From an uncultured Gemmatimonadota bacterium (GTDB taxonomy: Bacteria; JAAXHH01): 64,000 nucleotides of DNA. Made by a program: the position numbers and the translations under genes. Positions within the stretch are counted from its first letter, which is position 1. Each line of letters starts with the position of its first letter. The notes below the pieces were generated by a model, which made no database searches, was not told the DNA's origin, and saw nothing but the letters and a program-made list of their open reading frames with translations. Positions 1 to 64,000 of this stretch are shown one piece after another. The stretch lies in NCBI GenBank assembly GCA_951812955.1, contig OX638340.1, positions 1,472,001 to 1,536,000 of the forward strand, written 5' to 3'.

Positions 1-443
1 AAAGCGGTGATTGGCGTGCCAAGTGCGAGATGAGCAGCCACGGGGGCGAAGACGTCCCGCCCGTGAAACGTATTGCTGATTCCTGGGAGCATGTACCCGG
101 TCTCTGTCACGGAAACGACACGGTGATCGGACTCCCTGGCGTACACGTGGGCGAAGACGCCGTTGTCCGGACCGACGAAGCGATACCGGGGTGTTTCCAC
201 GATCAGGGCCCGCCTCTCGCCGCCCACGCCGGGATCGACGACGGCCACGTGCACCGTGCCGTCCGGAAAGTATGAATAGGCGGTGCGCAGGATGAAGGCG
301 CCTTCTTCGATCCGCTGGGCAGCGATTCCATGGGACAGATCGACGATCCGGGCCTCCGGGCATATGCACAGGATGACCCCCTTCATGGTGCCCACGAATG
401 CGTCGCGGTGGCCGAAGTCGGTAAGGAGCGTGATCACGGACAT
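1..443 (-). CDS. SAM hydroxide adenosyltransferase (DUF62 / fluorinase-chlorinase-like), partial; the 3' end runs off the window
   Basis: Manual minus-strand translation from the ATG at 441-443 gives MSVITLLTDFGHRDAFVGTMKGVIL...VAVVDPGVGGERRALIVE..., which matches the DUF62 N-terminal signature. It is not in the ORF track because the stop lies outside the window. Confidence 0.6.
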   Translation of the reverse strand, partial: MSVITLLTDFGHRDAFVGTMKGVILCICPEARIVDLSHGIAAQRIEEGAFILRTAYSYFPDGTVHVAVVDPGVGGERRALIVETPRYRFVGPDNGVFAHVYARESDHRVVSVTETGYMLPGISNTFHGRDVFAPVAAHLALGTPITA

Positions 444-1339
444 GGCTTGGCTTTTTTCTCGTCCGGCAATGCGGCGTCTGCGCACGATCCCGATTCGCCG
501 GCCAGCCTGGACTCTCCCGGCTGCCTGGTCTCTCCGAACGCTCCGGCCTCTCCGGACTGCCCGATCTGGCCGACAAGGATATTCCGCGGCAGGTCGGCGC
601 TGACCGGGCTTCCGTCAAAATCGCCATAGGCCTGCACGATTTCCAATCCGGCCCGGGCCATCATCTCGCCGAGTTCGTCCAGTGTATACATCCGCACGGA
701 TTCGTCGTAGCTTCGTTCCGCGCCGTCTTCTCTGATCCGCACCTGCTTATTGATGCGCACGTGACCACCCGTCTCGGACGGATCCCCAGAGATCCAGCGC
801 CTCTGTTCGACTTCCATGCCCTCCACGGTGCGGCTGTCCGCCGGGACAAACGTGGAGATGACGTATTCGCGGTTCAGGTAATCCATGAGGAAACGGCCGC
901 CGGGACGCAACGACCGCGTGATGGCATCCAAAACACGCGCGTTCTCCCTGTCCTCCTGGAAGTAACCGAAGCTGGTGAAGAAATTCACGACGAGATCGAA
1001 GGCGGAGACTCCGGGCGGATCGCGCATGTCGCCCTGGATGAAAGTGATGTCCAGCCCTTCTTCCGCTGTACGGCGACGTGCCCTTTCAAGCAATTCTTCC
1101 GATAGGTCAAGTCCAGTTACCCGGTAACCGCGCCGGGCGAGTTCGAGGCTGTGACGGCCGTCGCCGCAACCGAGGTCCAGAACTTCGCACGACGGAGGTA
1201 TGTCCATGTTGTCGACGAGGAAATCGACCTGGCGGTGCGCCTCTTCGTCGTTTCGATGGGGATACACCCGCAGGTAGTCGTAACGAAAGGCGGTCTTGTA
1301 CCAGTCGGATGCCGGACTGCGATGAGAAGCCATGACCAC
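434..1339 (-). CDS. class I SAM-dependent methyltransferase
   Basis: VLDLGCGDGRHSLELARRGYRVTGLDLSEE is a SAM-binding motif I. The ORF starts at GTG 1339, with an alternative ATG at 1333. Its 3' end overlaps the start codon of the downstream DUF62 gene (CCATGTCCGTGA), indicating translational coupling. The C-terminal roughly 50 aa are low-complexity. Confidence 0.8.
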   Translation of the reverse strand: MVMASHRSPASDWYKTAFRYDYLRVYPHRNDEEAHRQVDFLVDNMDIPPSCEVLDLGCGDGRHSLELARRGYRVTGLDLSEELLERARRRTAEEGLDITFIQGDMRDPPGVSAFDLVVNFFTSFGYFQEDRENARVLDAITRSLRPGGRFLMDYLNREYVISTFVPADSRTVEGMEVEQRRWISGDPSETGGHVRINKQVRIREDGAERSYDESVRMYTLDELGEMMARAGLEIVQAYGDFDGSPVSADLPRNILVGQIGQSGEAGAFGETRQPGESRLAGESGSCADAALPDEKKAKPCP

Positions 1340-1543
1340 CTGCCGTATTTACGGATTTACGGGTTCTTGAAACGACGAATTTTCAATATACAACGCAGTG
1401 GTTCCTCGTCAATCCGTGATTGCCGGTCCGCCCGGTACCACGGCGCTTTCTGTTGACAACAGGTACTCATACGTTTAGTTTTCCCATGTTGACTCACGGC
1501 CGCGGCGCCAGGTTTAACGTCCCGGCCCTGACTGGAGTATGCC

Positions 1544-1927
1544 ATGGCCGGCAAAGACAGGCGGGCAAACGGTTCCGAGCCGGATGACGCGGAATTCGAA
1601 AAGCTGCTCGACGAAATGGACGAACTGGGACGGCAAGCCGATGCCCTGCGCGCGAAGGTGAATAATCTCATCGACGAGATGCGGCAGAACGACGTCACTG
1701 CGGACGAGGAAGGCACAGCGGGCGACCTCGCAGTAGACGCGGGGGATGTCTCGGCGAGCGAGGAATCGGGCGACGCACCGGACGAACAAGAAAAAGCGGA
1801 CGGCATCCCGGCAGGCGAGGGCGAGGAGGGAAACGAGGCCGGAGATGGAGACGTCGCTGTGGATACGGACAACGCGGAGGGCAAATCGGGCGGAGAAAGC
1901 CTTGGACGAGCAAGCGGACCAAATTAG
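1544..1927 (+). CDS. hypothetical acidic protein with an N-terminal coiled-coil
   Basis: GGAG sits 9 nt upstream of the ATG. The N-terminus reads EFEKLLDEMDELGRQADALRAKVNNLIDEM, followed by a D/E/G-rich tail. The antisense Ser/Pro-rich ORF 1357-1884 is rejected. Confidence 0.45.
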   Translation: MAGKDRRANGSEPDDAEFEKLLDEMDELGRQADALRAKVNNLIDEMRQNDVTADEEGTAGDLAVDAGDVSASEESGDAPDEQEKADGIPAGEGEEGNEAGDGDVAVDTDNAEGKSGGESLGRASGPN

Positions 1928-1939
1928 AAGTGAAACGAG

Positions 1940-1968
1940 TTGACAAATTGAAGACATGTAGGCATAAT
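1940..1968 (+). promoter_or_regulatory. near-consensus sigma70 promoter (-35 TTGACA 1940-1945, 17-nt spacer, -10 CATAAT 1963-1968)
   Basis: Read directly in the sequence. It lies at the GC-rich to AT-rich transition, about 75 nt upstream of the 2044 ATG. An AGAGG ribosome-binding site sits 8 nt before that ATG. Confidence 0.55.
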
Positions 1969-2043
1969 TCGCTATGAGGAATGGGTAAGTCCAATCTCGT
2001 TGATGAATAAGAGTAATAATCGTAGTGATTGTAGAGGCTCAGT

Positions 2044-2526
2044 ATGATGGCTACACAGGAAATTGAAAGTGCCAATCATATCATAAGCAAAATCGACGAG
2101 TTTCCTGATTACTTTTTAAGACAATACAGTAATGTTCAAAATGAAGCGTTACTTTCAAAAAAACTTGAATACACCGTTCGGTCGTTTAACAAGAGACTGG
2201 AAATCGCATATGAGATCTCTCATGATTTTATAGAATTCTTAAAGCAAGATGGAATAATCGATCCAGAGCAGCCGTTAGTCGGGTGTGTGCAAGAGTACGA
2301 AAAGGTTTGCTCTGAACTCTATCTATATTTCAACCAAATCCCCTCAGACTCTTTTCATTTCCCGCATATCGTTGAAAGATTAACAAAAATACTAAAAGAC
2401 TATGCTGGTAAATTCCAGGATTTACGCTGGGAGGTTATGATCCATAACGGGCTTCTTGCACCTCGGCATACAAATACATTTTCAGGTGGAGATGAGTTTG
2501 AGCAAATTTTAAAACAACGAAATTAA
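2044..2526 (+). CDS. hypothetical 160-aa protein; putative antitoxin or partner of the downstream RelE/ParE-like toxin
   Basis: AT-rich ORF with no motif I recognise. Its TAA stop at 2524-2526 is 1 nt from the ATG of the next gene (TAACATG), a tightly coupled bicistron. Confidence 0.55.
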   Translation: MMATQEIESANHIISKIDEFPDYFLRQYSNVQNEALLSKKLEYTVRSFNKRLEIAYEISHDFIEFLKQDGIIDPEQPLVGCVQEYEKVCSELYLYFNQIPSDSFHFPHIVERLTKILKDYAGKFQDLRWEVMIHNGLLAPRHTNTFSGGDEFEQILKQRN

Positions 2527-2527
2527 C

Positions 2528-2830
2528 ATGAATTACCCCTTCGACGTTCCATCCGAATTCGTAGAACCAGATGATTCCTTCCTTGAGCAACACCAAAAAC
2601 TTCCCTCGTCTTTAAAACAAAATTTCCAAAGATTGTTAGATCAATTCAGAAATCACCGTTTAACACCCGGTCGCAGATTAAAAAAAATCGGTCCTAATCT
2701 GTTCTCGGTAAGATTAAACAGAAAATACCGTTTCGTATATGAATTGCTTTATATAGATGGAAAAGCTGTTGGAAGGCCTCTGGCCGTAGGAAACCATGAT
2801 GAAACATACGACTCGGCAAGTCGGGTTTAA
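2528..2830 (+). CDS. RelE/ParE-family type II toxin (mRNA interferase fold)
   Basis: The C-terminal half LKKIGPNLFSVRLNRKYRFVYELLYIDGKAVGRPLAVGNHDETY matches the RelE/ParE consensus (...LkG.l.g.ysiRig.dYRiiY.v.d..v.vlrIghRkdvY). The gene has AT-rich island composition. Confidence 0.7.
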   Translation: MNYPFDVPSEFVEPDDSFLEQHQKLPSSLKQNFQRLLDQFRNHRLTPGRRLKKIGPNLFSVRLNRKYRFVYELLYIDGKAVGRPLAVGNHDETYDSASRV

Positions 2831-2941
2831 TCAATGAAACGTGTTTCCCCCGTCCTCCCGGTCATAACCAACTAGACTAACATCGGGTTTGGCCGTTGGT
2901 CTTCTATTGTGTGGACTCATCATCTCGAACGGGTTTTAATC

Positions 2942-3916
2942 TCACACCGCGCCAGCCAGGCCGCGTAACCTCTCGTACACGCCGAATGCCTCTTCTCTTG
3001 CGGGTATGGAGTACGTCGCCCCGCGGCCTCGAACCTTGAGGCCGGCCATGACGGTGCCAAGACGGGCGGATTCAACGGCGCTCATGCCATGGGTCAGTCC
3101 GTACAGCAGCCCACCGTTGAAGACGTCCCCGGCCCCCGACGTATCAGACACGTGTTCAGGGACGTAGGCTCGGAGTTCGTGGATTTCGTCGTCCAGCCCG
3201 AGCACGGCGCCTTCCGCGCCGCATTTCACCGCGACCATCTTCACACCCATTTCACGAGCTTGACCGATCACCGCGCGGGCATCGTTCGTACCGAATAGGG
3301 CTTCGCTCTCCTCCGGCGCGCTGGGCAGGAGGATATCCACGTAGGGGATGATCTCGTCCAGTGCCTCTCTGGCTTCCTCCAGGGACCACAGGCCGAGCCT
3401 CAGGTTCGTGTCAAAGGCCGTCGCGACGTTTCTTTCCCGCGAAACGCGGAAGGCCTCCAGCACGGCCGCCCGGCTGCTCTTCGATATGGCCTGGGTGATT
3501 CCGCTGGCATAGACGACTTTCGCGCTTCCGATGTAATCCGGATCGATGTCGGACGGTTCGAGGAAGCTCGCGGCGCTGCCTGCCCGGTAGTAGGTGAATT
3601 CCCGTTCGCCACCCGGAAGGATGGAGATGAAGTAGAGTCCGTTGGGCCGGTCCAGCGCGGTAGCGCAACGCAGGTCGATGCCCTCCGACCGCCACGCCCC
3701 GGTCAGGAAATCCTGGAAGGGGTCGTTGCCGACGTGCGTGACGTACCCGGTCTTGGCGCCCAGGCGGGAGGCCGCCACGAGCATGTTCATGGTGTCGCCG
3801 GCGAAGGTGCGGGTGTAGGTATCTGTGCTGGCGAGGGGCCCTTCGCAGAACATCTCGATCATGCACTCGCCGATCGAGATGATGTCCAGTTTGGAAGGGC
3901 TGTCGGTTATGCCCAC
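2942..3916 (-). CDS. PfkB-family carbohydrate kinase (2-keto-3-deoxygluconate kinase-like)
   Basis: It carries the DTSGAGDVFNGGLLYGL PfkB signature 2 and the N-terminal LDIISIGECMIEMF motif. GTG start at 3916 with a GAGGT ribosome-binding site. The listed 550-aa ORF 2942-4594 is a frame artefact that runs through the upstream methyltransferase gene. Confidence 0.85.
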   Translation of the reverse strand: MGITDSPSKLDIISIGECMIEMFCEGPLASTDTYTRTFAGDTMNMLVAASRLGAKTGYVTHVGNDPFQDFLTGAWRSEGIDLRCATALDRPNGLYFISILPGGEREFTYYRAGSAASFLEPSDIDPDYIGSAKVVYASGITQAISKSSRAAVLEAFRVSRERNVATAFDTNLRLGLWSLEEAREALDEIIPYVDILLPSAPEESEALFGTNDARAVIGQAREMGVKMVAVKCGAEGAVLGLDDEIHELRAYVPEHVSDTSGAGDVFNGGLLYGLTHGMSAVESARLGTVMAGLKVRGRGATYSIPAREEAFGVYERLRGLAGAV

Positions 3917-3924
3917 GGCGGATC

Positions 3925-4584
3925 TTACCTCTTCAAACTCACGGCCACCCCGTCCCGCAAGGGGATAATCGTCGTCCAGACCTCGTCGGTACCATAGGCC
4001 TTCCTGTTGTATTCCTGGATGGCCGAGGTCCAGCGGTCGTCGGAAGGCTGCGTCACGCGTCCGCTCCAGAGCACGTTGTCGGTGATCAACAGGCCACCCC
4101 GGCGGATGCGCGGCAGCGCCAGGTCGAACACGCGGGGATAGTCGTGCTTGTCCACGTCGTTGAAGATCAGGTCGAAGCTGCCCTCGGTCTGCTCCAGCAG
4201 TTCCAGCGCGTCGCCCACCTGGATCACGACGCGGTCCGCCACGCCGGCGCGCTCGATGAACCTTCGGGCCTGGTTGGCGTTCTGCTCGCTGCCGTCGGAG
4301 TAGTAAATCCTGCCTTCCGGACCCACCGCCCGGGCGAGCCAGATGGTTGAATAGCCAATGGCCGAACCCATCTCGAACACGCGGCGCGCGCCGCTTAACA
4401 CGGCCATCTGATGCAGCACGCGGCCGACCAGGGGGCCGACGATAGGTATCCGCTCCGCATTCGCCTTTTCTTCCATTTCGGTGAGGACCTCGTCCCTTTC
4501 GGGCATCAGGTCCGTCAGATAGCCGTCCAGCGCTTCCGAGAGTACGTTGGGCATTGGGTTGTTGCTCCTGCTGTTGCGGGCCAT
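3925..4584 (-). CDS. class I SAM-dependent O-methyltransferase (caffeoyl-CoA OMT / YrrM family)
   Basis: VFEMGSAIGYSTIWLA is a SAM motif I, LIFNDVDKHDYP is the OMT family pattern, and the length is 219 aa. Confidence 0.85.
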   Translation of the reverse strand: MARNSRSNNPMPNVLSEALDGYLTDLMPERDEVLTEMEEKANAERIPIVGPLVGRVLHQMAVLSGARRVFEMGSAIGYSTIWLARAVGPEGRIYYSDGSEQNANQARRFIERAGVADRVVIQVGDALELLEQTEGSFDLIFNDVDKHDYPRVFDLALPRIRRGGLLITDNVLWSGRVTQPSDDRWTSAIQEYNRKAYGTDEVWTTIIPLRDGVAVSLKR

Positions 4585-4611
4585 GGTATTTCAAAGCTCC
4601 GTGGTGTCGAA

Positions 4612-5541
4612 TCAGAAGATCTCGACCTTAACATACCTGCCGGGATTGGATTTCAGATCAACGACGAGTTCGTCCAGGTTGGTCACCAGGCGGTCCATCT
4701 TGACGAACACGCGGTCGACGTCGTCGTACAGCGTCTCATCCAGGAGCAGCTTGCCGAGTGTTCCCTCGCCCCGGTCCATCCGGGCGAGAATGTTATCCAG
4801 CGATGTATTCGTGGACTGCAGGCCGTTCACCAGGGTCTTCAACTGGCCCGAAGTGCTTTCCAGGTTGTCCAGGGTGTTCGAAACCTTGGACCGTTCGGTC
4901 TCGCTCAGGTTCTTCGCGTTGACCACCAGCGAGTCCATGTTCGTCAGGACCCGGTTGAACTGCGCGCTCTCGCGTTTAATGGTCTCCTGCAGTTCGACGG
5001 TCAGGTCGTGCATAGCCGCAAGACTGCTCATTACCGACTTATCCCGACCGGGGTCCAGGAGCAGGTTGGCGTTTTTCAGCAGGTCGCGCACGTTCACGGT
5101 AACGGAATCGACCTGGGTGAACATGTCGGAAATCCCCGGCGCGGACGTACCCTCGATAGTGCCCCCCGGCGGAATCATCGTCGTACTGACGCCCTTGCGG
5201 ATGTTGATGGATTTCTCGCCCATGACGCTGCGCGAAATCACTTCCACCTGCGAATCCTCGGGGATCTCGTAGGGCTCGTCGATACGCAGGGTGACGATGG
5301 GTGTCAGGTCGTCGAGCGTCACGGCCTCGACTTTGCCGATGCGCACGCCGCCTACGAGGATCGGATCGGTGGATTTCACCCCTACGGCGCTGCTCAAACG
5401 TACCTCGACCAGGTAGGTATCTCCCGTTACGCGCCATTCTTTCAGATAGAACAGGCCCCAGACGAATATGATGATCGCCAGGAGAAATACCATGCCCAGT
5501 TTCGCTTCGTCGGGCAGCAGACTGTTTTTCTGGTACGTCAC
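4612..5541 (-). CDS. mlaD: MlaD/MCE-domain protein (phospholipid ABC transport periplasmic component)
   Basis: N-terminal TM helix, then the MCE domain (LVEVRLSSAVGVKSTDPILVGGVRIGKV), then a coiled-coil C-terminus. Confidence 0.8.
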   Translation of the reverse strand: MTYQKNSLLPDEAKLGMVFLLAIIIFVWGLFYLKEWRVTGDTYLVEVRLSSAVGVKSTDPILVGGVRIGKVEAVTLDDLTPIVTLRIDEPYEIPEDSQVEVISRSVMGEKSINIRKGVSTTMIPPGGTIEGTSAPGISDMFTQVDSVTVNVRDLLKNANLLLDPGRDKSVMSSLAAMHDLTVELQETIKRESAQFNRVLTNMDSLVVNAKNLSETERSKVSNTLDNLESTSGQLKTLVNGLQSTNTSLDNILARMDRGEGTLGKLLLDETLYDDVDRVFVKMDRLVTNLDELVVDLKSNPGRYVKVEIF

Positions 5542-5556
5542 GTCGAACCTCCTGGT

Positions 5557-6333
5557 TTACAGGATCGTCCTGGCCAGCAGATAGTCCAGGCACAGAATCA
5601 ATATGCACGACACCACCACGGTATTGGTGGTCGCCTGGCCCACACCTTCCGCGCCTGAGCCCGGTTTCACCTTGAAACCCTGGTAGCAGGCGATGGTGGT
5701 GATTGTTATCCCGAAGCAGAAGGCCTTGGACAGCCCGAAGAATGCGTCCTTGGTCCGGAAGAACTCCCGCATGCCCCGTTCGAAATCGGGGATGCTCACC
5801 TGCATCCGGTCGATGGCCGCGACCATGCCAGACAGCACCCCGATCAGGTCGGCGAACACCACGAGGACCGGCAGCATGAACATGCCGGCGATGATGCGGG
5901 GGATCGCCAGGTAGACGATGGGGTTCATCGCCATCACCTCGTAGGCGTCGATCTGCTCGGTCACCCGCATCGTGCCGAGTTCGGCCGCGATGGTGGCGCC
6001 CACCCGTCCCGACAGCACCAGGGCGCCGAGTACAGGCGCGAGTTCGAGGACCACCGATGAAAGGACGACGCTGCCCACGAGGTAGGCGGGTACGTACCCC
6101 TGGAATTGGTACCCGGTCTGCACGGCGGTCACGAGGCCGGCGAAGAAGGCGATGATCAGGACGATCGGCATGGAATGGATGCCGATCTCGAACATCTGGT
6201 GGACCATCAGCCCCCAGTACGTCCTGATCCGCGGCAGGTTCCGGACGACTTCGACCATCATCATGCCGAAGTCGCCGATATTCGTCAGCGCCCAGAGAAC
6301 GCGTCTGCCAAGGAAGGAAAAGAAGGAGGTCAT
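5557..6333 (-). CDS. mlaE: MlaE/YrbE-family ABC transporter permease
   Basis: 258 aa and polytopic. It has the characteristic MlaE motifs (GYQFQGYVPAYLVGSVV, AMNPIVYLAIPRIIA). Confidence 0.85.
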   Translation of the reverse strand: MTSFFSFLGRRVLWALTNIGDFGMMMVEVVRNLPRIRTYWGLMVHQMFEIGIHSMPIVLIIAFFAGLVTAVQTGYQFQGYVPAYLVGSVVLSSVVLELAPVLGALVLSGRVGATIAAELGTMRVTEQIDAYEVMAMNPIVYLAIPRIIAGMFMLPVLVVFADLIGVLSGMVAAIDRMQVSIPDFERGMREFFRTKDAFFGLSKAFCFGITITTIACYQGFKVKPGSGAEGVGQATTNTVVVSCILILCLDYLLARTIL

Positions 6334-6339
6334 GGTCGG

Positions 6340-8496
6340 CTAAAGCGCGATGAGCGGGGCGATGACCAAAGACACCACCGACATCAGCTTGATCAATATG
6401 TTCAGCGAGGGGCCGGACGTGTCCTTGAAGGGATCGCCCACGGTGTCTCCCACGACAGCGGCCTTGTGGGCCTCCGAACCCTTCCCGTACCGAACGCCGT
6501 CGATGGTCAGTCCCTCTTCGATCATCTTCTTCGCGTTATCCCAGGCACCGCCCGAATTAGCCTGGAAGATGGCCATGAGCACGCCGCACACGGTGACGCC
6601 GGCCAGCAGGCCGCCCAGGGTCTCCGGACCGAAGATGAAACCCACGGCGACGGGCGTCAGCACGGCCAGCAGGCCGGGAAGCACCATGCGCCGTATGGCC
6701 GCCTTGGTAGAGATCTCCACGCAGCGGGCGTATTCGGGTTTTCCACTCGCCGCCTCGAAGACGTCTCGGTCCTCCTTCGTCCAATCCCCTTCCGCCACCC
6801 CGTCGTTCTTCTTCATTACCGACAGCGCGGCCTTTAGTTCCGGGATGGCATTGAACTGGCGCCGGACCTCTTCGATCATGGCCATGGCCGCCTGTCCCAC
6901 GGCGTTCATTGCGAGCGCGGAGAAGAGGAAGGGCAACATGCCGCCCACGAAGAGTCCCGCCATCACGCGGGGATTGGCGATATCGATGCTCGAGATGCCC
7001 ACCTGTACCATGTAGGCCGCGAACAACGCAAGCGCTGTAAGCGCCGCGGAGCCGATGGCGAATCCTTTGCCGATGGCCGCGGTCGTGTTGCCCACCGCGT
7101 CTAGCTTGTCGGTGCGCTGCCGGACTTCGGGGGGTAGCTCGGCCATCTCGGCCACGCCGCCCGCATTATCTGAAATTGGGCCATAGGCGTCCACCGCCAG
7201 CTGGATTCCCGTGTTGGACAGCATGCCCAGGGCCGCCATGGCGATCCCGTAAAGACCGGCGAAGTAATAGGCGCCCATGATGCCGGCGGCGATGATCAGG
7301 ATGGGGATGGCCGTGGACTGCATGCCGATGCCCAGGCCGGCTATGATGTTGGTCGCCGTACCCGTCACGGACTGTCGCGCAATGGAGGTGACGGGGCCTT
7401 TGTGGGTACCCGTGTAGTGTTCGGTAATCAGACCGATGCCGAGTCCGGCCAACAGTCCGATTGTAGCCGCAATGAAAACCCCCAGGCTGGTGTAAGTCTC
7501 GCCGCCCAGGGTGAAGTCGCCGGGCAGCAGGTAGTCGATGAGCAGGTACATTACGGCGACCATGATCGCGGAGGATCCGAATTCGCCCTTGTTCAGGCCG
7601 GACTGGGGATTGCCGCCCTCCTTGACGGAGACCATGAATGTGCCGAGGATCGAGATGATGATGCCCGCGCCCGCGATAATCAGGGGCAGGGTGATGAAGA
7701 TCGGATCGTAAACGCCCGCCACGAGGATGCCGGCGCCCAGTACCATGGAGCCGACGATGGAGCCCACGTAGGATTCGAAGAGATCGGCGCCCATCCCCGC
7801 CACGTCGCCTACATTGTCGCCCACGTTGTCGGCGATCGCGGCCGGATTCAGCGGATGGTCCTCGGGTATTCCCGCCTCGACCTTGCCCACCAGATCCGCG
7901 CCAACATCGGCCGCCTTCGTATAGATGCCACCGCCCACGCGGGCGAAGAGGGCGATCGAGGAAGCGCCCAGCGAGAAGCCGGAAATGACGTTCAGCACCC
8001 GGCCGATCCCGGACTCATCGATACCGAAGAGGCCCGTATAGAGGATGAACAGGCCGCCGAGACCCAGGACGCCCAGGCCCACGACGTTGAGCCCCATGAC
8101 CGAACCGCCTGCAAAGGCCACGTGCAGCGCCCGGGCAAGGCCGGTCCGCGCCGCGTGGGTCGTCCGCGTATTGGCCCGGATGGCCACGCGCATGCCCAGG
8201 AATCCGGCCAGACCCGAAGCGAGCGCGCCGGTGACGAAGGACAGGGCGATGAGCGCACTCGATTCGACCTTGCCCATATTCGCCACGGCCAGCAGCACGG
8301 CAACGATCACGACGAAAATCGCCAGCACCCGGTACTCCGCCTTGAGAAAGGCCATGGCGCCCTCGGAAATGCTTGCGCCAATGGCTTTCATCTTATCCGT
8401 TCCCTCTTCCTGCCTGTTGATCCAGGACGTCCTCCAGATGGAGTAAATCAATCCCAACAGGCCCGCGCCGATCACACCATACATCAACTCGTTCAT
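6340..8496 (-). CDS. hppA: membrane-bound proton-translocating pyrophosphatase (V-type H+-PPase)
   Basis: 718 aa. [20 protein letters not shown] and [21 protein letters not shown] are H+-PPase signatures. An AAAGGAGAAAG ribosome-binding site precedes the ATG. Confidence 0.95.
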
Positions 8497-8516
8497 ATTC
8501 CGAAACTTTCTCCTTT

Positions 8517-8561
8517 AAACCAGCTGGCTGAAAACCAGCCGGCTGAAAACCAGTTTGCTGA
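8517..8561. repeat. 15-bp tandem repeat x3 (AAACCAGCTGGCTGA-like) in the hppA 5' leader
   Basis: The three units aaaccagctggctga / aaaccagccggctga / aaaccagtttgctga were seen directly in the sequence. Confidence 0.7.
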
Positions 8562-8570
8562 ACACACAGA

Positions 8571-8599
8571 GGGCGGGTCTGAAAACCCGCCCCGTTTCT
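8571..8599 (-). terminator. GC-rich hairpin (GGGCGGGT-ctgaaa-ACCCGCCC) between the tonB stop and hppA; probable terminator or attenuator for the TonB operon
   Basis: A perfect 8-bp stem seen in the sequence. The U-tract is weak on both strands, so strand and function are uncertain. Confidence 0.35.
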
Positions 8600-8691
8600 A
8601 ACCTGCGTACATTTTTGGATTAAGCGCGAAGCATGCCGCAGCTCGTATGGCCTTGCGGCCCGCATGGCCGCGTCGCACCGGTTTCACCCTG

Positions 8692-9432
8692 TCAGCGCAA
8701 GTTGAATATGATCCGCTGCGCAACCCAGACGGCAACCGGCTGGTTGTTCTGGATCGCAGGCGTGTACTTCGTATTCTTCAAAGCCTCGACCGCCGCCTCG
8801 TCCAATCCCGCGCCGATCCCTCTGATGATCTGTGCGTCTCGCACGTTTCCCCTTTTGTCGATCAGGATCTTAACCCACACGGTGCCTTCGATGCCCGCTT
8901 TGCGAGCCAGTTCCGGATACTCGGGCGTTATGGGCGTGATGGGCTTTGGCTCGATCTCAAAAGCCACGAAGGCATCGGGAGGAGGCAGCGCCTCGTCCTC
9001 GATCCGGATGTTCTCTTCCTCCGGCGCCTCGATGATGATGTTCTCCTCCTCAATGTCCTGGATCACCGGAGCGATACTTTGGCTCATCTCGGTCTGGGTG
9101 GCGATCGTCATCTCGGCGGACACCTCGGCGTCATCAACGGGTTCAGGTATGCCGATGACCGGCCTCGAAGGCGCCTCCACCGGTACCTCCGGCATTTCCG
9201 GCGCGTCGGTCAGCGCCGGGGGCGGTCCCAGGTCGGCGTATTCCAGGATCCTTGTCGCGTAGACCCGGTTAGACTCCTGGATGTACCATACGGTCCAGTA
9301 GGTTCCCAGGGCAAGCATGTGCACGATAATGGCTGCTATGATGCCCCGTTTGGCATTCCGCTGATAGAAGAACTTGATGGGGGATTCTTTTTTCAGGGGG
9401 AAATGGTCGACGCTGAGCAGCGATCCGATCAT
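8692..9432 (-). CDS. tonB: TonB-family energy transducer
   Basis: N-terminal anchor, a Pro/Glu-rich linker, and the C-terminal TonB_C domain (YPELARKAGIEGTVWVKILIDKRGNVRDAQII). Confidence 0.8.
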   Translation of the reverse strand: MIGSLLSVDHFPLKKESPIKFFYQRNAKRGIIAAIIVHMLALGTYWTVWYIQESNRVYATRILEYADLGPPPALTDAPEMPEVPVEAPSRPVIGIPEPVDDAEVSAEMTIATQTEMSQSIAPVIQDIEEENIIIEAPEEENIRIEDEALPPPDAFVAFEIEPKPITPITPEYPELARKAGIEGTVWVKILIDKRGNVRDAQIIRGIGAGLDEAAVEALKNTKYTPAIQNNQPVAVWVAQRIIFNLR

Positions 9433-9947
9433 GAGCCAAACACCTCCTCGTACTTATCCTGCTCCAGGACCGTGATACTGAACCGGTCGATGGCGCCAAG
9501 CTGAAGTTCGTCCATGACGTTGACCATCTGCTCGTAGGGACTCGTGCGCTGAATCATCACCAGGGTCACCAGCTTGGATTCGCCGTCGTGCGTGTCGGCG
9601 TTCTCCACCTCCTTCTCCTTGATGAATTCCTGGACGTCCGCCAGTTCCATTTCCACCGGCGTCATGTCCCGGCCGATCTGCCAGAACATGCGGTCGTCGT
9701 CCAGCATGTAGATCAGCAGCACGTTCGATTCCGCGATCTCGACCTTGTCGTCCTTGTCGGGCGGAATGTTGAGCTCCATGGTCTGCGGCGCCCTGAATAC
9801 CGTGGTGACCATGAAGAAGATGAGCAGGAGGAATGCGATGTCCACCATGGGCGTCATGTCGATGAAAATCTGATCGCGGCCCTTTTTCTTTTTAGCGCCT
9901 TCCTTCTTTCTGTCGCTGGCTTTCTGAGTGCCCTGGACAGCTGCCAT
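9429..9947 (-). CDS. exbD: ExbD/TolR biopolymer transport protein
   Basis: MTPMVDIAFLLLIFFM is the ExbD TM motif. The gene overlaps the tonB start by 4 nt. Confidence 0.85.
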   Translation of the reverse strand: MAAVQGTQKASDRKKEGAKKKKGRDQIFIDMTPMVDIAFLLLIFFMVTTVFRAPQTMELNIPPDKDDKVEIAESNVLLIYMLDDDRMFWQIGRDMTPVEMELADVQEFIKEKEVENADTHDGESKLVTLVMIQRTSPYEQMVNVMDELQLGAIDRFSITVLEQDKYEEVFGS

Positions 9948-9953
9948 GTGTCA

Positions 9954-10439
9954 TCACCTCCTTACCAGGTCGTGGTTGACCGGCCTCAAGCTGGTCGGAC
10001 TGTCGTCCGAAGACTTGGTATCGTCCTCGAAGTTTGTCACCAGGTTGAACCGGGTGTTGTTCGTTTTCTGAAGGATCTCCATCATGTCGCTGATTACGCC
10101 GAACTCGGCATCTTTGTGCGCCTTGATGGCTATACGCAGGCGGGGGTTTCTTATGCGCGCCTCCACCAGTGCGTTCTCCATTTCCGCCAGCTCGATCCCT
10201 ACTTCGGGCTGTGGCTCCAGCCGCCAGAACAACCGGTTTTCCGGTTTCGGTCCTACGGTCAGGATCACGACGTCCGATTCGGGCAGCTTGATGGCCGAAT
10301 GGGACTCCGGAAGCTGGATGGGAATCGATTCCGGGGACTTGAACTGCGTCGTGGCCATGAAGAAGATGAGCAGCAGGAAGGCGATATCCACCATCGGCGT
10401 CATATCGATCATGACCGGCTTATGTTTTCCGTGCGCCAT
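9954..10439 (-). CDS. exbD: ExbD/TolR biopolymer transport protein (second paralog)
   Basis: It carries the same MTPMVDIAFLLLIFFM motif and is 161 aa. Confidence 0.85.
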   Translation of the reverse strand: MAHGKHKPVMIDMTPMVDIAFLLLIFFMATTQFKSPESIPIQLPESHSAIKLPESDVVILTVGPKPENRLFWRLEPQPEVGIELAEMENALVEARIRNPRLRIAIKAHKDAEFGVISDMMEILQKTNNTRFNLVTNFEDDTKSSDDSPTSLRPVNHDLVRR

Positions 10440-10465
10440 ATAAAAGACTCCTTAACGCAACCCGA

Positions 10466-11182
10466 TTAGGCCCGGCCAGTAAGAATAGCCAGGACTTCCT
10501 GTGCCACTTCGTCGACGGCGTAGGTGAACATGTCCACCTTGTTGACGAAGTAATTATACGCTACGATACCCATGATGGCCGCGGCCAGCCCGCCCGCCGT
10601 GTTGATCAGCGCTTCCGATATACCCAGAGCAAGCTGAATTGCGTCCGGCGCACCTTCATTAGCCATGGCGGCAAAGGCGCGGATCATACCGATCGTCGTA
10701 CCGAGCAGCCCCACCAGCGTGGCGATTGTGGCAATGGTCTGCAACGCGATCAGGTTACGTTCGAGCAACGGCGTCTCGAGGGCGTTGGCTTCTTCAAAAG
10801 CCCGCTTGATCTCCTGCACCTGTCTGTCGCTCGTCAGGTTCTCGTCGGCAATGGTCTGGAACCGCTCGAGACCGGCGCGAAGCACGTTGGCCATGGTACC
10901 CTGTTGCGAGTTGCACAGGTTGACCGCGCGGGTGACGTCGTTGTTGCGGATCGCGCCCATGGCGTCTTTGAGAAACTCCACCTGCGACCGCTTGCCGCGC
11001 GCTTTTTTCAGCGTCAGCGAACGCTCTATGATGAAAGTGATGTCAAGCATGGTGAGCACCATGAGACCGATGACCACGGGTCCGCCGTCCTTTACGAACT
11101 GTGGCAGAAAGTACTCGAAAATGATCCATGAAACAATAAAGCAAAGGACGATGATGATCATGATAAAGGCGCCTGGCCGCAT
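10466..11182 (-). CDS. exbB: MotA/TolQ/ExbB proton channel
   Basis: 238 aa with three TM helices and TIGMIRAFAAMA / LINTAGGLAAAI motifs. Confidence 0.85.
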   Translation of the reverse strand: MRPGAFIMIIIVLCFIVSWIIFEYFLPQFVKDGGPVVIGLMVLTMLDITFIIERSLTLKKARGKRSQVEFLKDAMGAIRNNDVTRAVNLCNSQQGTMANVLRAGLERFQTIADENLTSDRQVQEIKRAFEEANALETPLLERNLIALQTIATIATLVGLLGTTIGMIRAFAAMANEGAPDAIQLALGISEALINTAGGLAAAIMGIVAYNYFVNKVDMFTYAVDEVAQEVLAILTGRA

Positions 11183-11458
11183 ATCAAATTCTCCTTAAAC
11201 TTTGTTGCGTTACGAATAGTGAATTAAAAACCAAGACAATCATCTCACCGTGATATAATCCCTGCCGGACAAACCCGGTACTGCTCATCCTGAAAGTGTC
11301 CTGTTCGAGTCGGCGGGACAAACGCCTTCCTTCACCACCACCTTTCCATCCGTGTCCTGTGTGTCGCCTGTAAACAGGCCTGGATCATGTAATTTGCAAT
11401 CCGGAACTTCCCCGCCGTTCACGCGTGCCGGACCTGCCCGCGGACGAACGATCGTTCC

Positions 11459-13477
11459 TCAGCCTCCCTGCAGCTGTTCGTAGATCTCGCGCACGTTGTT
11501 CAACTGCTCCCGCGCCGTGCCGTTATTGGGGTCCAGCCGCAGGCATTCCCGGTAATGGCGGATCGCCGGCGCAAGCTGTTGCGAATTCGTATAGGCCTGG
11601 GCGAGAAGAAGATGATAGGACGATTCGTCCGGTTTCAGTTCAACGGCTTTCCGCAGGCGGCCGATAGCGCCGGCGTAATCCTTGTTCAACACCCGGTCGA
11701 AACCCAGGCGGTAGTATGCCTCGTGGTCCGTAGGATCGATCTCCAGCACCCGGCGGAACGTCGTGCGCGCGTTGGCGAAATCCTCCAGGATGAGGTAGGC
11801 CGTTCCCAGGTATTTCAACGGTTGGAGAATGGTCGTCGGATCCGTCTCGCCTTCTTCGGCCCGCAGGTTCAGGGACTGGAGGAGCGCGTCCCGGGCCACC
11901 GTGCCGTCGTTGGCCACCAATCCCGTGATGCCCATGTTCAGATAGGCGGAATAGTTCGTGCTGTCATGGGCGACCTTGGCACGGTACATATCCAGCGAAG
12001 CGGCAAAGATCGCCTGCCGCTGGTCTCTCTCCACCTCGCGGGATTCGACGTAAAGCTCCCTGCCGAGGTTGTAGTATACGTTACTCAGTGTGATCCTTTC
12101 GCGCTCGTCCGCCGCCGCCTGCAACGCCGGTTCCAGCACGGCTTTTACGGCCGATACGGCCTGCGCGTACTGGCCCTGCTTGATGAACGAACGTCCGTAG
12201 TACGCGTAAGGATTCTGGTCGGTGGGATTGACCCTGATGGCCTCTTCAAGATACGGAATGGCATCGGCGAACTTTTCCTGGTCGAATAAGACAAGCGCCA
12301 GTTGGATGTAGGGCTTCTCTGACGTCCCGTCCAATTCTATGGATTTCTTCAGATTGTCGATGCCTTCGTCGTACTGGCCCACTTCCGGTTGCGTCTGTAC
12401 CCAGCCCAGGCTGAAATGCAGCGCCGCGTTGCCCTCGTTCTGCATCAGGGCTTCCCTGTAGGCGTTGACCGCATCCATGTACCGGCCTTCGGCGACCAAC
12501 CCGTCGCCCATCGGCAGATAGGCCTTGACCTTGCCCGGGTCCAGTTCGACGGTCTTCATGTAGTGGGGTACGGCCATCTTTATCCGCTGGGTCTTGTTGA
12601 ACGACTCGGCCAGCATGAAATAGGCTTCGGCGTTGGTCTGGTCCAGTGCCACGTATTGTTCGATCGGCTCGACGACGAGGGGATAGCGCTCTGCGACGAA
12701 CTGGATATAGCCCTGCTGGTACCAGGCGTCCTTCAGGGTGGGATCGAGTTCGGTCGCTTTACGGAACCCGTCGTAGGACTCGTTCCACTGCCGCGCCTTG
12801 AAATGCAACTGGCCGATCCGGTAGTAGATCATGGCGGCGTCGGGGGAATCGGGCTCCATGGCGAGGGCCTGACGGTAGTTGGTGATCGCCAGCCCCCACA
12901 CGTTCTGGGCCTCGTAGACGTCACCGAGCCCGCGCACGTAAAGCGAGTTCTGCGGATCAATGCTCTGCGCGCGGGTGAAGAGTACCATGGCGCTCTGGAG
13001 ATCTTCCCGGGCGATGGCGAGCTGGCCGTCGGCGTAGAAAAATCTCGCGTCTTTCTCCTTGGTGCGCTTGAGCCCCTCCCTGATCGACTTCTCCGCTTCC
13101 TCGAACTGCCCCTTCCTGATCTCCTGCAAGCTCAATTCGAAGCGGGCGTCGTGATTCTTCTTCTGCTGGTCGACGGCGATCAGAAATTCGGAATGCGCTT
13201 CGTCGAGGCGTCCCTGCCGTTTGAGCGCCATACCGAGCAGGTAATGGGCTTCGTGGTTCTTCTTTCCGTTGCTGAGCACGTCCCGGAGTATGGTAACGGC
13301 TTCGTCGTAATTCCCGCCGTCGTAGGCTGCCTGGGCGGCGTCCACACTCTGCGCGTTCACGGCCGCCGGCGCGCCGGCCAGACCGACTAGCAGCAGCAAG
13401 CCAAGTACGAGCGAGGCACCCCGGTCTTTCCTGCGGTTCTCACCTGCGATCCACATGTTCGATTCCTCCCGATGCAC
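11459..13477 (-). CDS. secreted tetratricopeptide (TPR) repeat protein
   Basis: Signal peptide LVLGLLLLVGLAGAPAAVNAQ, then multiple TPR units with the W-LG-Y-A-P pattern. A likely start is the MWIAG methionine at 13456. Confidence 0.8.
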   Translation of the reverse strand: MHREESNMWIAGENRRKDRGASLVLGLLLLVGLAGAPAAVNAQSVDAAQAAYDGGNYDEAVTILRDVLSNGKKNHEAHYLLGMALKRQGRLDEAHSEFLIAVDQQKKNHDARFELSLQEIRKGQFEEAEKSIREGLKRTKEKDARFFYADGQLAIAREDLQSAMVLFTRAQSIDPQNSLYVRGLGDVYEAQNVWGLAITNYRQALAMEPDSPDAAMIYYRIGQLHFKARQWNESYDGFRKATELDPTLKDAWYQQGYIQFVAERYPLVVEPIEQYVALDQTNAEAYFMLAESFNKTQRIKMAVPHYMKTVELDPGKVKAYLPMGDGLVAEGRYMDAVNAYREALMQNEGNAALHFSLGWVQTQPEVGQYDEGIDNLKKSIELDGTSEKPYIQLALVLFDQEKFADAIPYLEEAIRVNPTDQNPYAYYGRSFIKQGQYAQAVSAVKAVLEPALQAAADERERITLSNVYYNLGRELYVESREVERDQRQAIFAASLDMYRAKVAHDSTNYSAYLNMGITGLVANDGTVARDALLQSLNLRAEEGETDPTTILQPLKYLGTAYLILEDFANARTTFRRVLEIDPTDHEAYYRLGFDRVLNKDYAGAIGRLRKAVELKPDESSYHLLLAQAYTNSQQLAPAIRHYRECLRLDPNNGTAREQLNNVREIYEQLQGG

Positions 13478-13645
13478 TGAAAGTCTCGTTTTCAGGGCCT
13501 CATTGTCCGTTTGCTTTCGGCAATTTGTTATTCAGTAAAGTGCTCTTAATGAATCTGAACGCTCGAGCGCATGCGTGCTTGAGCCCTTATCCAATTACAT
13601 CCAAATCTATTCAAAACCGGCAGTTACCCGGTATGCAATGACTCA

Positions 13646-14578
13646 TTAGTCCAGTTTGACCGTTCGGACCGGCATGGTCGCCGGCACGACGCCCTGGTCT
13701 ATGGCGATCTGCTGTCCCTTGACCGCCGTGAGAAAGGTTACGAATCCGGATACCAGGTTGACTTCCAGCGACGACCTCTTGAAGTAACACAGTACCAGGG
13801 GCCGCCGAAGCGGATACAACTTCTTGCCCTGTTTGTCCGGTTCATCAAGGAGCTTGTGCTGCGTGGGCAGCAAATAAGGTCCGCCTTCCTCTTCCGCGAT
13901 CCGGATCGTCTTGTAATACGCCATCGTTTCGACGTCGGTCGTAATCAGAAGCCCAGTAATCCCGATCGTGCCCGGATACGCTCCCACGATACCCGCCAGG
14001 GCGGCCATCGTGCTGCAGGGATATACGCTGGCGCCGTACTCCGCGCCGTCGAGCACCATTTCCTTGAAAACCTCGTACGTGCCCGAATTACGGTCACGGA
14101 CCAGGGGGCGGATCGCCATGTCCGCTCCACCGACTTCCCGCCAGTTCCTGATCTTTCCCGTGTAAATGTCCTTCAGTTGCCCCACGGTCAGATCATCGAC
14201 GGGATTGTCGCCGTGGAGGATAACCGCCAGCGCGTCGTGGGCGACCGTGCGGGTTATGAAGTCCGGCTCCCCGGCAGAAAGTGCTTCGACCTCGGATTCG
14301 TTAGGCTCGCGGGACATGACCGCCAGCCGGCTTCTTCCCTCGGCGAGATCGACCAGTGCCTCGCGGGAGGTCGTCTTGCCTACGTCGATAAAGGACTCGT
14401 TATAGATCTGCTCGTACTTGACGGCCGAACTTTCAATGTACGGAAATGCTACCTCCGCGCTGGACACCTTGAGGTAACCCCGGGTAGCCGTTTCGTTCGG
14501 CTCACCGCAGCCCGTCATGAAAAAGAGAAGGGCCGCGCACATGCACGCTAGTCGGATTTGGACCCCGTGCCTCGCCAT
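13646..14578 (-). CDS. PstS-family phosphate-binding lipoprotein (PBP superfamily)
   Basis: Lipobox FFMTGCG, plus LTVGQLKDIYTGKIRNWREVGG as in PstS. No pstCAB genes lie adjacent. Confidence 0.75.
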   Translation of the reverse strand: MARHGVQIRLACMCAALLFFMTGCGEPNETATRGYLKVSSAEVAFPYIESSAVKYEQIYNESFIDVGKTTSREALVDLAEGRSRLAVMSREPNESEVEALSAGEPDFITRTVAHDALAVILHGDNPVDDLTVGQLKDIYTGKIRNWREVGGADMAIRPLVRDRNSGTYEVFKEMVLDGAEYGASVYPCSTMAALAGIVGAYPGTIGITGLLITTDVETMAYYKTIRIAEEEGGPYLLPTQHKLLDEPDKQGKKLYPLRRPLVLCYFKRSSLEVNLVSGFVTFLTAVKGQQIAIDQGVVPATMPVRTVKLD

Positions 14579-14811
14579 GAATCATCCTCAAGGATCGAGC
14601 GGGTCTCCTCGGCCTTCTTCTCCGCGTAGTAGGCGGACACGAACCGAAAGACGCCGTACAGAATGAGTACACTGCCGAATACCAGTCTCAGCTGTTCCGT
14701 CTGAATGAACACCCGCAGGAGTTGGCCGGTCAGAACCAGCACCCCGGATACGCACATGGCCAACGCGACCAGGTAGCCGAGAAACTGCCGAAATGACGTA
14801 ATACGGATCAT
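14548..14811 (-). CDS. hypothetical small membrane protein
   Basis: 87 aa with two predicted TM helices. It overlaps the pstS-like start by about 30 nt and is only weakly supported. Confidence 0.3.
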   Translation of the reverse strand: MIRITSFRQFLGYLVALAMCVSGVLVLTGQLLRVFIQTEQLRLVFGSVLILYGVFRFVSAYYAEKKAEETRSILEDDSWRGTGSKSD

Positions 14812-15170
14812 ACGCGGGTGAGACGGAATCCACCGTGCGGGCGCTAACAGACATGGTTTTTCAAAGCTTCACCGGATGGTTCGATCGCCGAATCCCACCT
14901 CGTTCAGCCCCAGGTGAAACGACTTCGATCCAACTCGGACAAGCCGGAGAATGCTGGAATCCAATGGCCATAGTTCACTGAAGTTTCGATTCTAACTAAA
15001 TAAGAACGGCAAACCCTGGTTGTCAAGGAAAAGTTACGGTCCACGCGTGATCATCAGGACGCGGTCAGATGACGGTTTCGTGAAGAATCAGGACCGCCGG
15101 CAATGCCCGGCAGAAGCCGCGCCGCACGGCGCGTCTTGTGGAGGCTCGGTCGCGGCAGTCGCAGGCCCGG

Positions 15171-15653
15171 TCACGGCCGGCCGTCTTCGCCTCTCTCACA
15201 CAGTTCGATCAACACGCCTCCCGTGCTCCGGGGGTGAACGAAGGCGACACGGACGCCGCCCGCCCCGATTCGCGGCTCTTCATCGATCAAACGGTATCCA
15301 CGGCCGCTCAGATTCTTCAGCGATTCCTCCACGTCGTCGACTTCAAGTGCTATATGATGGACGCCTTCCCCGCGCTTTTCGATGAAGCGGGCCACCGGAC
15401 TCTCCGGGTCCGTCGCCTGCAGGAGTTCCACCTCGGTGTCGCCCGCGTCGAGGAAGGCCACGGTGACGCGGTCGCTTTCCACAGTCTCGCGGCCGTGCAA
15501 TGGCAGCCCGAGGGCTTCGTGGTAGAGGCGGAGCGCCTCTTCAAGGTCGCGCACGGCGATCCCGATGTGTGCAATGCGCGCAGACTGTGCGGCCAGTGCG
15601 GACTGTGCGGACTGTGCGGACCGTGTGGATCTTCGCGGTAGTTCGCTCGACAT
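15171..15653 (-). CDS. mce: methylmalonyl-CoA epimerase (VOC/glyoxalase fold)
   Basis: IAHIGIAVRDLEEALRLYHEALGL ... GEGVHHIALEVDD. ATG at 15653 is preceded by a perfect AAGGAGG ribosome-binding site; the track ORF starts further up at TTG 15674. The N-terminus carries an in-frame (SAQ)n repeat. Confidence 0.8.
   Translation of the reverse strand: MSSELPRRSTRSAQSAQSALAAQSARIAHIGIAVRDLEEALRLYHEALGLPLHGRETVESDRVTVAFLDAGDTEVELLQATDPESPVARFIEKRGEGVHHIALEVDDVEESLKNLSGRGYRLIDEEPRIGAGGVRVAFVHPRSTGGVLIELCERGEDGRP
15581..15625. repeat. 9-bp microsatellite (CGGACTGTG-like) x5, in frame inside the mce 5' coding region
   Basis: cagactgtg cggccagtg cggactgtg cggactgtg cggaccgtg. It encodes SAQSAQSALAAQSAR. 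Confidence 0.75.
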
Positions 15654-15672
15654 GGACTTCCGTACCTCCTTC

Positions 15673-15772
15673 AAGCGGCCGGATGGGGCGGCGTCGCGGG
15701 CGTATCTGATGCCGTCAAGCGGCCGGATGGAGCGGCGTCGCGGGCGTATCTGATGCCGTCAAGCGGCCCGGC
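15673..15772. repeat. 44-bp tandem duplication (2.3 copies) in the mutB-mce spacer
   Basis: caagcggccggatgg[g/a]gcggcgtcgcgggcgtatctgatgccgt occurs twice, then a partial third copy. Confidence 0.8.
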
Positions 15773-15808
15773 GTCATGGGCTGCGCTTCGGGCGACCACG
15801 TGGAATGT

Positions 15809-17482
15809 TCAGAAACGCTCGGGTCTGCGGTATTCGCCGAAGACGCCGCGGAGCGTATCGCAGATCTCTCCCAGGGTTGCCCGTTCACGAACGGCGTCGA
15901 TGATAAGCGGCATCAGATTTTCTCCGGTACCGGCCGCCGATTCCAGCGCGTCGAGCGCTCGCGCCGCGCCGCGCCCGTCCCGCGTCTGTTTGAACGCCCG
16001 GACCCTTTCGATCTGCCTGGCCTCGATGGCGGGGTCGATGGGAAATGGCACCGGTCCCTCTTCCTCGGCGTCCGTGAAGCGGTTCACTCCGACGATGACC
16101 TGTTCTTCCCGTTCGATGGCCATCTGGTACGCATAGGCGCTGCGGCTGATTTCCTCCTGGGGGTAGCCCGCTTCGATAGCGCCCAGGGCGCCTCCCAGTT
16201 CGTCTATACGCTCCAGGTATGCCGTCGCCGCATTCTCGATTTCGCCGGTCAGTTTCTCCACAAAGTAGGATCCCGCAAAGGGGTCGACCGTGTCGGCCGC
16301 CCCGGTCTCGTGCGCGATGACCTGCTGTGTCCTCAGCGCCAGCGTCGCCGCCGATTCGGACGGCAGGGCAAGCGCTTCGTCGAGACTGTTGGTATGGAGG
16401 GATTGCGTGCCCCCGCACACCGCCGCCAGGGCCTGAAGCGCCACCCGCACGACGTTGTTCTCCGGTTGCTGCGCGGTCAGCGTTGATCCGCCGGTCTGGG
16501 TATGAAACCTGAGCTGCCATGACCGGGGATTTCTGGCCCCTACCCGTTCCCGCATGAGCCGGGCCCAGAGCCTCCGTGCCGCGCGGAACTTGGCCACCTC
16601 TTCAAAGAACTGGTTGTGGGCGTTGAAGAAGAAAGAAAGCTGCGGGGCGAACGCGTCGACGTCGACTCCGGCGTCCATTACCGCCTTAACGTATCCCAGC
16701 CCGTTGGCGAGGGTGAAGGCGACCTCCTGCACTGCGGTAGCGCCCGCTTCACGGATGTGATACCCGCTGATGCTGATGGGGTTCCACTTCGGCATGCTGC
16801 CCGCGCAGAAACGGATCAGGTCGGTGGCTAGGCGCAGTGAGGGTCCCGGCGGGTAGATGAAGGTGCCCCGGGCTATGTATTCTTTCAGGATGTCGTTCTG
16901 AACTGTGCCCGCGAGACGCTCCAGCGGGACACCGCGCTCCTCCGCCACAACCGCGTAGAGCGCCACCAGTACCGTGGCCGTGGCGTTGATGGTGAGCGAA
17001 GTGCTGACGGACTCCTGCGGGATTTCATCGAACAGGGTCCGCATGTCGTCGATGGTGGAGATCGCCACGCCCGTGCGTCCCACCTCGCCGGCCACCATGG
17101 GATGATCGGAATCGTAGCCGATCTGGGTGGGCAGGTCGAAGGCCACCGAAAGTCCGGTCTGTCCCTGGGAGAGCAGGTACCGGTAGCGGGCGTTGGTCTC
17201 TTCGGCCGAACCGAATCCCGCGTACTGACGCATCGTCCAGAGCCGGCCTCGGTACATGGTCGGGCGGATTCCCCGCGTAAAGGGGTACTGGCCGGGCAAT
17301 CCGATATCGGCATCCGGATCGATGTCCGAGGTGTCCTCGGGCGTGTACAGCCTCTTCACGGGAATGCCGGAGCCGGTCTCGAACCGTTCGCGGCGTTCGG
17401 GCAGCCGCTCCAGCGCCGGCTTAAGCTTATTCTCTTCCCATTTCTTCCGGGCTGTTTCCAGAGTTTCCTTGCCAGCATCCAT
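15809..17482 (-). CDS. methylmalonyl-CoA mutase, catalytic (N-terminal) subunit without the B12-binding domain
   Basis: 557 aa. It carries MCM catalytic-domain motifs ([42 protein letters not shown]). It ends where the roughly 140-aa cobalamin-binding module would normally follow. Confidence 0.9.
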
Positions 17483-17560
17483 GACCGGTGAATCCGCGTT
17501 GTCTCAGGGTAGAAGAGTTGATGTCCGGGCCCTGAAATCTACACCGGATCCACCCGCAAG

Positions 17561-17680
17561 TCAACGTGTTTGGGGGGGGGCGGTGCGACCGGGTTTGGGG
17601 GGCGGCGCGCACGGGTTTGGGGGCAGCCCACCCGGGTATGGGCGGCGCGACCGGGTTTGGGGGGCGCCGCGCACGCGTCG
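17561..17680. repeat. G-rich degenerate tandem repeats (GGGTTTGGGGGGCGGCGCGCAC-like, four units) with G5-G9 runs
   Basis: Seen in the sequence between the HD-gene stop and the mutase start. The runs are C-rich on the coding (minus) strand. Confidence 0.7.
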
Positions 17681-17687
17681 TATGCCC

Positions 17688-18248
17688 CTACGACCCTGCG
17701 AGGCCCAACGCGTCCGCCTCGCCCTGCATGGCCTCGATGACGTTGGCGATGTGTTCGCCCAGATCGAGGCCCAGGCTCTCGGCTCCTTCGACGATGTCCT
17801 CGCGGGAAACGGCGCGGGCGAAGGCGACCGCCTTCATCTTCTTCCGCACGGATTTCACTTTCACTTCGTGCACGCTTCCGGAAGGCCGAACGAGCGCGAC
17901 GGCGGTGATGAATCCAACGAGTTCGTCCACGGCGAAAAGCGTCTTGTCCATCAGACTGCGCCGCTCGAGACCGAGGTAGGTGGCATGGGACTTGATGGCG
18001 TAGATTACGTCCTCGGGGTAACCCTCTTCCTCCAGGATCTTTGCCCCGCGCATGGGATGGTCCTTTGGATCGGGCGTGGCTTCGTAGTCGAAATCGTGCA
18101 ACAGGCCCACGTTGCCCCATTTCTCCTCGTCCTCGCCGTATTTCCTGGCGTAGTGCCGCATGGCGGCCTCCACCCCCAGGGCGTGTTTCTGCAGGCTGTC
18201 CGTCTTCGTATGCTCATGGAGCAAAGTCAGCGCGTCGTCGCGATTCAA
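17688..18248 (-). CDS. HD-domain phosphohydrolase
   Basis: GLLHDFDY ... HAT motifs in a 186-aa protein. Confidence 0.75.
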   Translation of the reverse strand: MNRDDALTLLHEHTKTDSLQKHALGVEAAMRHYARKYGEDEEKWGNVGLLHDFDYEATPDPKDHPMRGAKILEEEGYPEDVIYAIKSHATYLGLERRSLMDKTLFAVDELVGFITAVALVRPSGSVHEVKVKSVRKKMKAVAFARAVSREDIVEGAESLGLDLGEHIANVIEAMQGEADALGLAGS

Positions 18249-18266
18249 TTCGTTTCCCTTCCCTTC

Positions 18267-20208
18267 CTACCGGATCACGGCACGGCCGTAGTAGTAGGGC
18301 AGGGCCTGGGCGGAGGGACGGTAGGACCAGGCCAGGCGGGCCTTGCCGATGTTTGCCCCGGGACCGGCATCGGTCTCGTCGCCGTCGTAGATCACCAGGT
18401 TGAAGCCGATGGTCTCTCCCGCCGGCGGCGCGGCGCCACCGGGCATTTCGGACCAGGGGATGGCGGTCTCGATCACGTATCCGTAGTCGGTGAACCTGGA
18501 CGCCACCCGCATGCCCGGCGCCGTCTTCTCGATAACGCCCTGCCGGGCGTCGGCGTCCCGGGCCGCCCTGGGCTCGCGGCCCGCTGTCGTCCCTGGAAAG
18601 ATGCCTGCCTTGAACACCGTCAGCGTGTTGTCGCTCCGCCCGGACGGGTCGACGCAGATCTCCACGGCGTCCGATCGCCAGTGGCCCTTGACGTCGTCCG
18701 GGGCGATGTTGCAGACCACCGCGTCGTCCCGCACGTCCACGGCGACGTAAAGGTTCGCCCGGTCATAGGCGACGCGGAACACCGCGCTGCAGTCGTCATC
18801 GCCGCCCGGTAAGGATCCCGACCATATGTGGCCCGACGTAATGGCGTGGGTACCGATCCCCTCCCAGTCGGCGAGATCGCCGTCGATCCGCATGGGACCC
18901 TCGGCAACCGCCAGATCCAGGACAGGCAACACGTCGATCATGCCCCCCTCTTCAAGGATCCGACCCGACGTGTCGGCCGTCAGCCGCACCGGGTAGCTTC
19001 CCTGCGCCACGTGATCCGGCACGTCCACGGTGAATGGGACCATCGTCCGGTCCTGGCCCGCAACCTCAAAGTCCGCCTCCAGGGGATCGTCTGTCCACCC
19101 ATCGGGAAGATCGAGCCTCACCCGGCCCGCCGCGCCCTCGGGAGTCCGGCTGGCTGCCTCTATCTCCAGGGTGCCCGTCATGCCTGACCCGATGGACAGC
19201 GCGGCCGGAAGCAGGCCCGCGACCCACGACACCTGGTGTTCCTCGGCCCAGCGGCGGTACCTGACGATGTCCGATCGGGGCACCATACCGATGGTCAGTG
19301 GCTCGGACGAAGGCGGCGGCCCCAGGACGATCCCGGGATCGCGCGGCCCCTCCAGGCCGCCCAGGAGGGTCTTCAAACCATCCGGCGACGGCGGCACAAG
19401 AGTCTTCACGAGCAGGAACGACTCCGCCCGGGCGCTGGCCGGAGGAAGCGTCGCCCTCCGATCGAAGCCCTGCGACCTGAAGTTGCGCAGGGCCAGGGAC
19501 TTGATCTCCGCGTAGCTCAGGAACCGGCTCGGTGAGATATCGCCCGACGGTATGGAAATCGAACCCTCCCGACGGGTGTTGTAGTAGAGTTTAGCCGGCT
19601 GCCAGGTCCGCAGGAACTCATCGCCGATCTGTTCCGGGAAACGCCCGGGATCGGCAGCGGCGGAAAAGGCCTCCGTCGCGAGCCGGGCCGCGGCCTGGTG
19701 ATGGCCGTGAGTGCCCGGTCCGGGCCACATGGTCACGATGACGTCCGGGCGGAGCAGGCGGACAAGCCGCACGATCCTGCCCAGTGTGTCCTCATGGCCC
19801 CAGACATCGTACGTGGCCTTGTCGCTCAGTGTGTAGAAGAAATCGGTCTTGTCCAGGAAATAGACCAGGTCCACCCCGTACTCGGCAGCAGACCGGCGTA
19901 TCTCGGCCTCTCGCAGTATGCCCAGCGAGGGACCGAGTTCCCGCCCGATGGCATTGCCGCCGCCCTCACCCCGCGTGATGAGCACGATGCCCGCCTTTGC
20001 GCCGCCGTCCAGGACCTCGCGGGCAAAGGTGGCCGTTACGCCGCTTTCATCGTCGGGATGGGCGCCCACGTAGAGCAGGTCTACTTTCAGCAAGTGATCG
20101 GATCGCATCTGTTCTATGGACTGTGCGGAGACAGATCCGGATAGCAGCGGGAGAAGAAGGATCAGGCCGAACCATCTTCCCGTAAGGAAGCAAGCGCCAC
20201 GCATCATT
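18267..20208 (-). CDS. secreted PIG-L/LmbE-family N-acetylglucosaminyl deacetylase fused to a C-terminal CBM9/DOMON-like sugar-binding domain
   Basis: Signal peptide MMRGACFLTGRWFGLILLLPLLSGSVSAQS begins at ATG 20208. LLYVGAHPDDES and HGHHQAAARLATEAF are PIG-L motifs. The C-terminal 200 aa have the CBM9-like pattern (RVAYDRANLYVAVDVRDD ... FNLVIYDGDE). The track ORF extends the N-terminus by 77 spurious residues. Confidence 0.7.
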
Positions 20209-20366
20209 TCAAGTCGAATCGAAGGGAATGGGCGGAACCCGAAGTGAAGTCTAACCGCATCGAACCGTGGTCGTATACGCCCCGGTTGGACCGCGATCTC
20301 ATTGCGATCTAGATACGTCCCATCCCGTAGTTGTGTCAAGGCTTTTGGTTTAACGACCACAATGAA

Positions 20367-20410
20367 ACGGCCGCGGTGGAACGGCCGCGGTGGAACGGCC
20401 GCGTATGGGT
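20367..20410. repeat. 14-bp tandem repeat x3 (GGAACGGCCGCGGT)
   Basis: gaaacggccgcggtg gaacggccgcggtg gaacggccgcgtatg, seen in the sequence. Confidence 0.7.
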
Positions 20411-20572
20411 TGATATCCGGACCGTTCGTATACATAATCATAATTAAGGCGCGGAATCACCCGATTGCGAACGAGCATATATCATGCAAGATCAAACCTG
20501 AGTACGAGTCTCTCGTCTCAACAATATGATGAACTACGAGGAGACTTTCCAACCAAACGGAGGATGTGCAAC

Positions 20573-21583
20573 ATGGGCGATCTTATTGCCGTTCATCCCG
20601 ACTTCGACGGTGTCTGGCCCTTTGCCGCCGGCCACTTCCATACCCTATGGCCCGAAGCGGAATTCATACGCCTGACCCACGGGGACGAGCGTCCCCTCGG
20701 CGATGTCGCGATGGACGCGGGCCGGGTGAAGCGGCTGGCCGCTCTCGGTGTGCCGGTGACCGTCGCATGTCTGAAACGGTTCGGCGCGCTGCGTGAAGCG
20801 ACTTTTCAGGGAGCCTGCGGCCGGGGGCCGGACGAGGATTGCGGCACGTACCTGGCCGGGGCCGGCGTCGCCGTTTACGACCATCCGAGCGAGGGTTTCT
20901 GGTCGCAGTCCGTGGCGGAATTCGGCCTGGCGCTGACGCTGTGCGGATTGCGCCGGATTCCCCAGTTGCATCGGCAGATTATCCACGACCAGGCGCCCTG
21001 GGACTACGAACCGCCTGGCGGCCGGGGCCGCCCGGGGGAAAGGGGCCAGCAGTTCGGCGACGATCCGGCCTTTGCCAACGGGACACTGGCCGGCAAACGG
21101 ATGCGGATCGTGGGGGCCGGCAACATCGCCAGCAGGTTCGCGAGCTTCGCGTCGATGCTGGGCGCCGACGTGGCTGCCTGGGACCCCTACGCCTCCGAAC
21201 CGGGCTTTCACCGTGCCGGTTCGCGCCGGGTCTACCACCTGGATCAATTGGTCTCGGACGCAGAGGTGTTCGCGCCCATGGTGCCGCTCACTGAATCAAC
21301 GCACGGCGTGGTCACGGCCGGACACGTCGACGCGCTACCCCGCGGCTGCCTCGTGGTGCTGGTAACCCGGGCACTGGTCTGCGACATGGACGCGATCCGG
21401 CGGCGGGTCCTGGCCGACGAACTGAGCCTGGCGGCGGACGTGTGGAACGAAGAACCCCTGTCCCTGGACGATCCACTGCTCGGTCGCTTCAACGTCGTGC
21501 ACACGCCGCACAACGCGGGGCGCACCATCGACGCGAACAGGTCCTGGGCGGAGAAACTGGCCGCGCAGTTCAGGCCGGGCTAA
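20573..21583 (+). CDS. D-isomer-specific 2-hydroxyacid dehydrogenase family protein
   Basis: NAD-binding MRIVGAGNIASRFA and the C-terminal HTPHNAG motif. A GGAGGA ribosome-binding site sits 8 nt before the ATG at 20573. Confidence 0.8.
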   Translation: MGDLIAVHPDFDGVWPFAAGHFHTLWPEAEFIRLTHGDERPLGDVAMDAGRVKRLAALGVPVTVACLKRFGALREATFQGACGRGPDEDCGTYLAGAGVAVYDHPSEGFWSQSVAEFGLALTLCGLRRIPQLHRQIIHDQAPWDYEPPGGRGRPGERGQQFGDDPAFANGTLAGKRMRIVGAGNIASRFASFASMLGADVAAWDPYASEPGFHRAGSRRVYHLDQLVSDAEVFAPMVPLTESTHGVVTAGHVDALPRGCLVVLVTRALVCDMDAIRRRVLADELSLAADVWNEEPLSLDDPLLGRFNVVHTPHNAGRTIDANRSWAEKLAAQFRPG

Positions 21584-21629
21584 GGTTCCGCGCAGGGAGA
21601 ATGGAACAGCATTTTAATACTGGTTTTTA

Positions 21630-21665
21630 TTGACTGTTGACGTATATTAAGATGCATATAAGTAT
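21630..21665 (+). promoter_or_regulatory. AT-rich promoter-like region (overlapping TTGACT/TTGACG -35 boxes and TATATT/TATAAG -10 boxes)
   Basis: Seen in the sequence upstream of the 21779 small ORF. The exact boxes are ambiguous. Confidence 0.3.
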
Positions 21666-21778
21666 TTTAACAGATGTCGGCTCGCGCGGAGTGCAGGCGA
21701 ACGCAGCGGACCGGACCTCTTCCACGGGCGATATTTCAAACAGAATGTCCCCCGTTGTCCTGGTATTAAGGTTAAAAG

Positions 21779-21964
21779 ATGAAAGATAGAACTTCTGATT
21801 TCGATCCGGAAAAAGGTATTCCGGAGACCGAGGAAGAAGAAATAGACTACGACGCCCGGAATACGAAAGAACTATTGAAAAGCGGTTTTATTTCCAAAGC
21901 CGTATATGATGAAATACAAGTACAACTGATAAGGCGTAGGGAGGCGCTGAGCCGAGAGAAGTAG
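21779..21964 (+). CDS. small acidic protein with a SHOCT-like C-terminus
   Basis: ELLKSGFISKAVYDEIQVQLIRRR resembles the SHOCT motif. The gene has AT-rich composition. Confidence 0.35.
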   Translation: MKDRTSDFDPEKGIPETEEEEIDYDARNTKELLKSGFISKAVYDEIQVQLIRRREALSREK

Positions 21965-22049
21965 GACCTGGTTCGAGGAATCGTGATCGAATTCGGAGGT
22001 TCGCTGCCGATAGGGGTAGCGCTTTCGGTCCTGCACGCCACGCTGGTCT

Positions 22050-22556
22050 TCAGTGCCCGTTCCGTTCCAATGTTCCTGCCTTGACCTCAACCTTTCCGAT
22101 CTCGTTTCCGAAGTACTGAATCATCCTCAGGGCTGCGTCCACCTCGTCCGACTGCACGAACTCCCATTGGTCTGATTCCTCGATGCCGCGCTCCGCCTCG
22201 ATGCCGCGCTCCGCAAGGAGATTGCGGAATCGATCCGCCACCGCCCGCCCCCTGCTGCTCAAATCATACATCCAGAGATCGGGATCGGCGGGATCCATGC
22301 TGCTCCGCACCATGTGACCGCGTTCCAGTCCGCACATCGCGGATTTCGTGCTCGAATGCGCACAGTCCAGGTGCCTGGAAATGGCGCTCATGGGTAGCGC
22401 GCCTAATCGCTCAAGTGCAAACAGGGCCCGGATCCGGAGGATCGTCTCATCCCGGCGCTCCAGTTCGTCTTCGCGGTGGGACAGGAACCGGAAGGCCAGA
22501 CGCTCCACCACTCCCAAAAAACGGCGTTCCAGTTCACTTCTGTGCCAATCGGACAT
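22050..22556 (-). CDS. MarR-like winged-helix transcriptional regulator (divergent)
   Basis: ALPMSAISRHLDCAHSSTKSAMCGLERGHMVRSSMDPADPD ... LSSRGRAVADRF follows the MarR wHTH pattern. It contains an 18-bp in-frame duplication (ERGIEAERGIEE). Confidence 0.55.
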   Translation of the reverse strand: MSDWHRSELERRFLGVVERLAFRFLSHREDELERRDETILRIRALFALERLGALPMSAISRHLDCAHSSTKSAMCGLERGHMVRSSMDPADPDLWMYDLSSRGRAVADRFRNLLAERGIEAERGIEESDQWEFVQSDEVDAALRMIQYFGNEIGKVEVKAGTLERNGH

Positions 22557-22632
22557 GTGTCCACCTGTTCATGTAGATGAAATCTGTATCCGGTCGATGG
22601 ACTCGAAATCCGGTACGGGTATGACAGGCAGG

Positions 22633-22815
22633 TTATCTGCCGATTGTCCCATTGCCGATTCGCCGCTCTATCTTTTCCACTGCGTGCAGCAGTTCGCGAA
22701 CAAAAGTCCTCAAGTCTTTCATCTCGCGTTCAATCTTGAGTACGTGTGCCAGGATCGCCTCCTGGTTCTTCTCCAGCACGCGCATGTATTCGTACTTTTT
22801 CATCTGCTGTTCCAC
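22633..22815 (-). CDS. hypothetical small coiled-coil protein upstream of the MarR-like gene
   Basis: 60-aa ORF starting at GTG (an internal ATG gives 56 aa) with a GAGGA ribosome-binding site. Support is weak. Confidence 0.3.
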   Translation of the reverse strand: MEQQMKKYEYMRVLEKNQEAILAHVLKIEREMKDLRTFVRELLHAVEKIERRIGNGTIGR

Positions 22816-22930
22816 GCCTTGGTCCTCGCTTCCAGTTTGATGAGAAATACCGACTGCTTACAGTCACATCGGCATCATTTGCCTGATTACAGTTCTGCGC
22901 AGTAAACGTGCGTGGCGCCGGTGTCTGCCT

Positions 22931-22970
22931 ATAACAAAAAGCCCCGGTATCACCCAGGGGCCCGGGGCTT
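22931..22970 (-). terminator. Rho-independent terminator (AAGCCCCGG ... CCGGGGCTT stem plus a TTTTTGTTAT tract on the minus strand)
   Basis: A perfect 9-bp stem seen in the sequence. No annotated minus-strand gene ends within 440 bp, so it is an orphan. Confidence 0.5.
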
Positions 22971-23331
22971 GATGCTACCTGACCTGCATATGCACGGCCG
23001 TCGTCCGATGCTTACGTCGTCCGATGCTTAATGGTGGCAGGCTGCACGCCGCCTATAGTGGCCGTGTTTCCTGCTTGAAGCGGACGAGAATTCGTTCCAA
23101 GGTGCCTGGAACCGATGAGCTAGGCGGCTTCGTTTACATCGCATGGCTCCCATGAACGTTACCCAGCTCGATCGGATTGTTTGACAACTGCACAAATTGC
23201 ACACACGCTAAGTGGTAGATATACGTTTATGACAACAATATCAAGAACAAGTATAGTAATGTCAATAGTAAATTACGTTATAACTGTTATTTCGTTAAAT
23301 AGTAGTTTAATTTAAGGAGAGTAATAAAACA

Positions 23332-23370
23332 ATGAAATACTCTGATTTGCGATTCTACAGGCTTTACTAG
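23332..23370 (+). CDS. 12-codon mini-ORF (MKYSDLRFYRLY) with a strong Shine-Dalgarno; possible leader peptide or small peptide gene
   Basis: AAGGAGAG lies 10 nt upstream of the ATG and the context is AT-rich. Status is speculative. Confidence 0.2.
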   Translation: MKYSDLRFYRLY

Positions 23371-23407
23371 CTTCAAAAACAAGGAATGGTGATACTCTAG
23401 TGACCAT

Positions 23408-23668
23408 TTAATCCATTTTAAGATAATATTGTTTATATATAACTTTTCTTTTTATACGTCGTTCTAACCTGACCAATCTCCAAATCCGGTATGGTTTTCC
23501 TTTTTCGAATGCACAGGTTTCAATAACCCGTACTGCCCTATACTGCTTGACATTGGCATCGTTTACGGCGTAGTTTATTCCGGAATTTGTTGCGAATGGA
23601 AATTGCTGGTCGGGGGCAGTCAAGAAACGAAATACAGGATGGGAATTGGCGACCGAAATGGTAAACAA
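23408..23668 (-). CDS. hypothetical 86-aa protein with a basic C-terminus
   Basis: ORF in the AT-rich island. I recognise no motif. Confidence 0.3.
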   Translation of the reverse strand: MFTISVANSHPVFRFLTAPDQQFPFATNSGINYAVNDANVKQYRAVRVIETCAFEKGKPYRIWRLVRLERRIKRKVIYKQYYLKMD

Positions 23669-23747
23669 CGCCTCGATCAGGGAATCAATAAACGGAGGAT
23701 AGCATCCCCGGATTCCTTCGTATCACCGGCCTGTTTAACTTAGGTGA

Positions 23748-24263
23748 GTGATCGTGCAGGTAAACAACCTGAGAGATCTTTCAGATCGCTTCGTGACCGT
23801 AGTGAGACAGTTGTGCCGTTTGACATACATCGCAAGACTGAATGAGTGGCAGGGGCTGGACATGACCGTGCCTCAGATCAAGACGTTGATTCTGATCGAG
23901 CACTTGGGGCCGCTCAGGATGGGCGCGATAGCCAGTTACCTGGGCAGCGGCCTTTCCACTACGACCACGATAGTGGATCGCCTGGTGAAAAAGCAGCTGG
24001 TTCAACGGGATTCGGATCCGAACGATCGAAGAGTCGTGATATGCGAACTGACTTCCAAGGGTCGGGATGCGACCGAGTTGTTCTGGGATCACCTGAAGAC
24101 GAAAGCGCTGATGCTTTCCGATCAGTGGGAAGTGGATCAATTCGAAAAGGTCGTCCAGGCGCTTGAACTGATCTGGGGTACCGAGGAAGCGCTTCAATCG
24201 GCATCTGATTCCGCTCCGCCCATCGTCAGCCAATCTCCCGGCGCCAAGTCATCCGCGCTTTAA
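23748..24263 (+). CDS. MarR-family transcriptional regulator
   Basis: LDMTVPQIKTLILIEHLGPLRMGAIASYLGSGLSTTTTIVDRLVKKQLVQRDSDPNDRRVVICELTSKGRD is a canonical MarR wHTH. GTG start. Confidence 0.85.
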   Translation: MIVQVNNLRDLSDRFVTVVRQLCRLTYIARLNEWQGLDMTVPQIKTLILIEHLGPLRMGAIASYLGSGLSTTTTIVDRLVKKQLVQRDSDPNDRRVVICELTSKGRDATELFWDHLKTKALMLSDQWEVDQFEKVVQALELIWGTEEALQSASDSAPPIVSQSPGAKSSAL

Positions 24264-24293
24264 TCACTTCCCGGCCAAACCGTCTCAAGTCCC

Positions 24294-24343
24294 CGGGAAA
24301 AAAGAAACCCCGACAACCCTTGGTTTGCGGAGGGTTTCGGGGA
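24294..24343 (-). terminator. Rho-independent terminator downstream of the tRNA operon
   Basis: Hairpin CCCCGAAACCC ... GGGTTGTCGGGG followed by TTCTTTTTTCC on the minus strand. Confidence 0.6.
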
Positions 24344-24393
24344 TGTGGTGGAAAAAGCCGCGAGTGCTTACTACACTGACCGTATAGCGGTAC

Positions 24394-24466
24394 GGGGAAT
24401 CGAACCCCGGTTTGATGGCTGAGAACCACCCGTCCTAACCACTAGACGATACCGCCGCGTTGCTCT
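24394..24466 (-). tRNA. tRNA-Glu (anticodon CUC)
   Basis: Manual cloverleaf fold. Acceptor stem GGCGGTA/TACCGCT with a G1-U72 pair, D-stem GTCT/GGAC, anticodon stem GGTGG/CCATC, anticodon loop TTCTCAG, T-arm CGGGG-TTCGATT-CCCCG. CCA is not encoded. Confidence 0.8.
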
Positions 24467-24569
24467 TGACGAAAATACCCCATTTACCGGCCATAGTCAA
24501 GTATCCGGGCCGGCTTTTATATCGCTTCGAAGACGTAAAATCCTCTACGGGCATGGCAAGAATGTGAAC

Positions 24570-24639
24570 TGGGGGGCAGGGATTCGAACCCCGATTCCAT
24601 GGTCCAGAGCCATGTGTCCTACCCTTGAACGACCCCCCA
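24570..24639 (-). tRNA. tRNA-Gln (anticodon CUG)
   Basis: U1-A72 first pair and G73 discriminator, as is typical of bacterial tRNA-Gln. Anticodon stem CATGG/CCATG, loop CTCTGGA, T-loop TTCGAAT. The ends are +/-2 nt. Confidence 0.75.
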
Positions 24640-24686
24640 TCGAACCGGCGTTTCGCAGGACAACTTCTCCCGTCGGCGCCGGGTAT

Positions 24687-24714
24687 ATTATAGGAATTTC
24701 ACCGGGAAAATCAA
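24687..24714 (-). promoter_or_regulatory. sigma70 promoter for the tRNA-Gln/tRNA-Glu operon (-35 TTGATT, 16-nt spacer, -10 TATAAT)
   Basis: Seen on the minus strand. The -10 box lies about 47 nt upstream of the tRNA-Gln 5' end. Confidence 0.55.
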
Positions 24715-24839
24715 GGGAAATCAGAAAGGCGGTTTCCTGTCCGGAACCTTGCCGGAACCCCTCCGGAACCCGTCCGGATCCCGTTCCGCGGGCAGCAGGG
24801 GCATTAGCACGCGCGGCTCGGACACGGCTTAAATACTGC

Positions 24840-26012
24840 TCAGACGCGTTCGTAGGGATCGAAAAGCCGCTCGTATTCGCGCAGGGCGTAGCGGTCCGTC
24901 ATCCCCGCGATATAATCGCAGACCCGGCGCTCTAGCGGTTCGTCTTCGGGGTATTTCCGGTCGGTCGGCGGCATTTGCCTTGCATCGGCCATGTACTCTT
25001 TGAAAAGGCTTTCGACGAAGCGGGTCGCCTTGCGTGACATGCGGATGAGCCGGTAGTGCCTGTAAAAGTTCTCTTTCAAAAACGACCTGAGCTGACTGTT
25101 CTTCTCTGACATGCCGGGGCTGTAGTCCACCACTGGGAAATCCAGCCGGCGAACCTCGTCCGGGGACTTCACGCCGTGGCGTTCCAGGTTCCGATGCGTC
25201 GTCTGGACGACGTCGATGATCTGCTGGTTGATCAGCGCCCGTATGATCTGGTACCGCTGCCGCGTGGAATCCAAATTCCGAACCTTTTCCACTTCCTCGC
25301 GAATCGCACCGTCCCATACGTCCAGTTCGGACAGCTGATCGAGACTGAGTATGCCCGCGCTGACGCCATCGTCGAGGTCGTGGGAATTGTACGCGATCTC
25401 GTCGGCGAGGTTGGCGATCTGGGCTTCCACGGAAGCGTACTGCCCGGGCTGGAAGTCGTTTAAGTCGAACCCGTGCGGCGCGTTGTGCTTGGCGATGCCT
25501 TCCCGCGTCTCCCAGGTCAGGTTCAGTCCGGGGAAAGCGGGATAACGCCATTCGAGCTGGTCGATGACCCGAAGGCTCTGCCGGTTGTGCTGGAATCCCC
25601 CGTGATCCCGCATGAGAACGTTCAGGGCTTCTTCTCCGCAGTGGCCAAAGGGAGGATGACCCAGGTCGTGGGCCAGGGCAATGGCCGCGGCAAGGTCCTG
25701 GTTCGCCCCCAGGTTCCGCGCGATCGTTTCCGACACGCCGGCCGTTTCCATGGTGTGGGTCAGGCGCGTGCGATAGTGATCTCCCTCGTGGTACACGAAG
25801 ACCTGCGTCTTGTATTCCAGCCGCCGGAAGGCCTTCGAGTGAACGATGCGGTCGCGGTCCCGCTGAAACGGCGTACGCCACGGCGCTTCCTCCTCGGGAT
25901 GACAGCGTCCCCGGAACGTTCCGCTTTTTTCGGCGTAAGACGCAAGCGTCTGCTCCTCCGCGTCCTCCAGCCGGTTTCTGTCAACGATCATCAGATGCTC
26001 TCCAAAGAGCAC
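24840..26012 (-). CDS. dGTP triphosphohydrolase-like HD-domain protein (Dgt family)
   Basis: HSKAFRRLEYKTQVF ... RLTHTMETAGVSETIARNLG ... HDLGHPPFGH are HD motifs of the dGTPase family. Length is 390 aa. Confidence 0.85.
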   Translation of the reverse strand: MLFGEHLMIVDRNRLEDAEEQTLASYAEKSGTFRGRCHPEEEAPWRTPFQRDRDRIVHSKAFRRLEYKTQVFVYHEGDHYRTRLTHTMETAGVSETIARNLGANQDLAAAIALAHDLGHPPFGHCGEEALNVLMRDHGGFQHNRQSLRVIDQLEWRYPAFPGLNLTWETREGIAKHNAPHGFDLNDFQPGQYASVEAQIANLADEIAYNSHDLDDGVSAGILSLDQLSELDVWDGAIREEVEKVRNLDSTRQRYQIIRALINQQIIDVVQTTHRNLERHGVKSPDEVRRLDFPVVDYSPGMSEKNSQLRSFLKENFYRHYRLIRMSRKATRFVESLFKEYMADARQMPPTDRKYPEDEPLERRVCDYIAGMTDRYALREYERLFDPYERV

Positions 26013-26020
26013 GATCCCCG

Positions 26021-27424
26021 TCAGGTTCCCGCGATCAATGCGCCGCCGAGGTCGATGTCCTGGAGCATGGTAGCATTGAAAGCGGCCTCGACCAGGCGGT
26101 GCTTCACTTCCTTATAGTCGGCGTCGTGCCACAGGTTCTCGAATTCCCAGGGGTCGTTCTCGAGGTCGAAGAGCTCGCCTTTGTCGTGGGTATGGTACAT
26201 CACCAGCTTGTACCGTTCGTCCCGGTACATGGTGGCATAGCTCAGTGGCTCGGCGGATACGGCGTCGTAGTACTCGGAACGGACGAAAGACCTGTGAAAT
26301 CCCGGATCCGCCTCCCCCTGCAGGATGGGCAGCAGGCTCCGGCCTTGAAAGGCCTTCGGCTGCTCTACGCCGGCCAGGTCGAGCATCGTTGCCGACATGT
26401 CGATCAACTCGACGAGCGCTTCGCTCCTGAGATCCGAACGCATCCGTCCGGGATGGGAGAAGATCAGCGGGACCCGCACCAGGCCTTCGTAAAACCGGCA
26501 TCCTTTCCAAAGCAGGCCGTGGTCGCCCAGGCATTCGCCGTGGTCGCTGGTGAAGATGATCACGGTGTCGTCCCGTTGTCCAGTCCGTTCGAGCTCGCGC
26601 AGGATTCGGGCGAACTGGTCGTCTACCTGCCGGATCATGGCGTAGTAGAGGGCCTGCTGCTTTTTACCGTCGAAGGCGTCGGGATGCCTCGACTCCGACT
26701 GGAAGAATACGTCGCGCAACTCCTCCTGCCGGGCCAGGTCGCTGTCGCGGAAATTGGGGCCGGGCATATCGGCCGGATCGAACTGATCGGCGTAGACCCG
26801 GGGTGGGATCAACGGTTCGTGGGGACTGTAGGGATTGAGCGTCAGCATCCAGGGCATACCGGGGTCTCGGGGCTGGTTGATGAACTCCAGGGCGCATTCG
26901 GTAACCCAGGTCGTCTGGTGGAGTTCGGGCGGCACCCTGCCTTCGCTGAATCGCAGGGCGTCGAGGTCGCCGCCGCGTTCGCGTACCCAGTCGCCGTAAT
27001 CATGGCCTTCCGGCCAGTCGTCCCGCGGCGCGTGGCTGAAGCGCCAGAACCGGTAGCCGTCGTCCATGCGGGGTTCTGTCCGCTTTCCCGCGCTCTGGAG
27101 GTGAAACTTGCCCGCCAGGCCGCAGTCATATCCGCTGTCTGCCAGCAATTTGGAGATCAGGGGAGGCGGATTCACAAAGGATCCGTTGCCGTTGCGGCAG
27201 TTGTGAATCCGCCCGGGGTACATGCCGGTCATGAAACTCGAGCGGCTGGGTGTGCAGATCGGACTCTGGCAGTACGCTCGCGTGAAAGCGACGCCTTCCT
27301 GCACCAGTCCGTCAAGCGCCGGCGTGCTCACGTGGGGATTACCGAGCGCGCCGATGGTGTCGAAACGCTGCTGATCCGTGCAGTACCAGAGTATGTTGGG
27401 GCGTGTGGGCATGTTGCTATGCAC
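26021..27424 (-). CDS. sulfatase (arylsulfatase family, formylglycine-dependent)
   Basis: CTPSRSSFMTGMYP is the sulfatase signature CxPSR. There is no obvious signal peptide. Confidence 0.9.
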   Translation of the reverse strand: MHSNMPTRPNILWYCTDQQRFDTIGALGNPHVSTPALDGLVQEGVAFTRAYCQSPICTPSRSSFMTGMYPGRIHNCRNGNGSFVNPPPLISKLLADSGYDCGLAGKFHLQSAGKRTEPRMDDGYRFWRFSHAPRDDWPEGHDYGDWVRERGGDLDALRFSEGRVPPELHQTTWVTECALEFINQPRDPGMPWMLTLNPYSPHEPLIPPRVYADQFDPADMPGPNFRDSDLARQEELRDVFFQSESRHPDAFDGKKQQALYYAMIRQVDDQFARILRELERTGQRDDTVIIFTSDHGECLGDHGLLWKGCRFYEGLVRVPLIFSHPGRMRSDLRSEALVELIDMSATMLDLAGVEQPKAFQGRSLLPILQGEADPGFHRSFVRSEYYDAVSAEPLSYATMYRDERYKLVMYHTHDKGELFDLENDPWEFENLWHDADYKEVKHRLVEAAFNATMLQDIDLGGALIAGT

Positions 27425-27439
27425 CCGCCGCCTTGAATC

Positions 27440-28030
27440 CTATTGGGCGGGCTGCGTGGTGGCTTCCTCTCCGCCCATGGATGCGTCCGAATCGCCGTCT
27501 TCCATTTCCTCTTCGCCCATGTCGCCTTCATCCATGTCGCCTTCGCCCATGTCGCCTTCACCTTCACCCATGTCGCCCTCGCCCATATCCATTTCCGGGG
27601 CGTCGGCGGCCATGACGTGCAACATATCGCCCACCGCGGCGCCGATTTCGGTCGCGGCATTTCCGCCGTTGATGGCGATCTGAAGCGTGCCGGACTCCTC
27701 GTCCATCCGGGCGAGCCAGGCGCCTTCGGCCACGTCGCCATAATCCACGACCATCGGCATGACGAGGGTCTGTTCGTTATGGGTTATCGAAATCCAGCCG
27801 TCCGAGGCGAAACCGGCTTCCGTCAACTGATCGCTCGTGGCGTTCGTATTGATGTTGGCGAATTCCTCGCTAATGCTGGAGACTTCGACGTTGATCATGG
27901 CAACGTCCGCTGCCATCTCCTCGGTTGCCGCCTCTTCCATGGCCGTTTCTTCGGTCTCGGCTCCGCCGCAGCCGTACAGACCGAACGCGCCGACCATACA
28001 GGCCAACAGGTATGATGTAAGTCGTTTCAT
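27440..28030 (-). CDS. lipoprotein with a C-terminal acidic Met/Gly/Glu/Asp repeat tail
   Basis: Lipobox LYGCGG starts at ATG 28030. The C-terminus is MGEGDMGEGEGDMGEGDMDEGDMGEEEMEDGD, encoded by 15-bp tandem DNA repeats at 27480-27600. The track ORF has a spurious 59-aa N-terminal extension. Confidence 0.6.
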   Translation of the reverse strand: MKRLTSYLLACMVGAFGLYGCGGAETEETAMEEAATEEMAADVAMINVEVSSISEEFANINTNATSDQLTEAGFASDGWISITHNEQTLVMPMVVDYGDVAEGAWLARMDEESGTLQIAINGGNAATEIGAAVGDMLHVMAADAPEMDMGEGDMGEGEGDMGEGDMDEGDMGEEEMEDGDSDASMGGEEATTQPAQ

Positions 28031-28213
28031 GATCTTGTTCCTTTCACGTGGAAACCCGCATCGCGGATCAAGTGGTAGAAAAGGCACACAAATTGGTAGA
28101 GGTGGATCGGAATGTTCTGCTTTCCAGGACGTTCGGAATACATCTTTTCTTATGTATATTTCAATTTTAAAGTGTCCGCAACCACAATTCTCAAGAAATT
28201 GCGGCAAAACGCG

Positions 28214-29047
28214 TCAGCCGGCGGATCGCTCGGCGGCCGGTTCGGCGGAGGCGGCCTGCTCAGCGGAGGCGGCGAGATCCGCCCACTGCCTGCGCCCCAC
28301 TTCCCTGACCCGGCCGTCGTCCCACTTTTCAAGGGGCCGGTAGGACGGGTGGCCCGGACGGTCCTGGCAGGGATTGTGCCGGGTGTTGTAGCAGCAGATG
28401 AGGCTCCACCGCGGGTCGTCGCTCTCGTTGGGATCCGACCTGTGTAGCACGTTCGCGTGGAAGAACAGCGCGGTCCCGGGCGACATTTCGCAATACACGT
28501 GGTCCAGGTGCTCCAGCGCGAGTTCCACCCGCTTCGGGTCGGCCCCCACCTGCGTACCGTACCGGCCGTGCTCGATCCTTCCCAGGCGGTGCGAACCCCG
28601 GATGACCTGGAGGCACCCGTTCGCCCTGTGGGCCCGGTCCACCGCGATGTAGCAACTGGCCATGTCGGGATACAGCGCCTGGTTGTGGTACCAGTAGCCG
28701 TAGTCCTGGTGCCACTCCCAGGCTCCGCCGACGCGGGGTTCCTTGACCATCATCTTGTAATGGTACAGGTAGATCTCGTCGCCCATGAGCCGTTCCATCG
28801 TGTCGACCATCCGCCGGCCGTGGCAGATAGCGTTGTAGATATCCTCGCGGTCCGTGTCCGACGTCAGCCACAACTTGCTTTCGCGGCCCTCGGTATCCTC
28901 GGCTGCGCGTACGAGCGAGGCCTTCTCCCCGTCGGTACGGCCGACACTGAGCAGGAGTTCCATTTCCTCCTCGTCGTAGAGGCCTTCCACCATCAGGTAG
29001 CCGTCTTCCCGGAATTGCCTTTCATGTTCTTCGGTTAGACGGAACAT
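28214..29047 (-). CDS. phytanoyl-CoA dioxygenase (PhyH) family Fe(II)/2-oxoglutarate oxygenase
   Basis: The WHQDYGYW and HANVLHRSDPNES motifs. Confidence 0.8.
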   Translation of the reverse strand: MFRLTEEHERQFREDGYLMVEGLYDEEEMELLLSVGRTDGEKASLVRAAEDTEGRESKLWLTSDTDREDIYNAICHGRRMVDTMERLMGDEIYLYHYKMMVKEPRVGGAWEWHQDYGYWYHNQALYPDMASCYIAVDRAHRANGCLQVIRGSHRLGRIEHGRYGTQVGADPKRVELALEHLDHVYCEMSPGTALFFHANVLHRSDPNESDDPRWSLICCYNTRHNPCQDRPGHPSYRPLEKWDDGRVREVGRRQWADLAASAEQAASAEPAAERSAG

Positions 29048-29135
29048 GGTATGCTCCCCGTTTGACCTTTGCGGTTTGCTCTAGATCTGCCCTTTGCGGA
29101 TGTATCGGTCGACGGCATGCACGGCAATGCAACGC

Positions 29136-30371
29136 CTACGCCCCGATGCGGGCGCGGTGGCGCCGTTCGACGTGGTGCGCGACCGAGCGGCACACCCGGG
29201 AGATGCCCTCGCCGATGAGCGACTGGTCCAGGAAGCTGTAGCACAGTCGGAACTGGTTCGCTCCCCGGCCGTCGGTATAGAACGAAGGGCCGGCTACGTA
29301 GGCCACCTTTTCGTTTTCCACGGCCCAGGTCAGCATAGCGGTGGAATCGATCCCCTCGGGCGCGGTCAGCCACACGTAGAATCCCCCGTCCGGACGGGTC
29401 CAGGTCATGCCGGGCGGGGCATGTTCCGCGAGCGCTTCCAGGGTGACGTTGCGTTTGGCCTGGTAGAGCGCCCTGGACAGCACGATCTGGGAGTCCATCA
29501 ATCCCTGGCGGCCGTATTCGTAGACGATGCGCTGCCCGAGGGTGCTGGAACACTGGTCGCTGCCCAGTTTCGCCTGGCACAACTGGTTGACCACGGCCGG
29601 CGGCGCCGCAATCCAGCCGAGGCGGATACCTGGCCCGAAGATTTTAGAGAAGGTGCTGACAAACAATACACCGTCGGGATTCAGCGCTTTGAGCGATGGA
29701 GGCGGCGGGTGATCGAAGTAGAGTTCCGCGTAGGCGTGGTCTTCCAGGATGGGGATGTTGTGCCTGTCGGCCAGGCCGACCAGCTTCCGGCGCCTTTCCA
29801 GGGGCATGGTCACGCCGCCCGGATTCTGAAAAGTCGGCATGGTGTAGATCAGCTTGGCGCGCTTGCCCCGGCGTTCCAGTTCCCCCAGCCGTTCTTCCAG
29901 GAGGTCCACGCGCATTCCCTCGTCGTCGATATCCACCGCGACGAATTCCACGTCATAACACCGGAACACCGAAAAAGCAGTCAGGTAGGTGGGGGCTTCC
30001 ACGATGACGATATCGCCAGGATTGAGCAGGGTCTTGGCGATAAGGTCCATCGCCTCGATCCCGCCCGTGGTGACCAGGATGTCGTCCACGCCGGCGGTTA
30101 CGCCCTCGACGGGGCCCATGCGATGGGCGATCCACTCCCTGAGGGCCGTGTACCCCGCCGTGGGGCCGTATTGCAGCGACATGCTGCCGTGTGTATCGAA
30201 GACCTGGACGGCGACTTCCTTCATCGCTTCCATGGGAAACGTGGCAGCGTCGGGCAGGCCGCCGGCAAAGGAAAGCACGTCTGGCCGTTCCGCCAGCTTG
30301 AGAAGCTCAATGACCGCGGTATCGCCCAAGAGATCCATACGGTCCGCATATACATCCCGCCAGTCCATCAA
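29136..30371 (-). CDS. PLP-dependent aminotransferase class I/II (2-aminoadipate / aromatic aminotransferase-like)
   Basis: TTGGIEAMDL ... IYTMPTFQNPGG ... FVSTFSKIFGPGIRLGW. The lysine in SKI is the expected PLP site. Length is 411 aa. Confidence 0.85.
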   Translation of the reverse strand: MMDWRDVYADRMDLLGDTAVIELLKLAERPDVLSFAGGLPDAATFPMEAMKEVAVQVFDTHGSMSLQYGPTAGYTALREWIAHRMGPVEGVTAGVDDILVTTGGIEAMDLIAKTLLNPGDIVIVEAPTYLTAFSVFRCYDVEFVAVDIDDEGMRVDLLEERLGELERRGKRAKLIYTMPTFQNPGGVTMPLERRRKLVGLADRHNIPILEDHAYAELYFDHPPPPSLKALNPDGVLFVSTFSKIFGPGIRLGWIAAPPAVVNQLCQAKLGSDQCSSTLGQRIVYEYGRQGLMDSQIVLSRALYQAKRNVTLEALAEHAPPGMTWTRPDGGFYVWLTAPEGIDSTAMLTWAVENEKVAYVAGPSFYTDGRGANQFRLCYSFLDQSLIGEGISRVCRSVAHHVERRHRARIGA

Positions 30372-30641
30372 CTACCTCCTGCGCCAGTGCAGTTATGACT
30401 CGTAACGAATTACAGCCGGCCTCGCGTCCGCCGATCGGCATGGACGCCCGGCCGGCCGTCAGATACCACGGGCGAGGCGTTTATTCAGCATGCCGCGCGC
30501 GTTCATTATGGTACGATCCGGACGGCGTGAAAACAAGGCCAAATTTACTTGACACGGACGGGAATCCATGCCTTATCATGGCGAACCGTTTGCGTTCATG
30601 GTGTTCCACCACGCACAACCCCCGCACCGTGAGGAAAACAC

Positions 30642-30899
30642 ATGGCAGAGGACAGCCGGGTCGTAGCCAGTTTCCAGAAAAACAGCCAGGAAGAGTTCCG
30701 CTTCACGATCACGTCTTTCCGGGGCAAAGAATATGCCGATATCCGGATCTATTACGAGAATGACGGCGATTTCCTGCCCAGCAGGAAGGGCATCACCGTC
30801 TCTCCGGATGCATGGGAGTCGTTCAGGTCCTGCCTCGACGAACTGGAGTCGGAACTCAAGGAGCGCAACCTGCTCAAAGCCGACGAAGGCGAAGGCTGA
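30642..30899 (+). CDS. PC4/Sub1-like (YdbC-type) ssDNA-binding protein
   Basis: VVASFQKNSQEEFRFTITSFRGKEYADIRIYYENDGDFLPSRKGITVSPDAWESF fits the bacterial PC4-like pattern. Confidence 0.55.
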   Translation: MAEDSRVVASFQKNSQEEFRFTITSFRGKEYADIRIYYENDGDFLPSRKGITVSPDAWESFRSCLDELESELKERNLLKADEGEG

Positions 30900-31041
30900 T
30901 CAGGGACGGTATCGTTTCACGGACGCCCAGTCTCCGGGCACTGACGGTCCGGTCCATGGCCCTCCCCTCCCGGGGCGCCGGTCGCTCGTGGCCGGTTCGG
31001 GCCCTGGCTGTCGCAGGCGCCAGACCGCCGCAGGCCGTTTT

Positions 31042-32268
31042 CTAGCCCACCCGGTGCCCTTCCCCCGCGAGAAAGCACTCGGGGTCGTGGCGGATGGGAA
31101 GATAACCCGTGCTCATGAGGAATTCGCCGACGATCTCGGGTCCCATGAAACGGAAAGTCTTCCTGAATACAGCAACCCATTCGTCCAGCGAAACGCAGGT
31201 CTGGCCGTTCAGCCAGGCCACGAATGAACCGTGGTCCCGCCTGATCTCCTGGATGACCCGGGCGTTGTGGATGGCCGCGTCGATCTTGAGCCGGTTCCGG
31301 ATGATGCCCGCGTCCCCCAGCAGTCGCGAGCGATCCTCGTCGTCATAGGCCGCCACACGGTCCACGTCGAACCCGTCGAAGGCCTCCCGCAATGCCTTCC
31401 GTTTCTTCAGCACCGTCAACCAGCTCAGCCCCGCCTGGTTTATCTCCAGCACGAGCCGCTCCAAGAGATCCTCGTCCCGGGTCAGGGGGAAACCGTACTC
31501 GTCGTCGTGGTAGGCGGCCAGTACCGGATCCTTCCGCGTCCAGGCGCAACGACGCCGCTCGTCGGCCCCTTCGGTGAACTCGCCTGTCCGATAGGGGTGG
31601 ATGTCCACCCCGGTAATCCATGCCTCGGGCAAGTGGCGCGCGCAGTTCATCAGGGCGAGTTGGGTATAGGTTGGCGTGATGATGAAACGGGTGACGGAGG
31701 TGTTCGCGAACCAGTAGATTCGATCTTGTCCCATACCCGGGGTATCCAGAATCACACCCACAAGGAAGCGCATGAACGCCCCGTGCGTAACCAGGACGAC
31801 ACGTTCCCCGGTAAGGCCGAAATCTTCGTGGATCCTCCGGTTGACCCGCTCCGCACGCGCCTGGGCCGATTCGTAATCCTCCCAGGGCCGGCACTTCCAC
31901 CAACCCTCCTCGTCGAACCCGTCATCGAGGCGGACTCCCGGAAAACCATGCTCGATCTCCGACCGTTTCATGCCGGGTCTACCCTCGTAGTCCGCATTGC
32001 CCGCACCGGCCTGGACCCCGCCCTGTTCGTGGAGGTCGATCCACGCTTCCACGGACTGGCCCGTCTCGCGTATATACGGCGCGATGGTTTCCAGGGTGCG
32101 AAGGAAGGGACTGACGAAGATGCGGGTCGGACGGATGTGGCGGATGCGGTTCACGAGGTATTCCGCCTGACGGTATCCGAGCGCGGACAGGGTGGGATCA
32201 TCGGTGCGTTCTTCCTGCGGCCGGGCGTTGTTCTCGGATTCCGCGTGGCGGATGATGTAAAGTTCCAT
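31042..32268 (-). CDS. tag: fusion protein: histidine phosphatase (PGAM superfamily) N-domain plus DNA-3-methyladenine glycosylase I (Tag) C-domain
   Basis: The N-terminus LYIIRHAESENN is the RHG catalytic motif; start is ATG 32268. The C-terminus is AWTRKDPVLAAYHDDEYGFP ... QAGLSWLTVLKKRKALREAFDGFD ... GIIRNRLKIDAAIHNARV, which is Tag. It is a single continuous ORF. The track ORF carries a 59-aa spurious N-terminal extension. Confidence 0.75.
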   Translation of the reverse strand: MELYIIRHAESENNARPQEERTDDPTLSALGYRQAEYLVNRIRHIRPTRIFVSPFLRTLETIAPYIRETGQSVEAWIDLHEQGGVQAGAGNADYEGRPGMKRSEIEHGFPGVRLDDGFDEEGWWKCRPWEDYESAQARAERVNRRIHEDFGLTGERVVLVTHGAFMRFLVGVILDTPGMGQDRIYWFANTSVTRFIITPTYTQLALMNCARHLPEAWITGVDIHPYRTGEFTEGADERRRCAWTRKDPVLAAYHDDEYGFPLTRDEDLLERLVLEINQAGLSWLTVLKKRKALREAFDGFDVDRVAAYDDEDRSRLLGDAGIIRNRLKIDAAIHNARVIQEIRRDHGSFVAWLNGQTCVSLDEWVAVFRKTFRFMGPEIVGEFLMSTGYLPIRHDPECFLAGEGHRVG

Positions 32269-32567
32269 TGGGTCGGGCAGTCTTTCTCCTGGCCGGTTGC
32301 CGGCTGCGGTTGAAGGGTCGAGGACGGCGCCGCTGCGTGCCCTGAAGCGACGCGTTTCCGGCACGTCGAACTCGCTATCCGCGCATACATCCGCGTGCCG
32401 TCCTCCTGAACCTCCGTAAGGTACATTCCAGGTCCCTGCGTTCAAAGGAAAACGTTTGACAGGCCTGCTGCTGCGGGTTAAGGTTTGCTTTCGCGTCTAA
32501 ACGGTTCGAACGGCCCGAATGGTCGGGCAGATCCGAACAGTTGGCACCTCTACAGGAGCGCGCTCAG

Positions 32568-33677
32568 ATGGACGGGTCCGATCGGCCCTATGTCGAATAC
32601 CGCAAGGTCAGCAAGAGCTACGACGGAAAGTCCACTGTAGTCGACGGCGTGGACCTGGACATCCGCAAGGGAGAGTTCCTGACCCTCCTGGGGCCTTCCG
32701 GTTCGGGCAAGACCACCTGCCTCATGATGCTGGCCGGCTTCGAGTCGCTTACCTCCGGCGAAATCCGCGTGAACGGCCGCTCCATCCAGAATCTGCCGCC
32801 CCGCAAACGCGGTATCGGCATGGTGTTCCAGAACTACGCCCTCTTCCCCCACATGACGGTAGGGGACAATCTCGCCTTCCCACTCGAGGTCCGCGGCGTG
32901 GACCGCAAGGCGTGCCGCGACCGGGTGGAACGCGCCCTGCAACTGGTCCGCCTCGAAGGTTACGAAGACCGGCGCCCCAGTCAGTTGTCCGGGGGGCAGC
33001 AGCAGCGCGTGGCCATTGCCCGCGCCCTGGTATTCGATCCAGAACTGGTGCTCATGGACGAACCCCTCGGCGCTTTGGACCGCCGGCTCCGCGAGGAGAT
33101 GCAGTACGAGATCCGCCGGATCCACAAGACGCTGGGCGTCACGGTCGTTTACGTCACCCACGACCAACAGGAAGCCATGGTCATGTCGGACCGCATCGCC
33201 GTGCTCCGCGACGGCAGAATCGAACAGGTGGCCGATCCCGAGACGCTCTACGAGGAGCCGCAGCGTTCCTTCGTGGCCCGATTCATAGGGGAGAACAACC
33301 GCCTGCACGGCAAGGTACTGAACGTGGACGGCGAGATCTGCGAAGTGGACGTGGACGGCGAGGTCGTCCGGGCGATCCGCATCGCGCCCTGCCAGGCCGG
33401 CGACCCGACTACGCTTTCCATACGCCCGGAGCGTGTGGCGGTCACCCCGGAACCCGGTCTGTACACCAACGAACTGGACGCCCTGATCGAAGACATCACG
33501 TTCCTCGGCGACTACCTGCGAATACACGTTTCGGTGTGCGGCACGTCGGACTTCGTCATCAAGATACCCAATATCGTCGGACACGGCGCCCTGCTGGCAG
33601 GCGATCGGATCCGCATCGGCTGGACGCCGACCGACTGCCGGGTGCTCGACCCGGAAACAGAAGGAGAAGTGGTATGA
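32568..33677 (+). CDS. ABC transporter ATP-binding protein (PotA/FbpC-type, with a C-terminal TOBE domain)
   Basis: Walker A GPSGSGKTT, signature LSGGQQQRVAIARAL, Walker B LVLMDEPLGALD. AGGAG lies 9 nt before ATG 32568. Confidence 0.9.
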   Translation: MDGSDRPYVEYRKVSKSYDGKSTVVDGVDLDIRKGEFLTLLGPSGSGKTTCLMMLAGFESLTSGEIRVNGRSIQNLPPRKRGIGMVFQNYALFPHMTVGDNLAFPLEVRGVDRKACRDRVERALQLVRLEGYEDRRPSQLSGGQQQRVAIARALVFDPELVLMDEPLGALDRRLREEMQYEIRRIHKTLGVTVVYVTHDQQEAMVMSDRIAVLRDGRIEQVADPETLYEEPQRSFVARFIGENNRLHGKVLNVDGEICEVDVDGEVVRAIRIAPCQAGDPTTLSIRPERVAVTPEPGLYTNELDALIEDITFLGDYLRIHVSVCGTSDFVIKIPNIVGHGALLAGDRIRIGWTPTDCRVLDPETEGEVV

Positions 33678-34777
33678 CGAGAAAGACATCCATGCGCCGT
33701 ATCCTGGTACCTGGCCTGGCCGCACTGGTCCTGCTGCTTGGCGGACGCGCCGCCGCGCAGGATCAATCGCTGACGCTGGTCAGCTGGGGTGGCGCATACA
33801 CCCGCGCCTGCGTGAACGGATATATCGAACGTTTCGAACAGGAAACCGGGATTGACGTTAAGATCGAAGATTATAATGGCGGCCTGGCGCAGATACGTGC
33901 CCAGGTCGACGTGGGCAACGTGTACTGGGACGTCGTCGACATGGAACTCCCCGACATGGTTCGAGGCTGCGACGAGGGTCTCCTCGCCCCGATCGACATC
34001 GATGAAATGGCCCCCGGCGCCGACGGAACCCCGGCGGCGGACGATCTGCCCGAAGACGGGATCACGGAATGCGGTCCGACCAACATATACTATTCGACGG
34101 TCGTCGTGTACAACGACGGGCGGATCGGAGCAACGAAACCCACCACCATCGCCGATTTCTTCGACCTGGAGAAGTTTCCGGGCAGGCGGGGCATGCGCCG
34201 CTCCCCGCTGGCCAATCTCGAGTTCGCCCTGATGGCCGACGGCGTGCCGCTGGACCAGGTCTACGCCACGCTGGATACGGAAGCGGGCGTCGGCCGGGCT
34301 TTTCGTAAGCTGGATACCATCAAAGACCAGATCGTCTGGTGGGAAGCGGGAGCGCAGCCGCCCCAGATGCTGGCCGACGGCGAAGTGGTCATGACTACGG
34401 CGTACAACGGACGGATTTTCAACGCCCAGAACCTGGAAGGACAGCCCTTCGTCATTGTATGGGACGGCCAGTTGCTTGATACGGGGGGTGTCGTCATTGT
34501 TGAAGGCACGAGGAACCTGGAGGCCGCGAAGATGTTCGTCCGTTTCGCCAATACCGCGCGGGCCATGGCCGGTGTCGGCCGGTATATCTCCTACAGTCCC
34601 ACGCGCCGTTCCGCCATGCCCTTGATCTCGACACACGCCGAAACCGGCATCGATATGAGTCCCCACATGCCGACCAGCCCCGAAAATGCGGCCCGCGCCC
34701 TGCACAACGACTGGGAATGGTGGAGCGACAACGGCGAAGAAATGAACGAGCGTTTCAGCACGTGGCTGGCACGGTGA
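33674..34777 (+). CDS. ABC transporter periplasmic substrate-binding protein (PotD/PotF-like, SBP family 1)
   Basis: ATGA overlap with the potA stop, an AAGGAG ribosome-binding site, and signal peptide ILVPGLAALVLLLGGRAAAQ. The 752-aa track ORF 32519-34777 is a frame artefact. Confidence 0.85.
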   Translation: MTRKTSMRRILVPGLAALVLLLGGRAAAQDQSLTLVSWGGAYTRACVNGYIERFEQETGIDVKIEDYNGGLAQIRAQVDVGNVYWDVVDMELPDMVRGCDEGLLAPIDIDEMAPGADGTPAADDLPEDGITECGPTNIYYSTVVVYNDGRIGATKPTTIADFFDLEKFPGRRGMRRSPLANLEFALMADGVPLDQVYATLDTEAGVGRAFRKLDTIKDQIVWWEAGAQPPQMLADGEVVMTTAYNGRIFNAQNLEGQPFVIVWDGQLLDTGGVVIVEGTRNLEAAKMFVRFANTARAMAGVGRYISYSPTRRSAMPLISTHAETGIDMSPHMPTSPENAARALHNDWEWWSDNGEEMNERFSTWLAR

Positions 34778-34804
34778 ACGTAACGGATACGGAAACTTCT
34801 CTCG

Positions 34805-36025
34805 ATGAGCGAGAATCCTGAGCAACAGATCGGACGCCTCAAGCCCGGTCCCCGGCTGCGCGCTGCGTTGCTGGTGCTGCCGCTCATGGCCTTCATCGGG
34901 GTGACCTTCCTCGCGCCCCTGGCGAACATGCTCGTCCGCAGCGTCTACGACCCGGTGGTCGCCGACGCGCTCCCGGAGACGCTTGAAAGACTGCGCGCCT
35001 GGGACGGTCAGGGTCTCCCCGGCGAAGCTGCCTATGAAGCACTGGCAGGTGAACTGCTGAAAGCCCGGGAGGACCGCAAACTCGGCCAGGTCGCCACGCG
35101 GCTCAACCGGGTGCAGAGCGGATTGCGCAGCGTGCTCACGCGCAGCGCCCGGAGGCTGAGGAACGTCGACGAAGGTCCGTGGTCCGGTGCCATGATGAAC
35201 ATCCACGCGGCCTGGGGAGAAACCGGGACCTGGCGCGCGTTGCGCGAGGCCGGGGAACGTTACACTTCACGCCACTACCTGAACGCGCTCGATCTGCAGC
35301 GCGATTCCGGCGGGTCCATCGTCCCCCAGCCGGAAGACCGGCGGATCTACCTCACCCTTTTCTGGCGGACCCTGCTCGTGAGCCTGGGGGTGACCGCCCT
35401 CTGCCTTCTCATCGGCTACCCCGTCGCCCGCCTGATCGCCCACGCCCCGCCAAAAAGGGCCTACCTGCTCCTGATCCTCGTCCTCGTGCCCTTCTGGACC
35501 TCCTTGCTCGTGCGCACGACTTCGTGGATCGTGCTCTTGCAGAACCAGGGCGTCCTCAATGACATGCTCGTATTCCTGGGCATCATCGGCGACGACGGCC
35601 GGATCGCCATGATCTACAACATGACCGGTACCTTCGTGGCCATGACCCACGTGCTGCTTCCCTTCATGGTGCTGCCGCTCTACTCGGTCATGAGCGCCAT
35701 TCCACGAGTGCAGACGAGTGCGGCAGAGTCGCTGGGCGCTACCCCGTGGCAGTCGTTCTGGCGCGTGTACTGGCCCCAGACTTTGCCCGGCGTAGGCGCC
35801 GGTTCCCTACTCGTATTCATCCTCGCCATCGGGTATTACATCACGCCGGCCCTGGTGGGCGGCAGCACGGGACAACTTATCTCCAACATGATCGCCTTCC
35901 ACATGCAGTCGTCTCTCAACTGGAGTCTCGCGGCGGCGCTGGGCGGCATCCTGCTGGTGTGCGTGGCGGGGTTGTACGTGCTATACGACCGGCTCGTGGG
36001 CATCGAACGGATGAGGCTGGGCTGA
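34805..36025 (+). CDS. ABC transporter permease (PotB/PotH-like) with an extended N-terminal periplasmic region
   Basis: 406 aa. The permease core with the EAA-like loop is at residues 190-400. Confidence 0.8.
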   Translation: MSENPEQQIGRLKPGPRLRAALLVLPLMAFIGVTFLAPLANMLVRSVYDPVVADALPETLERLRAWDGQGLPGEAAYEALAGELLKAREDRKLGQVATRLNRVQSGLRSVLTRSARRLRNVDEGPWSGAMMNIHAAWGETGTWRALREAGERYTSRHYLNALDLQRDSGGSIVPQPEDRRIYLTLFWRTLLVSLGVTALCLLIGYPVARLIAHAPPKRAYLLLILVLVPFWTSLLVRTTSWIVLLQNQGVLNDMLVFLGIIGDDGRIAMIYNMTGTFVAMTHVLLPFMVLPLYSVMSAIPRVQTSAAESLGATPWQSFWRVYWPQTLPGVGAGSLLVFILAIGYYITPALVGGSTGQLISNMIAFHMQSSLNWSLAAALGGILLVCVAGLYVLYDRLVGIERMRLG

Positions 36026-36840
36026 TGACGACGACCGAACATGGATTCTGGCATATCGCGTACCTCGGATTCTGCGCGCTCGTCTTCGCCTTCCTGATCG
36101 CGCCGATCCTGGTGATCGTGCCGCTGAGTTTCAACGCCGAACCCTATTTCACCTTCACCGACGGCATGCTCCGCTTCGAAGCCGACGCATGGTCTCTTAG
36201 GTGGTACCGGCAGATCGTAGAGGACGAGGAGTGGTCGCGGGCCCTGGTCAACAGCCTGGTCATTGGAATCTCCGCCACGGTCCTCGCCACGGCCCTCGGC
36301 ACGCTCGCCGCGCTGGGCCTATCGAGCCCGGCCATGCCGGGCCGCCGTTTCGCCACGGGGCTGCTGATCTCGCCCATGGTAACGCCCGTGATCATCTCGG
36401 CGGCGGGTATGTTCTTCTTCTACTCGAACCTGGGCCTGGCGCAGACCCACATCGGGTTGATCCTCGCCCACGCCGCCCTGGGCACGCCCTTCGTCGTGAT
36501 CACGGTCACCGCCACGCTCGCCGGTTACGACGCGAACCTTTCGCGGGCGGCCGCCAGCATGGGCGCGGGTCCATTACGGATTTTCCACCGCGTCCAGCTC
36601 CCACTCATCGCACCGGGGGTCGTCTCCGGGGCGATCTTCGCTTTCGCCGCTTCCTTCGACGAGGTCGTCGTGGTGCTCTTCATGGGCGGGATCGAGCAGC
36701 GCACGATACCGCGCCAGATGTGGTCGGGTATCCGCGAGGAGATCAGCCCCGCCATCCTGGCCGTGGCCGTCTTCCTCATCGTCTTCGCCGTGCTTTTCCT
36801 GTTGACCGTGGAGTGGCTGCGCCGGCGAAATGCAAGGTAG
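36025..36840 (+). CDS. ABC transporter permease (PotC/PotI-like)
   Basis: ATGA start/stop overlap with the upstream permease at 36023-36027. 271 aa with six TM helices. The track ORF 35746-36840 has the wrong upstream start. Confidence 0.85.
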   Translation: MTTTEHGFWHIAYLGFCALVFAFLIAPILVIVPLSFNAEPYFTFTDGMLRFEADAWSLRWYRQIVEDEEWSRALVNSLVIGISATVLATALGTLAALGLSSPAMPGRRFATGLLISPMVTPVIISAAGMFFFYSNLGLAQTHIGLILAHAALGTPFVVITVTATLAGYDANLSRAAASMGAGPLRIFHRVQLPLIAPGVVSGAIFAFAASFDEVVVVLFMGGIEQRTIPRQMWSGIREEISPAILAVAVFLIVFAVLFLLTVEWLRRRNAR

Positions 36841-36995
36841 GAACGCAGTTGGCAGGTACGTGGGAAAACCTGGCCGGAGCCGGACGATTGCCGAAAAAAG
36901 GTAGGACCTTCGCGGGCAGATTCGAAGGCCGGTTGACCGGTGTGCTGTGCATACCGGTTGGCCGGCATTCGCGTACCCGCTCCGCGGGAAGGCGC

Positions 36996-38099
36996 TCAGC
37001 CCGCTTCCGTGCCGTTCATATATTCGTTCAGCAGAGAATGGAAGTGGTGCACGCCGTTCTCCCGCTTCACGGAAAACCGGCCCTGGTTGTATGACACGGA
37101 CTGTAATCCGCGCTGGACGTGCTCGCAGATGAAGATGTCCTCTTCCTGGATCTCATCGCCGAAATCCACCAGGTTGTCCACGTCCTGCTCCATATCGGGC
37201 GACAGGTACCATTCGAAAATGGTCAGGCAGCGTTCGTGTCCCAGGGGAACCACCAGGTTGGTCTGCATCTGACCCAGGTAGATGTTGAGCATGAGCGTGG
37301 GGAAAACCCAATAGTACTGCGTGTCGTTCTGGTCCTGTTCCGTCGGCAAGTACCGGCGCGGTCCCTTGTAGCCCTTCTTTTCCCTGGGGAGTATCGGCGC
37401 GTGCTGGATGGAATAGTACCGAAACGGCTCCACCCGGTAGGCGTCGTAGTCGATTTCCCGGTACAGGCCGGGATGCACGACCGGCAGGTGATAGCCTTCC
37501 AGGTAATTGTCCACGTACACCTTCCAATTGCAGTTCATCTCGTAATCCCGGCGCTTGACCCACCGCATCTCGCCGATGCGGTGACCGGCGGCCCGTTTTT
37601 CGATATCGCCCAGAAAAGCCTCCAGAGGCGGCGCAGTCTCGTCCAGGTTGACGAACAGCAGCGGACCCCACTGGCTCACGCGTACCGGTTCGAGCGCCAT
37701 GGCGCAGCGGTCCAGGGCCTGTACCTCTTCGAACTCGGGCGCGTGGCGCAACGAGCCGTCCAGGTTGTAGGTCCAGCCATGATAGTAGCACACGAAGGTC
37801 CGGCGGTTCCCCTGCTCAAGGGCCACGGGACCTGCTCGGTGCTTGCACACGTTGAAGAATCCACGGACCACGTCGTCGGCCCCGCGGGCGATGACTACGG
37901 GTTCACCGGCCACGTCCACCGTGAAGTAATCCCCGATGCGGGCTACCTGGTCGGCCCGTCCCACGAGCTGCCAGGTCTTCCCAAAGACTTCCCTGTACTC
38001 CCGCCGCAGGAAGTCCGGGTCGGTGTACCAGGAAGAGGGAATCGTCCAGGCGGACTCGATGTTCTGGTCGAACGGATGGTCGGTCATTTCGTAGTCCAA
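36996..38099 (-). CDS. Rieske [2Fe-2S] aromatic-ring-hydroxylating oxygenase alpha subunit (GbcA/CntA/stachydrine demethylase-like)
   Basis: Rieske motif CKHRAGPV ... CYYHGWTY. The catalytic domain carries mononuclear-iron ligands (EGYHLPVVHPGL). Length is 367 aa. Confidence 0.85.
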   Translation of the reverse strand: MDYEMTDHPFDQNIESAWTIPSSWYTDPDFLRREYREVFGKTWQLVGRADQVARIGDYFTVDVAGEPVVIARGADDVVRGFFNVCKHRAGPVALEQGNRRTFVCYYHGWTYNLDGSLRHAPEFEEVQALDRCAMALEPVRVSQWGPLLFVNLDETAPPLEAFLGDIEKRAAGHRIGEMRWVKRRDYEMNCNWKVYVDNYLEGYHLPVVHPGLYREIDYDAYRVEPFRYYSIQHAPILPREKKGYKGPRRYLPTEQDQNDTQYYWVFPTLMLNIYLGQMQTNLVVPLGHERCLTIFEWYLSPDMEQDVDNLVDFGDEIQEEDIFICEHVQRGLQSVSYNQGRFSVKRENGVHHFHSLLNEYMNGTEAG

Positions 38100-38246
38100 T
38101 TACTGGTGTGCAGATCAAAACGAATCACTTTAAATGTAACGCATATGCCATGACTTGAATACTCCAGAATCCGTGGTCAGCTCCAGATTCCGTAGCCTAC
38201 TCCGGTTTCCATAGCCTATCCCTGTTGCCGAGCCTACGCTCGCAGT

Positions 38247-39752
38247 TCATTCCCACCCTTCCTCCAAGGCCTCGGTCCCGAACCGTTCGATTGCTTCCAG
38301 CGTCTCACGCACGTCAACCCAGGTCGTGTTGTGATTGATGATGCATAGCCTGAGAGAGAACGTCTCACTCAAAGTCGTCGAGGACATGAGGGCACGGTCT
38401 TCCCAGAATACACGGGCGAGCATCTGCTGGTTGAGCTTAGCCAGGTAGTCTTCATCAAGACTGGAGTCCGATCCCTCATTTGCGGGATTCACTCTGAAGC
38501 ATACGATCCCCAGCGACGCAGGATTCAACGATTCAAGCACGGAACTCTGGTCTATATAGGCCTCGGCCCGTGCGGCGAGTTCCATGCCATTGGACACGGC
38601 GTCTCGAAAGGCGGCCATTCCGAACGTCTGTACCGACATCCAGATTTTGAGTGCCCTGGCCGAGCGACTGAGCTGCAGGCCGCGGTCTGAAAAACTCGGG
38701 TGATTGGCGCCCCAGATCGTATCCTGCAGCACGTCCTGGTGGACCTGGAAAACGTGCTCAAGCTTGCCGACATCCTTCAACAGCAAGCAACCCGCTTCGT
38801 AGGGCTGGAAGAACCACTTGTGCGCGTCCAGGTTTATCGAATCCGCGCGCTCAATGCCGCGGAGCAGCGCTTTTCCCTTCTCCGATACCACGGCGAATCC
38901 GCCGTAGGCGGCATCGGCATGCATCCAGAGCCCTTCCGCCTGACAGAAATCCGCCACGGCTTCGAGCGGGTCTATTGCCCCGGTACTGGGCGCACCCGCG
39001 TTCGCGCAAATGATGATGGGCTCCAGCCCCGCGGCACGGTCTTCTGCCACTGCGCGTACGAGCGCGTCCATATCAAGACGGAAGTGCTGGTCGGTGGGAA
39101 TAAGTCTGATGTACTCGGCCCTGATCCCGATGATCCTGGCGGCGCGGACCTGTGCCTTGTGACTCTGGTTGCTCATGTAAACGGTACCGCGCTCCGGGTT
39201 TCCTGCCGCTTCACGGGCTGCTACGAAAGCATCGAGAATCGCGGCGGAGCCCCCGCTTGTCAACAGCCCACCCGCGTCGTCCGGATAGCCGATCCAGCGC
39301 CGGATCCAGTCGATCACCACCAGTTCGACCTCGCTCGGACCGCTCGCGCAAAGCCAGTTGCAGGTGTTGAAGTTGTACCCCGCGGCCATGAAGTCCGCCA
39401 GGATTCCGGGCCAGGTGGGCGAAGACGGAATGAAGGCAAAGGACCGTGGATGATCGAGTCGCGCGGCATTTGGCAGTATGTCCCGCGTGGCCTGATCTAT
39501 GACTTCATCCGCCGGGCGGCCCTCCTCGGGCGGTTCCTCCTTGAGTTTGACCTCGAGCGGCTGCTGGAAGTCCCCGTCCCATGCGAGGTCTTCCGGCAGG
39601 TTTTCCATGCGTTTCACCAGGATTTCAGCAGCCTTCTTCGCAAGATCGAGCATGTCCTCAGGCGACATCTGAAGGGCGACCGATTTCTGTTTTCCGGAAT
39701 CCTGGTTACCGCCAGTTCTTTCTAATCGGCCACCGTTCATATTATTGCCCAT
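38247..39752 (-). CDS. group II pyridoxal-dependent decarboxylase (aromatic-amino-acid / diaminobutyrate decarboxylase family)
   Basis: SINLDAHKWFFQPYEAGCLL is the PLP-lysine motif. Length is 501 aa. Confidence 0.85.
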   Translation of the reverse strand: MGNNMNGGRLERTGGNQDSGKQKSVALQMSPEDMLDLAKKAAEILVKRMENLPEDLAWDGDFQQPLEVKLKEEPPEEGRPADEVIDQATRDILPNAARLDHPRSFAFIPSSPTWPGILADFMAAGYNFNTCNWLCASGPSEVELVVIDWIRRWIGYPDDAGGLLTSGGSAAILDAFVAAREAAGNPERGTVYMSNQSHKAQVRAARIIGIRAEYIRLIPTDQHFRLDMDALVRAVAEDRAAGLEPIIICANAGAPSTGAIDPLEAVADFCQAEGLWMHADAAYGGFAVVSEKGKALLRGIERADSINLDAHKWFFQPYEAGCLLLKDVGKLEHVFQVHQDVLQDTIWGANHPSFSDRGLQLSRSARALKIWMSVQTFGMAAFRDAVSNGMELAARAEAYIDQSSVLESLNPASLGIVCFRVNPANEGSDSSLDEDYLAKLNQQMLARVFWEDRALMSSTTLSETFSLRLCIINHNTTWVDVRETLEAIERFGTEALEEGWE

Positions 39753-39926
39753 TTCATGGTACTTTTTAAGACCATGGTTTCTATCACTTACGAATAGATT
39801 GCGTTTTCAGGCTATCTCCGAAGATTCGTCTGCGCTTGAATGGTTTTGTATCACCGCTCCCTTCTCCGCGTCGTCATATACACCGGACCGCACCTGGTAA
39901 AGTGACGGAAATCCCATTGCAACGGG

Positions 39927-42632
39927 CTACAGATCTTCCGGATCCAATACTTCAGGCGTCGCCAGGCCCCGGTCGGCCAGCTGCGACTCGATGGAGGAAC
40001 GGTCTCCCACGAGCAGGTAGCCCGCGCGCCGCACGTCGAGGTATTTGCTGGCGGCGGACCGTACCTCCTCCAGCGTGACGGACTGCAGGTTCTCCACCGC
40101 GTCCCGCAGGTCCGTCATGGGCCGTCCCGAGCTCCACAACCCGCCGATGCTGCCCGCGATGCGCCTCAGGGATTCGAACCGCTGCGCGTATCCGCGGATA
40201 CGCGCGGTGCGCGCCTCCTCGAGTTCCTCCCAACTCACCGGCCTCCGGCCGCCCAATCCCTCCATTTCAGCCATCAGTTCCTGCACGACCTCGCCGGTCT
40301 TGTCCGCCTGGATAGACGTCTGTGCTTTCCAGTACCCGGAGACGCCAAGGAGACCCAGCGAGGTGGATACGCCGTACGTATACCCCTTTTCTTCCCTCAG
40401 GTTCAGGTTGAGGCGGGACTGGAATCCACCGCCCCAGATCGCGTCTACGAGCCGCAGGGCGTGGTAATCGGGCGTATCTCGGCTCGGCGCGTCGATGAAC
40501 TGGCAGACCACCGTCTGCGGTGCGCCGGGACGGTCCACCAGGCAGATCCGGTTCGTCTTGCGGCCTGGGGTAGGATCCGGGACGGCCTTTGCCGGACGGA
40601 CGTCGCCCTTCCACGAACCGAATCGCTGATCCGCCAGCTTCATCGCCTGGTCACGGGTGATGTCGCCCACGAACACCAGGGCGGACTGGTCCGGCCGCCA
40701 GTTTTCCTCATAGGACCTGGCGATTTCGTACCTGGACATTTCGGCTACAGAGGACGCATAGCCCTGCACGGGCCGGCCATAGGGATGATCGCCGCCGAAT
40801 ACGAGTCCGGGACAAAGCCGCTGTGCGAGGTACTGGGGGTGGGAGGCCTGTTGCGCGAGGTGATCCAGATGGCGGTGCCGTTCCCGTTCCAGTTCCTCTT
40901 CGGGGAACTGGGGATTGCGCGCGACGTCTGAGAAAAGAGCCATGGCCGACGGCAGCTTGTCGGTCAGCACGTCCAGCCCGAGCCGGGCCGATTCGAGGTA
41001 CATGGTCTTCCCGATGACCGTGCCCAGTCGACTCAGGGCCTCGTCGAGGTCCAGCGCACCGTGGCTTCGCGTTCCCTTGTCCATGATCTGCAGCATGAGT
41101 TGGGCCATCCCGCTTCGGTCGGGGGGATCATGCACGCCCCCGGACTTCACATTCAGTGAGACGGCTACCTTGGGCAGATCGTGCTGTTCGACGACCAACA
41201 CTGCAAGGTCGTTGTCCAGCCGGTCCTCGTGCACCTCCGGCGTCTGAAAGGGCGTGTCCGACCCGAGCGCCGGAACCCTCGACCGGTCGAGGGCGCCGCC
41301 GGCCGTCGTTGCCGGATCCGGGTCAGCCGACCGCGGTAGCGTATCGGGATGGTACCTGAGGGTCAGGCCGTGACGGGACACGAGCCATCGTTCGACCGCT
41401 TCGGCGATCTTCGACCCGGTCAGGTTCCGGAACCGTTCGTGTTCGACCTGGAAATAGCCCGGGTCGTTTTTGTAGATATTCGATTCGTTCAGCCGGTCCG
41501 CCTTGCCGCCGAAACCGCCGATGCGTTCCAGGCTCGAGACGTACTGGTATTCCCACACGGTGCACGCACGCTCCACCTCGTCCCGGGAAGGACCGCCGGC
41601 CGCCAGTTTCTCGATCTGCCCGGCAACCAGGCCTTCAACCTCCAGGACGTCGTGGTCCGGGCGGACGGTCGCGATGACGCCGAACAGGCCGGAGATCTCC
41701 CTGGCGTAGTTGAATACGCTGACCTCCGTGCACAACCTCAGGTCGTATACCAGCAGCTTCTCGAGCCGGGAGGACAGGCCGTCTCCCAGTACGGCCGCGG
41801 CCGCGTCGAGTGCCGTTTCGTCCGGATCGAACCGTTCAGGCGCTGGCCAGATCATGTGGACGCGGGCCTGGGGCACACGGTCCGTGACCTCCACGATTTT
41901 TCCTTCGGGCAGGGAAGGCACCCAGCGGCGCCGGCGCTCCAGGAGCGGACCCGGTTCGAGCCCGCCGTAGAAGTGGTCCACGCGGTCCCTGGCTAAGGCT
42001 TCGTCGAAGTCACCGGCGATGACCAACGAGAGGTTGTTCGGCGTGTAGTAAGTGCGGAAGAACTCGGCCACATCGTCCACCGTGGCCGCTTCCAGGTCCT
42101 CGTGCCTGCCGATGACGGGCCAGGAATAGGGATGCCCGGCGGGGTAGAGGTGCTCGTTTACCAGTTCGTACCAGCGGCCGTAGGGCTGGTTCTCCGTAGT
42201 CTGCCGGCGCTCGTTGCGCACGACCTCGCGCTGGTTCTCGAAGTTCTCCCGTGTGAGCGCGTCCGCCAACGTGGCGATGCGGTCCGATTCAAGCCAGAGC
42301 ACGTATTCGAGATTGCCCGAGGGCACGGTCGCGAAGTAGTTGGTCCGGTCGTTGCTCGTGGTACCGTTGACGCCGCCCTCCCGCAGGTTGCCCCCCGCCT
42401 GTTCGATGTACTTGAAATACCCTTCCGGCGCGTGCTCCGACCCTTCGAACATCAGGTGCTCGAAGAGGTGGGCAAACCCGGTCCGGCCGGGCTGCTCCAC
42501 CTTGGAGCCCACGTGGAACCAATGGTTTACGTGCACCACGGGGAGCTTGCGGTCCACGTGCAGGATGACCTGCAAACCATTCGGCAGGGTGTATTTCTCG
42601 AAGGTTACGCGCGGCAGGTCTTTCTGAGCCAT
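39927..42632 (-). CDS. M16-family zinc metallopeptidase (pitrilysin/insulinase-like, tandem double module)
   Basis: Inverzincin motif HLFEHLMFEGSEH. At 901 aa it holds two M16 active/inactive domain pairs. Confidence 0.9.
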   Translation of the reverse strand: MAQKDLPRVTFEKYTLPNGLQVILHVDRKLPVVHVNHWFHVGSKVEQPGRTGFAHLFEHLMFEGSEHAPEGYFKYIEQAGGNLREGGVNGTTSNDRTNYFATVPSGNLEYVLWLESDRIATLADALTRENFENQREVVRNERRQTTENQPYGRWYELVNEHLYPAGHPYSWPVIGRHEDLEAATVDDVAEFFRTYYTPNNLSLVIAGDFDEALARDRVDHFYGGLEPGPLLERRRRWVPSLPEGKIVEVTDRVPQARVHMIWPAPERFDPDETALDAAAAVLGDGLSSRLEKLLVYDLRLCTEVSVFNYAREISGLFGVIATVRPDHDVLEVEGLVAGQIEKLAAGGPSRDEVERACTVWEYQYVSSLERIGGFGGKADRLNESNIYKNDPGYFQVEHERFRNLTGSKIAEAVERWLVSRHGLTLRYHPDTLPRSADPDPATTAGGALDRSRVPALGSDTPFQTPEVHEDRLDNDLAVLVVEQHDLPKVAVSLNVKSGGVHDPPDRSGMAQLMLQIMDKGTRSHGALDLDEALSRLGTVIGKTMYLESARLGLDVLTDKLPSAMALFSDVARNPQFPEEELERERHRHLDHLAQQASHPQYLAQRLCPGLVFGGDHPYGRPVQGYASSVAEMSRYEIARSYEENWRPDQSALVFVGDITRDQAMKLADQRFGSWKGDVRPAKAVPDPTPGRKTNRICLVDRPGAPQTVVCQFIDAPSRDTPDYHALRLVDAIWGGGFQSRLNLNLREEKGYTYGVSTSLGLLGVSGYWKAQTSIQADKTGEVVQELMAEMEGLGGRRPVSWEELEEARTARIRGYAQRFESLRRIAGSIGGLWSSGRPMTDLRDAVENLQSVTLEEVRSAASKYLDVRRAGYLLVGDRSSIESQLADRGLATPEVLDPEDL

Positions 42633-42800
42633 GGGTCATCCCGGCTAAAGAAACAGAGGAACAGATTGAGAAGTACCAGGGTGCGGTACCGCGACTGCCA
42701 TTCACGGATCGACGGGCGGCACGGACCCGGCGCTACCGGCTCCCGATGGCATCACGGATCTTTCCGTGCACTACGTGATAATTCGGTACGAAGTGCGAGG

Positions 42801-43865
42801 TCACACCGGTTCGACCCGACCCGACTTCGCCGAACGGTAAGCAGCGTCGAGCATCATGACGGAACGCATGGCCGCGTAACCGGGCGTGTAGTTCTCCACG
42901 GCGCGTCCGAGCACAAGGTCCGCGAAGTTCTCCGGCGGCCCCTCGCAGCTGTAGGCGCCGGCATCGGAGGCCACGTCGTGTACATGGTCCTGTCCGTCGT
43001 GCCGGTGGATCGCGAGTCGGGCGCGCTCGACGTCGAGCAGCAACATGCCCTCCGAACCGAAGATTCGGATGTCGAGCTGGAACGTCTGTCCCTCCGGGAT
43101 GTCCCCCGACCCCGAAAGCGCTCCGATCACGCCGTCCTCGAAGCGGACCGTCAAGGCGTCGTACATCTCCACCCTGGATGCCGCCTCGGCCATCATGGCG
43201 AAGACCTCGCGTGGCACCAGTCCCGTGAGCCAGGACATGAGGCCCAGGCTGTGGGACATCTGAGCGTGGCCGTAGCCGCCTTCGGCCACCACGGGATCGG
43301 CCCACGTGGCCGGGTCGGGGGCGAAGAGTCCGCCGCCGTTGGCTTCGTGGTCGAAATCCAGGCCCTGGAGCAGGCCCCGGATGGGCGAGGCCATGTGGCA
43401 GAGCACGGATTCAATCTTCCCAACGGCCCCGGCGTCGAGACGCCGCCTGGCCTCCTGTATGTACGGCTTGTGGTGCCATCCGTATGGAACGAGCAGGTGA
43501 AGCCCCTTCGCATCCGCCTGCCGGACCAGTTCCCTGGCATGGGCGCTCCTCGTGCACATGGGTTTTTCTACCATGACGTGCAGACCGCGTTCCAGCGCCG
43601 CGCTGGCGTGTTCGAAGTGCAGCGTATGGGGACTGGAAACCACCACGCCGTCCAGCTCGACATCGTCCAGCAACCTGCGGTAGTCTTCCGTGCCGTAGGG
43701 CACGCCGAAAGCATCCTGGACCTGGCGCAGTTCGTCCTTTCCAAGCCGGCAGACGGCCGCCAGTTCCACGTCTCCCGCCTCGTCGGCCCGTTTCCTGAGC
43801 ACAGGCAGGTGATTGGCCGTCGCCCACCACCCGGTGCCTATGAATCCTATGCGTGCCTTCTCCAT
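42801..43865 (-). CDS. Gfo/Idh/MocA-family NAD(P)-dependent oxidoreductase
   Basis: IGFIGTGWWATANHLP Rossmann motif plus EKPMC. Confidence 0.85.
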   Translation of the reverse strand: MEKARIGFIGTGWWATANHLPVLRKRADEAGDVELAAVCRLGKDELRQVQDAFGVPYGTEDYRRLLDDVELDGVVVSSPHTLHFEHASAALERGLHVMVEKPMCTRSAHARELVRQADAKGLHLLVPYGWHHKPYIQEARRRLDAGAVGKIESVLCHMASPIRGLLQGLDFDHEANGGGLFAPDPATWADPVVAEGGYGHAQMSHSLGLMSWLTGLVPREVFAMMAEAASRVEMYDALTVRFEDGVIGALSGSGDIPEGQTFQLDIRIFGSEGMLLLDVERARLAIHRHDGQDHVHDVASDAGAYSCEGPPENFADLVLGRAVENYTPGYAAMRSVMMLDAAYRSAKSGRVEPV

Positions 43866-43898
43866 GACAGATTCCTTGTGGTTTTCAGGTCGTGGCGC

Positions 43899-44528
43899 TT
43901 ATGACCGTGTTCCGCGAAAAACGCCGCCCGTCGTGGCGTCCACGATCCAGACTTCGTTCTGCCATAGCGTGAACCCGTGCGGTTCCGGGCCCTCCACGTC
44001 CAGCCGGTCCAGCTGTTCGCCCGTATCGGGGTCGTACAGAAATATCGCCCGGTGATTGGTCTCCACGCACCAGAGCCGGCCGTTTTCCCATGCAATGCCG
44101 TGGGGCCGGTCTCCGGGCGCGGGGAAAGACTGCAGCACGGTCCACTTGTCGGGATCCATGCGGTATATCGTGGCGTCAGGAGGCGACGACATCCACAGTT
44201 CACCGTCGCGCCATTCCAGGCCGTGCGCGCCGGTCTCCTTCGCGCCCGGCGTGGGGAGGCGTTCCAGCGTCCTTCCGGAGTCGGGATCGACCTTCAGCGT
44301 CTCGCAGCTGTAGGTGGACGACACCCAGAGGTGGATGCCGCTGTGGGTTATCCCGCTGCCCCGGTCGGAGTCGGAGTCGAAGATCCTGCGCGTCCCGCCG
44401 TCCCGGTAATCGTGACAACTGATCCGGTTGTCGCCCTGGTCCAGAATCCAGAGGCCTTCGGTCGTGGCCTGCAGCCCGTTGGGATGGGGGCCGGGCGCGT
44501 CGAAGACATGGCTGAGCTTGAGTTTCAT
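43899..44528 (-). CDS. beta-propeller repeat protein (glutaminyl-cyclase-like / NHL-like)
   Basis: Four to five repeats of the pattern HGxxW.dGxLW. No signal peptide is seen. The family assignment is tentative. Confidence 0.5.
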   Translation of the reverse strand: MKLKLSHVFDAPGPHPNGLQATTEGLWILDQGDNRISCHDYRDGGTRRIFDSDSDRGSGITHSGIHLWVSSTYSCETLKVDPDSGRTLERLPTPGAKETGAHGLEWRDGELWMSSPPDATIYRMDPDKWTVLQSFPAPGDRPHGIAWENGRLWCVETNHRAIFLYDPDTGEQLDRLDVEGPEPHGFTLWQNEVWIVDATTGGVFRGTRS

Positions 44529-44639
44529 ACAACAGCCTTTCCGCTATCTAGCAAAGGGGTAGGATACCCATCCAAAATGCAACCGGTCCACGTGCCCTGT
44601 CAAGATACAAAGGAGGGGATTTTAAAGGGAATCCGCACA

Positions 44640-44790
44640 AGGCCATCGGGAGCCGGGATCTGGACCTGAACCGAAGGTAGGACCGAATGCGGGACCGGGG
44701 CTGGACCGGGATCAGGACCGGGATCGAAGGCGGGGATCGGGACCGAGCGGGGATCGGATCGGAGACCGGGAGGGGACCGGATGCGGTAAC
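44640..44790. repeat. G-rich degenerate short repeats (GGGAYCGG / GGACCGGG units)
   Basis: cgggaccggggctggaccgggatcaggaccgggatcgaaggcggggatcgggaccgagcggggatcggatcggagaccgggaggggaccgg. Confidence 0.65.
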
Positions 44791-44810
44791 CAGGGTCTGA
44801 TCGAAATGTA

Positions 44811-44848
44811 TTGACGCTGGATTGAAATATCTATATTTTTAGAAATAT
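44811..44848 (+). promoter_or_regulatory. promoter (TTGACG, 17-nt spacer, TATTTT) overlapping an imperfect inverted repeat AAATATCTATATTTTTAGAAATAT; candidate ArsR operator
   Basis: Seen in the sequence immediately upstream of the arsR-like ATG at 44847. Confidence 0.4.
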
Positions 44849-45161
44849 GGAAATAATCAACACGATACTTGCCGCCACGGACCTCGAAGCCGAACAGAAA
44901 CACGCGTCGGCCTTCAAGGCACTGAGCCACAAGACTCGCCTGGCCATCTTCTACCACCTCGTCAGGAAAGGTGAAGCGGGAGATACCGTCGGCAACTTGC
45001 AGGAAGCGATCGACGTGCCGTGGGCGACCCTGTCCCACCACCTGGACGTCTTGCGCCGCGCCGATCTGCTGGCGTCACGGCGGGAAGAGCGGTACATCTA
45101 CTACCGTGTGCGGCCCGAACGGGTAAGCGACCTGGTCCGCCTGCTTACCGCCTGCTGTTGA
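44847..45161 (+). CDS. ArsR/SmtB-family metalloregulator
   Basis: LSHKTRLAIFYHL ... TLSHHLDVLRRADLL is the ArsR HTH. The C-terminus ends in CC. Confidence 0.85.
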   Translation: MEIINTILAATDLEAEQKHASAFKALSHKTRLAIFYHLVRKGEAGDTVGNLQEAIDVPWATLSHHLDVLRRADLLASRREERYIYYRVRPERVSDLVRLLTACC

Positions 45162-45240
45162 GAAACGGACCCATGCGGACGCGACCGGAGCTATCGTAAG
45201 CGCGCGGCCGCCGACACCCAGCCTATTTAAGGAGAAATCC

Positions 45241-45723
45241 ATGTCAGACTACCCCAAGATCCACCTGTCGTTTCCCGTCCGCGACCTGGAACGGAGCGTC
45301 GCGTTCTATGAGAAGTTCTTCGGCGAGGAGCCCGTGAAGACCAGGCCGAGGTACGTAAAGTTCCTTCCTTCCATCGCCCCTTTGAACCTGGCCCTGTATT
45401 CGGATGGGACTGCCGCGGGCGACGCGGCGAACCATTTCGGCATCGAGGTCCGGGACCACGAAACGGTCCTGCGGCATCTGCAGCGGATCAGGGGATCGGG
45501 ACTGGAGACCAGGGAAGAGATGGACGTCGACTGTTGTCACGCCAACCAGGACAAGTTCTGGGTGCAGGATCCGGAAGGCCGCGAATGGGAGATCTACGTG
45601 CTGAACAGGGACCTGGATGAACCGGGTGGAAGGGAAGAAGAAGCCTGCTGCGCGGACCTTGAATCCGGCGACCCTTCCGAGCAGGCGCGTTCGTCCGTCA
45701 CGACGACGTGCTGCGGCGGATAA
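45241..45723 (+). CDS. VOC (glyoxalase/bleomycin-resistance) family protein with a Cys-rich C-terminus (CadI/ArsI-like)
   Basis: IHLSFPVRDLERSVAFYEKFFG is a VOC motif. The tail reads CCHANQ ... EEACCAD ... TTCCGG. Its position after arsR suggests a metal or arsenic role. Confidence 0.65.
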   Translation: MSDYPKIHLSFPVRDLERSVAFYEKFFGEEPVKTRPRYVKFLPSIAPLNLALYSDGTAAGDAANHFGIEVRDHETVLRHLQRIRGSGLETREEMDVDCCHANQDKFWVQDPEGREWEIYVLNRDLDEPGGREEEACCADLESGDPSEQARSSVTTTCCGG

Positions 45724-45782
45724 ACGCGATCCGGCCAGGTTTCATAACAAGCCGGAAGAAGAACTAGAAACAGGAGCAAACC

Positions 45783-46901
45783 ATGAAACCAGACACGCTG
45801 CTGGTCCACGCGGGAGGCGGCCTGGAACCCGACTCGGGCGCCGTCGCGCCTTCCATACACCTCTCGACCACCTTCGAACACACGCCGGAGGGCGAAGCGA
45901 CGCACGACCATGTCTATATCCGGATGGGCAACCCGACCCAGGACCGGCTGGAGGAGGCTTTGGCGGTCATCGAGGATGGCGGGAAATCGCTGGTCTATGC
46001 GTCGGGCATGGCGGCGGTAACGGGCTGCATGCAGGTGCTCCCTCCGGGCGCCCACGTCCTGATGCACAAAGACGTGTACAGCGTTACCCGCGCGATCGGG
46101 AAGGAACTCCTGCCGAACTGGAACATCGAGGTAAGTGAAGTGGACATGACCGACCTCGACGCGATCCGGCGCGCCACGCGGCCCAATACGGAGATGCTCT
46201 GGGCGGAGACCCCTTCGAATCCGGCCATGGACGTCATCGACATCGGCGCGGTGGCCGATATCGCACACGGCGCCGGCGCCCTGCTTGCCGTAGACAACAC
46301 CTTCGCCACTCCGGTGGTTCAGCGGCCCCTTCAGCACGGCGCCGATATCGCCATGCATTCCATGACCAAGTACCTGGGCGGGCATAGCGACGTGCAGGGC
46401 GGCGCCCTCGTGTTTCGGGAAGACGGAGACCGGGTCGAACGGGCGCGGCGCGTGCGGACGATCACAGGCGGAGTGCTCTCGCCATTCAACGCATGGCTGG
46501 TCCTGCGCGGACTGCGCTCCCTCGGTTGCCGCATGGCGCGCCACGTCGCCAACGCGGAGGCCATTGCCGCGGCGCTCGCCGGTCATCCGGGGATCGAGGG
46601 CGTCGACTATCCCGGCCTGCCCGAACATCCGGGACACGCCGTCGCGTCGCGTCAGATGGATGGGTACGGCGGCATGCTTTCCTTGCGGATAAAGGGCACG
46701 CGGGAAGACGCGCTACGGGTCGTAAGCCGGGTCAGGCTGATGCGAAACGCCACGAGCCTGGGTGGGGTCGAAAGCCTGATCGAACACCGGCAGTCCATCG
46801 AGGGACCCGGATCGGTTACGGCGCCCAACCTCCTCCGGCTGTCCACCGGTCTGGAAGCTGCCGAGGATCTAATCGACGATCTGGTACAGGCGCTGGAATG
46901 A
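45783..46901 (+). CDS. Cys/Met-metabolism PLP enzyme (cystathionine gamma-synthase / beta-lyase / methionine gamma-lyase family)
   Basis: YIRMGNPTQDRLEEALAVIEDGGKSLVYASGMAA ... HSMTKYLGGHSDVQGGALV. TK is the PLP lysine. Confidence 0.9.
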   Translation: MKPDTLLVHAGGGLEPDSGAVAPSIHLSTTFEHTPEGEATHDHVYIRMGNPTQDRLEEALAVIEDGGKSLVYASGMAAVTGCMQVLPPGAHVLMHKDVYSVTRAIGKELLPNWNIEVSEVDMTDLDAIRRATRPNTEMLWAETPSNPAMDVIDIGAVADIAHGAGALLAVDNTFATPVVQRPLQHGADIAMHSMTKYLGGHSDVQGGALVFREDGDRVERARRVRTITGGVLSPFNAWLVLRGLRSLGCRMARHVANAEAIAAALAGHPGIEGVDYPGLPEHPGHAVASRQMDGYGGMLSLRIKGTREDALRVVSRVRLMRNATSLGGVESLIEHRQSIEGPGSVTAPNLLRLSTGLEAAEDLIDDLVQALE

Positions 46902-46935
46902 GGTTGCGGTTCGCTGAACCAACGGAACGGCGGGG

Positions 46936-47244
46936 CTACTCGTCAGGCTGGCAGCTTCCGCACGGGGCGTATTCCTCCACCGCCTTGTCGATGGCGATGG
47001 CCTTGGTATTGCCGTTCAGGAAGCGGCAGTCGGACCGGTGGTACTTCGATCCCCCATCGGTGACGTAGACGATAGGTATGTCGGTATCCCGCTCGGAATT
47101 CGAGGGCCAGAACCTGTTGTTGACGGTCAGTTCGATACCCTTGTCGAGCAGTTCTTCCACCATCGCCCGGATCAGTCTGCGTTTCCGCCAGGTGAGGGCA
47201 GTGAGCGCCGCCGTGGTGGCGACGGCAATAATCAGTCTTAGCAT
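46936..47244 (-). CDS. small membrane-anchored protein with a C-terminal YH-x3-C ... PCGSC Cys/His motif
   Basis: N-terminal TM helix, then GGSKYHRSDCRFLNG ... EEYAPCGSCQP, which looks like a zinc ribbon. Confidence 0.4.
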   Translation of the reverse strand: MLRLIIAVATTAALTALTWRKRRLIRAMVEELLDKGIELTVNNRFWPSNSERDTDIPIVYVTDGGSKYHRSDCRFLNGNTKAIAIDKAVEEYAPCGSCQPDE

Positions 47245-47560
47245 GATTTCCCTTTTTCCTTATTCCTGATATGTCGTTTGACTTCGAGAACGGACCAATC
47301 AACGAACTGCATCGCCAGCGAGCCGGAATAGCCAACGTAGGGCGCCTGGTTCGCCGGGTTGCGGATAACAATCTCAATATAACGAACACGACCCTCGCAG
47401 ACAAGCGGGGAATATACCGGGCAGGCGCGATTCCGCCGTCTCCGGAGCCTTGACAGGGCGTCGCCCGCTCCATATTATAAGTCGTTCTGATTTACCCGTT
47501 TATGTACGTCGTTCTTCAGGTTTCAACTTAAGCCGGATACTAAGACACATTGGAGCGATC

Positions 47561-48829
47561 ATGTCAAAGATCAGACTGGGATTGGTGGGCTGCGGCGGCA
47601 TGGGCCACCGGCACCTCTACGGCCTGGCGGAACTGCACCGCACCGGGCTTTGCCGATTCGAACCCGTAGTCGCCTGCGACCCCAAAAAGGAGAACGCCGA
47701 ATCCCTCGCGGGTCACGTTGAAAACCTCTTCGGCATACGCCCCGCCGTCGTCGGCAGTCTCGACGAGGTGGACGCCGGAGACCTGCAGGCCGTCGACATC
47801 TGCACCGACCCGCGCCACCATCACACGGTGTGCGCCGATGCGGCGTCGCGGGGATGGGACGTGATGAGCGAAAAACCCATGGGGCTCACGGTGCGCGCCT
47901 GCCGCCTCATGCGCGAAGCCACGGACGGGGCCGGCCGTATCCTATCAGTGGCCGAGAACTACCGGCGCGATCCCGTCAACCGCCTGGGCAAGGCGCTGTT
48001 GGACGCGGGCGTGATCGGCACCCCACGCTACATGGTGCACAACACCGCGGGCGGCGAGAACAAGATGATGATCACCGTTTGGCGGCACCTGAAGAACGTG
48101 AGCGGCCTGCTCCTCGACGTGGGCGTCCACTTCGCCGACATCCTGGAGTATTTCATGGGGCCGGTGTCGGACATCTACGCCCAGACGCGGCTGCACGAAA
48201 AGATCCGGTACAACCAGATGGCGGGCAAGGACCCTGCGAAAGAGACCGGCAATTCGCCGGCCGGCGTGTACGAGCATTGGCAGGCCGAGATGCCGGCAGA
48301 ATTCGAAGTGACGGCCGAGGACGCGGCCTATGCGACCCTGACCTTCCAGAGCGGCGCCGTCTGCCAGTACCTGGAAGAACACGCGACATTCGGCAAGGGA
48401 TTCTGGCACCGGGGGATTTACGGTTCATCCGGTTCCATGGAACTGCCGGGGGACCGTTCAGGCCAGCCGCTGACCATAGTCCGCGACGGCGAGATCCTGA
48501 AGGGTGAAGGCCTGCTCGAACTCGTGCCGGACTTCTGCCTGGACGAGGCGACGGCCGCTCTCTTCGGGGGAGACCGACTCTGGAACTACGATTTTCCCTT
48601 CCCCGAGACGGACCGCAAGATCATCGCCATCGAGTACGCCGACTTCGCGCAAGCCATCGACGAAGGCCGACAGCCCGAGGTCGACGGCTACATGGGCATG
48701 CGTTCGGTCGCCGTCTCCTACGGCATCATGGAATCGGGCCAGGCGGGCAGGGCGGTCACCATGGACGAGATCATGGCGGACGACACCAATGGCTACCAGC
48801 AGGAAATCAACGACAGCCTGGGTATCTGA
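47561..48829 (+). CDS. Gfo/Idh/MocA-family oxidoreductase
   Basis: IRLGLVGCGGMGHRHL ... EKPM. GGAG lies 7 nt before ATG 47561. The track ORF starts earlier at 47450. Confidence 0.8.
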   Translation: MSKIRLGLVGCGGMGHRHLYGLAELHRTGLCRFEPVVACDPKKENAESLAGHVENLFGIRPAVVGSLDEVDAGDLQAVDICTDPRHHHTVCADAASRGWDVMSEKPMGLTVRACRLMREATDGAGRILSVAENYRRDPVNRLGKALLDAGVIGTPRYMVHNTAGGENKMMITVWRHLKNVSGLLLDVGVHFADILEYFMGPVSDIYAQTRLHEKIRYNQMAGKDPAKETGNSPAGVYEHWQAEMPAEFEVTAEDAAYATLTFQSGAVCQYLEEHATFGKGFWHRGIYGSSGSMELPGDRSGQPLTIVRDGEILKGEGLLELVPDFCLDEATAALFGGDRLWNYDFPFPETDRKIIAIEYADFAQAIDEGRQPEVDGYMGMRSVAVSYGIMESGQAGRAVTMDEIMADDTNGYQQEINDSLGI

Positions 48830-48844
48830 TATTTGCGTTGAGAC

Positions 48845-48952
48845 AAGGTTGAGGTGCGGCAGGGCCGCCTGAGGCGCGGCAGAGCCGGCTGAGGCAAGGT
48901 TGAGGTGCGGCAGGGCCGGCGGAGGCGCGGTTGAGGTGCGGCAGGGCCGGCA
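48845..48952. repeat. degenerate 20-21-bp tandem repeat x5 ((T)GAGGYGCGGCAGRGCCGGC)
   Basis: Seen in the sequence between the oxidoreductase and the isomerase genes. There are no unique spacers, so it is not CRISPR. Confidence 0.7.
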
Positions 48953-48980
48953 TTCCAGGCGGTCACCGGGACGATCGATC

Positions 48981-49823
48981 ATGAAACTAGGCTATTCCAC
49001 GTGGGGCATGCCCACAGTCGAAATGGACGAAGCGGTGCCCCATCTGGCGGGGTTGGGATATGACGGTATCGAAATCACCGTCATCCCGGGCTATACTACG
49101 GAACTGGGAACGCTGGACACCAAAGAACGGCGGCGGATCCGGGGCCTGTTCGAGCGGCACGGCGTGGAGATGCCCGCCATCGCCGGGCACACCAGCCTCC
49201 TCGATCCCGACGTGCGCCAACACGCTGCCAACATGAGGCGGCTCAAGGATACCGTGGTACTCGCCGCGGACCTGACCATGAACCATCTCGTGCCCTGCCT
49301 GGATACCACGCCCGGCGGCCGGCCGGAGGACTGGCCGGACGTCCGTGACCGCCTGCTGAACGAGGTGGGAGATCTCGTGGACTTCGGCGGGCGCCACGGC
49401 GTGGTCATCGCCATGGAGCCCCACATCGGCTGCTGCCTGTGCGACGTGGAGCGGACCCTCTGGCTGCTCGATCAGATCGATTCCGAATACCTGAAACTCA
49501 ACTACGACATCAGCCATTTCGACGTGGCCGGCGTACCCACCGCGGAAAGCGTGGCGGCCCTGGCGCCCCACACCATACACACCCACGTAAAGGATCAGCG
49601 AGGCCGGGCGCCGGACTTCGAGTTCCTGATCCCCGGCGAGGGCGATTTCGACTACGTGGAATACCTGGACGCCATGAACGCGGCGGGATACGACGATTAC
49701 ATCACCGTGGAAGTCAGCATGATGGTGCAGCAGCGGGAGGATTACGATCCCCTCGACGCCGCCGCACTGGCCTGCCGCACCCTGGAGGCGGCCTTCGAGG
49801 CGTCCCAGGCGGTCCGGACATAG
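48981..49823 (+). CDS. sugar phosphate isomerase/epimerase (xylose-isomerase-like TIM barrel)
   Basis: Pattern GYDGIEI ... AMEPH ... HVKD. ATG at 48981. Confidence 0.85.
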   Translation: MKLGYSTWGMPTVEMDEAVPHLAGLGYDGIEITVIPGYTTELGTLDTKERRRIRGLFERHGVEMPAIAGHTSLLDPDVRQHAANMRRLKDTVVLAADLTMNHLVPCLDTTPGGRPEDWPDVRDRLLNEVGDLVDFGGRHGVVIAMEPHIGCCLCDVERTLWLLDQIDSEYLKLNYDISHFDVAGVPTAESVAALAPHTIHTHVKDQRGRAPDFEFLIPGEGDFDYVEYLDAMNAAGYDDYITVEVSMMVQQREDYDPLDAAALACRTLEAAFEASQAVRT

Positions 49824-49984
49824 TCTGGACTAGTGATATCCTGGACGGCGCGGTAGCCTGGACGCGCGAAATTTAAAAGTTGTTTGAAGTCTATCGTGGT
49901 ATGTAGGGGTATGTATAGGTATAATACATGATCATTGCACGTAATGATCGTGACGACCATCATCCTTCGAGGAGGCATCAAAGC

Positions 49985-50398
49985 ATGTACGATCCTGTAC
50001 TCGTTGAACCCATGCGCCGGGAACTGACGGACCTGGGCGTGGAAGAGTTGAAGACCGCCGGCGAAGTGGACGACCTGTTGGAGGTGCATGAGGGTACCGC
50101 GCTGGTCGTGGTCAATTCCGTCTGCGGGTGCGCGGCGGCAAATGCCCGGCCGGGCGTCGCCATGGCCCTGCAGAACCGGAAGAAGCCGGACCGGATCACC
50201 ACGGTGTTCGCGGGCATGGACCTGGAGGCCACAAGCAAGGCGCGGGATTACTTCAAGGGTTTTTTCCCGTCATCGCCGCAGATCGCGCTGATGAAGGACG
50301 GCAAGGTGGCGTTCATGCTCGAACGCCATGACATCGAGGGCCGGACGGCACTCGACGTGGCACAGCGTCTGATGATGGCTTTCAACGAACACTGCTGA
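49985..50398 (+). CDS. bacilliredoxin BrxA/YphP family (thioredoxin-like, CGC active site)
   Basis: Near-colinear with B. subtilis YphP: VEPMRRELT ... LVVVNSVCGCAAANARP ... TVFAGMDLEAT ... FPSSPQIALMKDGK ... ERHDIEG ... AFNEHC. GGAGG lies 9 nt before the ATG. Confidence 0.85.
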   Translation: MYDPVLVEPMRRELTDLGVEELKTAGEVDDLLEVHEGTALVVVNSVCGCAAANARPGVAMALQNRKKPDRITTVFAGMDLEATSKARDYFKGFFPSSPQIALMKDGKVAFMLERHDIEGRTALDVAQRLMMAFNEHC

Positions 50399-50412
50399 GC
50401 ACCGGGAAGGAC

Positions 50413-50811
50413 CTACTCCTTCTCGTATTCCGCCGTGCAGACCGTGTGGATGCCGCCCCGGATCCGGTAGTCGGTGCTTACCGTCATGCGGACAGGACGC
50501 ACCGCGGCGACGAGGTCGTCGAGGATTCGGCGCGTGACGTGCTCCTGCACCATCCCGACGGTCCGGTAGGAGAGCAGGTAGTACTTGTAGGACCGCAATT
50601 CGAGGACCTTCTCGTCCGGCACGTAGGAAACGATGATCTCACCGAAGTCGGGAAGCCCCGTCCAGGGGCAGACCGCCGTAAACTCGTCCGTATCGATATC
50701 CACATCGAGGGGATCGCCCTTTGATTCGTAGGGGAAGGTCTCCAGGACCTTGGGGTTGATGGCCTCGGGGCCGTCGAAGTCGAACTGCTTCTGTCGGGGT
50801 TCGATGTTCAT
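50413..50811 (-). CDS. queF: NADPH-dependent 7-cyano-7-deazaguanine reductase (unimodular type)
   Basis: FTAVCPWTGLPDFGEIIVSYVPDEKVLELRSYKYYL is the QueF motif. Length is 132 aa. Confidence 0.85.
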   Translation of the reverse strand: MNIEPRQKQFDFDGPEAINPKVLETFPYESKGDPLDVDIDTDEFTAVCPWTGLPDFGEIIVSYVPDEKVLELRSYKYYLLSYRTVGMVQEHVTRRILDDLVAAVRPVRMTVSTDYRIRGGIHTVCTAEYEKE

Positions 50812-50819
50812 TTAATCCC

Positions 50820-52016
50820 TCACACCCTTCCCGTGATATCCAGCGCGTCCGGATCGATACTGCCGCCCTCCGGGTGGGAGGAAAGCGGCCTGTAGGGCAT
50901 TTCCGTGTAAGAAGTATACGCGACATCCAGCCAGGGCGTTTCAATCCGCCTGTGGCCTTCGTACCGGCTGTTCATCACGGCATCGATGACGCCAGTGACC
51001 AACAGGGTCCGCTCGGGCGGGTAAGGCGGGGTGCCTGACAGGAAGAACTGCTGAATGTTGTGGCATAGATATCCGAAGTGGGCGTGATTCCCCTCCCGGA
51101 CCAGGTTGAAGCAGGCAGCCTGCACCTGTCCGGCGACCCGGGCGGCATAGGCCCAGGTTTCAATATAGCCCCCGAGCATGAGGGTCGTCGTGCGAAGGCC
51201 ATCGTTTCGTTCCACCAGGAAGGCCGCCGGTTCCTTGGCGTGCTCTGTTGGCGAACCCTCGGGCTTGCCTGGTATGGCGTCCAGGGCCGCTTCCATCAGG
51301 TCACGCGACCACTGCCCCTCGTCGCAGGCCCGCCACATCTCGTCGCCTTCCAGGCACTGTACCGAAGCCACGCCCGTCTCACCCCCGCGGCGCCGCTCGA
51401 CCATACACTGCAGCGCCTCCAGGGTGTGATATCCGTATGATTCGATCCCACCGAACCCCACGGTGAGCGCTTCCTCGATATCGGTCTCCAGGTCGTGCTC
51501 AAGCCACGGGTTCCGCCAGGCGAGCGGCAGGGAGGAACCGGCCATCAAGGGGATTTTCAACTCCTCCGCCCGGTTCCACATCCACTGCGCGTCCCTGTAA
51601 TCGTATGCCAGGTGCTTGTCGCTGAATACGGGTACGGAGCGGCCGCTCTCGCCGAAAACGCCGGCGATCTGCTCGAAGAAGAACCGCCTCGGATACATGT
51701 GGCGGTCCCGTTCGTTCCACGGGTAATCGCCGTGCTCCCCAATGAGCAGCACCGCGTCCACCCCGAGACTTTCCCCGCCGGCGTGCAGCGCCCTTCGGAT
51801 GCTCGGGTAGACGGGCACGCCGAACTTCTCGGCCAGTTTCAGGCCGATGTCGTTCTCGAGGACATGGTCGATATAGAGGGATACGACGTCCACTTCGGGA
51901 GCGATGTACCCCTCGTCAACCGACCAGCCCTTCAGGAACTTGGAGACGATGACGTCCGCGTGGGCGCCGGGGTGATAGATGGTGCAGATAGCGGCGACGC
52001 GCAGCCGTTTCGACAT
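50820..52016 (-). CDS. conserved hypothetical protein (398 aa)
   Basis: A long, clean ORF adjacent to the MIPS gene. I recognise no signature. Its N-terminus (RVAAICTIYHPGAHADVIV) hints at a nucleotide-binding fold. Confidence 0.5.
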   Translation of the reverse strand: MSKRLRVAAICTIYHPGAHADVIVSKFLKGWSVDEGYIAPEVDVVSLYIDHVLENDIGLKLAEKFGVPVYPSIRRALHAGGESLGVDAVLLIGEHGDYPWNERDRHMYPRRFFFEQIAGVFGESGRSVPVFSDKHLAYDYRDAQWMWNRAEELKIPLMAGSSLPLAWRNPWLEHDLETDIEEALTVGFGGIESYGYHTLEALQCMVERRRGGETGVASVQCLEGDEMWRACDEGQWSRDLMEAALDAIPGKPEGSPTEHAKEPAAFLVERNDGLRTTTLMLGGYIETWAYAARVAGQVQAACFNLVREGNHAHFGYLCHNIQQFFLSGTPPYPPERTLLVTGVIDAVMNSRYEGHRRIETPWLDVAYTSYTEMPYRPLSSHPEGGSIDPDALDITGRV

Positions 52017-52026
52017 GGATGCTCCC

Positions 52027-53181
52027 TTAGCTCGCGGGGACCGGCTCTTCCACCGGCGCCTCGACGGGAGTCTCCGCGGGCGTTTCGGCGGGCGTTCCGG
52101 TCTTCTCGCCGTATTCCTCGATGAACTCCTCCACCAGGCGGTGGCACACGTCGTCGGCGTACTGCTCGGGCGGGGACTTCATGAAGTAGGACGAGGGACC
52201 GAGCTGGGGTCCGCTGAGGCCGTTGTCCAGGGCCAGCTTGCAGCAGCGCACCGCGTCGATGACCACGCCGGCCGAGTTGGGCGAATCCCAGACTTCCAGC
52301 TTGAGCTCCAGGTTCAGCGGCACGCCGCCGAAGGTCTCGCCTTCCATGCGGATGTGGCACCACTTCCGGTCTTCCAGCCACGGCACGTGATCGCTGGGGC
52401 CCACGTGGATGTTGTCCTCGCCCATGTCGTAGCTGAGCTGGGAAGTGACCGCGTTGGTCTTGCTGATCTTCTTCGACTCGAGCCGCGACCGCTCCAGCAT
52501 GTTGTAGAAGTCGGTGTTACCGCCGAAGTTGAGCTGGTAGGAGCGCAGGACCTTGACGCCGCGGTCCGCGAAGAGGCGGGTCAGCACGCGGTGGGTGATG
52601 GTGGCGCCCACCTGGGACTTGATGTCGTCGCCGATGATAGGCAGGCCGTGCTTGCGGAAACGCTCCGGCCAGTGGCCCGTGCTGGCGATGAAGACCGGGA
52701 CGCAGTTCACGAAACCGCATCCGGCCTGCAGGATCTGCTCCACGTACCATTTGGTGGCTTCCTCGCTGCCCACGGGCAGGTAGCTCACCACCACGTCAGT
52801 CTTCGTGTCCTTGAGCACCTCGACCACGTCGACGGTGTCGCCGTCGTCCTTCTCGATGACCTCGCTCAGGTATTTGCCGAGTCCGTCGTGGGTCATGCCC
52901 CGCTGCACCGGCACGTCCAGGTTCGGCACGTCGGCGAACTTCACCGTGTTGTTGGGTTGGGCGAAGATGGCTTCGCTCAGGTCCTTGCCAACCTTTTCAG
53001 CCCCTACGTCGAAGGCGGCCGAAAACTCCACGTCGTTGATGTGATAACCGCCCAGGCTGGCGTGCATCAGACCGGGTATAAACTCGTCCTTTGCGGCGTT
53101 CCGGTAGTATTCCACACCTTGCACCAGAGATGAGGCACAGTTGCCCACGCCGACTATGGCGACTCTTACTTTGCTGCTCAT
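52027..53181 (-). CDS. ino1: myo-inositol-1-phosphate synthase (bacterial/archaeal MIPS family)
   Basis: [18 protein letters not shown] ... [11 protein letters not shown] ... [15 protein letters not shown] at 53181. The C-terminus has a Pro/Glu-rich tail. Confidence 0.75.
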
Positions 53182-53467
53182 GAATTCCCCGCTTTCCTTT
53201 CCGACACCGGGCCCGCGCCACGCGCTTCCGGTTAAATGAGACAGATTAAACATCTATGGTCACTGGTACATAAGAAACCTAGAATTCAGTATAACTCAAA
53301 TAAATAATTGTTATATTATCTATAGAAATTATCTATAATTAGGCGGAACGCCCCGCTGCGCCGGTCACGGCTTGGTCCTGGCGTGCAACCAGGAAAAGCA
53401 ATCGACATGAGATCGAACCAGCAACGTGCTGAAAAAGTAAGGAGCGAATACAAAAGGAGTGAACACC

Positions 53468-54400
53468 ATGAACCTGTATTACCTTCAGTACTTCCTGGCG
53501 GTCGCACGGCGCGAGAGTTTCTCGAAAGCGGCGCGGGACATGCACGTCACGCAGCCGACGGTAAGCAACGGCGTACGGGAACTGGAAGACACGTTGGGCG
53601 TGAAGCTGTTCAACCGCGGAAGCCGGCACGTTTCGTTGACCATGGAGGGGAGAGCGCTCGTAAACTACGCCGTTCGCATCCAGGACCTCGTCGAGGAAGC
53701 GGAAAACCGCCTGGCCAGCGGAGACGTCCTGCCCGGCGAGGGATTCACCTTCGGCGCCACCGATGCCGCGGTGACCTACCTGCTCACCGACATCCTGAAG
53801 CGCTACGTGCAGCGGTACCCGGAACTGGAACTGTCCGTCCACGTTTCGCCGTCCCAGTACCTGGTGGAGGAACTGCTGGCCAACCGTTCGGAGTTCGCAC
53901 TGATCACGCTGCCCTATTCCCATCCGAGGATCGAGACCATGTCCATTTACCACGACTCCATGCCGCTCGTGGTCGGCGGCGGCCATCCTTTCGCCGGACT
54001 GACGTCGGTCTCGCTGACGGAGGTCGCGGAGCAGCCGCTGATCCTGTTCCACGAAGATTCCGTGTCGCGACGGATCGTGGACGAACGTTTCGCCGAGGTG
54101 GGCGTTTCTCCGCGCGTCGTCATGGAGATGCGAAGTCCCGAAGCCATGCGAAAGCTTGTGGAAGCCCGCGTGGGCATTTCCTTCCTGCCGTCACTGACGA
54201 TCCAGGAATCGATTGCGTCGGGCACGCTCCACGAGGTCCCCGTGGAGGGCGTCGCGTTCAGCCGCGATATCGGCGTGGCGTGGCGCCGAGGGCGGTACTT
54301 CAGTCCGGCCCTGGGCGTTCTGCTGGAAGATATCTTTGAGCGTTACGGTGAGGGGAAGGCGTGGGCGAAGCGGCAAAACTCCGACCTGGCGACGAATTGA
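53468..54400 (+). CDS. LysR-family transcriptional regulator
   Basis: MNLYYLQYFLAVARRESFSKAARDMHVTQPTVSNGVRELE is a LysR HTH. An AAGGAG ribosome-binding site precedes it. Confidence 0.9.
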   Translation: MNLYYLQYFLAVARRESFSKAARDMHVTQPTVSNGVRELEDTLGVKLFNRGSRHVSLTMEGRALVNYAVRIQDLVEEAENRLASGDVLPGEGFTFGATDAAVTYLLTDILKRYVQRYPELELSVHVSPSQYLVEELLANRSEFALITLPYSHPRIETMSIYHDSMPLVVGGGHPFAGLTSVSLTEVAEQPLILFHEDSVSRRIVDERFAEVGVSPRVVMEMRSPEAMRKLVEARVGISFLPSLTIQESIASGTLHEVPVEGVAFSRDIGVAWRRGRYFSPALGVLLEDIFERYGEGKAWAKRQNSDLATN

Positions 54401-54454
54401 CCGCGATAGAACGGGAACCTGGCGTCGATACGCCCGCGGTCCAGGTGGCGAGGG

Positions 54455-54949
54455 TCAGTCGTAGGCGTTCAGTTCGGCGTCGATCCGGTTACGGTGGCGA
54501 GGGTCGGTCGTAGGCCCGCTCGCGGCAACCGGGGCGGCGCGATTGACTCGTCCGGAACGCCATCGGCGCAGCGTAAAGAAGATGACCCCGGCGCCGGTCA
54601 GGAACATGAGCGGCGTAAAGAGGTAGGCCATCCGGTTGAATCCGGCATTGGGCGGGGAGGAGAGGATGCGTTCCCCGTAGATCGCCTTATAATGGTCCAG
54701 GATATCCTCTTGCGTCTTCCCTTCGACGAGCATCTGACGGAGATCCTCTTTCATTTTCTCCGCCGTGCCGGAGTAGTGCTGACTGAGCGGCGCCCGCCAG
54801 CAGCAGGGCGCGATCAGCCGCTCTTCGACTGCTTCCGCGACCAGTTCCCGGCCTTCGTCCAAGACCGCGTCAACCCTTGCAATGGACGTGCCTGGCATGG
54901 CCAGGATGGCCAGTATTGGAAGTATGAGAAAGAAAGAGGCTCGTCGCAT
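54455..54949 (-). CDS. CcmH/NrfF-like cytochrome c biogenesis protein (atypical)
   Basis: Signal peptide, then LIAPCCWRAPLSQHYSGTAEKMKEDLRQMLVEGKTQEDILDHYKAIYGERIL, which is colinear with the CcmH core. It carries CC where CxxC is expected. A C-terminal TM helix follows. Confidence 0.5.
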   Translation of the reverse strand: MRRASFFLILPILAILAMPGTSIARVDAVLDEGRELVAEAVEERLIAPCCWRAPLSQHYSGTAEKMKEDLRQMLVEGKTQEDILDHYKAIYGERILSSPPNAGFNRMAYLFTPLMFLTGAGVIFFTLRRWRSGRVNRAAPVAASGPTTDPRHRNRIDAELNAYD

Positions 54950-55298
54950 GGGTCCAACCTGTAAGGTAGAGGATCTAGCTTATTGTAACAATGAATCCGG
55001 ACGTCATCAAGCAGTGCTCGTACTTTATTCAGAGGTTCCGATGCAGAAATGCGGGCCGAGCCGAAACGTGCGGCTCAAGTCCTCACTGGATTTACTAATT
55101 AAAATACAAGGTAATGGTTCAGCTGTCAATCCACCTTATCATCCGGATGATATATGTATTAGTAGGATGTTGTCCACTAATCTCGAGTTTTAAACCTGTA
55201 TGCTCAATCCGTCCGAGCAGAACCGGATAGATTGGCGCCGGAACACGCGAATTCCATTGACCTTACAGGCAACGGTCTTCCTTTTCTGTGGCGAAATT

Positions 55299-55366
55299 CA
55301 CGGGACCGCGTAGTTTATCGCGGGATTGCGCAGTTTATCGCGGGACCGCGTAGTTTACCGCGGGAC
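55299..55366. repeat. 20-bp tandem repeat x3.4 (CGCGGGACCGCGTAGTTTAT)
   Basis: Seen 45-115 bp upstream of the MFS::HEAT start. Each unit has an internal near-palindrome. Confidence 0.75.
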
Positions 55367-55412
55367 CGGTCGAGGCCCATAGTAATAAGGACGGCCAACG
55401 GAGCTTCCCATC

Positions 55413-57686
55413 ATGCTGTCACGGGGCGAAGTCAACCGATCGCTACGATCATTTATCGTCGTGAGAGGACTGTGGGGCGCCTGGGGCCAGATGGTCGGCA
55501 CGAATACAGCCGTCTTCGCGGGTTTCGTGCTATCCCTTGGAGCGGACGCCTCGGACATCGCCTTCTACTCTGCGATCGCCTCGATCCTCGCCCCGGTACA
55601 GATCATCTCGTCCCTCTTCAGCAAGACCATCGAGAATAAAAAAAGCTGGGTCGTCTGGAACGGTGTGCTGGAAGCGCTGTTCCGGGGGCTCATGATCACC
55701 ATCCCCTTTCTCTTTGTCGAATCGCTGCACCAGCGGATGCTGCTCATCTTCCTGGTCGCCGGGCTGACTGCGGGATATATCTACACGCCATTCTACTCGA
55801 GCTGGGTCGCCGGCACCGTCCCGGAGAATATCCGTGCTCGATTCACGAGCCGGCAGACCATCGTCCAGAGTCTCGTGGGTGCGGTGGTAGGCGTAATGAC
55901 GGGCCGCTTCGTGGACTGGTTTCCCGATGATGAGAAGCTCCTGGCCTTCGTGGTGGTATTTGCCGTGGGGACCCTCTGCGGCGCCGCTGGGCCCCTGTTT
56001 CTCAAACGTACGCCCTACCCGTCCCGCGTCGACGAGTCCGAAGCCCAAAATCCACTGCGTCATCTGTTGCAGCCCTTTCGCGACCCGAACTTTCGCCGAC
56101 TGGTCATGTTCTACTCATCCTGGCAGTTCGCCCTGGGACTCTCCGGACCGCTTTTCAGCGTTTTCATGCTCGACCGCCTGGGATTCGGCTATACTGCCAT
56201 CTCCCTGCTGAGCGCCCTGGGCACGTTGGCTACCATCGCGGGATACCGTGCCTGGAGCGTGATCATCGATCGTTTCGGAAGCAAGCCGGTCCTCCAGATC
56301 CTCATCATCCCCGGTGCGCTGAACGCCTTCCTCTGGGGGCTGTGCCAGCCCGGTAACCACGCCATGGTCGCCATCGCCATGTTGCTCTCCGGGCTGATCA
56401 TGGGCGGCATCAACCTGGGCGTCACGCCCCTCCAGTACGCACTGCTCCCTAAAGAGAACCAGGACGAGCGAGTCGCCTACATGGCTTCGTGGTCCACGAC
56501 GATCAATCTGCTCTACGCCGCCGGGCCCCTCCTTGGCGGCATCCTGGTGGCATCGCTCACGAGCGTCCGCTTCACCGTGGGCGGGTTCCTGATCCAGGAC
56601 ATCAATCTCCTGTTCTTCCTGAGCGGAATCATGCGTTTCGTACCGCTGTTCCTGCTCCGCGCGGTGCGCGACGCCCGTTCCATTTCGTCCCAGCAACTCC
56701 TTTCGAACATGTTTCGCGGCAACCTGCTGAGTTACACCTTCAATTATATCGTATTCAACGTGGCCACGGCCGAGGACCGGCGGGCACGGGCGGCCTACAG
56801 ACTGGGCCGTTCAAGGAACCCGATGGCAACCGACCACCTGGTCCAGGCCCTGTCCGACGCCAGCTCCAAGGTACGCCGGCAGGCGGCGCGGGCCCTGGGG
56901 GAGACCGGATCGGAAACGGCGGTCGACACCCTGATCAGGGAGCTTGAAAGTCCCTCCTCGGACATTCGGAGCGAAGCAGCCGAGGCGCTCGGCCGGCTGA
57001 GGCATGCAAAGGCGGTGGACCCGCTGGTGGAGGCCCTGGAAGACGAAGATCCCCGTGTTCGGATCAGCGCCATTTCCGGCCTTGGGCAGATAGAGGGCGA
57101 CGACGTGCAGGAACTGTTGTTCTGGCACTTTTCGAACAACGTCGACCCACTGACCTTCCCTACGCTCGTCGAGGCCCTGAGTCACCGCGAAGATTACCGC
57201 ATCATCAAACCGACCTTCGACCGGCTCGGGTCGTTTACTTCTCCCGCGGTGCGCCTGCAACTTCTCAACAACATCTGCCATACGCTCGGGGCGGGAGACC
57301 GATTCTACAAGCTGCTGTCCATGGAGGAGAACGAGCGTTACGGCGCACTGGAAACCATGATCAAACGCACCGTCTCCCGGCTCACGGAGTCGAAGGCCGT
57401 TCCTGAAGATACGCGACGGGGCGTGGAAAGCCTGTTCGTGCTGTTCACCCAGGCCTACGAGCGCAATGACGTGGAAGCCATGATGGAACAGGCCCGCATG
57501 CTTGCGGCACTCATTCGCGACAGCCACCCCGTAGTCGAACAAAGCCCGGTTGACACCCTGTCGGTGTACCTTATCATCATGACAATGAACCACTTTATCG
57601 ACAGCGATGCCCACCACGACCTGCCCGGTGCGCAGGAGATCTTTCTGGCGGTGTGCATGCGGCGGATCGCCACGCTGGTGAACTGA
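55413..57686 (+). CDS. MFS transporter fused to a C-terminal HEAT-repeat (PBS-lyase-like) domain
   Basis: Twelve to fourteen TM helices in residues 1-450. The C-terminal 300 aa hold repeated units of the form DSKVRRQAARALGETGSETAVDTLIRELESPSSDIRSEAAEALGRL. Confidence 0.8.
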   Translation: MLSRGEVNRSLRSFIVVRGLWGAWGQMVGTNTAVFAGFVLSLGADASDIAFYSAIASILAPVQIISSLFSKTIENKKSWVVWNGVLEALFRGLMITIPFLFVESLHQRMLLIFLVAGLTAGYIYTPFYSSWVAGTVPENIRARFTSRQTIVQSLVGAVVGVMTGRFVDWFPDDEKLLAFVVVFAVGTLCGAAGPLFLKRTPYPSRVDESEAQNPLRHLLQPFRDPNFRRLVMFYSSWQFALGLSGPLFSVFMLDRLGFGYTAISLLSALGTLATIAGYRAWSVIIDRFGSKPVLQILIIPGALNAFLWGLCQPGNHAMVAIAMLLSGLIMGGINLGVTPLQYALLPKENQDERVAYMASWSTTINLLYAAGPLLGGILVASLTSVRFTVGGFLIQDINLLFFLSGIMRFVPLFLLRAVRDARSISSQQLLSNMFRGNLLSYTFNYIVFNVATAEDRRARAAYRLGRSRNPMATDHLVQALSDASSKVRRQAARALGETGSETAVDTLIRELESPSSDIRSEAAEALGRLRHAKAVDPLVEALEDEDPRVRISAISGLGQIEGDDVQELLFWHFSNNVDPLTFPTLVEALSHREDYRIIKPTFDRLGSFTSPAVRLQLLNNICHTLGAGDRFYKLLSMEENERYGALETMIKRTVSRLTESKAVPEDTRRGVESLFVLFTQAYERNDVEAMMEQARMLAALIRDSHPVVEQSPVDTLSVYLIIMTMNHFIDSDAHHDLPGAQEIFLAVCMRRIATLVN

Positions 57687-57841
57687 CAGCGGGTATCTAC
57701 AGAAGCGATCAACGTAGGGGATTGGCGTAATTGGAATAGAAATGGATCGAAAGTATGGTTCGAAGGAGAGGATCAAAAAGGGATCGGCAAAATGAAAAAA
57801 CAAATGGATGGATTCCGTGACCCGGAAGCGGCGGGTAAACC

Positions 57842-58978
57842 ATGAATACCCGGGATAACCATTTCCACCTGGGCATCGCAGGGGCCTGCGGACGGGGCCG
57901 GAGTTTTCGCGCAGCCTGCGACGCCCTGCCACAGGTCCGCGTCCATGCCGTGTGCGATATCGACACCGGCGCTCTGCCCGCGACGGCCGACCTGCTTGGC
58001 GCTTCGGAGCAGTACACCGATTTCGACGAAATGCTGGAGAAGTCCGACCTCGACGGCGTGATCATCGCCACGCCCATGCCCCTTCACGCACCGCAGGCCA
58101 TCGCCGCGCTCAACCGGGGGCTTCACGTATTCAGCGAGGTACCCGCGGCGGTCTCGGTCGAGGAGTGCCGGGAGATCGTGCGGGCGGCAAAGTCATCCGG
58201 CGGCGTATACATGATGGGTGAAAACTACACCTACATCCGGGAGAACGTCCTGATCAAGGAACTCGTCAAGGCTGGGCATTTCGGGACGCCATACTACGCC
58301 GAGGGAGAATACCTCCACGAACTCAAGGGATACGACGAGCACCGACTCGCGGCCCGGGGACTCCCGCCCAGGCAGGTCTGGCGGCGCCACTGGCAGTCCG
58401 GCATCGACGGCATCACCTATGGGACCCACAGCCTGGGACCCATCCTGCAGTGGTTCGACGACCGCGTGGCGCACGTCACCTGCCACGGAAGCGGCCACCA
58501 CCACGTCGACGCGGAGGGCAGACCCTACGCCCAGGATACCAGTGTCATGCTCTGCAAGATGGCGAAGGGCGGCCTGGCCAAGATCCGGATGGACCTCACC
58601 TCCGACCGTCCCCACGCGCTGACCAATTACCAGCTCCAGGGAACCGACGGTTGCTATGAATCGGCCCGCGGTCCGGGCCAGGATTTCAGGATCTGGCTCC
58701 GGTCCCGATGCATGGGCGAAAACACGTGGATGGACCTCCACGAACTGGAGGAGGAATTCCTGCCCGGGGAGATGAAGGCCGCGGCCGCGCAGGGCGCCGG
58801 ACACGGTGGGAGCGACTACCACGAACTCGTGGAGTTCATCGATGCCGCGGAAGGACGCCGCAAACCGTCCATCGGCCTGCACGAGGCCATGGACATGACC
58901 CTGCCCGGCCTCGTCAGCCAGCAGTCCATCGCCGGGAACGGCCGATCCGTGCCCGTCCCGGATTCGCGGGCGTGGTAG
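57842..58978 (+). CDS. Gfo/Idh/MocA-family oxidoreductase
   Basis: HLGIAGACGRGRSF ... EVP. Length is 378 aa. Confidence 0.8.
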   Translation: MNTRDNHFHLGIAGACGRGRSFRAACDALPQVRVHAVCDIDTGALPATADLLGASEQYTDFDEMLEKSDLDGVIIATPMPLHAPQAIAALNRGLHVFSEVPAAVSVEECREIVRAAKSSGGVYMMGENYTYIRENVLIKELVKAGHFGTPYYAEGEYLHELKGYDEHRLAARGLPPRQVWRRHWQSGIDGITYGTHSLGPILQWFDDRVAHVTCHGSGHHHVDAEGRPYAQDTSVMLCKMAKGGLAKIRMDLTSDRPHALTNYQLQGTDGCYESARGPGQDFRIWLRSRCMGENTWMDLHELEEEFLPGEMKAAAAQGAGHGGSDYHELVEFIDAAEGRRKPSIGLHEAMDMTLPGLVSQQSIAGNGRSVPVPDSRAW

Positions 58979-59148
58979 GATTTAGAGACCTGTATGCGGA
59001 TTCCGGATTGCCGCGAAGCACTACACGCACTGAATCGTCCGATCCATACCGATCCAAAGTTCAGATTAGCCTGTACGCGACCGACTCGCCCGGCTATACT
59101 TTGGCTACACCTTAACCAGCTAACATCCCATCTATGAGGAGCGCGCCC

Positions 59149-60237
59149 ATGGCCCGCCCCGGCAGCCCGATCGAAGACATCGACACTCCGGCCCTGGTGA
59201 TCGACCTGGACCTGATGGAAGGCAATATCGCCCGCATGGCGAAGTTCTTCGCCGACCAGGGCGCCTGGCTGCGGCCCCACACGAAGACCCACAAGACGCC
59301 GGTCCTGGCCCACAAACAGATCGAGGCCGGCGCCCGGGGAGTCACCTGCGCCAAGCTGGGCGAGGCCGAGGTCATGGCCGCGGCCGGCATTCGGGACATC
59401 CTCGTGGCCAACCAGGTCGTGGGACGGGTGAAGATCGAACGTCTGGTCGCACTGGCGCGACATTCGGATATCATTGTGGCCTCGGACCATGAAGAAAACG
59501 TCCGGGAGATTTCCGACGCGGCCGTGGCCGCAGGCACCCGGGTTAACATGATCATCGAGGTCGACGTGGGCATGGAGCGCTGCGGCGTGCCGCCCGGCGA
59601 ACCCGCGTGGAAGCTCGCCCAGGCGATCGACAGTCATCCCGGCGTCATATTCCGCGGTGTGATGGGTTACGAAGGCCACATCATCGGCAACCCGAACGAC
59701 GAGGAACGGTACGCCGGTTGCCGGGAGTCCATGACCCTGCTGACCCAGACGGCCGACTATATCCGCGAACGGGGCCTGGCCGTGGACCTGGTCAGTGGAG
59801 GAGGCACGGGGACGTACAAGGTCACCGGTACATTCCCGGGGGTGAACGAGGTACAGGCGGGATCCTACATCCTCATGGACGGAACCTACCGGAAACGCAT
59901 CCCCGAGTTCGACTGCGCATTGACCATCTACGCCTCCATTGTCAGCCGGCCCGGCGACGAGCTCGCCGTCGGCGACGCCGGCCTTAAGACCATGACAAAC
60001 GACATGGGACTGCAGACCGTCCAGGGGGTGGAAGGCGCATCCATCCTTCGCCAGTCCGAGGAACACGTCAAGATCGAACTACCCGGAGCGTCCTGCGGCT
60101 TGCGGCCGGGCGACAAGATCCACCTCATTCCGAGCCACTGCTGCACGACCATCAACCTCCACGATCGCTTCTACGGCGTGCGCAACGGAACCGTCGAGTC
60201 CGTTTGGAACATCGCGGCGCGGGGAAAACTGCAATAA
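59149..60237 (+). CDS. DSD1-family PLP enzyme (D-serine deaminase / D-threonine aldolase-like, alanine-racemase N-domain fold)
   Basis: LRPHTKTHKTPVLA carries the PLP lysine. GAGGAG lies 7 nt before ATG 59149. Confidence 0.85.
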   Translation: MARPGSPIEDIDTPALVIDLDLMEGNIARMAKFFADQGAWLRPHTKTHKTPVLAHKQIEAGARGVTCAKLGEAEVMAAAGIRDILVANQVVGRVKIERLVALARHSDIIVASDHEENVREISDAAVAAGTRVNMIIEVDVGMERCGVPPGEPAWKLAQAIDSHPGVIFRGVMGYEGHIIGNPNDEERYAGCRESMTLLTQTADYIRERGLAVDLVSGGGTGTYKVTGTFPGVNEVQAGSYILMDGTYRKRIPEFDCALTIYASIVSRPGDELAVGDAGLKTMTNDMGLQTVQGVEGASILRQSEEHVKIELPGASCGLRPGDKIHLIPSHCCTTINLHDRFYGVRNGTVESVWNIAARGKLQ

Positions 60238-60305
60238 GGAACACATCCGGTAACTCGCGTCCGACCTCCGCGGCGTGAAGTCGCTAGCCGACACAAGGAG
60301 CACCC

Positions 60306-61406
60306 ATGGACCCCCGATATCTCGTAGCCAACGTCGATGACATACCCAGCCCGTCCATGCTGGTCTACCGCGAACGGCTCAGGGAGAACATAGATCGGAC
60401 CCTGGCGATTGCCGGTGGCCCCAAACGCCTTCGCCCCCACGTGAAGACGCACAAGATGCGGACCGTCATCGAGATGCAGCGCGAGGCCGGGATTTCCAAG
60501 TTCAAGTGCGCCACAGTATTCGAGGCGAAGATGCTGGCTGAAACGGGCGTGGAGGACGTCTTCGTCGCCTACCAGATGGTCGGGCCCAACATCGGACGGC
60601 TGGTCGATCTCACCGGCCGTTTCCCCGGGACGACATTCCGCGCCATGGTGGACGACCGCGGTGCGGCCGAAGCGCTGTCGGCTGCGGCGTCCGGTGCCGG
60701 CGTCACCATCGACGTCCTGTTGGATTTCGACGTAGGCCTGCATCGTACCGGGATCGCGCCGGGTCAGAAGGCGCTTGAACTCTACGCACTGCTGGACCGC
60801 CTGCCTGGCGTCACTCCGGGCGGGATCCACGGCTACGACGGACATAACCACCAGGTAGACATTGAGGAACGCAGGCAGGCCTGCAACGCCGCGCTGGACG
60901 CGGTGCGGTCGTTCCAGGCCCGGCTGGAATCCCGCGGACTGCCCGTGCCCCGGCGCGTCATGGGCGGTTCCATCTCCTTTCCGTGCTATGCGCCCGCCGA
61001 AGACGTGGAGCCCTCGCCCGGCACCTCCGTATTCTGGGACTGGGGGTACGGCCAGCGCTTCCCCGACCTGCCCTTCGAAGCCGCGGCCCTACTCCTCAGC
61101 CGCATCATCAGCATCCCCACCGCGACGCGGGTGACCCTCGACCTGGGCAACAAGGCCATCGCATCGGACCCCGCCGGACAACGCGGCATCGCCTGGAACC
61201 TTCCCGGAGCCAGACCCGGCCAGCACAACGAGGAACACTGGGTCATGGACTGTCCGGACACCTCGGACCTTGCGGTCGGCGACCCAATCTACGTATTCCC
61301 CACCCACGTGTGCCCCTGCGCCGCCCTGCACCGCCAGGTGTATGTGATCGACGGCGACGGCCGCTGCCGCGAACAGTGGTCGGTCGACGCACGCGACCGA
61401 GAATAG
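60306..61406 (+). CDS. DSD1-family PLP enzyme (paralog)
   Basis: LRPHVKTHKMRTVIEMQ. It is about 35% identical to the upstream paralog by eye. Confidence 0.85.
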   Translation: MDPRYLVANVDDIPSPSMLVYRERLRENIDRTLAIAGGPKRLRPHVKTHKMRTVIEMQREAGISKFKCATVFEAKMLAETGVEDVFVAYQMVGPNIGRLVDLTGRFPGTTFRAMVDDRGAAEALSAAASGAGVTIDVLLDFDVGLHRTGIAPGQKALELYALLDRLPGVTPGGIHGYDGHNHQVDIEERRQACNAALDAVRSFQARLESRGLPVPRRVMGGSISFPCYAPAEDVEPSPGTSVFWDWGYGQRFPDLPFEAAALLLSRIISIPTATRVTLDLGNKAIASDPAGQRGIAWNLPGARPGQHNEEHWVMDCPDTSDLAVGDPIYVFPTHVCPCAALHRQVYVIDGDGRCREQWSVDARDRE

Positions 61407-61531
61407 CACGCACAGCCACGCATTTCACATGCTACTGCCGCCGTTGCGCGCGCAACCGACACACGACGCGAACTGACGAGGATGGCGCTCGCTGCCGCGA
61501 ACAGTGGACGGTCGACGCACGCGACCGAGAA
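61361..61531. repeat. about 50-bp direct repeat, two copies (61361-61410 and 61482-61531); the 3' end of the DSD1 paralog duplicated downstream
   Basis: GCTGCCGCGAACAGTGG[T/A]CGGTCGACGCACGCGACCGAGAATAGCA occurs twice. Confidence 0.8.
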
Positions 61532-61760
61532 TAGCATCTGATACCCCGACACTTCCGTCTAGCCGGCGACCACGTTTTTCCTGCCTTTTCTCCTCCGCGT
61601 TTGTGTGACGATCGTGTTACATTTTTAAACTTTGCTATTGACGAAGTGACGTAAATACATTATCTTAAATCGTTCGTGCTTGACACGAAAACCGGACGAT
61701 GTTCAACAGAAACCTGTCCGGGAAAACGGGTTCTCCAAGGCACGTCGACAGGGCGCTTGC

Positions 61761-62540
61761 ATGACGTTTGAGCAGATCCTCATCAACCGGGACGGCGGGG
61801 TGGTCACGATCACGATCAACCATCCTCCCTTGAACGTACTTAGCGCACAGGTCGGACGGGAACTCGGTGAAGCGCTCGACCGGATCGAATCCGATTCGGC
61901 CGCTTCCGTGGTGATACTCACGGGGAGTGGCGACCGGGCCTTCGCCGCCGGCGCCGACATCCGGGAACTGCATCGGCTGTCGGGTACGGACGCCGAGGAA
62001 ATGACCCATCGCTGGCATCGCCTCTTCCGGCGGATCGAAGGATTCAGGCTGCCGGTCATCGCCGCCGTGAACGGGGTGGCGCTTGGAGGCGGGTGCGAGT
62101 TGGCCATGGCGTGCGACATGCGTTACGCCTCCGAAAAAGCCCGGTTCGGCCAGCCGGAGATCAACCTCGGCCTGATTCCGGGTTGGGGTGGAACGCAGCG
62201 GTTGCCTCGGCTGATCGGCCGGGGACGGGCGCTCGAGTTGATGATGACGGGCGATATGTTCGATGCCGCGGAGGCCGAGCGACTTGGGCTCGTCAATCGT
62301 GTCACGGCACCGGACGCATTGATGGAGACGGTTGGGGAACTGGCCGGTCGTATGGCCGCCAAGGGAAACATTGCCCTCGCATCCATCAAGACCTGCGTCA
62401 ACGAAGGGCTCGACAAGACGCTGGACGAAGCGCTGGCGTTGGAAGCCCGTGAATTCGGAGCGGTGAGCTCCACAGAGGACAAGGCGGAAGGCATCGCGGC
62501 GTTTCTTGAGAAACGTCCCGCGGTATTCCGGGGTCGCTGA
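61761..62540 (+). CDS. enoyl-CoA hydratase/isomerase (crotonase) family protein
   Basis: VVILTGSGDRAFAAGADI ... AAVNGVALGGGCELAMACD. Confidence 0.9.
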   Translation: MTFEQILINRDGGVVTITINHPPLNVLSAQVGRELGEALDRIESDSAASVVILTGSGDRAFAAGADIRELHRLSGTDAEEMTHRWHRLFRRIEGFRLPVIAAVNGVALGGGCELAMACDMRYASEKARFGQPEINLGLIPGWGGTQRLPRLIGRGRALELMMTGDMFDAAEAERLGLVNRVTAPDALMETVGELAGRMAAKGNIALASIKTCVNEGLDKTLDEALALEAREFGAVSSTEDKAEGIAAFLEKRPAVFRGR

Positions 62541-62617
62541 GTCGAGGCGTGCGTACTCAATAAGCGACCTGGATTTCATCAGAAACCACTGGCACGCGGC
62601 AGGAAGAGAGTGTTCGT

Positions 62618-62938
62618 ATGCAGCAGCTAGGAGCCATCGAAGGCGAATACATCCAGGTAACGGGCGAATTCGAGAAGCGAGAAGCCATCGAATTCTGCGT
62701 ACAGGATCTAAACAGCAAGAACATGGAATTCGGCGTTTGCGAGCAGGACGGGAAGTACTTCGTGGCGCGGGTGATCGTGCCGGACGAAGAGATCGATACC
62801 CATTCAAAGATCGTCACTGTGCGCAGTGACCGGGTGGATATACACGGCAATCCACGTGGCATCATCCGCAAGGGTGTCTACAACTTCGTGGAGTGGTACG
62901 CCGACGGTGAAGTCTCCGGACAGCCCGCCGCAGTCTAA
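62618..62938 (+). CDS. hypothetical protein (106 aa)
   Basis: ORF with plausible codon usage. I recognise no motif. Confidence 0.4.
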   Translation: MQQLGAIEGEYIQVTGEFEKREAIEFCVQDLNSKNMEFGVCEQDGKYFVARVIVPDEEIDTHSKIVTVRSDRVDIHGNPRGIIRKGVYNFVEWYADGEVSGQPAAV

Positions 62939-63111
62939 GATCAGGATCGCCATACCCGGAACATTCGGATTTGCTTTGTCCGATCCCGTTCCGCACGAGT
63001 CCGATCCAGACTGTATCCGGACCGTACCGTTTCAAGCCGATCCGTACCCGAATCGTACCCGTACAGGCTATACTACTAAGAAATATCAAGCTGCGTGCCT
63101 ATTGCTCGTCG

Positions 63112-63150
63112 AAACCATGGAAGCTGACCAGCCTTCCATGGTTTTTTTAT
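63112..63150 (+). terminator. Rho-independent terminator (AACCATGGAAGG ... CCTTCCATGGTT plus a T7 tract)
   Basis: A perfect 12-bp stem followed by TTTTTTTATT. Confidence 0.65.
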
Positions 63151-63186
63151 TCAACCTCTTATCCATATGCCCGAAATATCGTAAGC

Positions 63187-64000
63187 ATGGCACTCATTTC
63201 ACTTCATAAAGTTGCGAAATACTACGGCGCCCTGTGTGTCCTTAAGGACATCAGCTGGGGCATCGACTCCGGTCATCACGTGGGCCTTATCGGGTCCAAC
63301 GGAACCGGGAAGACGACCATGCTGCAGCTGATTACGGGCGACCTGTCCCCCGACGAAGGCGAGATTTCCCGACGGCGAGGTATCAACATCGGCTACCTGA
63401 CCCAGGACGCACACCTGACCTCTACCAATTCCGTCCTGGACGAGGCACTGAGCAGCTTCGAGCGCATCCTCGAACTGGAGCGGCAGCTTCGCGAGGCCGA
63501 AACAGCGCTGGAGAAAGCGAAGGGCGACGCGGAGGAAACAGAGCGCCGGCTGGGACTGTATGGGCGGCTGACGGAAGAGTTCGAGCGGGCAGGCGGTTAC
63601 ACCTACCATCACCGCGCGAGGACCGTGCTCCACGGTCTGGGATTCAAGGAGGAGGACCTGCCTTTGCCGGTCAACGTACTGAGCGGGGGCCAGAAGACGC
63701 GCCTGCGGCTGGGAAAGCTGCTTCTGGGAGACGCGGACCTGTTGCTGCTGGACGAGCCGGAAAGCCATCTGGACGTGGCCGCGACCGAATGGCTGGAAGA
63801 ATACATCTCGGACCATCCCTCGGCGATCCTGGTCGTGTCACACGACCGCTACTTCCTCGACCGGACCGTGAACAGCATCGCAGAGCTCGAAGACCTGGGT
63901 CTGAAGAACTACCCCGGCAACTACACCCGGGCCATGGCGGTCAAGTCCGAGCGGCTCAAGGCGCAGCAACGGAGTTACGATCAGCAGCAGGCCTTCATCA
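63187..64000 (+). CDS. ABC-F family ATPase (Uup/EttA-like), partial; the 3' end runs off the window
   Basis: Walker A GSNGTGKTT, signature LSGGQKTRLRL, Walker B LLLLDEPESHLD, then the inter-domain linker. It is not in the track because there is no in-window stop. Confidence 0.9.
   Translation, partial: MALISLHKVAKYYGALCVLKDISWGIDSGHHVGLIGSNGTGKTTMLQLITGDLSPDEGEISRRRGINIGYLTQDAHLTSTNSVLDEALSSFERILELERQLREAETALEKAKGDAEETERRLGLYGRLTEEFERAGGYTYHHRARTVLHGLGFKEEDLPLPVNVLSGGQKTRLRLGKLLLGDADLLLLDEPESHLDVAATEWLEEYISDHPSAILVVSHDRYFLDRTVNSIAELEDLGLKNYPGNYTRAMAVKSERLKAQQRSYDQQQAFI

Follow-up and report, generated by a model that had tools for sequence, protein, structure and literature searches.

The RelE protein is a ribosome-dependent mRNA endonuclease, and relBE is a type II toxin-antitoxin system. 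Many type II modules, though not all, have an antitoxin with a DNA-binding domain that autoregulates the operon. In paaR2-paaA2-parE2, and in epsilon/zeta with omega, the antitoxin has no DNA-binding domain and the regulator is encoded by a separate gene; PaaA2 is a short disordered peptide. The literature describes a common toxin fold that is recombined with unrelated antitoxin domains in the NetFlax network (PMC10440598) and partner-swapped type II modules in 'guilt-by-association' surveys (PMC3141249).

The cassette analyzed here is found in a 64-kb window (the whole stretch of DNA that was analyzed, 64,000 nt) and has two genes, ORF1 and ORF2. It is likely to be a type II toxin-antitoxin module, in which a RelE-type toxin (ORF2) is combined with an antitoxin of a new family (ORF1). 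The positions of the cassette features are listed in Table 1.

Table 1. Features of the ORF1-ORF2 cassette (positions in the 64-kb window)
Feature	Positions	Strand	Basis or remark
Sigma-70-like promoter candidate, TTGACA-17 nt-CATAAT	1940..1968	+	At the GC/AT boundary; 11/12 consensus positions
Putative 5' leader, with Shine-Dalgarno-like AGAGG at 2033-2037	1969..2043	+	Read from sequence
ORF1, 160 aa, acidic (pI 5.2), all-helical, proposed antitoxin	2044..2526	+	Intact, no known domain
ORF1 residues 124-152 (FQDLRWEVMIHNGLLAPRHTNTFSGGDEF), best-conserved block, proposed toxin-binding segment	2413..2499	+	Alignment A5; binding inferred
TAA-c-ATG junction (stop, one base, start)	2524..2530	+	Suggests translational coupling of ORF2 to ORF1
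ORF2, 100 aa, basic (pI 9.6), RelE/ParE superfamily, proposed toxin	2528..2830	+	AF2 fold, Foldseek, profile matches
Run of eight A's inside ORF2	2680..2687	+	Site of the 1-bp deletion in the L002-L006 alleles (nucleotide alignment across loci)

The cassette is located in an AT-rich islet. From about position 1930 to 2900 the GC content falls from approximately 0.62 to 0.35-0.41, and in 200-nt windows it is 0.35-0.41 over positions 1901-2800 compared with 0.60-0.68 on either side. Only one other 500-nt bin of the 64-kb window is below 0.43 (23001-23500). The islet GC3 is 0.35, versus 0.80-0.86 in the flanking genes. These are ordinary GC-rich genes that encode a methyltransferase, a 127-aa acidic protein, a PfkB kinase, an O-methyltransferase, MlaD/MlaE and an H+-PPase. 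The preliminary description of this DNA is therefore correct as to the drop in GC and the typical host genes on both flanks, but its term 'horizontally acquired islet' is misleading. In related species the cassette occupies the same site on the chromosome, across dS values of approximately 0.2-0.9, and the synonymous divergence of ORF1 equals that of the flanking genes, which excludes a recent horizontal transfer of the islet. Because of the common site and the equal dS, the islet is a long-standing resident, inherited vertically, whose GC content has stayed low. A deep GC trough is thus not proof of recent transfer, as a GC3 of 0.35 against 0.8 is found here together with a divergence as in vertical descent. 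A search for mobile-element boundaries revealed no notable flanking direct or inverted repeats and no adjacent tRNA, and there is no second copy of the cassette within the 64-kb window. The neighbors of the cassette in the window and in its syntenic relatives are metabolic or envelope genes.

A near-consensus sigma-70 promoter had been proposed at the boundary of the islet. The hexamers and the spacing are present as proposed, and they represent a partly conserved consensus match. The match is weak when taken alone because, at the scan threshold of at least 9/12 positions, shuffled sequence yields 1.9 sites per 2 kb. Six syntenic orthologous loci (L002, L019, L022, L008, L023 and L024) retain the -35 block GTGAAAC.A-GTTGACA, and the -10 hexamer varies among the same six. 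A GAGGCT.A..ATG block ahead of ORF1 is also kept in the syntenic loci. The sole palindrome in the promoter spacer is the 6-bp ACATGT. No Rfam family was matched over positions 1300-3300, and a structured RNA, a riboswitch and an RNA antitoxin were rejected as candidates on this basis. No terminator was found 3' of ORF2 on the + strand.

As is characteristic of type II modules, ORF1 and ORF2 are small, co-directional, adjacent genes that are one base apart, and the tight coupling of the pair through TAAcATG is as originally described. A stop-N-ATG, or a stop followed at once by ATG, is also present in L007, L009, L011 and L013, and the two genes overlap in L015. The ORF1 proteins are acidic, with pI values of 4.5-5.4, and the ORF2 proteins have pI values of 9.4-10.4 with one exception (7.9). 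This complementarity is only suggestive of binding between the two. Both genes are under purifying selection (dN/dS 0.07-0.37), which marks them as real genes.

ORF1 has eight close homologues, and five remote relatives with E values of 1e-8 to 2e-4 emerge when 1.84 billion proteins (representatives) are searched with a profile. A RelE-like ORF is directly downstream of all five; in L016, a 3x-coverage assembly, it is read through an apparent frameshift. With the exception of L010, where it has been deleted, a RelE-like gene or its remnant is downstream of ORF1 at every homologous locus. The loci span at least six genomic contexts, and the co-occurrence in other genomes, which the preliminary description had put forward as a check, is thus borne out in a tiny family, where it rests on approximately 12 independent loci. 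Subfamilies share as little as 22-25% identity in ORF1 and 33-43% in ORF2, with the pair and its junction still conserved. There is no third conserved gene beside the pair, and the upstream neighbor differs between contexts. A genome scan with the toxin profile detects two Candidatus Latescibacterota MAGs, both of which have the ORF1-ORF2 pair. The genome scan with the ORF1 profile found nothing, the metagenome scan gave only a contig already known, and no copy of the pair was found on viral contigs. The family seems confined to Latescibacterota-like genomes. In these GC-rich genomes gene finders usually miss toxin genes of the ORF2 type, and therefore the antitoxin appears as an orphan in protein databases.

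ORF1 has no match at threshold in Pfam, NCBIfam, PADLOC or PHROGs, and none below E = 0.08. FtsK_gamma (E = 0.18) and xenorhabdolysin B (E = 0.08) are considered noise, and the scattered lone matches to unrelated families in a Pfam scan of 12 family members are taken as chance. The PDB gave no match by sequence or by fold. In the fold search that had been suggested for this protein, the best Foldseek E value is 0.34 with a low-confidence model, such that kinship in fold is possible. Cmr5 (narrow profile, E = 0.25) and a de novo designed helical protein (wide profile, E = 3e-5) represent compositional matches between helical proteins. HTH, RHH, AbrB and Phd/YefM domains were not detected in any of the 12 family members scanned, and nothing but generic helical bundles came from the PDB profile search and the fold searches. 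No similarity was found between ORF1 and known antitoxin families (RelB, Phd/YefM, ParD, HigA, DinJ, MqsA, Panacea/DUF4065 and others). The earlier statement that ORF1 has no recognizable domain or antitoxin motif holds in all of these libraries. From its sequence, ORF1 is probably a member of a new antitoxin family, new relative to Pfam, NCBIfam, PADLOC, PHROGs and the PDB. Since ORF1 has no detectable DNA-binding domain, the usual autoregulation is without a visible basis.

The structural model of ORF1 is poor (pLDDT 57.8) and displays only a generic helical bundle. It is in the helical core that the family varies. The C-terminal part is different in that ORF1 and the five remote relatives have a common motif, FQDLRW..LI..G.LAPR...TFSG..EF. 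Positions L127, R128, I133, G136, T145 and F146 are invariant in alignment A5, and F124, W129, L138, P140, G148 and F152 are nearly so. In the monomer model, residues 130-160 form a beta-hairpin and a helix with pLDDT < 50.

The properties of ORF1 also bear on a reading of the pair as an abortive-infection or defense module, where ORF1 is a helical sensor of a phage product and releases or activates a RelE-type effector. With 160 aa, ORF1 is far larger than most antitoxins that are partners of RelE, it is without a DNA-binding domain, and the variable helical core is what would be expected of a recognition surface. Some of the remote copies adjoin restriction-modification or HNH genes and transposases (their neighbors are a PIN-domain gene, transposases, an HNH-methylase and HsdM), and there is a precedent in the toxin-antitoxin modules that act in phage defense, as documented in two reports (PMC10440598; PMC11980606). 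However, PADLOC has 0 families for both proteins, no copy was found on viral contigs, the surroundings in the window and in the syntenic relatives are metabolic and envelope genes and not a defense island, and ORF1 dN/dS values of 0.11-0.37 give no sign of diversifying selection. The defense reading is thus considered unlikely. It overlaps the toxin-antitoxin reading and adds a specific biological role. Also improbable is a new architecture for ORF1, in which a non-DNA-binding helical-bundle sensor is joined to a short, conserved C-terminal toxin-clamping motif (FQDLRW..LI..G.LAPR...TFSG..EF); in that case the two genes would form a RelE switch that responds to a trigger, e.g., a phage-sensing, Latescibacterota-specific abortive-infection module, and not a plain addiction cassette. 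The preliminary description had offered a novel toxin-antitoxin or defense module. The toxin-antitoxin features are retained, with a partner that is undescribed in the libraries queried, but the anti-phage part is not sustained, as there is no PADLOC match, no viral copy and no defense island in the window for either protein.

The AF2 model of ORF2 (pLDDT 77.6) has the beta-alpha-alpha-beta4-alpha topology of RelE, with strands (E) and helices (H) at E10-11, H16-23, H27-41, E51-55, E58-62, E67-76, E79-89 and H90-98. Two N-terminal helices on an antiparallel beta-sheet, in a protein of approximately 85-100 aa, are characteristic of the RelE/ParE (BECR-fold) superfamily and are present in the model. 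The top Foldseek matches in the PDB are RelE, YoeB, YafQ and HigB, with probability 1.00 and TM scores of 0.55-0.73 (target-normalised up to 0.73); YoeB structures 7v6w, 7v5y and 6n90 are among the best. A profile search against the PDB aligns residues 11-98 of ORF2 with positions 4-91 of E. coli RelE, which has 95 residues (E = 0.02), and PHROG 1213, 'RelE-like toxin', is matched at E = 1e-7. ORF2 is below the Pfam gathering cut-offs for HigB-like (17.5 bits, cut-off 27; E = 0.006) and ParE_like (14.4 bits, cut-off 24.4; E = 0.04), and an NCBIfam scan gave no match. Other members of the family match ParE_toxin (3e-6, two members), YoeB_toxin (four members, best E = 2e-5) and HigB-like (1.5e-4). 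The RelE/ParE signature read from the letters of ORF2 is thus confirmed by the fold, PDB profile, PHROG and Pfam family comparisons, as is the conserved fold, and the model shows ORF2 as a RelE-fold protein of the RelE/ParE superfamily.

The HMM alignment places ORF2 residues S60, R62, R68, H90 and Y94 at RelE K52, K54, R61, R81 and Y87, which we take to be catalytic residues. Four of the five positions are compatible in this alignment at E = 0.02, and K52 is not kept (S60). In the wider ORF2 family R62, R68 and Y94 do not vary, and position 90 is occupied by H or R. The C-terminal motif is GNHDETY or GHR..VY, the remote members having the classical VGHR..VY ending, and the toxin family has a conserved N-terminal extension, MN.PF..PS.F.EP. 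It is proposed that ORF2 is a ribosome-dependent mRNA endonuclease toxin. An alternative with the same module architecture is that ORF2 is a ParE-type DNA gyrase poison. RelE and ParE cannot be told apart by fold at this resolution, the Pfam ParE family is a mix of mRNases and gyrase inhibitors (PMC11980606), and there are the weak ParE_like match of ORF2 and the ParE_toxin matches of the two family members. On the other hand, RelE, YoeB, YafQ and HigB are the best matches by sequence and by fold, with ParE2 appearing only at rank 41 in the Foldseek list; equivalents of K54, R61, R81 and Y87 are conserved, remote members have the VGHR..VY ending, and the PHROG match is to a RelE-like toxin. 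A gyrase poison is quite unlikely.

The two genes differ in their decay. ORF2 has been inactivated in four close lineages and ORF1 has been kept. There is a 1-bp deletion in ORF2 of L001, common 1-bp and 4-bp deletions in L002-L006 (five independent assemblies), a 1-bp deletion and a TGA stop in L008, and a TAA stop at codon 3 in L024; in L010 the whole toxin gene is gone. L008 and L024 are low-coverage long-read assemblies, and their lesions may in part be sequencing errors. All loci examined, including those above, have an intact ORF1. Within one species, intact, frameshifted and doubly frameshifted toxin alleles are found beside an identical antitoxin, which represents a clean natural experiment, and the locus documents the toxin-first decay of a chromosomal module. 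A broken ORF2 with an intact ORF1 would be the pattern expected of a toxin and its antidote. An intact ORF1 beside a dead ORF2 is also expected if ORF1 has a function of its own. That ORF1 does have its own host function, with ORF2 a dispensable or decaying passenger and the pairing historical in this genome, would agree with an intact ORF1 under purifying selection in lineages with a frameshifted, truncated or deleted ORF2 and with retention of the cassette at one site over dS values of approximately 0.2-0.9, but it is very improbable, as each ORF2 allele has only one or two lesions, which are therefore recent, leaving too short a time for decay of ORF1, intact ORF2 genes have dN/dS values of 0.07-0.37, the pair and junction are conserved between the divergent subfamilies, and ORF1 dN/dS in close pairs is somewhat raised where L008, with its dead ORF2, is involved (0.27-0.37 vs 0.13-0.29).

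The type II module is the preferred explanation, and pairing across deep divergence, gene polarity, charge pattern and toxin-first decay are as expected of it. Properties that count against it are the missing DNA-binding domain and poor model of ORF1, the replacement of RelE K52 by S60, and the sub-threshold scores of ORF2. The cassette would be a chromosomal module, known to date from Latescibacterota-type genomes alone, with a bicistronic mRNA that is probably made from one promoter and with translation of ORF2 coupled to that of ORF1 via the stop-N-ATG junction. ORF2 would be a divergent toxin of the RelE type, the most likely activity of which is mRNA cleavage in the ribosomal A site, and the acidic ORF1, made first, would be the cognate antitoxin. 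The C-terminal block of ORF1 (approximately residues 124-157), a beta-hairpin and helix that are disordered in the monomer model, may fold onto the toxin and block it. The variable helical bundle (approximately 34-127) and the conserved N-terminal helix may serve in oligomerization and possibly in regulation. We infer toxicity and mRNase activity for ORF2, its physical neutralization by ORF1 and the part of ORF1 that binds, and autoregulation of the operon.

If this explanation is true, the RelE/ParE network gains an antitoxin family that is new in fold or, failing that, in sequence. It would be a family without a visible DNA-binding domain, from a phylum that has no cultured model organism. 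Current ideas on toxin-antitoxin systems are not overturned, and the system is of a very common kind.

The cassette is similar to relBE of E. coli and archaea in its antitoxin-then-toxin order, its tightly coupled genes, its acidic upstream partner, and its basic RelE-fold toxin of approximately 95-100 aa, which has its best PDB matches to RelE and conserved residues at RelE K54, R61, R81 and Y87. It differs in that ORF1 is a helical protein of 160 aa without detectable similarity to RelB, a ribbon-helix-helix protein of approximately 80 aa, and in that ORF2 is sub-threshold in Pfam, has the N-terminal extension and has S in place of RelE K52. Gene order is also shared with yefM-yoeB and axe-txe; the top fold matches of ORF2 include YoeB structures and the family matches YoeB_toxin, but ORF1 is without a Phd/YefM domain and the C-terminus of the ORF2 family is GNHDETY or GHR..VY. 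ORF1 is comparable to the antitoxins of paaR2-paaA2-parE2 and of epsilon/zeta with omega in having no detectable DNA-binding domain, but the ORF1-ORF2 pair is not accompanied by a third conserved regulator gene, and ORF1 is a 160-aa bundle, unlike PaaA2. With the modules of the NetFlax and 'guilt-by-association' surveys the cassette has the type of combination in common, i.e., a RelE/ParE toxin fold joined to an unrelated antitoxin domain; the ORF1 family is absent from Pfam, NCBIfam, PADLOC and PHROGs and seems confined to Latescibacterota-like genomes.

The cassette, a pair of genes in an AT-rich islet, lies between GC-rich housekeeping genes on both sides, as the preliminary description had it. 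In 200-nt windows the GC content is 0.35–0.41 at approximately 1900–2800, against 0.60–0.68 outside, and has recovered by position 3000. Only one other 500-nt bin in the whole 64-kb window is as low (23001–23500, GC 0.40). It belongs to an AT-rich patch from which long ORFs are largely absent. The patch is flanked by two ORFs judged MarR-like by eye and adjoins tRNA-Glu(CTC) and tRNA-Gln(CTG). The two cassette genes, ORF1 and ORF2, are tightly coupled, with TAA-c-ATG between them. The near-consensus sigma70 promoter proposed upstream is present as a sequence pattern and is a candidate on that ground; the loose criterion of the scan gives about two chance sites per 2 kb. Six syntenic orthologues of the locus keep the -35 block, whereas their -10 hexamer is variable.

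The 127-aa protein encoded just upstream has no Pfam match on record. It has a conserved N-terminus (MAGKDRRANGS..DDAEFEKLLDEMDELGRQADALRAKVN.LIDEMR) and an acidic, low-complexity tail that is fast-evolving and of variable length (101–127 aa). Its versions at the syntenic loci L022 and L008 share 57–64% identity with it; for the flanking enzymes at these loci the figure is 86–94%.

Coordinates of the cassette, its surroundings and related loci on other contigs (L numbers)
Feature	Contig	Position	Strand	Remark
Methyltransferase gene	window			upstream; GC-rich
127-aa acidic protein gene	window	1544–1927		upstream; GC-rich
Promoter-like TTGACA-17-CATAAT	window	1940–1968	+	11/12 consensus positions
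ORF1	window	2044–2526	+	160 aa
TAAcATG junction	window	2524–2530	+	
ORF2	window	2528–2830	+	100 aa
PfkB kinase, O-methyltransferase genes	window	2942–4554	opposite	downstream; GC-rich
MlaD/MlaE, H+-pyrophosphatase genes	window		opposite	downstream; GC-rich
O-methyltransferase/MlaD boundary	window	4585–4611		genes abut
AT-rich patch	window	23000–23700		
ORFs/features near patch	window	22050–22556, 23748–24263, 24385–24639		
HipA_C kinase gene and small ORFs	L002	5175–6592		
HipA_C kinase gene and small ORFs	L003	3350–4767		
HipA_C kinase gene and small ORFs	L004	2964–4381		
Uncalled ORF2 homologue	L019	3099–3401		intact
Uncalled ORF2 homologue	L022	2023–2325		intact
Uncalled ORF2 homologue	L023	3482–3790		intact
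Uncalled ORF2 homologue	L007	6497–6802		intact
Small ORF before pair	L007	5717–5995		
Small ORF before pair	L016	~3800–4000		
Transposase fragment after pair	L007	7132–8181		IS1/IS1595-like
Transposase fragment after pair	L016	4894–5712		IS1/IS1595-like
PIN-domain pair, DDE transposase	L011	263–915, 1900–3126		
N6/N4-methylase-HNH fusion	L015	1307–2566		
HsdM methylase	L016	6484–7464		

ORF2 has the RelE fold that had been claimed for it. As a single sequence it falls below the Pfam thresholds (HigB-like, E = 0.006, 17.5 bits with a cut-off of 27; ParE_like, E = 0.04). A profile built from ORF2 together with close homologues matches E. coli RelE end to end in the PDB (E = 0.02), with residues 11–98 on RelE residues 4–91 of 95; the second match is staphylococcal YoeB. 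The AlphaFold model (pLDDT 77.6) displays RelE topology. RelE, YoeB, YafQ and HigB make up nearly all its Foldseek matches in the PDB (probability 1.0, target-normalised TM up to 0.73), and ParE2 first appears at rank 41. PHROG 1213, 'RelE-like toxin', covers the full length (1e-7). ORF2 residues S60, R62, R68, H90 and Y94 align with RelE K52, K54, R61, R81 and Y87, which RelE-ribosome work has identified as important for catalysis. Across the extended family R62, R68 and Y94 do not vary and position 90 holds H or R; the C-terminus of remote members is the classical VGHR..VY. ORF2 is a divergent RelE/ParE superfamily protein that has the fold and most catalytic residues but misses the curated sequence thresholds. 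Pfam does not cleanly separate RelE-type mRNases from ParE gyrase poisons (PMC11980606). The structural matches, conserved residues and PHROG assignment together make an mRNA-cleaving RelE likelier than a ParE that poisons gyrase.

ORF1 has no recognisable antitoxin motif, as first noted: there was no meaningful match in Pfam, NCBIfam, PADLOC or PHROGs, nor of its profile in the PDB. The family is very small: close homologues form eight clusters among 5.8 billion proteins, and searching 1.84 billion representatives with a profile gave five remote relatives (156–176 aa). The alignment shows a conserved N-terminal helix, a central patch D..(Q/D).LV......E and, most strongly conserved, a C-terminal patch FQDLRW(E/K)(V/I)(L/M)I(H/R)(N/D)G.LAPR...TFSG..EF. 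The AlphaFold monomer model is weak (pLDDT 57.8), with a helical core at approximately 34–127 and low-confidence ends, and fails to place the C-terminal block. This block may acquire its fold on the toxin, as antitoxin segments can.

The pair is a conserved unit. For each remote ORF1 relative the DNA downstream was read on its contig. At L009, L011/L012, L013/L014, L015 and L016 the next ORF, immediately adjacent, is RelE-like and about 100 aa long (in L016, from a long-read assembly with 3x coverage, it shows one frameshift). The junctions are TAGgATG, TGAgATG or TAGATG, or the genes overlap. These toxins are 33–43% identical to ORF2 and their partners 22–25% identical to ORF1. Scanning genomes with the toxin profile gave two that are named, both Candidatus Latescibacterota MAGs, each with an ORF1-like gene immediately 5' of the toxin. 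Co-occurrence in other genomes, suggested earlier as a check, is thereby found; no relatives of the pair were found on viral contigs. ORF1 proteins are acidic (pI 4.5–5.4) and ORF2 proteins basic (pI 9.4–10.4, one at 7.9). Both genes have dN/dS of 0.07–0.37, indicating purifying selection. Intact ORF2 homologues are uncalled as genes on most contigs, so protein databases show hardly anything of the toxin family and make ORF1 seem an orphan; ORF2 of the window is itself missing from a 15-billion-protein collection.

In the closest relatives the cassette occupies the same position in the chromosome. ORF1 is intact at every locus examined, and ORF2 has been lost repeatedly and independently. Both genes are intact in the window, L019/L020, L022, L023, L007 and L017. 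ORF1 is identical to that of the window in L001 (96.8% nt identity over 8.5 kb), where ORF2 has a 1-bp deletion right after its ATG, and in five independent assemblies (L002–L006), where it has a 1-bp deletion in an A8 run and a 4-bp deletion. L008, with ORF1 74% identical, has a 1-bp deletion and a GGA-to-TGA stop; L024 has TAA at codon 3; in L010 ORF2 is deleted relative to L009. Two of the lesions are provisional, being read from long-read assemblies of low coverage; the L002–L006 allele is robust. Loss of ORF2 only is the pattern to expect were ORF2 harmful in the absence of ORF1. ORF1 dN/dS is slightly higher in close pairs with L008 (0.27–0.37 versus 0.13–0.29), a small effect compatible with relaxed constraint after toxin loss.

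The islet is old and not recent, which makes the earlier label of horizontal acquisition misleading. Between the window and L019, L008 and L022, dS is 0.22, 0.55 and 0.90 for ORF1, 0.15, 0.60 and 0.65 for PfkB, and 0.36, 0.36 and 0.39 for the O-methyltransferase. ORF1 values are comparable to those of flanking genes, so the cassette has descended vertically with its neighbours since the species split. GC3 is 0.34–0.39 in the cassette and 0.78–0.89 in the flanking PfkB and O-methyltransferase genes; the segment has therefore not drifted toward host base composition. The GC of each family member is 8–26 points below its host locus. The forces that hold host genes GC-rich probably act weakly on a poorly expressed accessory cassette; alternatively, selection for low GC may keep it AT-rich.

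No repeats or tRNA were found at the cassette borders. The family is nevertheless mobile: the contexts of L007/L017 and of the remote copies are unrelated. Several copies adjoin transposase genes or fragments, a PIN-domain gene, or HNH-methylase or HsdM genes; these surroundings are accessory, mobile or defence-type, whereas those in the window are housekeeping. In L007 and L016, from two subfamilies, a similar small ORF ending ...RRSEIGRKAA..RWK precedes the pair and a transposase fragment follows it, which suggests a shared mobile unit carrying the pair.

A single transcript would start from the candidate promoter, with ORF1 translated from AGAGG-N6-ATG. For ORF2, which lacks an evident ribosome-binding site, translation would come from termination-reinitiation at TAAcATG, keeping toxin at or below the antitoxin level. 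ORF1 would bind ORF2, probably via the conserved C-terminal hairpin-helix, and on its depletion ORF2 would cleave translated mRNAs.

In same-species strains (L002–L004, 92–98% nucleotide identity) the O-methyltransferase and MlaD genes are separated by a HipA_C kinase gene and one or two small ORFs, apparently a second toxin-antitoxin-like insertion that varies among strains, about 2 kb from the cassette.

Nothing supports the anti-phage role that had been suggested. By architecture and evolution the module appears to be a type II toxin-antitoxin system. Its chief departure from the textbook form is that no recognisable DNA-binding domain was found in ORF1; the helical domain may bind DNA in a novel manner, or else the operon may be without autoregulation. 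ORF1 appears to lie outside every described antitoxin family that could be compared. There is good documentation that toxins exchange antitoxin domains (PMC10440598, PMC3141249), so a novel RelE partner varies a known kind of system and is not a new one.

What the first reader, a model, noticed from the sequence alone, without database searches (positions are those of the whole stretch)
21590..23750. Second AT-rich island next to the tRNA-Glu/tRNA-Gln genes, with two MarR regulators and several small ORFs
- A 2.2-kb low-GC stretch sits between a GC-rich dehydrogenase gene and a MarR gene.
- A tRNA operon lies about 650 bp beyond its right edge; tRNA genes are classic integration sites, although no integrase is present.
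- The island encodes a divergent MarR-like regulator, a 60-aa coiled-coil ORF upstream of it, and a SHOCT-like 61-aa acidic ORF with its own AT-rich promoter.
- It also holds an 86-aa basic ORF, two short tandem duplications (18 bp and 17 bp), and a TGCACA-N4-TGCACA direct repeat.
- The composition and density of orphan small genes suggest a degraded mobile island or a regulatory/stress cassette with uncharacterised members.
Basis: partly seen in the sequence, partly recalled or inferred. Interest (0 to 1): 0.6.

Follow-up and report, generated by a model that had tools for sequence, protein, structure and literature searches.

The report
Lineage-specific MarR regulatory locus, not island
The AT-rich stretch beside the tRNA-Glu/tRNA-Gln genes is a vertically inherited regulatory locus of an uncultured bacterial lineage, holding a MarR repressor, its fast-evolving copy, two tiny conserved proteins and the leftover ends of a lost gene, and not a recently acquired mobile island.

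Summary
The compositional anomaly is real. Window 21590-23750 has 49.7% GC against 61.0 ± 3.4%, the lowest of all same-size windows. It is patchy, coming mainly from a 316-bp spacer (23231-23546, 31% GC) and from the SHOCT-like gene.

Related genomes settle the origin. Outgroups have the dehydrogenase stop about 60 bp from tRNA-Glu. One clade gained the MarR gene plus a divergent unit. One subclade also carries the SHOCT-like and second MarR-like genes. The pattern follows the flank-gene tree. No integrase, tRNA-derived repeat, or phage or plasmid similarity was found.

- **Real genes:** MarR169 (true start 23754), cc56 (one long helix, dN/dS 0.08), wHTH168 and SHOCT61.
- **wHTH168:** a divergent local paralog of MarR169 that has lost the wing arginines and is truncated in sister strains.
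- **Not coding:** the 86-aa "basic ORF" overlaps the MarR promoter and has dN/dS of 1.6-2.4.
- **New element:** a conserved minus-strand promoter, a leader carrying the invariant TGTGCA-N3-TGTGCA repeat, and an intrinsic terminator upstream of cc56. In relatives a collagen-repeat lipoprotein gene sits between leader and terminator, so the window holds its fused remnants.

My inferred model is that MarR169 controls the divergent leader-cc56-wHTH168 unit. Interest is modest.

The parts
21584..21778 (+). Promoter region and about 100-nt 5'UTR of the SHOCT-like gene (AT-rich, TTGAC -35-like boxes at about 21633-21644).
   Evidence: The upstream TTTTTATTGAC box and the 5'UTR block are conserved in L084, L002, L003 and L090. 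GC is 0.47. Promoter assignment is an inference.
21779..21964 (+). SHOCT61: a 61-aa acidic protein with a C-terminal SHOCT-like motif.
   Evidence: Pfam SHOCT_2 gives E 0.014 and 16 bits, below the 24-bit cutoff. Five of 7 homologues hit the same model. There are 22 invariant columns. dN/dS is 0.10-0.57 in three of four comparisons, and 1.05 vs L084 on only five substitutions. GC3 of 0.44 is an outlier. It occurs only in clade b.
22050..22556 (-). wHTH168: a divergent MarR-family paralog of the neighbouring MarR. It contains a strain-specific in-frame 18-bp duplication (22178-22213, ERGIEA).
   Evidence: No Pfam hit. Its family profile reaches genuine MarR proteins at E 6e-13 and below, and the nearest of these are MarR169 orthologues. 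It is 31% identical to MarR169. The predicted helix/strand order matches MarR at low pLDDT. dN/dS is about 0.37. Homologues are 162 aa and lack the duplication. It is truncated in L002 and L086-89 and reduced to a remnant in L092-94.
22633..22803 (-). cc56: a 56-aa basic single-helix (heptad-repeat) protein. The mechanical ORF extends to GTG 22815, but homologues start at the ATG at 22803.
   Evidence: There are 12 clusters with 27 invariant columns. dN/dS is 0.08 against L003 and L009. AlphaFold2 gives one helix with pLDDT 91. No family hit in Pfam, NCBIfam, PADLOC, PHROGs or PDB.
22932..22975 (-). Intrinsic terminator AAGCCCCGG...CCGGGGCUUUUUGUU upstream of cc56.
   Evidence: Found in the terminator scan and the fold. 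Conserved in clade a and clade b relatives.
22932..23230 (-). Non-coding leader/relic RNA of about 300 nt. The 5' domain (about 23135-23230) and the pre-terminator are conserved. The middle (23016-23150) is homologous to the 3'UTR of a collagen-repeat lipoprotein gene present in L008 and L043. It includes a 16-bp tandem duplication (22999-23030).
   Evidence: Supported by alignments A3, A4, the run_python MAFFT alignment of the MarR-cc56 intergenic region and A8. There is no consistent reading frame, and orf58 dN/dS is about 1. No Rfam family matches. The L008 gene lies between leader and terminator. L042 keeps the full 5'UTR without the ORF.
23189..23203 (-). Direct repeat TGTGCA-ATT-TGTGCA about 30 nt into the leader. 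Candidate operator or RNA motif.
   Evidence: Unique in the window. Exact in 12 clade-b loci. Shows 1-2 substitutions in clade a.
23237..23265 (-). Sigma-70-type promoter TTGACA-17-GATATT driving the leader.
   Evidence: Found in the promoter scan. The -35 and -10 are conserved across clades a and b, and an 11-nt duplication in L002 preserves an intact copy.
23231..23546 (.). AT-rich spacer (31% GC) between the two divergent promoters. It evolves fast in sequence but is AT-rich in every relative that has the MarR gene.
   Evidence: (77-79% identity to L002).
23408..23668 (-). The 'basic 86-aa ORF': a spurious open frame antisense to the MarR promoter and 5'UTR.
   Evidence: dN/dS is 1.6-2.4, like an out-of-frame control. 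L002 has 1-nt and 2-nt indels within it. The conserved block 23484-23584 is the MarR promoter.
23547..23753 (+). MarR169 promoter (TTGACA 23547-23552, TAGTTT 23571-23576) and 5'UTR, which carries an insertion of about 105 nt specific to clade b.
   Evidence: The block ATAYTGCTTGACA...GCGTAG is invariant in 10 loci. The palindrome TGCTT-N5-AAGCA over the -35 is present in relatives and degenerate in the window.
23754..24263 (+). MarR169: a canonical MarR-family regulator.
   Evidence: Pfam MarR 3.3e-15 at 56 bits against a 24.6-bit cutoff. dN/dS is 0.13-0.28. The start codon is fixed by alignment, with ATG at the same position in L004.
24385..24639 (-). tRNA-Glu(CTC) and tRNA-Gln(CTG) operon. 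The 3' end of tRNA-Glu faces the locus.
   Evidence: ARAGORN and Rfam. Conserved in all syntenic relatives.

Best explanation
The segment is a chromosomal regulatory locus specific to one lineage. It grew stepwise in the gap between the 2-hydroxyacid dehydrogenase gene and tRNA-Glu, in uncultured bacteria whose records are labelled Latescibacterota or Gemmatimonadetes.

**Core of the locus**
- A MarR-family repressor gene (MarR169) is transcribed to the right.
- A divergent unit is transcribed to the left from a conserved sigma-70-type promoter.
- That unit has a roughly 300-nt untranslated leader beginning with an invariant TGTGCA-N3-TGTGCA repeat.
- An intrinsic terminator follows, then cc56 (a 56-aa coiled-coil-type helix), then wHTH168.
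- wHTH168 is a fast-evolving duplicate of MarR169 that has lost the wing arginines.
- A small SHOCT-like gene converges from the left.

**Origin of the leader**
The leader is what remains of a transcription unit that ancestrally carried a collagen-repeat lipoprotein gene between its 5'UTR and its terminator. The coding part has been deleted in this lineage.

**Source of the low GC**
The low GC is caused by the 316-bp AT-rich spacer between the two promoters and by short genes and untranslated regions. It is not caused by recently imported DNA.

**Proposed mechanism (inferred, not shown)**
- MarR169 binds in the divergent promoter region.
- It represses both its own gene and the leader-cc56-wHTH168 unit until a ligand or stress signal releases it.
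- The terminator in front of cc56 limits read-through.
For: **Shown**
- Empty sites exist: the dehydrogenase stop is 59-86 bp from tRNA-Glu in L005, L017, L032, L046 and L053.
- Distribution is nested and clade-wise on a tree of the flanking PIG-L and dehydrogenase proteins. MarR occurs in one clade, and SHOCT61 plus wHTH168 in one subclade. cc56 or its remnants occur throughout the MarR clade.
- Purifying selection acts on cc56, MarR169, wHTH168 and SHOCT61, but not on basic86 or orf58.
- The wHTH168 profile finds MarR169 orthologues as its nearest outside relatives among 1.84 billion representatives.
- GC3 of wHTH168, cc56 and MarR169 lies within about 1 SD of the genome background.
- Both promoters are conserved across clades.
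- The terminator is conserved.
- In L008 and L043 a collagen-repeat lipoprotein ORF lies between leader and terminator.
- L042 retains that gene's 5'UTR fused to the pre-terminator, and there the leader runs directly into cc56.
- There is no att repeat, no integrase among the ORFs, and no phage or plasmid match.

**Inferred**
Repression by MarR169, the operator identity and read-through into cc56 are inferred. They rest on the standard divergent MarR arrangement and on the absence of a recognisable promoter between terminator and cc56.
Against: - There are no expression or binding data.
- The conserved leader motif is a direct repeat, whereas MarR dimers usually bind palindromes.
- The palindrome over the MarR169 -35 seen in relatives is degenerate in the window.
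- cc56 might have its own unrecognised promoter in the conserved 117 nt after the terminator.
- SHOCT61 has clearly atypical GC3 (0.44), so that one gene could have been imported.
- wHTH168 is truncated or lost in several sister strains, so part of the cassette may be decaying and not functioning.
- The direction of change for the collagen-repeat gene (ancestral and lost, or inserted) is argued from parsimony on few genomes.
Confidence: 0.6

Rival explanations
1. Degraded integrative island. The segment entered at the 3' end of tRNA-Glu by site-specific recombination and has since lost its integrase and att sites.
For: - Presence/absence polymorphism lies exactly between the dehydrogenase stop and the tRNA-Glu 3' end.
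- Relatives carry different cargo at the same spot, and further small-gene inserts lie between MarR and tRNA-Glu in clade a.
- The segment has the lowest GC and high tetranucleotide deviation in the window.
- SHOCT61 has GC3 of 0.44.
Against: - There is no integrase and no repeat of the tRNA 3' end.
- There is no phage or plasmid similarity.
- Distribution is nested and tracks the flank-gene tree.
- The locus genes have diverged alongside the flanks.
- Three of the four genes have native-like GC3.
- wHTH168 arose by local duplication of MarR169.
Confidence: 0.12
2. The 170-305-nt promoter-to-terminator unit is a free-standing trans-acting small RNA, encoded divergently from its transcription factor as in oxyR/oxyS or gcvA/gcvB. 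The invariant 5' motif would be its seed.
For: - Promoter and terminator are conserved, with no consistent reading frame.
- The unit is retained after independent deletions of the internal ORF.
- The 5' segment is conserved at the primary-sequence level.
Against: - In L008 and L043 the same ends flank a protein-coding gene, so they behave as untranslated regions.
- In L042 the terminator is destroyed and the leader is fused to cc56.
- There is no conserved secondary structure apart from the terminator and no convincing covariation.
- The middle part evolves at roughly the synonymous rate.
- No Rfam family matches.
Confidence: 0.15
3. Decaying leftovers. Apart from MarR169, the cassette is non-functional debris drifting towards loss, and the low GC reflects relaxed selection plus AT-biased mutation.
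For: - wHTH168 is truncated in L002 and L086-89 and reduced to 40 codons in L092-94.
- cc56 is reduced to C-terminal remnants in L004, L006, L007, L008 and L041.
- The leader is a gene relic.
- wHTH168 and SHOCT61 have relatively high dN/dS, and wHTH168 has lost the wing arginines.
- Strain-specific tandem duplications are present.
Against: - cc56 dN/dS is 0.08 at dS of about 1, and the gene is intact in all clade-b genomes.
- The promoter, the 15-nt motif and the terminator are conserved well above the neighbouring spacer.
- SHOCT61 keeps its length and 22 invariant residues.
Confidence: 0.1

Closest known systems
Divergently transcribed, autoregulated MarR-family loci (e.g. marRAB, ohrR-ohrA, slyA-type arrangements; from general knowledge of the family)
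   Same: - A MarR-family gene with a Pfam-significant winged helix lies back to back with a second transcription unit.
- Conserved sequence blocks overlap the promoters.
- A palindrome lies over the regulator's own -35 in relatives.
   Different: - The regulated unit encodes no efflux pump or enzyme. It encodes a 56-aa helix and a degenerate MarR paralog behind a long leader with a terminator.
- The promoters are about 280 bp apart, separated by 31% GC DNA.
- The best conserved motif is a direct repeat inside the transcribed leader.
- No ligand or target is known.
tRNA-linked genomic islands or islets
   Same: - The position is immediately 3' of a tRNA gene.
- There is presence/absence variation among relatives.
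- Composition is deviant.
- Small orphan genes are present.
   Different: - There is no integrase, no att repeats and no mobile-element genes.
- Inheritance follows the host phylogeny.
- One gene arose by local duplication.
SHOCT domain proteins (Eberhardt et al. 2013, PMC3581485)
   Same: - A short C-terminal helical motif gives weak matches to Pfam SHOCT_2 in 5 of 7 homologues.
- The function of the domain is itself unknown. The paper proposes oligomerisation or nucleic-acid binding, and its own experiments do not support oligomerisation.
   Different: - The score is below Pfam's threshold.
- This is a stand-alone 61-aa protein with an acidic N-terminus, not a C-terminal appendage of a larger protein.
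Transcription factor / divergent small-RNA pairs (oxyR-oxyS, gcvA-gcvB; general knowledge)
   Same: A regulator gene lies divergent from a short promoter-to-terminator non-coding unit with a conserved 5' sequence.
   Different: - The unit is demonstrably the fused untranslated ends of a lost gene.
- It sits directly upstream of cc56.
- No conserved structure was found.

Membership tests
MarR family (for MarR169, 23754-24263) | Winged helix-turn-helix matching Pfam PF01047 above the gathering score | tested here: met
   56.2 bits against a 24.6-bit cutoff, E 3.3e-15. MarR_2 also passes.
MarR family (for MarR169, 23754-24263) | Binds a (pseudo)palindromic operator in its own or the divergent promoter region | not testable with these tools
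   Only a lead is available. TGCTT-N5-AAGCA overlaps the -35 in relatives and is degenerate (TGCTT-N5-TGGCA) in the window.
MarR family (for wHTH168, 22050-22556) | Match to Pfam MarR models | tested here: not met
   No Pfam or NCBIfam family at E <= 0.1 and E <= 1 respectively.
MarR family (for wHTH168, 22050-22556) | Full-length sequence homology to proven MarR-family proteins | tested here: met
   - The family profile hits proteins that themselves pass Pfam MarR (E 6e-13 to 1e-3, near full length).
- It is 31% identical to MarR169, pairwise E 1e-17.
- PDB hits are mixed between DtxR and MarR at E of about 1e-3.
MarR family (for wHTH168, 22050-22556) | Six-helix, two-strand topology (a1-a2-a3-a4-wing-a5-a6) | tested here: inconclusive
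   The AlphaFold2 model has that order of elements, but mean pLDDT is 49. The top 43 Foldseek hits are winged-helix regulators, nearly all annotated MarR-family, but E >= 0.02 and TM is below 0.3.
MarR family (for wHTH168, 22050-22556) | Conserved basic residues at the base of the wing (D-x-R-R/K motif) used for DNA contact | tested here: not met
   MarR169 has DPNDRRVV where wHTH168 has DPADPDLW. No arginine occurs there in any of 12 homologues.
SHOCT domain | Match to Pfam SHOCT or SHOCT_2 above the gathering score | tested here: not met
   Score is 16 bits against a 24-bit cutoff (E 0.014). Five of 7 homologues give similar sub-threshold hits. This supports resemblance, not membership.
tRNA-integrated genomic island | Integrase or recombinase gene in or beside the segment | tested here: not met
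   All ORFs of at least 40 aa between the dehydrogenase gene and the tRNAs were listed. None is an integrase, and the flanks are syntenic core genes.
tRNA-integrated genomic island | Direct repeat of the tRNA 3' end at the far border (attL/attR) | tested here: not met
   No copy of the last 20 nt of tRNA-Glu with up to 3 mismatches anywhere in the window. No such repeat found with 8-nt seeds.
tRNA-integrated genomic island | Patchy distribution incongruent with host phylogeny, or presence on mobile elements | tested here: not met
   Distribution is clade-wise and nested. No phage or plasmid hits.
Known structured RNA family or riboswitch (for 22932-23230) | Rfam covariance-model match, or conserved secondary structure with covariation | tested here: not met
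   Rfam gives nothing beyond terminator-like noise at E <= 10. RNAalifold finds only the terminator and weak stems.

The most novel reading that the evidence does not exclude
cc56 is an extremely conserved 56-aa heptad-repeat helix with no relatives outside this lineage. Together with the degenerate MarR paralog wHTH168 and the SHOCT-like protein, it may form a previously undescribed small-protein regulatory module.
- One possible role is a coiled-coil modulator or anti-repressor acting on MarR169 through the DNA-binding-impaired paralog.
- Expression would run from a MarR-controlled leader-plus-attenuator 'slot'.
- In sister genomes that same slot drives a collagen-repeat surface lipoprotein, possibly host-interaction related.
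Probability: 0.15. Interest if true: 0.5.

Novelty: new member of a known kind. Interest (0 to 1): 0.27.

Why it matters
- **A warning about composition-based island calls.** In GC-rich genomes, an AT-rich patch next to a tRNA can be a native, vertically inherited regulatory region. Here it combines a divergent promoter spacer, short genes and relic untranslated regions. ORFs in such patches can be artefacts.
- **Leads in an uncultured lineage.** The locus offers a few tractable items:
  - a strongly constrained orphan micro-protein (cc56);
  - a MarR duplicate caught at different stages of divergence and decay;
  - a promoter-leader-terminator unit that has been kept through repeated loss of its original cargo gene.
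- **Limits.** None of this challenges current understanding, and the functions remain unproven.

Tried and rejected
- **Known RNA family in 22880-23300.** Rfam at permissive E-values gave only terminator-like noise.
- **Structured RNA or riboswitch.** RNAalifold was run on 5 and 12 sequences. It found no conserved structure in the 5' domain, and only three and two compensatory pairs elsewhere in the two full-length alignments.
- **Hidden small ORF in the leader.** One frame looked conserved in clade b (VQFVQ..NNPI), but it is closed by stop codons in all clade-a genomes and lacks a ribosome-binding site.
- **Metagenome scan for more copies of the leader core.** It returned one close relative (L084) and two chance hits.
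- **DtxR/IdeR-type metalloregulator reading of wHTH168.** PDB hits at E of about 4e-4 align the second domain, but the metal ligands are not conserved: M10, H98 and H106 are replaced, by my reading of the alignment. The profile's nearest relatives are MarR proteins.
- **Defence-system or phage-protein assignment.** PADLOC and PHROGs gave nothing significant for the small proteins.
- **cc56 against PDB profiles.** Only generic coiled-coil noise appeared.
- **att-site search.** Negative.
- **Exact-sequence look-up of cc56.** Not on record.
- **A dN/dS artefact.** One value, for the PIG-L fragment, was computed in the wrong frame. It is ignored except as an out-of-frame control.


Full report
**Observation**

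The window averages 61% GC. The interval 21590-23750 has 49.7% GC. That is the lowest of 619 overlapping windows of the same length (mean 0.610, sd 0.034), and its tetranucleotide composition is among the most deviant.

The deficit is not uniform:
- The second regulator gene is 60% GC with GC3 0.72.
- The spacer 23231-23546 is 31% GC.
- The SHOCT-like gene is 43% GC with GC3 0.44.

Most listed features exist:
- tRNA-Glu(CTC) lies at 24385-24456 and tRNA-Gln(CTG) at 24569-24639, both on the minus strand.
- There is a Pfam-significant MarR gene.
- There is a second 168-aa ORF on the minus strand with a 60-aa ORF upstream of it.
- There is a 61-aa acidic ORF with a sub-threshold SHOCT_2 match.
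- There is an 18-bp perfect tandem duplication.

Three details need correcting. The other duplication is 16 bp, not 17. The TGCACA repeat has a 3-nt spacer, not 4. The MarR protein starts at GTG 23754, not 23748.

**Where it comes from**

A scan of one genome per species with the neighbouring dehydrogenase returned 80 loci. About 25 of them share the synteny PIG-L/CBM9 protein, dehydrogenase, tRNA-Glu, tRNA-Gln, dGTPase-like HD protein and sulfatase. Their records are labelled Latescibacterota, Gemmatimonadetes or simply 'bacterium'. Several isolate names suggest marine sponge metagenomes, but that is my inference and is not verified.

The gap between the dehydrogenase gene and tRNA-Glu varies among these genomes:
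- In L005, L017, L032, L046 and L053 the dehydrogenase stop is 59-86 bp from the 3' end of tRNA-Glu.
- Five other genomes hold a zinc-type alcohol dehydrogenase gene there.
- L004, L006 and L041 hold the MarR gene but no intact cc60. L042 (and L081, fetched) hold MarR plus cc60. L008 and L043 hold MarR plus other content.
- Only the window, L001, L002, L003 and L009 hold the full set. Further contigs fetched through the small proteins (L084, L086-L091) also hold it. L082 and L092-L094 carry only parts of it.

A neighbour-joining tree of the two flanking proteins shows that these states are nested clades. The outgroups are empty or carry the alcohol dehydrogenase. One clade has MarR. Within it, clade b has SHOCT61 and wHTH168.

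Remnants of the cc60 C-terminus in L004, L006, L007, L008 and L041 show that cc60 was present at the base of the MarR clade and was later lost in places.

Several tests argue against a mobile origin:
- No integrase is present among the ORFs.
- No copy of the tRNA-Glu 3' end occurs elsewhere in the window.
- The 2.8 kb has no similarity to phage or plasmid collections.

However, it is old, vertically inherited and assembled in steps.

**Which ORFs are genes**

I computed Nei-Gojobori estimates against four relatives.

| ORF | dN/dS | Reading |
|---|---|---|
| cc56 | 0.08 (at dS about 1) | Strong purifying selection |
| MarR169 | 0.13-0.28 | Purifying selection |
| wHTH168 | about 0.37 | Moderate constraint |
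| SHOCT61 | 0.10-0.57 | Weak to moderate constraint |
| 86-aa basic ORF | 1.6-2.4 | Same as an out-of-frame control |
| orf58 | about 1 | Not coding |

The SHOCT61 comparison with L084 gave 1.05, but it rests on only five substitutions.

The basic ORF has 1-nt and 2-nt indels in L002. Its only well conserved stretch is the MarR promoter on the other strand.

cc56 has 12 clusters of homologues, all in this lineage, with 27 invariant positions. AlphaFold2 models it as a single helix with pLDDT 91. By my reading of the sequence, hydrophobic residues follow a 3-4 heptad spacing over six heptads. It has no match in any library searched.

**The second regulator**

wHTH168 has no Pfam hit. A profile built from its 12 homologues was searched against 1.84 billion representative proteins. 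After its own family it reaches ordinary MarR proteins over nearly their full length. The best of these is 78% identical to MarR169, and the following hits are also closer to MarR169 than to anything else. The two window proteins are 31% identical. The simplest reading is a local duplication of MarR169 followed by rapid divergence.

Four observations suggest that its function has changed or is decaying:
- The basic D-x-R-R wing motif of MarR169 is replaced by DPADPDLW, and no homologue has an arginine there.
- Homologues carry a variable number of REDELERR-type repeats.
- The window's copy has a strain-specific six-residue duplication, which is the 18-bp repeat.
- The gene is truncated in L002 and L086-89 and reduced to a remnant in L092-94.

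Weak PDB matches to DtxR/IdeR are not backed by conservation of the metal ligands.

**The non-coding centre of the locus**

I aligned the whole MarR-to-cc56 intergenic region from ten genomes, and the 5' part from twelve. Four features emerge:
- The MarR169 promoter TTGACA-18-TAGTTT is nearly invariant in sequence context. A palindrome TGCTT-N5-AAGCA lies over the -35 in relatives.
- An AT-rich spacer cannot be aligned between subclades but is AT-rich everywhere (38-47% GC for the whole intergenic region).
- A minus-strand promoter TTGACA-17-GATATT lies at 23265-23237 and is conserved in both clades.
- A transcribed segment begins with the TGTGCA-N3-TGTGCA repeat and ends in a strong intrinsic terminator at 22975-22932, 117 nt before cc56. 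The repeat is unique in the window, exact in 12 loci and nearly so in clade a.

This segment has no consistent reading frame, no Rfam match and no conserved structure beyond the terminator. Its length ranges from 170 nt in L003 and L090 to 305 nt in the window.

The extra 'middle' of the window (23016-23150) is homologous to sequence in L008 and L043. There it forms the 3'UTR of a collagen-repeat lipoprotein gene, which lies between the same leader and the same terminator. L042 keeps that gene's entire 5'UTR joined directly to the pre-terminator. It has also lost the downstream half of the terminator, so the leader runs straight into cc60.

I therefore read the window's 300 nt as the fused untranslated ends of a lost gene. 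Its promoter, first 95 nt or so and terminator have been kept through several independent deletions. The most likely reason is that they still serve expression of cc56 and wHTH168. The middle part diverges from L002 at about the synonymous rate, which fits a relic.

**Mechanism**

The shown elements are the two conserved divergent promoters, the conserved motifs, the terminator, the gene order and the selective constraints.

The inferred model is as follows:
- MarR169 acts as a typical MarR repressor on this divergent region. It controls itself and the leader-cc56-wHTH168 unit.
- The terminator attenuates read-through.
- cc56 is the conserved effector.
- wHTH168 is a possibly DNA-binding-impaired modulator, or a decaying copy.

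I give the general account 0.6. That account is a native, vertically inherited MarR locus whose AT-richness comes from its promoter spacer and small genes, and not from a mobile island. The specific regulatory wiring deserves considerably less.

The rivals are:
- a degraded integrative island (0.12);
- a free-standing small RNA (0.15);
- largely non-functional debris (0.10).

**Comparison and verdict**

The locus works like the familiar divergent MarR arrangement, and MarR169 is a member of that family. wHTH168 is a homologue that fails two family criteria, the Pfam model and the wing arginines. SHOCT61 only resembles SHOCT. The function of that domain is itself unresolved (PMC3581485). The segment fails every test for a tRNA-integrated island except variable presence.

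This is a new member of a known kind with some orphan components. Interest is modest.

Noticed in passing
window 2044-2830: This is the other ('first') AT-rich island (about 40% GC). It holds two tandem plus-strand ORFs of 160 aa and 100 aa. The 160-aa ORF has no Pfam hit. The 100-aa ORF has a weak, sub-threshold HigB/RelE-like toxin match (E 0.0058). The pair looks like a toxin-antitoxin-type module.
   Followed up: partly
L004 11100-11125; also L006, L007, L008, L041, L042, L043, L081, L082 just downstream of the dehydrogenase stop: Relatives carry clusters of two or three perfect DnaA boxes (TTATCCACA) within about 70 bp, between cc60 or its remnant and the dehydrogenase gene. The window has no such cluster at the equivalent position.
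   Followed up: partly
L008 11619-13148 (and L043 11504-12985), minus strand: A collagen-repeat protein (Pfam Collagen 2.7e-9) with a lipoprotein-type signal peptide is encoded between the conserved leader and the conserved terminator. The ORF has been deleted in the other genomes, leaving different amounts of its untranslated regions.
   Followed up: yes
window 21680-21778 and L003 about 11140-11234: The 5'UTR of the SHOCT-like gene is better conserved (about 80% nt identity) than its coding sequence (56% aa identity). No Rfam match was found, and too few lineages were available to test for structure.
   Followed up: no
window 23577-23753: Clade-b genomes have an insertion of about 105 nt between the MarR169 -10 box and its ribosome-binding site. 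This gives a 5'UTR of about 170 nt, against about 65 nt in clade a.
   Followed up: no
homologues P0007-P0011 of wHTH168: There are one to six tandem copies of a charged REDELERR-type repeat between the first two helices. Copy number differs between close relatives.
   Followed up: no
L006, L008, L041, L042, L043 between the MarR gene and tRNA-Glu: A further 1.1-1.9 kb of variable small ORFs sits directly at the tRNA-Glu 3' end in clade a. It is absent from the window, and the ORFs tested have no Pfam hits. This is the most island-like part of the region in relatives.
   Followed up: partly
L009 about 11250-11480: A tandem array of a 20-nt unit (AGACACGCAACGCATTCAAC), interrupted by a masked run of N, lies upstream of the SHOCT-like gene.
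   Followed up: no

What the first reader, a model, noticed from the sequence alone, without database searches (positions are those of the whole stretch)
31042..32268. Single-ORF fusion of a histidine phosphatase (PGAM-like) with 3-methyladenine DNA glycosylase I (Tag)
- The N-terminal 215 aa carry the RHG catalytic histidine motif (LYIIRHAESENN) of the phosphoglycerate-mutase/histidine-phosphatase superfamily.
- The C-terminal 190 aa are a complete Tag domain (AYHDDEYGFP ... QAGLSW ... GIIRNRLKI).
- Both lie in one uninterrupted reading frame.
- Tag normally stands alone. Coupling a base-excision glycosylase to a phosphatase would be an unusual repair enzyme architecture. One guess is phosphatase processing of nucleotide or 3'-phosphate lesions alongside alkylated-base removal.
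Basis: partly seen in the sequence, partly recalled or inferred. Interest (0 to 1): 0.55.

Follow-up and report, generated by a model that had tools for sequence, protein, structure and literature searches.

The report
Histidine phosphatase fused to Tag glycosylase
This is a real, evolutionarily maintained gene in which a one-base loss merged two neighbouring, overlapping genes (a histidine phosphatase and the DNA repair enzyme Tag) into one protein in a small group of uncultured marine bacteria. Nothing found here shows that the two halves work together.

Summary
A 408-aa ORF on the minus strand (32268..31042) carries a complete His_Phos_1 domain (aa 3-209) and a Tag/Adenine_glyco domain (aa ~239-400).

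It is not a sequencing artefact.
- The same 408-410-aa ORF is intact in 20 other species-level genomes (75-97% aa identity), seven of them records titled as chromosomes.
- There are only two single-codon indels.
- Both halves are under purifying selection (dN/dS 0.10 and 0.12).
- All catalytic and zinc residues are kept.

The origin can be read directly. More distant relatives (53-70% identity) carry two separate genes in the same order, with an 8-nt start/stop overlap (ATGACTGA) or a 9-17-nt spacer. Removing the T of the TGA stop reproduces the fused frame.

The fusion is confined to this clade: one 50%-identity cluster among 1.84 billion representative proteins.

Support for mechanistic coupling is weak.
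- Phosphatase relatives at or below 43% identity never have Tag next door, and some at 57% do not either.
- In 58 other genomes no phosphatase family is among the commonest Tag neighbours.
- AlphaFold gives two independent domains joined by a low-confidence linker.
- The phosphatase resembles metabolite phosphatases.

Verdict: a lineage-specific fusion of a translationally coupled gene pair. It is a new variant of known kinds and of modest interest.

The parts
31042..32268 (-). Whole coding sequence of the fused protein (408 codons plus TAG stop at 31042-31044)
   Evidence: ORF list and translation. The orthologous intact ORF is present in 20 other species genomes.
31642..32262 (-). Histidine phosphatase domain (His_Phos_1, aa 3-209). 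Catalytic core: R7, H8, R57, E81 (inferred general acid), H162.
   Evidence: Pfam PF00300 at 95.4 bits against a cut-off of 21.7. Core residues are invariant in fused and split relatives. Foldseek TM about 0.7 to phosphoserine phosphatase, GpgP and PhoE structures. dN/dS 0.10.
32227..32250 (-). Active-site motif RHAESENN (aa 7-14), with the nucleophilic His8
   Evidence: Read directly from the sequence. Invariant in the alignment of 15 family members.
31555..31641 (-). Family-specific C-terminal tail of the phosphatase (conserved NCxRHLPxxWITGxD, aa 208-222), followed by a variable linker (aa ~226-238)
   Evidence: The conserved tail is also present in stand-alone relatives. dN/dS 0.25, higher than in the domains. 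AlphaFold pLDDT is below 50 for aa 211-234.
31558..31563 (-). Fusion junction: codons D236-E237, at the place where split relatives have the phosphatase stop codon overlapping the Tag start (ATGACTGA)
   Evidence: Frame-by-frame comparison with L021 and L080. The DNA alignment shows exactly one extra T in the split form.
31069..31554 (-). Tag (3-methyladenine DNA glycosylase I) domain, aa 239-400. Zinc ligands C241, H254, H394, C398. Base-pocket residues W243, Y253, E275, W283. Helix-hairpin-helix segment FRFMGPEIVGEF.
   Evidence: Pfam PF03352 at 136 bits. PDB sequence hits 1lmz and 2ofi at about 1e-28. Alignment to E. coli Tag. Foldseek TM 0.71-0.73 to 2ofk and 2ofi. dN/dS 0.12.

Best explanation
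The gene encodes one polypeptide with two independently folding, catalytically intact enzymes joined by a flexible linker of about 25 residues.

The two halves:
- The N-terminal half is a branch-1 histidine phosphatase of an uncharacterised subfamily. It should act through a phospho-His8 intermediate, assisted by R7, R57, H162 and E81, most likely on a small phosphorylated metabolite.
- The C-terminal half is a short-type Tag glycosylase. It should flip 3-methyladenine into a pocket formed by W243, Y253, E275 and W283 and cut the glycosidic bond. The resulting abasic site is left for other enzymes.

Origin:
- The ancestor had two genes in this order, translationally coupled by an 8-nt overlap of stop and start codons.
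- Loss of one base, the T of the TGA stop, put Tag in frame with the phosphatase.
- This happened in the ancestor of a clade of uncultured marine bacteria. The records label them Gemmatimonadota, Latescibacterota or simply 'bacterium', and many isolate names suggest sponge or coral hosts.
- The fusion has been kept since, because both activities are needed and co-production was already the rule.

Shown: the ORF, the domains, conserved catalytic residues, purifying selection, the split ancestors and the one-base difference.
Inferred: the enzymatic activities, the phosphatase's substrate class, and that the two domains work independently.
For: ORF and domains:
- ORF and domain assignments.
- Twenty further species-level genomes carry an intact 408-410-aa ORF. 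Seven are records titled 'chromosome: 1' of 3.7-3.97 Mb (L001, L003, L006, L015, L018-L020). Contig names indicate several different assemblers.
- Pairwise aa identity goes down to 75%, median dS is about 0.55, and dN/dS is 0.10, 0.25 and 0.12 for phosphatase, linker and Tag.
- Catalytic and zinc residues are invariant.

Split relatives and origin:
- Split relatives keep the same gene order. L021/P0012 (70% identity) has an 8-nt overlap ATGACTGA. L080/L100/P0014 (57%) has an 8-nt overlap. L099 and L101 (58%) have a 17-nt spacer. L105 (53%) has a 9-nt spacer.
- The DNA alignment shows a single extra T in L021 exactly at the stop codon.
- The split outgroup L021/L087 shares part of the gene order: Rieske oxygenase before the pair, aminotransferase and PhyH after it. 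Peptidase M16 and SAM_HAT_C also flank the locus in both.
- Only one 50%-identity cluster among 1.84 billion representatives has both domains.

Structure:
- The AlphaFold model has two confident domains, a linker with pLDDT below 50, and pTM 0.55.
- Nearest folds are Tag for the C-terminal half and metabolite phosphatases (phosphoserine phosphatases, GpgP, PhoE, riboflavin-pathway HFP, RosC) for the N-terminal half.
Against: - No activity has been measured for either domain.
- The Tag domain scores below NCBIfam's Tag cut-offs (131.7 against 232.5 for the subfamily model; 108.5 against 349 for the equivalog model). Its specificity could therefore differ from E. coli Tag.
- The gene pair persists, with varied junctions, across 53-97% identity of the phosphatase: 9 of the 11 relatives in the metagenome scan that had room downstream. 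Another lineage has an independent fusion of the same Tag subfamily to an unrelated DSP-PTP phosphatase. Both facts leave room for a real functional link that 'independent domains' would miss.
- One contig nested inside the fused clade (L096) is split again. The fused state may therefore not be under selection in its own right.
Confidence: 0.75

Rival explanations
1. A mechanistically coupled repair enzyme. The phosphatase acts in the same pathway as Tag, for example by cleaning phosphorylated DNA ends, dephosphorylating alkylated nucleotides, or regulating the glycosylase. The fusion would then exist to channel or co-localise the two steps.
For: - Fusion plus conserved tight adjacency is a classical hint of functional linkage. 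The order His_Phos then Tag is kept with overlap, short spacer or fusion across relatives of 53-97% identity.
- Both halves are under equally strong purifying selection.
- The same short Tag subfamily is independently fused to an unrelated DSP-PTP phosphatase in another lineage (P0053, P0067, P0068).
- There are precedents for branch-1 histidine phosphatase domains joined to genome-integrity or nucleic-acid enzymes. Mycobacterial MutT1 combines a Nudix domain with an RHG phosphatase domain (PMC11784022). An RNase H/acid phosphatase family gives a weak hit here (NF005567).
Against: - Tag is monofunctional and produces no 3'-phosphate (established knowledge).
- Phosphatase relatives at 57% (P0020, L102, L103), 51% (P0024) and 43% or below (all such loci with room downstream) have no Tag neighbour.
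- None of 58 Tag-only loci has this phosphatase within 8 kb.
- No phosphatase family is among the 25 commonest families next to Tag there.
- AlphaFold gives no confident interface.
- The phosphatase is acidic and resembles metabolite phosphatases.
- Neighbouring genes are metabolic, not repair genes.
- Tag fuses with many unrelated partners.
Confidence: 0.15
2. One reading frame but two proteins. Tag is still made separately from an internal start, as in NCBI records that annotate only a 202-aa Tag beginning at M207. The fused polypeptide would then be minor or irrelevant.
For: - PGAP-style records in the same 90% clusters-aa 'DNA-3-methyladenine glycosylase I' (MXY97489.1 and others).
- M207 is conserved.
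Against: - M207 lies in the conserved LMNCxRH tail of the phosphatase and is equally conserved in relatives where the genes are separate. Its conservation therefore says nothing about initiation.
- There is no conserved in-frame start codon between aa 208 and 241. V220 (GTG) in the window is Thr or Ala in other species.
- The ancestral ATG is now out of frame (L017).
- Most gene callers aa.
Confidence: 0.07
3. A sequencing or assembly frameshift, or a decaying pseudogene, that only looks like a fusion.
For: - Two-domain chimeras in metagenome assemblies are often indel artefacts.
- One related contig (L096) does differ by a 1-nt shift.
Against: - Twenty-one independent sequences, including seven records titled as chromosomes, have the same frame with only two single-codon indels.
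- dN/dS of 0.10-0.12 at dS of about 0.55 is incompatible with a pseudogene.
- Catalytic residues are invariant.
Confidence: 0.01

Closest known systems
Tag, 3-methyladenine DNA glycosylase I (E. coli / Salmonella Typhi / S. aureus; PDB 1lmz, 2ofi, 2ofk, 4aia)
   Same: - Pfam PF03352.
- 38% identity and TM 0.71-0.73 to 2ofk and 2ofi.
- Cys/His/His/Cys zinc ligands, the W-Y-E-W base pocket and the helix-hairpin-helix segment are conserved.
   Different: - Carries a 236-aa N-terminal phosphatase.
- Has an ~18-aa deletion and a divergent second half, so only Pfam positions 1-112 align.
- Scores below the NCBIfam Tag cut-offs.
- E. coli Y13 corresponds to Leu here.
- Belongs to a 'short Tag' subfamily that also has hits in Neisseria, Xanthomonas and Lysobacter records.
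Branch-1 histidine phosphatases acting on metabolites (PhoE/YhfR 1h2e, phosphoserine phosphatase PspA 4ij5, GpgP Rv2419c 4qih, riboflavin-pathway HFP 9mmh, RosC)
   Same: Same fold (TM about 0.7) and the same catalytic R-H...R...E...H core.
   Different: - Only about 20% identity.
- Best PDB sequence E-value is 4e-4.
- Far below every NCBIfam equivalog cut-off.
- RHA instead of RHG.
- Family-specific motifs HEQGG, GWWK and a C-terminal NCxRHLPxxWITGxD tail.
- Substrate unknown.
The unfused His_Phos-Tag gene pair of related marine bacteria (L021/L087 = P0012 + 174-aa Tag; L080-L082/L100 = P0014 + 168-aa Tag)
   Same: - Orthologous genes in the same order.
- L021/L087 also shares the flanking Rieske oxygenase, aminotransferase and PhyH genes. 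L080-L082 share only the nearby aminotransferase.
- 57-70% identity.
   Different: Two ORFs with an 8-nt stop/start overlap. The window differs by loss of one base in the stop codon.
Mycobacterial MutT1 (Nudix + RHG histidine phosphatase domain) and the RNase H/acid phosphatase family (NCBIfam NF005567; Rv2228c-type, named from my own knowledge)
   Same: A genome-integrity or nucleic-acid enzyme joined to a branch-1 histidine phosphatase domain in one polypeptide (PMC11784022; NF005567 weak hit).
   Different: - Different partner enzyme and the opposite domain order.
- No detectable specific relationship of the phosphatase domains beyond the superfamily.
- In MutT1 the two domains cooperate experimentally. 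Nothing comparable is known here.

Membership tests
Tag / Adenine_glyco (PF03352), DNA-3-methyladenine glycosylase I | Significant match to the family profile | tested here: met
   PF03352 scores 136.2 bits against a gathering score of 25, but only profile positions 1-112 of 177 align. PDB Tag chains match at 6e-29.
Tag / Adenine_glyco (PF03352), DNA-3-methyladenine glycosylase I | Reaches NCBIfam curated cut-offs for Tag (TIGR00624 subfamily model, NF007678 equivalog model) | tested here: not met
   131.7 bits against 232.5, and 108.5 against 349. It is a divergent short subfamily, so membership is at the Pfam family level only.
Tag / Adenine_glyco (PF03352), DNA-3-methyladenine glycosylase I | Zinc 'snap' ligands Cys4, His17, His175, Cys179 (E. 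coli numbering, from the literature) | tested here: met
   C241, H254, H394 and C398 align to them and are invariant in 23 fused and split sequences. Residues 2-112 and 148-172 are verified.
Tag / Adenine_glyco (PF03352), DNA-3-methyladenine glycosylase I | 3-methyladenine pocket residues W6, Y16, E38, W46 and the QAGLSW wedge segment | tested here: met
   W243, Y253, E275, W283 and an identical QAGLSW. E. coli Y13 is Leu here.
Tag / Adenine_glyco (PF03352), DNA-3-methyladenine glycosylase I | Helix-hairpin-helix glycosylase fold | tested here: met
   AlphaFold model pLDDT is mostly 82-98 across aa 251-390. Foldseek gives TM 0.71-0.73 (normalised to the target) to 2ofk and 2ofi.
Tag / Adenine_glyco (PF03352), DNA-3-methyladenine glycosylase I | Excises 3-methyladenine from DNA | not testable with these tools
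   Needs an enzyme assay or complementation of an E. coli tag alkA mutant.
Histidine phosphatase superfamily, branch 1 (PF00300) | Full-length match to the family profile | tested here: met
   95.4 bits against 21.7, profile positions 1-193 of 194.
Histidine phosphatase superfamily, branch 1 (PF00300) | Catalytic core: RH(G) nucleophile motif, second Arg, acid Glu, second His | tested here: met
   R7, H8, R57, E81 and H162 are invariant in 15 family members and in all fused proteins. The motif is RHA, not RHG. The role of E81 is inferred.
Histidine phosphatase superfamily, branch 1 (PF00300) | Belongs to a characterised subfamily (PspA, CobC, GpmB, SixA, dPGM) | tested here: not met
   All NCBIfam hits are far below their cut-offs, for example PspA 38 against 350 and CobC 35 against 163. 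The best PDB sequence hit has E 4e-4.
Functionally coupled two-enzyme fusion ('Rosetta stone' pair) | Association of the two families recurs outside the one lineage | tested here: not met
   - Only one 50% cluster among 1.84 billion representatives has both domains.
- No plasmid record covers 80% or more of the fused protein.
- Phosphatase relatives at or below 43% identity lack a Tag neighbour.
- 58 Tag loci lack this phosphatase, and no phosphatase family is among their 25 commonest neighbours.
- Caveat: an analogous Tag-DSP-PTP fusion exists in one other lineage.
Functionally coupled two-enzyme fusion ('Rosetta stone' pair) | Physical or kinetic coupling of the domains | tested here: inconclusive
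   AlphaFold shows no confident interface (linker pLDDT below 50, pTM 0.55). The paired alignment is shallow, and no error map between domains was available.

The most novel reading that the evidence does not exclude
The histidine phosphatase and Tag act in one pathway in this lineage. For example, the phosphatase could trim a phosphorylated intermediate of alkylation-damage processing, or dephosphorylate alkylated nucleotides whose base Tag-like chemistry then handles. That would define a previously unrecognised accessory step of alkylation repair. The independent fusion of the same Tag subfamily to an unrelated DSP-PTP phosphatase elsewhere would then be a second solution to the same need.
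Probability: 0.12. Interest if true: 0.6.

Novelty: new variant of a known kind. Interest (0 to 1): 0.28.

Why it matters
It is a clean, datable example of how bacterial multidomain proteins arise. The ancestral overlapping gene pair, the single lost base and a possible later re-fission are all visible in public sequences.

It also shows an annotation problem. NCBI records of this clade call either a truncated 202-aa Tag or a 408-aa hypothetical protein.

If the two activities turned out to be coupled, it would point to an unknown phosphatase step linked to alkylation repair. The comparative evidence gathered here makes that unlikely. The practical value is mainly correct annotation, plus a candidate for cheap biochemical testing.

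Tried and rejected
- Frameshift artefact: rejected, because the frame is intact in 21 sequences and under purifying selection.
- Longer N-terminus (TTG 32445, or the 437-489-aa gene calls in databases): rejected, because the upstream open stretch is not conserved and every orthologue starts at MELY.
- Independent occurrences of the architecture: one search over 1.84 billion representatives found only this clade. Long Tag-containing hits turned out to be aldo-keto reductase, GNAT, ApbA or unknown N-termini. The N-terminus of P0279 shows no similarity to the phosphatase.
- Plasmid collection: no record covers 80% or more of the fused protein.
- Defence-system membership: no PADLOC hit.
- General Tag-phosphatase neighbourhood link: Pfam scan of 104 ORFs next to Tag in 58 genomes. 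Glyoxalase-family genes were the most frequent, and no phosphatase family was in the top 25.
- Functional hints from the local neighbourhood: only metabolic and transport genes (M16 peptidase, PLP decarboxylase, Rieske oxygenase, ABC importer, aminotransferase, PhyH, SAM_HAT_C) plus a PC4-like gene.
- Promoter and terminator scan: nothing informative.
- Literature: no paper combines Tag with a histidine phosphatase.
- Overall charge as a test of DNA binding: the phosphatase is acidic, but E. coli Tag itself has pI 6.2, so the measure does not decide.
Full report
**1. Observation**

On the minus strand an ORF runs from ATG 32268 to the TAG stop at 31044-31042, 408 codons in all. Pfam places His_Phos_1 (PF00300) at aa 3-209 (E 4.6e-27, nearly the whole profile). 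It places Adenine_glyco (PF03352) at aa 243-354 (E 1.5e-39).

- The nucleophile motif reads RHA, not RHG.
- The Pfam Tag match stops at profile position 112 of 177. The rest of the domain is present but divergent and about 18 residues shorter than E. coli Tag. It still aligns through the helix-hairpin-helix segment (FRFMGPEIVGEF against FKFVGTTICYSF) and the terminal H-x3-C.

The longest ORF would start at TTG 32445, and some database gene calls are 437-489 aa. In 20 orthologues the in-frame open stretch upstream varies from 12 to 92 codons, and every protein begins MELY/MDLY...RHAESE at an ATG. I therefore take 32268 as the start.

**2. Is the fusion real?**

A scan of one genome per species found 20 further genomes with a full-length orthologue of 408-410 aa, 78-97% identical to the window protein.
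- Seven are records titled 'chromosome: 1' of 3.7-3.97 Mb. The others come from different assemblers and projects, judging by contig names.
- All are intact from the same start to the same ...GHRVG end.
- Among the 21 sequences (window included) pairwise identity goes down to 75%. The only length changes are two single-codon indels.
- Nei-Gojobori estimates give a median dS of about 0.55. dN/dS is 0.10 for the phosphatase, 0.25 for the linker and 0.12 for Tag.

A frameshift artefact or a decaying pseudogene is excluded.

**3. Where it came from**

The next relative in the genome scan, L021 (70% identity; the same contig as L088, and P0012), has two ORFs.
- A 236-aa phosphatase ends ...GAA GAT GAC TGA.
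- A 174-aa Tag starts at the ATG inside ...GATGACTGA, giving an 8-nt overlap.

Deleting the T of that TGA gives ...E D D D R I R C, which is the reading seen in fused genes (L017: E N D D R P R C; window: G A D E R R R C). The DNA alignment shows exactly one extra base in L021 at that point.

More distant relatives also keep the pair in this order.
- P0014/L080-82/L100 (57%) has an 8-nt overlap.
- L099 and L101 (58%) have a 17-nt spacer with a GAGGAG ahead of the ATG.
- L105 (53%) has a 9-nt spacer.

Gene order shows the loci are orthologous. L087/L021 have peptidase M16, Rieske oxygenase, His_Phos, Tag, aminotransferase, PhyH, SAM_HAT_C. The window has the same series, with an ABC importer operon and a PC4-like gene inserted on either side of the fused gene. 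Every member of the fused clade shares that arrangement.

In a neighbour-joining tree the fused genes plus one contig, L096, form a clade excluding L021 in 199 of 200 bootstraps. L096, a 1.9-kb Tara contig, sits inside that clade (187 of 200) but is split by a different 1-nt shift. Its Tag ORF starts at a GTG with an 8-nt overlap GTGAGTAA. The simplest history is one fusion event followed by either a re-fission or an assembly error in L096.

**4. How widespread is it?**
- A full HMMER search of 1.84 billion cluster representatives returned a single cluster (P0003) matching over both domains. The next hits are single-domain proteins.
- In the word-indexed search, only the 11 top clusters carry PF00300 plus PF03352.
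- No plasmid record covers 80% or more of the fused protein.
- No paper was found that mentions the combination.
- NCBI records of the clade are inconsistent: a 202-aa 'DNA-3-methyladenine glycosylase I' starting at M207 in some, a 408-aa 'hypothetical protein' in another.

**5. Are both halves functional?**

Phosphatase.
- R7, H8, R57, E81 and H162 are invariant in the fused proteins and in 14 stand-alone relatives. So are the family-specific motifs HEQGG, GWWK and a C-terminal NCxRHLPxxWITGxD tail.
- The AlphaFold model is confident for both domains (mean pLDDT 82.5).
- The N-terminal domain superposes at TM about 0.7 on phosphoserine phosphatases, glucosyl-3-phosphoglycerate phosphatase, PhoE, a riboflavin-pathway phosphatase and RosC. 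All of these are metabolite phosphatases, at about 20% identity.
- No characterised subfamily is matched: every NCBIfam hit is far below its cut-off, and the best PDB sequence hit has E 4e-4.

Tag.
- The zinc ligands (C241, H254, H394, C398), the base-pocket residues (W243, Y253, E275, W283) and QAGLSW are conserved.
- The fold matches 2ofk and 2ofi at TM 0.71-0.73 with 38% identity.
- It falls below NCBIfam's Tag cut-offs. I file it in the Pfam family and in a 'short Tag' subfamily that also has hits in Neisseria, Xanthomonas and Lysobacter records. I do not file it as a strict equivalog of E. coli Tag.

**6. Is there coupling?**

For coupling:
- The pair stays adjacent over a wide identity range with three kinds of junction.
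- Both halves are equally constrained.
- The same Tag subfamily is fused, in the opposite order, to an unrelated DSP-PTP phosphatase in another lineage.
- Histidine phosphatase domains are attached to genome-integrity enzymes elsewhere: mycobacterial MutT1 (PMC11784022) and the RNase H/acid phosphatase family (NF005567).

Against coupling:
- Of the metagenome relatives of the phosphatase at 53% identity or more that have room downstream, 9 of 11 have Tag next door. Two (57%) do not, and neither do P0020 (57%, followed by HicAB) and P0024 (51%).
- No relative at or below 43% identity has Tag within the sequence available. That covers about 50 loci with at least 400 nt downstream, plus P0196.
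- None of 58 Tag-only loci from other genomes has this phosphatase within 8 kb.
- A Pfam scan of 104 ORFs flanking those Tag genes shows glyoxalase-family genes most often (8). No phosphatase family is among the 25 most frequent.
- Tag relatives are fused to many unrelated partners: 16 of 95 listed clusters (further examples).
- AlphaFold gives a linker with pLDDT below 50 (aa 211-234) and pTM 0.55, so there is no confident mutual arrangement.
- The phosphatase is acidic (median pI 5.5), although this is a weak argument.
- Tag is a monofunctional glycosylase, so it creates no 3'-phosphate for a phosphatase to remove (established knowledge).
- The neighbourhood is metabolic, and there is no defence-system signature.

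**7. Conclusion**

The finding is a true, selectively maintained two-enzyme protein. It was created by loss of one base in the overlapping stop/start of a translationally coupled gene pair, and it is restricted to one clade of uncultured marine bacteria. The record titles disagree on the phylum (Gemmatimonadota or Latescibacterota). Many isolate names suggest sponge or coral metagenomes, which I could not verify.

I consider independent action of the two domains most likely, and the overall account carries a confidence of about 0.75. I give a genuine functional partnership about 0.15, separate translation of Tag about 0.07, and an artefact about 0.01.

It is a new domain combination of two well-known families, not a new kind of system. 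Interest is modest.

Noticed in passing
window 30642-30899 (+): An 85-aa PC4/p15-like gene (PF02229, a single-stranded-DNA-binding fold) lies convergent to the fused gene. It is present at this spot in all 20 fused-clade loci and absent from the split outgroup L021.
   Followed up: partly
window 32541-37094 (+): An ABC importer operon (PotA-like ATPase with TOBE domain, SBP_bac_8 binding protein, two permease-sized ORFs) lies divergent from the fused gene. It sits between the Rieske oxygenase gene (36996-38099, -) and the fusion. In L021/L087 the Rieske gene directly precedes the phosphatase, so the operon looks like an insertion shared by the fused clade. The 752-aa ORF 32519-34777 is an overlap artefact. 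The binding-protein gene starts near 33680.
   Followed up: partly
P0053, P0067, P0068 (metagenome proteins, about 329 aa): The same short Tag subfamily (about 60% identical to the window's Tag domain) is fused at its C-terminus to a Cys-based DSP-PTP phosphatase (PF22784/PF22785/PF00782). This is a second, unrelated phosphatase fold attached to Tag in another lineage. Only three closely related clusters on short contigs.
   Followed up: partly
P0052, P0057 (about 600 aa; P0057 is named Gemmatimonadales by NCBI): Tag is fused to the C-terminus of an IMS/DinB-type translesion polymerase (PF00817 + PF11799 + PF03352). This repair-to-repair fusion may be more meaningful functionally than the one studied here.
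   Followed up: no
L022-L079 (Tag loci of 58 other genomes): Glyoxalase/VOC-family genes are the most frequent immediate neighbours of stand-alone short Tag genes (8 of 104 flanking ORFs). RNase J, YdjM and class II tRNA synthetase genes each occur three times.
   Followed up: no
L096 (CEVQ01351087.1) 451-1690: This contig nests inside the fused clade (187 of 200 bootstraps) but has the two genes split again by a different 1-nt shift. Its Tag ORF starts at a GTG with an 8-nt overlap GTGAGTAA. It is either a true re-fission or an indel error in a short-read contig.
   Followed up: partly
NCBI records MXY97489.1, MCY4544677.1, MXZ74900.1, MYK98231.1 versus MYH20127.1: Annotation of this gene is inconsistent: a 202-aa 'DNA-3-methyladenine glycosylase I' starting at internal M207 in several MAGs, and a 408-aa 'hypothetical protein' in another. 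Other gene callers give 437-489 aa from upstream starts.
   Followed up: partly
window 24385-24456 and 24569-24639 (-): tRNA-Glu(CTC) and tRNA-Gln(CTG) genes. They are the only Rfam or ARAGORN hits in the 64-kb window.
   Followed up: no
window 27440-28207 (-): A gene with a SAM_HAT_C domain (S-adenosylmethionine hydroxide adenosyltransferase-like) lies three genes downstream of the fusion and is syntenic in L087. SAM is a natural source of 3-methyladenine damage (from my own knowledge), but no link was tested.
   Followed up: no
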